Assembly: GCF_003334255.1 (NCBI RefSeq) | Contig: NZ_QOWU01000053.1 | Reading direction: 5' to 3' (one strand) | From: Escherichia coli | GTDB taxonomy: Bacteria > Pseudomonadota > Gammaproteobacteria > Enterobacterales > Enterobacteriaceae | Length of the DNA stretch: 39,954 nt | Part shown: positions 1 through 39,954 of the stretch, in pieces | How the letters are laid out: each line of letters begins with the position of its first letter | Numbering within the stretch: the first letter of the stretch is position 1 | The notes under the pieces: generated by a model | The model's database searches: none | What the model saw: only the letters and a program-made list of their open reading frames with translations | What the model was told of the DNA's origin: nothing | Position numbers and translations under genes: made by a program

Positions 1-21950: not shown

Positions 21951-22703
21951 GTGAAAATCTGCTTAATTGATGAAACAGGCACCGGAGACGGTGCCTTATC
22001 TGTTCTGGCGGCCCGCTGGGGGCTGGAGCACGATGAAGACAACCTGATGGCGCTGGTGTTAACGCCGGAACATCTGGAATTGCGCAAGCGTGATGAGCCA
22101 AAACTTGGCGGCATCTTTGTTGATTTTGTTGGCGGAGCGATGGCGCACCGACGCAAATTCGGCGGTGGTCGCGGTGAGGCGGTGGCGAAAGCGGTGGGCA
22201 TTAAAGGCGATTATTTGCCGGATGTGGTGGATGCCACTGCAGGACTTGGGCGCGATGCCTTTGTACTGGCTTCAGTCGGCTGCCGCGTGCGGATGCTGGA
22301 GCGTAATCCAGTGGTTGCCGCGCTACTCGACGACGGCCTGGCGCGTGGTTATGCGGATGCGGAAATCGGCGGCTGGTTGCAGGAGCGGTTGCAGTTAATT
22401 CACGCCTCCAGCCTGACGGCGCTGACTGATATTACCCCGCGCCCGCAGGTGGTTTATCTCGACCCGATGTTCCCGCATAAGCAGAAAAGCGCGCTAGTGA
22501 AAAAAGAGATGCGTGTCTTTCAGTCGCTGGTGGGACCGGATCTTGATGCCGATGGATTACTGGAGCCTGCACGCTTGCTGGCGACCAAACGCGTGGTGGT
22601 AAAGCGCCCGGACTACGCGCCACCGCTGGCGAATGTCGCCACGCCAAACGCGGTAGTCACTAAAGGGCATCGCTTTGATATCTATGCAGGTACGCCAGTG
22701 TAA
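21951..22703 (+). CDS. rsmJ: 16S rRNA m2G1516 methyltransferase RsmJ (YhiQ)
   Basis: GTG at 21951, 7 nt after the prlC stop, then [15 protein letters not shown]...; 250 aa. Confidence 0.88.
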
Positions 22704-22711
22704 AACTAAAA

Positions 22712-22735
22712 CAGGGTAGCGATAACGCTACCCTG
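22712..22735. terminator. Bidirectional terminator between rsmJ and dtpB
   Basis: cagggtagcg ataa cgctaccctg followed by CTTTCTG. Confidence 0.5.
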
Positions 22736-22751
22736 CTTTCTGCAAGAATAA

Positions 22752-24221
22752 TTAATGGCTTTCCGGCGTCGCAATCATGCGTTTCAGCCACGGCACCATC
22801 AACAGCATCACTACTGCAACGCCCAGCGTGACCAGACCAATCTTACCAAACACGTTGGTATAGACGGGCAACGTCTCAAGCGGATCGGTAATGTTGTCCG
22901 GCACCGCGGTAAATGTTGCCACATAGCCGCCCAGCAAGAACGCGGCAGCCTGCGTCAGGAACCACATCCCGAGAATAAAGCCCATCAAATGCTGCGGCAC
23001 CAGGGCAGCAATCATCGCCAGGCCAAGGGCGCTAATAAACAGTTCACCTAAGCTCTGGAATAAGTACACCAGCACGATAAACCATGGCGATGTCAGCCCT
23101 TGTGCATCCGCAAACCACATTCCCGCAGCTGCCGCCGTCAAAAAGCCCAGTGAGCACATAAACATGCCGAGAGTAAATTTCATCGGCATCGAGAGGTCTT
23201 TGCCTTTGTTACCCAGATGCGTGTAAATGCCTGCCAGTATTGGGCTGGCGAGTACCACCCAGAACGGGTTAAGCGCCTGGAAGCTGACCGGGTTGATGGA
23301 AAAACCGAGAATTTCATGATGCACGTTGTTGATGGCAAAGAAGTTCAGCGATGTTGGCATCTGGGCGTAGAGAATGTAAAACACCACCGCTTCGAGCATC
23401 AGGACAAAGGCGACAAACATTTTATTGCGCCCGGTTTTATCCAGCTTGAATGCCTGACGAAAGAAGATGATGGTGACGACGATGGAGAGAACAATCAGCA
23501 CCAGATTGGCGACTTCTACGTTGTGCATCAGCCATGCGCATACGAAGATCATCACCACGCTGCCAAGTAACACGTACAACAGTTTGCTGAAGCTCATTGG
23601 CCGGAAGTCGGGTTCAGAACCAATGTCTTTCACCATTCCACGACAGGCGATGTAAACCAGTAATGCGATAATTAACCCCGCCCCGCACAGGTTGTAGGTG
23701 ACTGAATAACCGAATCTATCAGCGATCACAGGGGCCAGCGATAACGCTATCAACGAGCCGATGTTGATCGACATATAGAACAGGGTGAATGCGCCATCAA
23801 GCCGCGGATCTTTCGGCGGATAGCACTTCGAAAGCAAGCTGGCTGGGTTAGCTTTAAACAGGCCGTTACCGACAGCGATAGTCCCCAGGGCGATGAAAAT
23901 CAGGTCAGGCTTAAGTAGCGACATGCCGGTCATGAAGTAGCCAATCGCCAGCACAAGTGCTCCAAGAACAATGGTGCGTTTGGTCCCCAGCAGGTGGTCG
24001 CCGACATAGCCGCCAATGGAAATGAGGCCATAGACCAGCGCAGCAAAAGCACCAAAAGTGACAAAAGCCTGCTCTTGCGAGAATCCAAGCTGTTTAACGA
24101 AGAAAACCGCCAGTACGCCCTGCACGCCGTAGTAGCCGAATCGCTCCCATAACTCGACAAAAAAGATCATGAAAAATGGGCGAGGTTGCTGCAGCATCCC
24201 CATGGGTGTTGTTGTATTCAT
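22752..24221 (-). CDS. dtpB: Proton-dependent di/tripeptide permease DtpB (YhiP)
   Basis: 489-aa POT-family polytopic membrane protein. Confidence 0.95.
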
Positions 24222-24490
24222 ATTTATTAACCTTCCAATACCATCCTGAAAAGTATGAACGCGTAAGGGATAACGCGCGAAAAAGTTTACATCTGTCAGA
24301 GATTCTTAATATTGATGCGGTGAATAGATTAATACACTATTACAACAGAAAATAACCAGATGATCACACTAATGATGGAAAATATGATGGTGTTAAATGT
24401 TGTATTGGCTGGGGATTTTGATTGCGTACGCAGACCGTAGGCCAGATAAGGTGTTTACGCTGATCAGGTAACAAGGCGCGCCAAAAAGCA

Positions 24491-24512
24491 AAACGCCCGC
24501 ATATGCGGGCGT
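24491..24512 (-). terminator. Intrinsic terminator of uspA
   Basis: aacgcccgcatatgcgggcgtt, followed on the minus strand by TTGCTTTTTGG. Confidence 0.55.
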
Positions 24513-24537
24513 TCAGGAACACGTCGTAGAGGGAAGA

Positions 24538-24972
24538 TTATTCTTCTTCGTCGCGCAGCGGAACAATCAGCATATCAACGTGAACGGTGTTGATCAGCTG
24601 ACGTGCGGAAGACATCAGTTTGCTCCAGAAGTCCTGGTGGTGACCACAAACCACCAAATCCATATCGTATTTCTTGATTGCATCGACCAGAACCTGGCCC
24701 AGGTCGCCGCTGCCGCTCAGGGTTTCAGTGATTGGGTAGCCTGCATTAGTGGAAAGCTCGGTCAGTGCATGATGTGTCTCTTCAGAGATGCGTTTCTGCA
24801 TATCACCCAGATTCACATCAATAAGCCCGGTGTATAGGTCAGAGTAGTTTACATCTACGTGGATCAGAGAAACTTTCGCATTGTAGGGGCGAGCCATAGA
24901 GACTGCTTTCTCTACCAGAACTTTGCTTTCCGGGGAGAGGTCGACCGCGATGAGAATGTGTTTATAAGCCAT
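24538..24972 (-). CDS. uspA: Universal stress protein A
   Basis: 144-aa [27 protein letters not shown]... Confidence 0.97.
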
Positions 24973-25362
24973 AGTGTTACTCCTTCCATAAAGTTGTCGA
25001 TGACTGGCCAGCTAGCGTTTCTTGTGCCGTTACGTCACCCGCGTCCTGCGAACTACGTGCGCGGGGCTAACCCAGCCGTAAAGATTCAGTGTTAAGACCA
25101 TCCTTACCTTATAGCGACCCGGATGATCCGTCAATCCGCCTTGCTTACTCGTTAGATAAACAAATTTTCGACATGAATATATTGATAGTGGTTAACCTTC
25201 TGGAAAAAAAACAACCTGATCTCCTACACTATCTATAGAGCCGCTCGTATGTTGGTCACCACAAAAGCGGTTTCTCCAGGACCTGGTGTTAACTGATTGG
25301 CAGCGTATCGGGAGCGGTAGCCCCGGGGTGGAACTCCGCGGGCAGGTCGCCGGGGAGGAGGT

Positions 25363-25698
25363 ATGATAAGCACCGTCGCATTATTTTGGGCTTTATGTGT
25401 CGTTTGCATTGTTAACATGGCGCGCTATTTCTCATCACTACGCGCGTTGTTAGTGGTACTGCGTAACTGCGATCCATTGCTCTATCAATATGTTGATGGA
25501 GGGGGCTTTTTTACCTCACATGGCCAACCCAACAAACAGGTGCGTCTCGTTTGGTATATCTATGCCCAACGTTATCGCGATCATCACGATGATGAATTTA
25601 TTCGCCGCTGTGAGCGGGTGCGTCGGCAGTTTATTCTGACCAGCGCATTGTGTGGTCTGGTGGTGGTCAGCCTGATTGCATTGATGATTTGGCATTAA
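25363..25698 (+). CDS. uspB: Universal stress protein B
   Basis: 111-aa two-helix membrane protein, divergent from uspA. Confidence 0.95.
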
Positions 25699-25776
25699 GC
25701 ACTTCAGCAATAATAACGCATAAAAAAAGCGGGCCAGTAAACTGACCCGCTCGAGACTGATTACAAACGCAAAATT

Positions 25777-25874
25777 GCCTGATGCGCTACGCTTATCAGG
25801 CCTACATAATCTCTGCAATCTATTGAATTTGCATGTTTTTGTAGGCCGGATAAGGCGTTCACGCCGCATCCGGC
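25777..25874. repeat. REP / BIME palindromic units
   Basis: gcctgatgcgctacgcttatcaggcctaca and gtaggccggataaggcgttcacgccgcatccggca. Confidence 0.6.
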
Positions 25875-25941
25875 ATGAACAAAGCGCACTATGTCACAAT
25901 CTGAAGCGGGCCAGCTGACCCGCTCGTTTTGGTGCGTACGA

Positions 25942-27441
25942 TTACAGGAACTGCAAGGAGAGCCAGTACAGCCCGCCGGAAAGCAGTACCGCAGCCGGAA
26001 GGGTAAACACCCAGGCCATCAGAATGCTGGTCACGGTTTTACGCTGTAAGCCGCCACCATCTACCACCATCGTCCCCGCGACAGAAGAGGAGAGTACGTG
26101 AGTAGTGGAAACCGGCATCCCGGTATAACTCGCCAGGCCGATAGACACTGCCGCCGTCATCTGGGCAGACATCCCCTGAGCGTAGGTCATGCCTTTCTTA
26201 CCGATTTTCTCACCGATAGTCGTTGCCACACGGCGCCAGCCAATCATCGTACCGATACCTAACGCCAGCGCGACCGCCATGATGATCCACACCGGTGCAT
26301 ACTCGATGGTGCTAAGCATGTCGGACTTCAGTTTCTTCAACAGGCGCTGATCGTCAGCACTCACGCCAGGCATCTTCACCACTTTGTCGATAGTGTCAGA
26401 AACGCACAGCATAATGCGGCGCATCTGGCTACGTTGATCAAGCGACAGCTTGTCGTAGCTTTCCACATCGGTGGTCAACATACCTTTCAGGCGGTTGAGC
26501 GCGTTAATGGTATTCGACGGATGGCAGTGGAACTCCGCAGGTTGCGTTGCGCCAGCTTCCGGAGCCGGTACTAACTGATCAGCACCGGTAGCCTGTTTGA
26601 GCAGCGCAGGATGCTGCTCAAAGTAAGCTTCGACGTTGTTGATGGCATCACGGGTACGGGTGATTTCGTAGCCAGTGGCATTCATGTTCACCACGAAGCC
26701 TGCTGGCGCGACGCCAATCAATACCAACATAACCAGACCAATGCCTTTCTGACCATCGTTCGCGCCGTGCGAAAACGCCACGCCGATAGCGGAAAGGATC
26801 AGCGCAATACGCGTCCAGAACGGCGGCTTTTTCTTGCCGTCTTTCTTTTCACGCTCCGCTGGGGTCAGGTGGATACGGGCGCGTTTCTTGGTGCCGCTCC
26901 AGTAGCGACGCAGCAAGAAAATCAGACCGCCAGCAAACACCAGGCCGACAATAGGGGAAACGATCAGAGAACCGAAAATACTTAATACTTTCGGGATATT
27001 GAGTGCATCCACCACTGACGTCCCGGTCATCAACGCATTGGTTAAACCAATCCCGATGATCGCGCCAATCAGCGTATGAGAGCTGGATGCAGGTAAACCA
27101 AAGTACCAGGTACCCAGGTTCCAGATAATCGCCGCCAGCAACATAGAGAACACCATGGCAAGGCCATGAGACGATCCCATATTAAGCAGCAGATCCGTCG
27201 GCAGCATATGCACAATGGCATAGGCAACACTCAGACCACCCAGCAAAACACCCAAAAAGTTGAATACCGCCGCCATAACCACGGCGAGCTGAGAACGCAT
27301 CGCGCGGGTATAGATAACGGTTGCCACGGCGTTGGCTGTGTCATGGAAACCATTGATGGCTTCGTAGAACAGCACAAAAGCCAGTGCAAGCAATAATAAC
27401 AGCCCGGTATGCAAATCCAGGCCAGCAAACAAATGTAGCAT
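25942..27441 (-). CDS. pitA: Low-affinity inorganic phosphate transporter PitA
   Basis: 499-aa polytopic ORF beginning [20 protein letters not shown]. Confidence 0.97.
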
Positions 27442-27672
27442 AGGACGTTACGCCATTTTGAGGACATGAACGCGGCGCATTATCAGTGACTTTCGCGGCG
27501 CGGGCAAAGTGAAATATAGACTTTTTTTGATTTGCCCCCTGTATGGATTTCACTCAAAAAATAATTATCTTATATAATTCAGGCAAATACTTCCTTTTAG
27601 TAATATTGATGCTGGTGCGACCACTGAGGAATCTTTACAATTCACGCCCGTTTTTTCTAAGAGGAGCGCAAC

Positions 27673-28875
27673 GTGGAAAGGTTTGATGCCATTATTATAG
27701 GCGCTGGTGCGGCGGGTATGTTCTGTTCTGCGCTGGCAGGTCAGGCAGGACGCCGGGTTCTGCTGATCGATAATGGTAAAAAACCAGGGCGCAAAATCCT
27801 TATGTCTGGCGGTGGGCGCTGCAACTTTACCAACCTTTATGTCGAACCAGGCGCTTATCTGAGCCAGAATCCGCATTTTTGTAAGTCTGCACTCGCACGT
27901 TTTACCCAGTGGGATTTCATTGATCTGGTCAATAAACACGGCATCGCCTGGCACGAGAAAACGTTAGGGCAACTCTTCTGCGATGACTCCGCGCAGCAGA
28001 TTGTCGACATGCTGGTGGATGAGTGCGAGAAGGGCAATGTGACCTTCAGATTGCGTAGCGAAGTGCTGAGTGTGGCGAAGGATGAAACAGGCTTCACGCT
28101 TGATCTGAACGGCATGACTGTCGGTTGCGAAAAGCTGGTCATCGCGACTGGTGGGCTGTCAATGCCGGGGCTGGGCGCGTCGCCGTTTGGTTATAAGATT
28201 GCCGAACAATTTGGCCTCAACGTGCTGCCGACCCGCGCGGGTCTGGTGCCATTCACTCTGCATAAACCGTTGCTCGAAGAGTTACAGGTGCTGGCGGGCG
28301 TGGCGGTGCCTTCCGTGATTACCGCTGAAAACGGCACCGTTTTCCGTGAGAACTTACTCTTCACCCACCGCGGCTTGTCTGGACCGGCGGTGTTGCAGAT
28401 TTCAAGCTACTGGCAACCGGGGGAATTTGTCAGCATCAATCTGCTACCGGATGTGGACCTCGAAACCTTCCTGAATGAGCAGCGTAACGCACATCCGAAT
28501 CAAAGCCTGAAAAACACACTGGCGGTTCATCTACCGAAGCGGTTGGTTGAACGCTTACAGCAACTCGGGCAAATCCCGGATGTTTCGCTAAAACAGCTCA
28601 ACGTGCGTGACCAACAGGCACTGATTAGCACATTGACCGACTGGCGCGTACAACCCAACGGCACTGAAGGCTATCGCACTGCCGAAGTGACGCTCGGCGG
28701 CGTGGACACCAACGAACTCTCTTCACGGACGATGGAAGCGCGCAAAGTGCCTGGGCTGTACTTCATCGGCGAAGTGATGGACGTCACCGGCTGGCTGGGG
28801 GGCTATAACTTCCAGTGGGCGTGGTCGAGTGCGTGGGCTTGTGCGCAGGATTTGATTGCAGCAAAGTCGTCCTGA
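27673..28875 (+). CDS. yhiN: FAD-dependent oxidoreductase YhiN
   Basis: 400-aa ORF with N-terminal Rossmann motif IIGAGAAGMFC. Confidence 0.92.
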   Translation: MERFDAIIIGAGAAGMFCSALAGQAGRRVLLIDNGKKPGRKILMSGGGRCNFTNLYVEPGAYLSQNPHFCKSALARFTQWDFIDLVNKHGIAWHEKTLGQLFCDDSAQQIVDMLVDECEKGNVTFRLRSEVLSVAKDETGFTLDLNGMTVGCEKLVIATGGLSMPGLGASPFGYKIAEQFGLNVLPTRAGLVPFTLHKPLLEELQVLAGVAVPSVITAENGTVFRENLLFTHRGLSGPAVLQISSYWQPGEFVSINLLPDVDLETFLNEQRNAHPNQSLKNTLAVHLPKRLVERLQQLGQIPDVSLKQLNVRDQQALISTLTDWRVQPNGTEGYRTAEVTLGGVDTNELSSRTMEARKVPGLYFIGEVMDVTGWLGGYNFQWAWSSAWACAQDLIAAKSS

Positions 28876-29189
28876 CCTATTTCCTAAAGATGAAAATTAT
28901 TAGAGTCGCATTAAAAATGAGCTAATTTTGATAGTGGTTATCTTGTGATTATTTTCTAATGAGCCCGTGAACTGAAACCCTCCATGCTTAATATAAGGTG
29001 GATGGAAAGGTGATTGAAAACTCACCCAGTGGCCAGATCTTTATGAAATATGAACAGGTTGAAAAAAACAGTAACTTTGCTGTTTTTTATACTTAACCAC
29101 TATGCATTAATGCTGCGTTATTTCATGATGCCTAAGAAAAACCAGCGTTACGCAAATGGTCAACGCTGGTTTTATCCGGTACGTTGCAA

Positions 29190-30242
29190 TTATTTTTTAG
29201 CAGAACCCGCTTCTAATATTGAAACGATTGAGAACAACGTAAAGCATACCGCTCCCAAACCGACCAGAACTCGCGAAGGAATAAAATATCCCATGTCGGT
29301 CTGCGCCATTTCCGCAAGAAACGATGCCAGGAAAAGGCAAAACAGGCAGGTGAAGACGGGAATCATCGGTATTCTGTTGGCTAACGAACAGGTACGTCTC
29401 CATACCAGTGCCAGTAGCCAGACTTTTGAGAATATGCTGTAACAGATCATTCCGAGGCAAATAAGAATAATGCCGGGAGCCAGTCGGGCGCTTGCATCGG
29501 AACTGACTAAGACGTATATCCCCTGCAGTACCGTGATTGAGCCGAGAAAAATAACCCAATAACACCACAGCCAGTGTTCTTTAGTTGAAAACGTATTACG
29601 TGTTTGATGGACAATTGTGGCAACAAGGCCAATTAGACAGGCACAGATTGCGGTTAACCCAAGCAATACGTGACCCGCGACATAATGCGGAGTTATGTCA
29701 GCACTACGTAACAGCGTAATAGACCAAATGAAACCGAGCAGGGTGAGTAAAACGGGAACGGCAATGAGGCAGTTACCGATTAATGAAGAATAAGCCTGTA
29801 CCGGTGTTCCGTCGCTCTTGCTCCCCGCTGCATTTTTGGGAATGAGCAGAAAGTGACCGGATGACGCTGCCACCGTCGATACACAGGCGGCAATCATACC
29901 AACGCCGAAAATAACATGGCCGGCGACAAACTCGTCTGCCATCACATCATTGCCTGCTAACAGTGCCCAACCCCATATCATGGTGATAATTGACCCCGCA
30001 TAGCCAATAATGGGGAACAATGTATTGTAAAACGTATTAACGCCGCGCGTGAGCTGCGAAATGATAATAAATGCGGTAGTGAATAATGCCAGGCATATGG
30101 CCGCCAGAGAAATCAGCACATGACCCGCGACGAAATACTCGCTTTGCCCTGAACTTTCCAGCACAAAGCCACCTAACGCGATACAAATTAAGCCCATAAT
30201 CAAAGGGATTAATTTGAAAAGCCACCCGATATATATGTTCAC
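29190..30242 (-). CDS. yhiM: Inner membrane protein YhiM
   Basis: GTG start at 30242 giving VNIYIGWLFKLIPLIMGL... (350 aa); track ORF starts further upstream. Confidence 0.85.
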   Translation of the reverse strand: MNIYIGWLFKLIPLIMGLICIALGGFVLESSGQSEYFVAGHVLISLAAICLALFTTAFIIISQLTRGVNTFYNTLFPIIGYAGSIITMIWGWALLAGNDVMADEFVAGHVIFGVGMIAACVSTVAASSGHFLLIPKNAAGSKSDGTPVQAYSSLIGNCLIAVPVLLTLLGFIWSITLLRSADITPHYVAGHVLLGLTAICACLIGLVATIVHQTRNTFSTKEHWLWCYWVIFLGSITVLQGIYVLVSSDASARLAPGIILICLGMICYSIFSKVWLLALVWRRTCSLANRIPMIPVFTCLFCLFLASFLAEMAQTDMGYFIPSRVLVGLGAVCFTLFSIVSILEAGSAKK

Positions 30243-30624
30243 TTTAAACTCCTCAGGTATCCCTGCTAATATTGAAATATGCATTAATGATAATTTCATC
30301 CTGTTAATATAATGACGAGATATCATTAAAGACAAATGCATAGCATAACTATAGCGGGGTTTACTTTGCAGAGCGCTACTTTTCAGCGTTCAAAAGGCCA
30401 TGATAAATAAAAATTTATCCTAAGATTAATTCTTATGCTGTTGTTTTTTACAATTATCTTCCAGGGAGGGATTATTCTTCATTATTTGGTAAAAGACCGG
30501 ATAGTCTCGGTGCTTAAAATCAGCGAACATATAAGTATTATTATTTTATATCGTCGTAAATCTGTTTTTCAGACAAGTATCATTTATTTTGTTACAAACA
30601 ATTCAAAAATATCACAGGTTATTT

Positions 30625-32232
30625 ATGAAAGCAATTGACAATCAGATTAGAAACATCTCTTCAAGCCATCAAGATAAGCATTCAGATAAAGTTAACAGTC
30701 ATCAACACCATGGCAAGGTTGATAAAACACATCGTGCAAAGATAGTTGAATTTGATAAACTGGATAATGATTCGCAAATAGATAACGATTTTGGCCTGCA
30801 TATCATCTATTTCCTGCAACATGGTCACTGGAAGGTAAATGATCGTAGTCACCAGATGGAGAAAGTATGGTTTTATAATAGTGAACCTTCTATAGATATT
30901 CAAGAATATAATAGATTCGCCGACAATACTACTGATACGTTTATCTTTACAATTATACCAGACAATAACCATGTGTTAAAATTATCGTCTCCCATTACCG
31001 TTACTGTTGAGTGTAAGGGCGGTTATTATTTTATTAATTCCTCTGGAGATAAATCAGATATAATTTATAAAGTTGATGGGCTTTCTATCATAGCGAGAAA
31101 TTTCTTTACTCTTCTTAGTGGTAATTTCAAACCTGACTGGCGTTGGGATGTCTCTAAAGAGACGTTTACTAAGGAAAAGTTTGATAGCTATGTTAAATCT
31201 GTGTTTTCAAAAATAGACTTCTATAAACAGTGTGGTGTGATTAACCCACAAAATGCCAACACGGCTTATTTTGGCGATACAGATGGAAGAGTAGGCGCTG
31301 TACTTTATGCATTGCTCGTTTCAGGGCATATAGGCATCAGGGAAAAGGGTTGGAGTTTATTATGTGAATTATTAAAACACGAAGAGATGGCTTCATCTGC
31401 ATACAAACATAAAAATAATAAAGTGCTCTACGATTTATTAAATACGAGAGACATGATCTTGAATGAGTTGCATCAACATGTTTTTTTAAAGGACGATGCG
31501 ATAACCCCTTGTATCTTCCTTGGGGATCATACAGGCGATAGATTTAGTACTATTTTTGGTGATAAATATATCCTTACTTTGCTAAATTCTATGCGAAATA
31601 TGGAGGGTAATAAAGATAGCCGTATTAATAAAAATGTCGTCGTTCTGGCTGGAAATCATGAAATCAATTTTAATGGTAACTATACTGCACGACTAGCAAA
31701 TCATAAACTCTCTGCCGGTGATACGTATAACTTAATTAAAACGCTCGATGTTTGTAATTATGACTCAGAAAGGCAAGTTTTAACCAGTCATCACGGAATA
31801 ATAAGAGATGAAGAAAAAAAATGTTATTGTCTCGGTGCTTTGCAGGTTCCATTTAATCAGATGAAAAATCCTACTGATCCTGAGGAATTAGCCAATATTT
31901 TTAATAAAAAACATAAAGAACACATGGATGATCCTCTATTCCATCTAATCCGAAGCAATACTTTGAAACCCACACCTGTATATGCTAATTATTTTGATAA
32001 CACTACTGATTTCAGACCAGCACGTGAACGTATCTTCATATGTGGGGAGACACTCAAAGGTGAAGACCCCAGCAAATACATTAGACAAAAATATGGGCAT
32101 CATGGGCCCGGGGTAGATCATAATCAACAATTTGATAATGGTATTATGGGGCTAAATTCCCTGAAGGAAGCACGTGATAAAAATAATAAAATAATTTATT
32201 CCTCAGGGCTTAGTTGTTTTCAACCACATTAA
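30625..32232 (+). CDS. yhiL: Uncharacterised protein YhiL, intact (YhiJ paralog)
   Basis: First ATG at 30625 (MKAIDNQIRN...), 535 aa; track ORF begins at an upstream TTG; AT-rich; shares motifs with the next gene. Confidence 0.75.
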   Translation: MKAIDNQIRNISSSHQDKHSDKVNSHQHHGKVDKTHRAKIVEFDKLDNDSQIDNDFGLHIIYFLQHGHWKVNDRSHQMEKVWFYNSEPSIDIQEYNRFADNTTDTFIFTIIPDNNHVLKLSSPITVTVECKGGYYFINSSGDKSDIIYKVDGLSIIARNFFTLLSGNFKPDWRWDVSKETFTKEKFDSYVKSVFSKIDFYKQCGVINPQNANTAYFGDTDGRVGAVLYALLVSGHIGIREKGWSLLCELLKHEEMASSAYKHKNNKVLYDLLNTRDMILNELHQHVFLKDDAITPCIFLGDHTGDRFSTIFGDKYILTLLNSMRNMEGNKDSRINKNVVVLAGNHEINFNGNYTARLANHKLSAGDTYNLIKTLDVCNYDSERQVLTSHHGIIRDEEKKCYCLGALQVPFNQMKNPTDPEELANIFNKKHKEHMDDPLFHLIRSNTLKPTPVYANYFDNTTDFRPARERIFICGETLKGEDPSKYIRQKYGHHGPGVDHNQQFDNGIMGLNSLKEARDKNNKIIYSSGLSCFQPH

Positions 32233-32493
32233 AACTCCATGAATACGGTGGTATGTCTTTTTAATCCTGCCAGTATTTCATAGGTTTTCTTAATCGATTG
32301 TAGAGGCATGTTCTGATGACGCCTCTACAATCTTTAGGGACTTTCTCTGCTATGAGATAAGAAATTTCATATTATGCTTTGAGGCTGAATGATTTGTGCA
32401 AAATATAATTATTTTCCCATCGAACATGAGGTGTATGTCATAAGATAAAATGTTAACTATGTATTCCTCGCGGTAAATAATATGAGGTAAAAT

Positions 32494-39954: not shown

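Follow-up and report, generated by a model that had tools for sequence, protein, structure and literature searches.

The gene under study lies on the minus strand, at positions 29190 to 30242, of the 39,954-nucleotide stretch of E. coli DNA that we analyzed (the window). It consists of 350 codons followed by a TAA stop (29190 to 29192), starts with GTG (30240 to 30242), and translates into the 350-aa protein YhiM. The DNA of this open reading frame is 100% identical to the genes annotated as yhiM or as "DUF2776 domain-containing protein" in complete E. coli genomes, and the Pfam family DUF2776 (PF10951) covers residues 1 to 347 of the product (model positions 1 to 347 of 348) with an E value of 1.3e-158. 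Translation, DNA match, and Pfam assignment together identify the product, at the sequence level, as YhiM, an E. coli inner-membrane protein and a full-length member of the DUF2776 family. A Shine-Dalgarno sequence, GAGGAG, can be read on the same strand at positions 30249 to 30254, 6 nt 5' of the GTG. Published experiments mapped this GTG as the start codon and placed the start of transcription 22 nt 5' of it (PMC6604978). An ORF of 383 aa was considered as the product of yhiM and discarded, because GAGGAG lies 6 nt 5' of the GTG and because of the published mapping. The DUF2776 family is found in Proteobacteria, Actinobacteria, Bacteroides, and Fusobacteria. No family model in NCBIfam matched YhiM, and the DUF2776 profile searched against the PDB sequences returned only noise (E ≥ 0.058). 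To our knowledge, no homologue of YhiM has been structurally solved.

The original prediction, made from short strings in the translated sequence, held that YhiM is built from three membrane modules marked by VAGHV plus a degenerate C-terminal copy. The four strings are present at aa 36 to 53, 104 to 121, 186 to 203, and 324 to 334, and VAGHV itself occurs three times (aa 38 to 42, 106 to 110, and 188 to 192). From the composition of YhiM, the expected count of AGHV is 0.005, and any 5-mer was present three times in only 7 of 20,000 residue shuffles of the protein. Transmembrane segments often align spuriously, however, and with nothing but short strings at hand, a chance or compositional likeness of hydrophobic helices, without any real duplication, had to be weighed as an explanation. 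The best off-diagonal Smith-Waterman alignment of YhiM with itself scored 139, versus 40.7 ± 6.8 for the shuffles (z of about 13 to 14). Its traceback placed residues 1 to 277 on residues 68 to 343, so that the entire protein matched itself one unit further along, and the following self-alignments corresponded, in this order, to shifts of two, four, and three units. The z value of YhiM (13.4) compares with values of at most 5.8 in seven other membrane proteins: PitA (5.8), a YhiI-like protein (4.7), the product of ORF 12569-13792 (3.6), a YhhJ-like protein (3.4), TehA (2.0), DtpB (1.0), and the product of ORF 14859-16169 (−0.9). Since other membrane proteins give far lower values, generic hydrophobicity does not explain the repeat.

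An alignment of 115 DUF2776 sequences was then cut into five units, and the slices were compared profile against profile with hhalign. All ten unit pairs matched, with scores of 29.2 to 81.7, probabilities of 80 to 99%, and E values of 1e-5 to 1e-17. The strongest pair was unit 1 versus unit 3 (score, 81.7; E = 1.8e-17), and unit 4 matched the other units with probabilities of 93.6 to 97%. The reversed targets used as controls, which retain the helix-turn-helix hydrophobic layout, scored at most 14.9, while 200 column shuffles gave a mean of 10.0 (standard deviation, 2.3; maximum, 18.6), so that every one of the ten pairs outscored all reversed and shuffled controls. Comparison of the DUF2776 HMM with itself recovered all four register shifts (shift 1, E = 1.3e-22; shift 2, 2.3e-23; shift 3, 3.5e-9; shift 4, 3e-8), and equivalent residues fall at identical offsets in the five predicted b helices. 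A chance likeness is refuted by these controls, and we regard its probability as negligible. YhiM is made of five tandem units of about 65 to 80 aa with two transmembrane helices each. The internal duplication that had been proposed is therefore supported by the self-alignment, the ten unit pairs, and the HMM register shifts, and its copies in units 1 to 3 and 5 are real, but the count has to be corrected to five, with unit 4 having been missed. At the DNA level, the repeats of yhiM are limited to stretches of 15 to 26 nt that code for the motif, at 65 to 77% identity. This faintness, together with the presence of the family in several phyla, indicates that the duplications are ancient. Among 258 representative hits, no free-standing single-hairpin relative was recognized, and the short hits proved to be pieces of full-length proteins, to which they were highly identical.

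The five units, as delimited by self-alignment, hhalign, and the AF2 model, are all encoded on the minus strand. Unit 1 (aa 1 to 67; positions 30042 to 30242) comprises helix a (3 to 29), a periplasmic turn, and helix b (34 to 64). The two helices span residues 70 to 95 and 102 to 130 in unit 2 (aa 68 to 150; 29793 to 30041), 153 to 179 and 184 to 214 in unit 3 (aa 151 to 221; 29580 to 29792), 220 to 247 and 251 to 279 in unit 4 (aa 222 to 287; 29382 to 29579), and 293 to 312 and 317 to 347 in unit 5 (aa 288 to 350; 29193 to 29381). The longest cytoplasmic linker of the protein comes after unit 2, and unit 5 is the most conserved unit across DUF2776. The pentamer VAGHV, encoded in unit 1 by GTC GCG GGT CAT GTG, is the beginning of a conserved helix b core, the family consensus of which is [A/P]-G-[H/R]-V-L-x-G-L-G-x-I-C. 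This core reads VAGHVLISLAAICLA in unit 1 (aa 38 to 52; minus strand, 30087 to 30131; G40, H41, and C50), VAGHVIFGVGMIAAC in unit 2 (aa 106 to 120; minus strand, 29883 to 29927; G108, H109, and C120, with the Cys at +12), and VAGHVLLGLTAICAC in unit 3 (aa 188 to 202; minus strand, 29637 to 29681; G190, H191, and C200). In unit 4, it is APGIILICLGMICYS (aa 255 to 269; minus strand, 29436 to 29480), with G257, I258 at the His position, and C267, and the motif stretch of this unit, APGIILICLGMIC / ARLAPGIILICLGMICYSIF, was not among the strings from which the repeat had been proposed. In unit 5, it is IPSRVLVGLGAVCFT (aa 321 to 335; minus strand, 29238 to 29282), with S323, R324 at the His position, and C333.

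Residue counts were obtained from 115 DUF2776 relatives, including 23 divergent ones (24 to 58% identity). The motif Gly is present in 110 (G40), 114 (G108), 112 (G190), and 111 (G257) of them, and at position 323 the residue is Ala in 83 and Ser in 30. Five residues downstream (+5), unit 1 has Ser (60) or Ala (39), whereas Gly is found in 113 sequences at G113, 109 at G195, 109 at the unit 4 position (C262 in E. coli), and 114 at G328. At +7, the counts are Thr 84 and Ala 17 in unit 1, 104 for G115, Ala 52, Ser 42, and Thr 15 in unit 3, 110 for G264, and 111 for G330. The Cys residues are conserved to a similar degree (C50 and C120, 111 each; C200, C267, and C333, 114 each) and lie at +10 from the motif Gly, with the exception of C120, which lies at +12. 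An early Pro of helix a (P13, P77, P163, and P295) is kept in at least 112 of the 115 in each case, and unit 4 is without it. At the His position, the counts are 97 for H41, 109 for H109, and 103 for H191; position 258 is Cys in 75 sequences, whereas E. coli has Ile there and divergent relatives have an aromatic residue (Phe, Tyr, or Trp), and R324 is present in 102. The divergent set of 23 retains H41 in 9 sequences, H109 in 19, and H191 in 18. Units 4 and 5 thus differ from the first three at the His position, where E. coli has Ile and Arg, respectively, but share the motif Gly/Ser, the Gly residues that follow it, and the Cys. A conserved His and Cys had been expected in each unit; this holds for the Cys, found in five of five, but the His is found in only three of five. 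Judging from the alignment, the universally conserved core of the motif is made of Gly or small residues and Cys, which is the pattern that would be expected for close helix packing.

The AF2 model of YhiM, based on a 97-sequence alignment, has a pLDDT of 91.9, a pTM of 0.91, and ten long helices, and each unit is modeled as helix a, a turn of 3 to 6 residues, and helix b. Helix b starts at residues 34, 102, 184, 251, and 317, that is, six residues before G40, G108, G190, G257, and S323, and the His position is therefore predicted to lie about two turns below the periplasmic end. The model places the Cys at +10 near the middle of the membrane. The four Cys residues at +10 share one helical stripe with the invariant Gly, a placement that hints at a helix interface, although stripe reasoning of this kind was ambiguous. 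With the unit 2 Cys displaced by two residues, the five do not make up a symmetric ring. The linkers and termini contain 10 K+R and 3 D+E, versus 2 K+R and 9 D+E in the hairpin turns, so that, by the positive-inside rule, both termini would be cytoplasmic and the turns periplasmic. Ten transmembrane segments with this N-in/C-in orientation have also been predicted for YhiM by others (PMC6604978). Of the checks proposed along with the repeat, self-alignment has clearly come out in its favor, well beyond hydrophobicity (z of 13.4 versus ≤5.8), and topology prediction gave ten helices, two per unit, and N-in/C-in from the AF2 model and the charge distribution. In its predicted form, YhiM agrees with DUF2776 in size (about 350 aa), in its location in the inner membrane, in the number of transmembrane helices (ten), and in having both termini inside.

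The two helices of the hairpin differ in their conservation. The b helices have lower entropy than the a helices (1.74 versus 2.07 bits), a larger fraction of small residues (0.41 versus 0.28), and only a weak helical periodicity of conservation (0.20 versus 0.51), as would be expected if the b helices were buried on all sides and the a helices were exposed to lipid with one conserved face. The same measures were applied to TehA as a control with approximate helix boundaries, and they separated the known pore helices (entropy, 0.12; small residues, 0.49) from the outer helices (0.37 and 0.28). From this contrast and the working control, we infer that the b helices form the center of the protein. 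Thus, a central parallel ring of five b helices with the a helices wrapped around it is probable, and we place still greater confidence in the five-hairpin, ten-helix architecture as such, which is predicted to close into a five-fold ring.

A Foldseek search of the PDB gave as best matches the de novo single-chain parallel alpha-helical barrels 8qag, 8qah, and 8qai; no natural protein appeared at E ≤ 0.001, and the SLAC1/TehA channels were not found. Against AFDB50, there were 35 matches at E ≤ 0.001, all of them DUF2776 and none from another family. The designed proteins sc-CC-5/6/7/8 (8qkd, 8qag, 8qai, and 8qah) and the toroids 6xr1 and 8u1a are soluble, have 5 to 12% identity to YhiM, and are unrelated to it by descent, whereas YhiM is a natural membrane protein with a repeat that stems from gene duplication. 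The modeled structure would nevertheless belong to the class of single-chain parallel alpha-helical barrels, being a closed ring of at least five parallel central helices joined via outer helices; a further trait of this class is contiguous knobs-into-holes packing around the ring, as seen by Socket2 analysis. A protein design study from 2024 searched AlphaFold models with its designed barrels and described the model of YhiM as "based on five central helices" (PMC11288890), a result that our fold searches reproduce from the opposite direction. The five-fold architecture of YhiM was thus already known from the public AlphaFold model and from that study. The searchable literature that mentions DUF2776 contains no description of a five-fold sequence repeat or of a Gly/His/Cys motif. 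The new elements here are a sequence register that spells out the five units, a consensus for the motif, and the TehA comparison, and the gain is incremental.

Homopentameric two-helix channels of the MscL type likewise arrange five two-helix transmembrane hairpins about a central axis. In YhiM, by contrast, the five copies are fused in one chain and have diverged, which makes for an asymmetric ring (His, His, His, Ile/Cys, and Arg). The closest natural layout is that of SLAC1/TehA, with five helical hairpins and quasi-five-fold symmetry (PMC11260165), and SLAC1, SLAH, and TehA are the only natural solved proteins that have it. Ten transmembrane helices arranged as five hairpins in a quasi-five-fold manner are common to both, predicted on the YhiM side. 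There are, however, clear differences. The pore of SLAC1/TehA is lined by the first (odd) helix of each hairpin, whereas in YhiM the helix that is conserved and rich in small residues comes second (even). Should the b helices indeed be innermost, the inner ring of YhiM would run from periplasm to cytoplasm, with a polarity opposite to that of TehA. In addition, the repeat is evident in the sequence of YhiM (z = 13.4) and undetectable in that of TehA (z = 2.0). Other hallmarks of SLAC1/TehA are a conserved Phe on TM9 that gates the pore and assembly into homotrimers. Membership of YhiM in the SLAC1/TehA family (PF03595) was ruled out at the level of sequence. The Pfam search of YhiM gave no PF03595 match at E ≤ 10, the DUF2776 profile hit no TehA or SLAC1 chain in the PDB at E ≤ 1, and hhalign of DUF2776 against a TehA alignment gave a probability of 0.5%, with a shallow TehA profile (Neff, 1.4; relatives of >81% identity only). 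By analogy of architecture, YhiM plausibly works like a SLAC1/TehA protomer.

As to the biology of the gene, yhiM is monocistronic and regulated by GadE/GadX, and it is dispensable for glutamate- and glutamine-dependent acid resistance and not needed for extreme acid resistance (PMC6604978). Its deletion lowers GABA export by about 50% at pH 5, overexpression raises export, and export by overexpressed YhiM shows no significant effect of pH between 2.5 and 5.5 (PMC6604978). In uropathogenic E. coli (UPEC), deletion of yhiM confers copper resistance with lower cellular copper under copper stress, activates CpxAR constitutively and independently of NlpE, and produces no acid phenotype; the authors ascribed the copper effect to Cpx activation, and K-12 had no comparable copper phenotype (PMC11005409). 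The acid-resistance context that had been invoked for the motif holds with regard to regulation by GadE/GadX (PMC6604978) but not to location, for the acid fitness island (slp-hdeD) begins about 17 kb from yhiM, with about 15 unrelated genes in between. We also inspected the neighborhoods of eight homologues from Alpha- and Betaproteobacteria, Actinobacteria, and metagenomic contigs and found no conserved neighbor; genes for TrkH, MscL, a Na+/H+ exchanger, EamA, and MFS proteins appeared once each. In Clostridium perfringens, the yhiM homologue is located between gadC and gadB (PMC6604978), an order that was absent from the eight sampled neighborhoods.

The explanation that we favor overall, with modest confidence, is that of a five-hairpin ring with the b helices inside and a narrow conduit at its center. 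An ancient two-helix hairpin of about 65 to 80 residues would have been copied in tandem to five units within a single YhiM chain. In each unit, helix a would lie on the outside and helix b on the inside, joined by a short, acidic turn in the periplasm. The invariant Gly and small residues and the mid-membrane Cys would mainly allow the tight packing of five helices. H41, H109, H191, and R324 would lie at one level, about 10 Å below the periplasmic surface, forming a basic collar around the entrance to a narrow central pathway, and the YhiM protomer would act as a narrow, gradient-driven conduit for small solutes, as in SLAC1/TehA. For this last step, the conduit function itself, the analogy allows only a tentative proposal. 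It would fit the phenotypes in that, with YhiM present, GABA leaves and copper enters the cell more readily.

The repeated His and Cys had been proposed as protonation or metal-sensing sites, and YhiM could accordingly be pH sensing, copper sensing, or copper conducting, either because periplasmic acid protonates the three His and so gates or activates the protein or because His and Cys bind copper directly. The three His are predicted to occupy corresponding helices at the same depth, close to their periplasmic ends, and with Cys at position 258 in 75 of the 115 relatives, a His3-Cys set stands beside a conserved Arg; in E. coli, however, this position is Ile, only 9 of the 23 divergent sequences retain H41, and in some subfamilies Pro or Ser takes the place of the His. 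Each unit keeps a nearly invariant Cys, even in relatives with 24 to 30% identity, beyond what the need for a small residue would account for. With regard to pH, the coregulation of yhiM with acid-resistance genes and its effect on GABA export at pH 5 point toward sensing, whereas the insensitivity of export to pH between 2.5 and 5.5 (a mild objection) and the dispensability of YhiM for extreme acid resistance point away from it (PMC6604978). As for copper, the UPEC mutant is copper resistant and accumulates less of the metal, but it lacks an acid phenotype, its copper effect was ascribed to Cpx, and nothing comparable is seen in K-12 (PMC11005409). Taken together, we consider a sensor unlikely.

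The motif could also be purely architectural, in a compact ten-helix bundle without a conducting pathway that serves as a scaffold or partner (modulating CpxA or GadC, for example), in which case the phenotypes would be indirect. The most conserved Gly, Gly, Gly, and Cys are on a single helical stripe, as is typical of close helix contacts, and five-helix barrels are very narrow (PMC11288890). The constitutive, NlpE-independent activation of CpxAR upon loss of YhiM (PMC11005409) would likewise suit such a role, as would GABA and acid phenotypes that are partial and strain dependent (PMC6604978 and PMC11005409). However, the natural solved five-hairpin proteins (SLAC1, SLAH, and TehA) are all channels or transporters (PMC11260165), a conserved polar or charged set of His and Arg in a ring of membrane helices would be costly unless functional, overexpression alone increases GABA export (PMC6604978), and the gene stands alone in several phyla, without conserved partners. 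We see this as a minority possibility. The sensor and scaffold readings have support comparable to, if somewhat lower than, that of the conduit.

Turning back to the narrow conduit, some observations weigh against it in their own right. The cavities of the designed five-helix barrels were too narrow for a dye (PMC11288890), and passage of GABA is for this reason not assured. The His triad is not universal in DUF2776, GABA export is merely halved in the yhiM mutant, and the structural evidence comes wholly from prediction. A bolder version of the conduit, which we rate as improbable on present evidence, takes DUF2776 as a second lineage of five-hairpin single-protomer channels, either independent of SLAC1/TehA in origin or related to them by an inversion of topology, given that its pore-forming helices would cross the membrane in the opposite direction. 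The His-His-His-(Cys/aromatic)-Arg collar would then lie close to the periplasmic mouth, where the five parallel helices present their N-terminal, positive-dipole ends, and would serve as a pH-sensitive selectivity filter that excludes cations and protons, or as a copper site.

YhiM has three partly conflicting published phenotypes, namely, acid survival, GABA export, and Cpx-linked copper sensitivity. The five-hairpin register makes residues of different units equivalent and so reduces the candidates to a small rational mutagenesis set, with G40, G108, G190, G257, and S323 as targets for packing, H41, H109, H191, I258, and R324 for the collar, and C50, C120, C200, C267, and C333 for the mid-membrane Cys. 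The five-hairpin reading also offers a testable analogy with SLAC1/TehA, and a second lineage of such channels, if true, would reconcile the GABA export, acid survival, and copper phenotypes.

A DNA search of complete E. coli genomes returned a match to yhiM (window 29190-30242, minus strand) in 4,251 of 5,426, with coverage of ≥80% in 4,181, and the gene is therefore not universal in the species. In at least one E. coli genome, it is split by an IS1 insertion, and many of the E. coli and Shigella YhiM entries recovered as Foldseek matches from AFDB are fragments. This incomplete spread sits oddly with the description of yhiM as a core gene (PMC11005409). Adjoining the yhiM region are two large ORFs on the plus strand that encode YhiJ/YhiL family paralogues, one of 547 amino acids (30589-32232) and its neighbor of 450 amino acids (32764-34116). 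In a close strain carrying a 100% identical yhiM, one of these two paralogues is annotated as frameshifted.

The original prediction had placed yhiM in an acid-resistance context. This holds in the regulatory sense but not as close physical linkage, since ca. 17 kb separates yhiM from the beginning of the acid fitness island (slp, dctR, yhiD, hdeB, hdeA, and hdeD, window ca. 8700-12400), with ars, gor, prlC, dtpB, uspAB, pitA, and yhiN in between. Elsewhere, DUF2776 homologues were found beside genes of ion or osmotic homeostasis, namely, trkH directly downstream (loci L002/L003), mscL ca. 1 kb upstream (loci L012/L013), and, at ca. 5 kb, a Na+/H+ exchanger that carries a TrkA_N domain (locus L006). 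Each of these was seen next to a single homologue, so none of the associations can be counted as conserved.

Within the protein, three motif positions differ in E. coli from the consensus of the 115 relatives aligned. Residue 202 (window ca. 29637-29639) is Cys in E. coli and Ser in 88 relatives, residue 258 (ca. 29469-29471) is Ile where 75/115 have Cys, and residue 262 (ca. 29457-29459) is Cys in place of the Gly found in 109. E. coli YhiM thus has additional Cys residues in the third and fourth hairpin units, yet lacks one at the His-equivalent position of the fourth. Read by eye, YhiM and the five-hairpin channel TehA of E. coli (locus L015, 2574-3566) share a Pro that recurs in the early part of each hairpin's first helix, at aa 13, 77, 163, and 295 of YhiM (LIPL, LFPI, AVPV, and MIPV) and aa 10, 87, 144, and 207 of TehA (NLPA, LFPA, YLPT, and LAPA). 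The Pro-bearing helices of TehA are the pore helices, and those of YhiM appear to be the outer ones. The likeness may be a coincidence, or it may point to a remote common origin or a permutation.

At the N terminus of YhiM from uropathogenic E. coli (UPEC), an "MXXXM copper motif" has been reported, whose "XXXM" deletion caused partial loss of function (PMC11005409). This motif appears to be the MGFKM of P0002, a 354-aa gene call with 90% identity to the window YhiM and a candidate for the CFT073 allele. When the start region in the window (30240-30254 on the minus strand) was read against positions 401-415 of locus L016, the second Met of MGFKM corresponded to the mapped K-12 GTG start, and the first ATG of P0002 fell on the K-12 Shine-Dalgarno position (ATGGGGTTTAAAATG versus GAGGAGTTTAAAGTG). 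The second Met is therefore probably the true start codon, which the "XXXM" deletion would take out, and this removal alone could be enough to account for the partial loss of function of UPEC YhiM.
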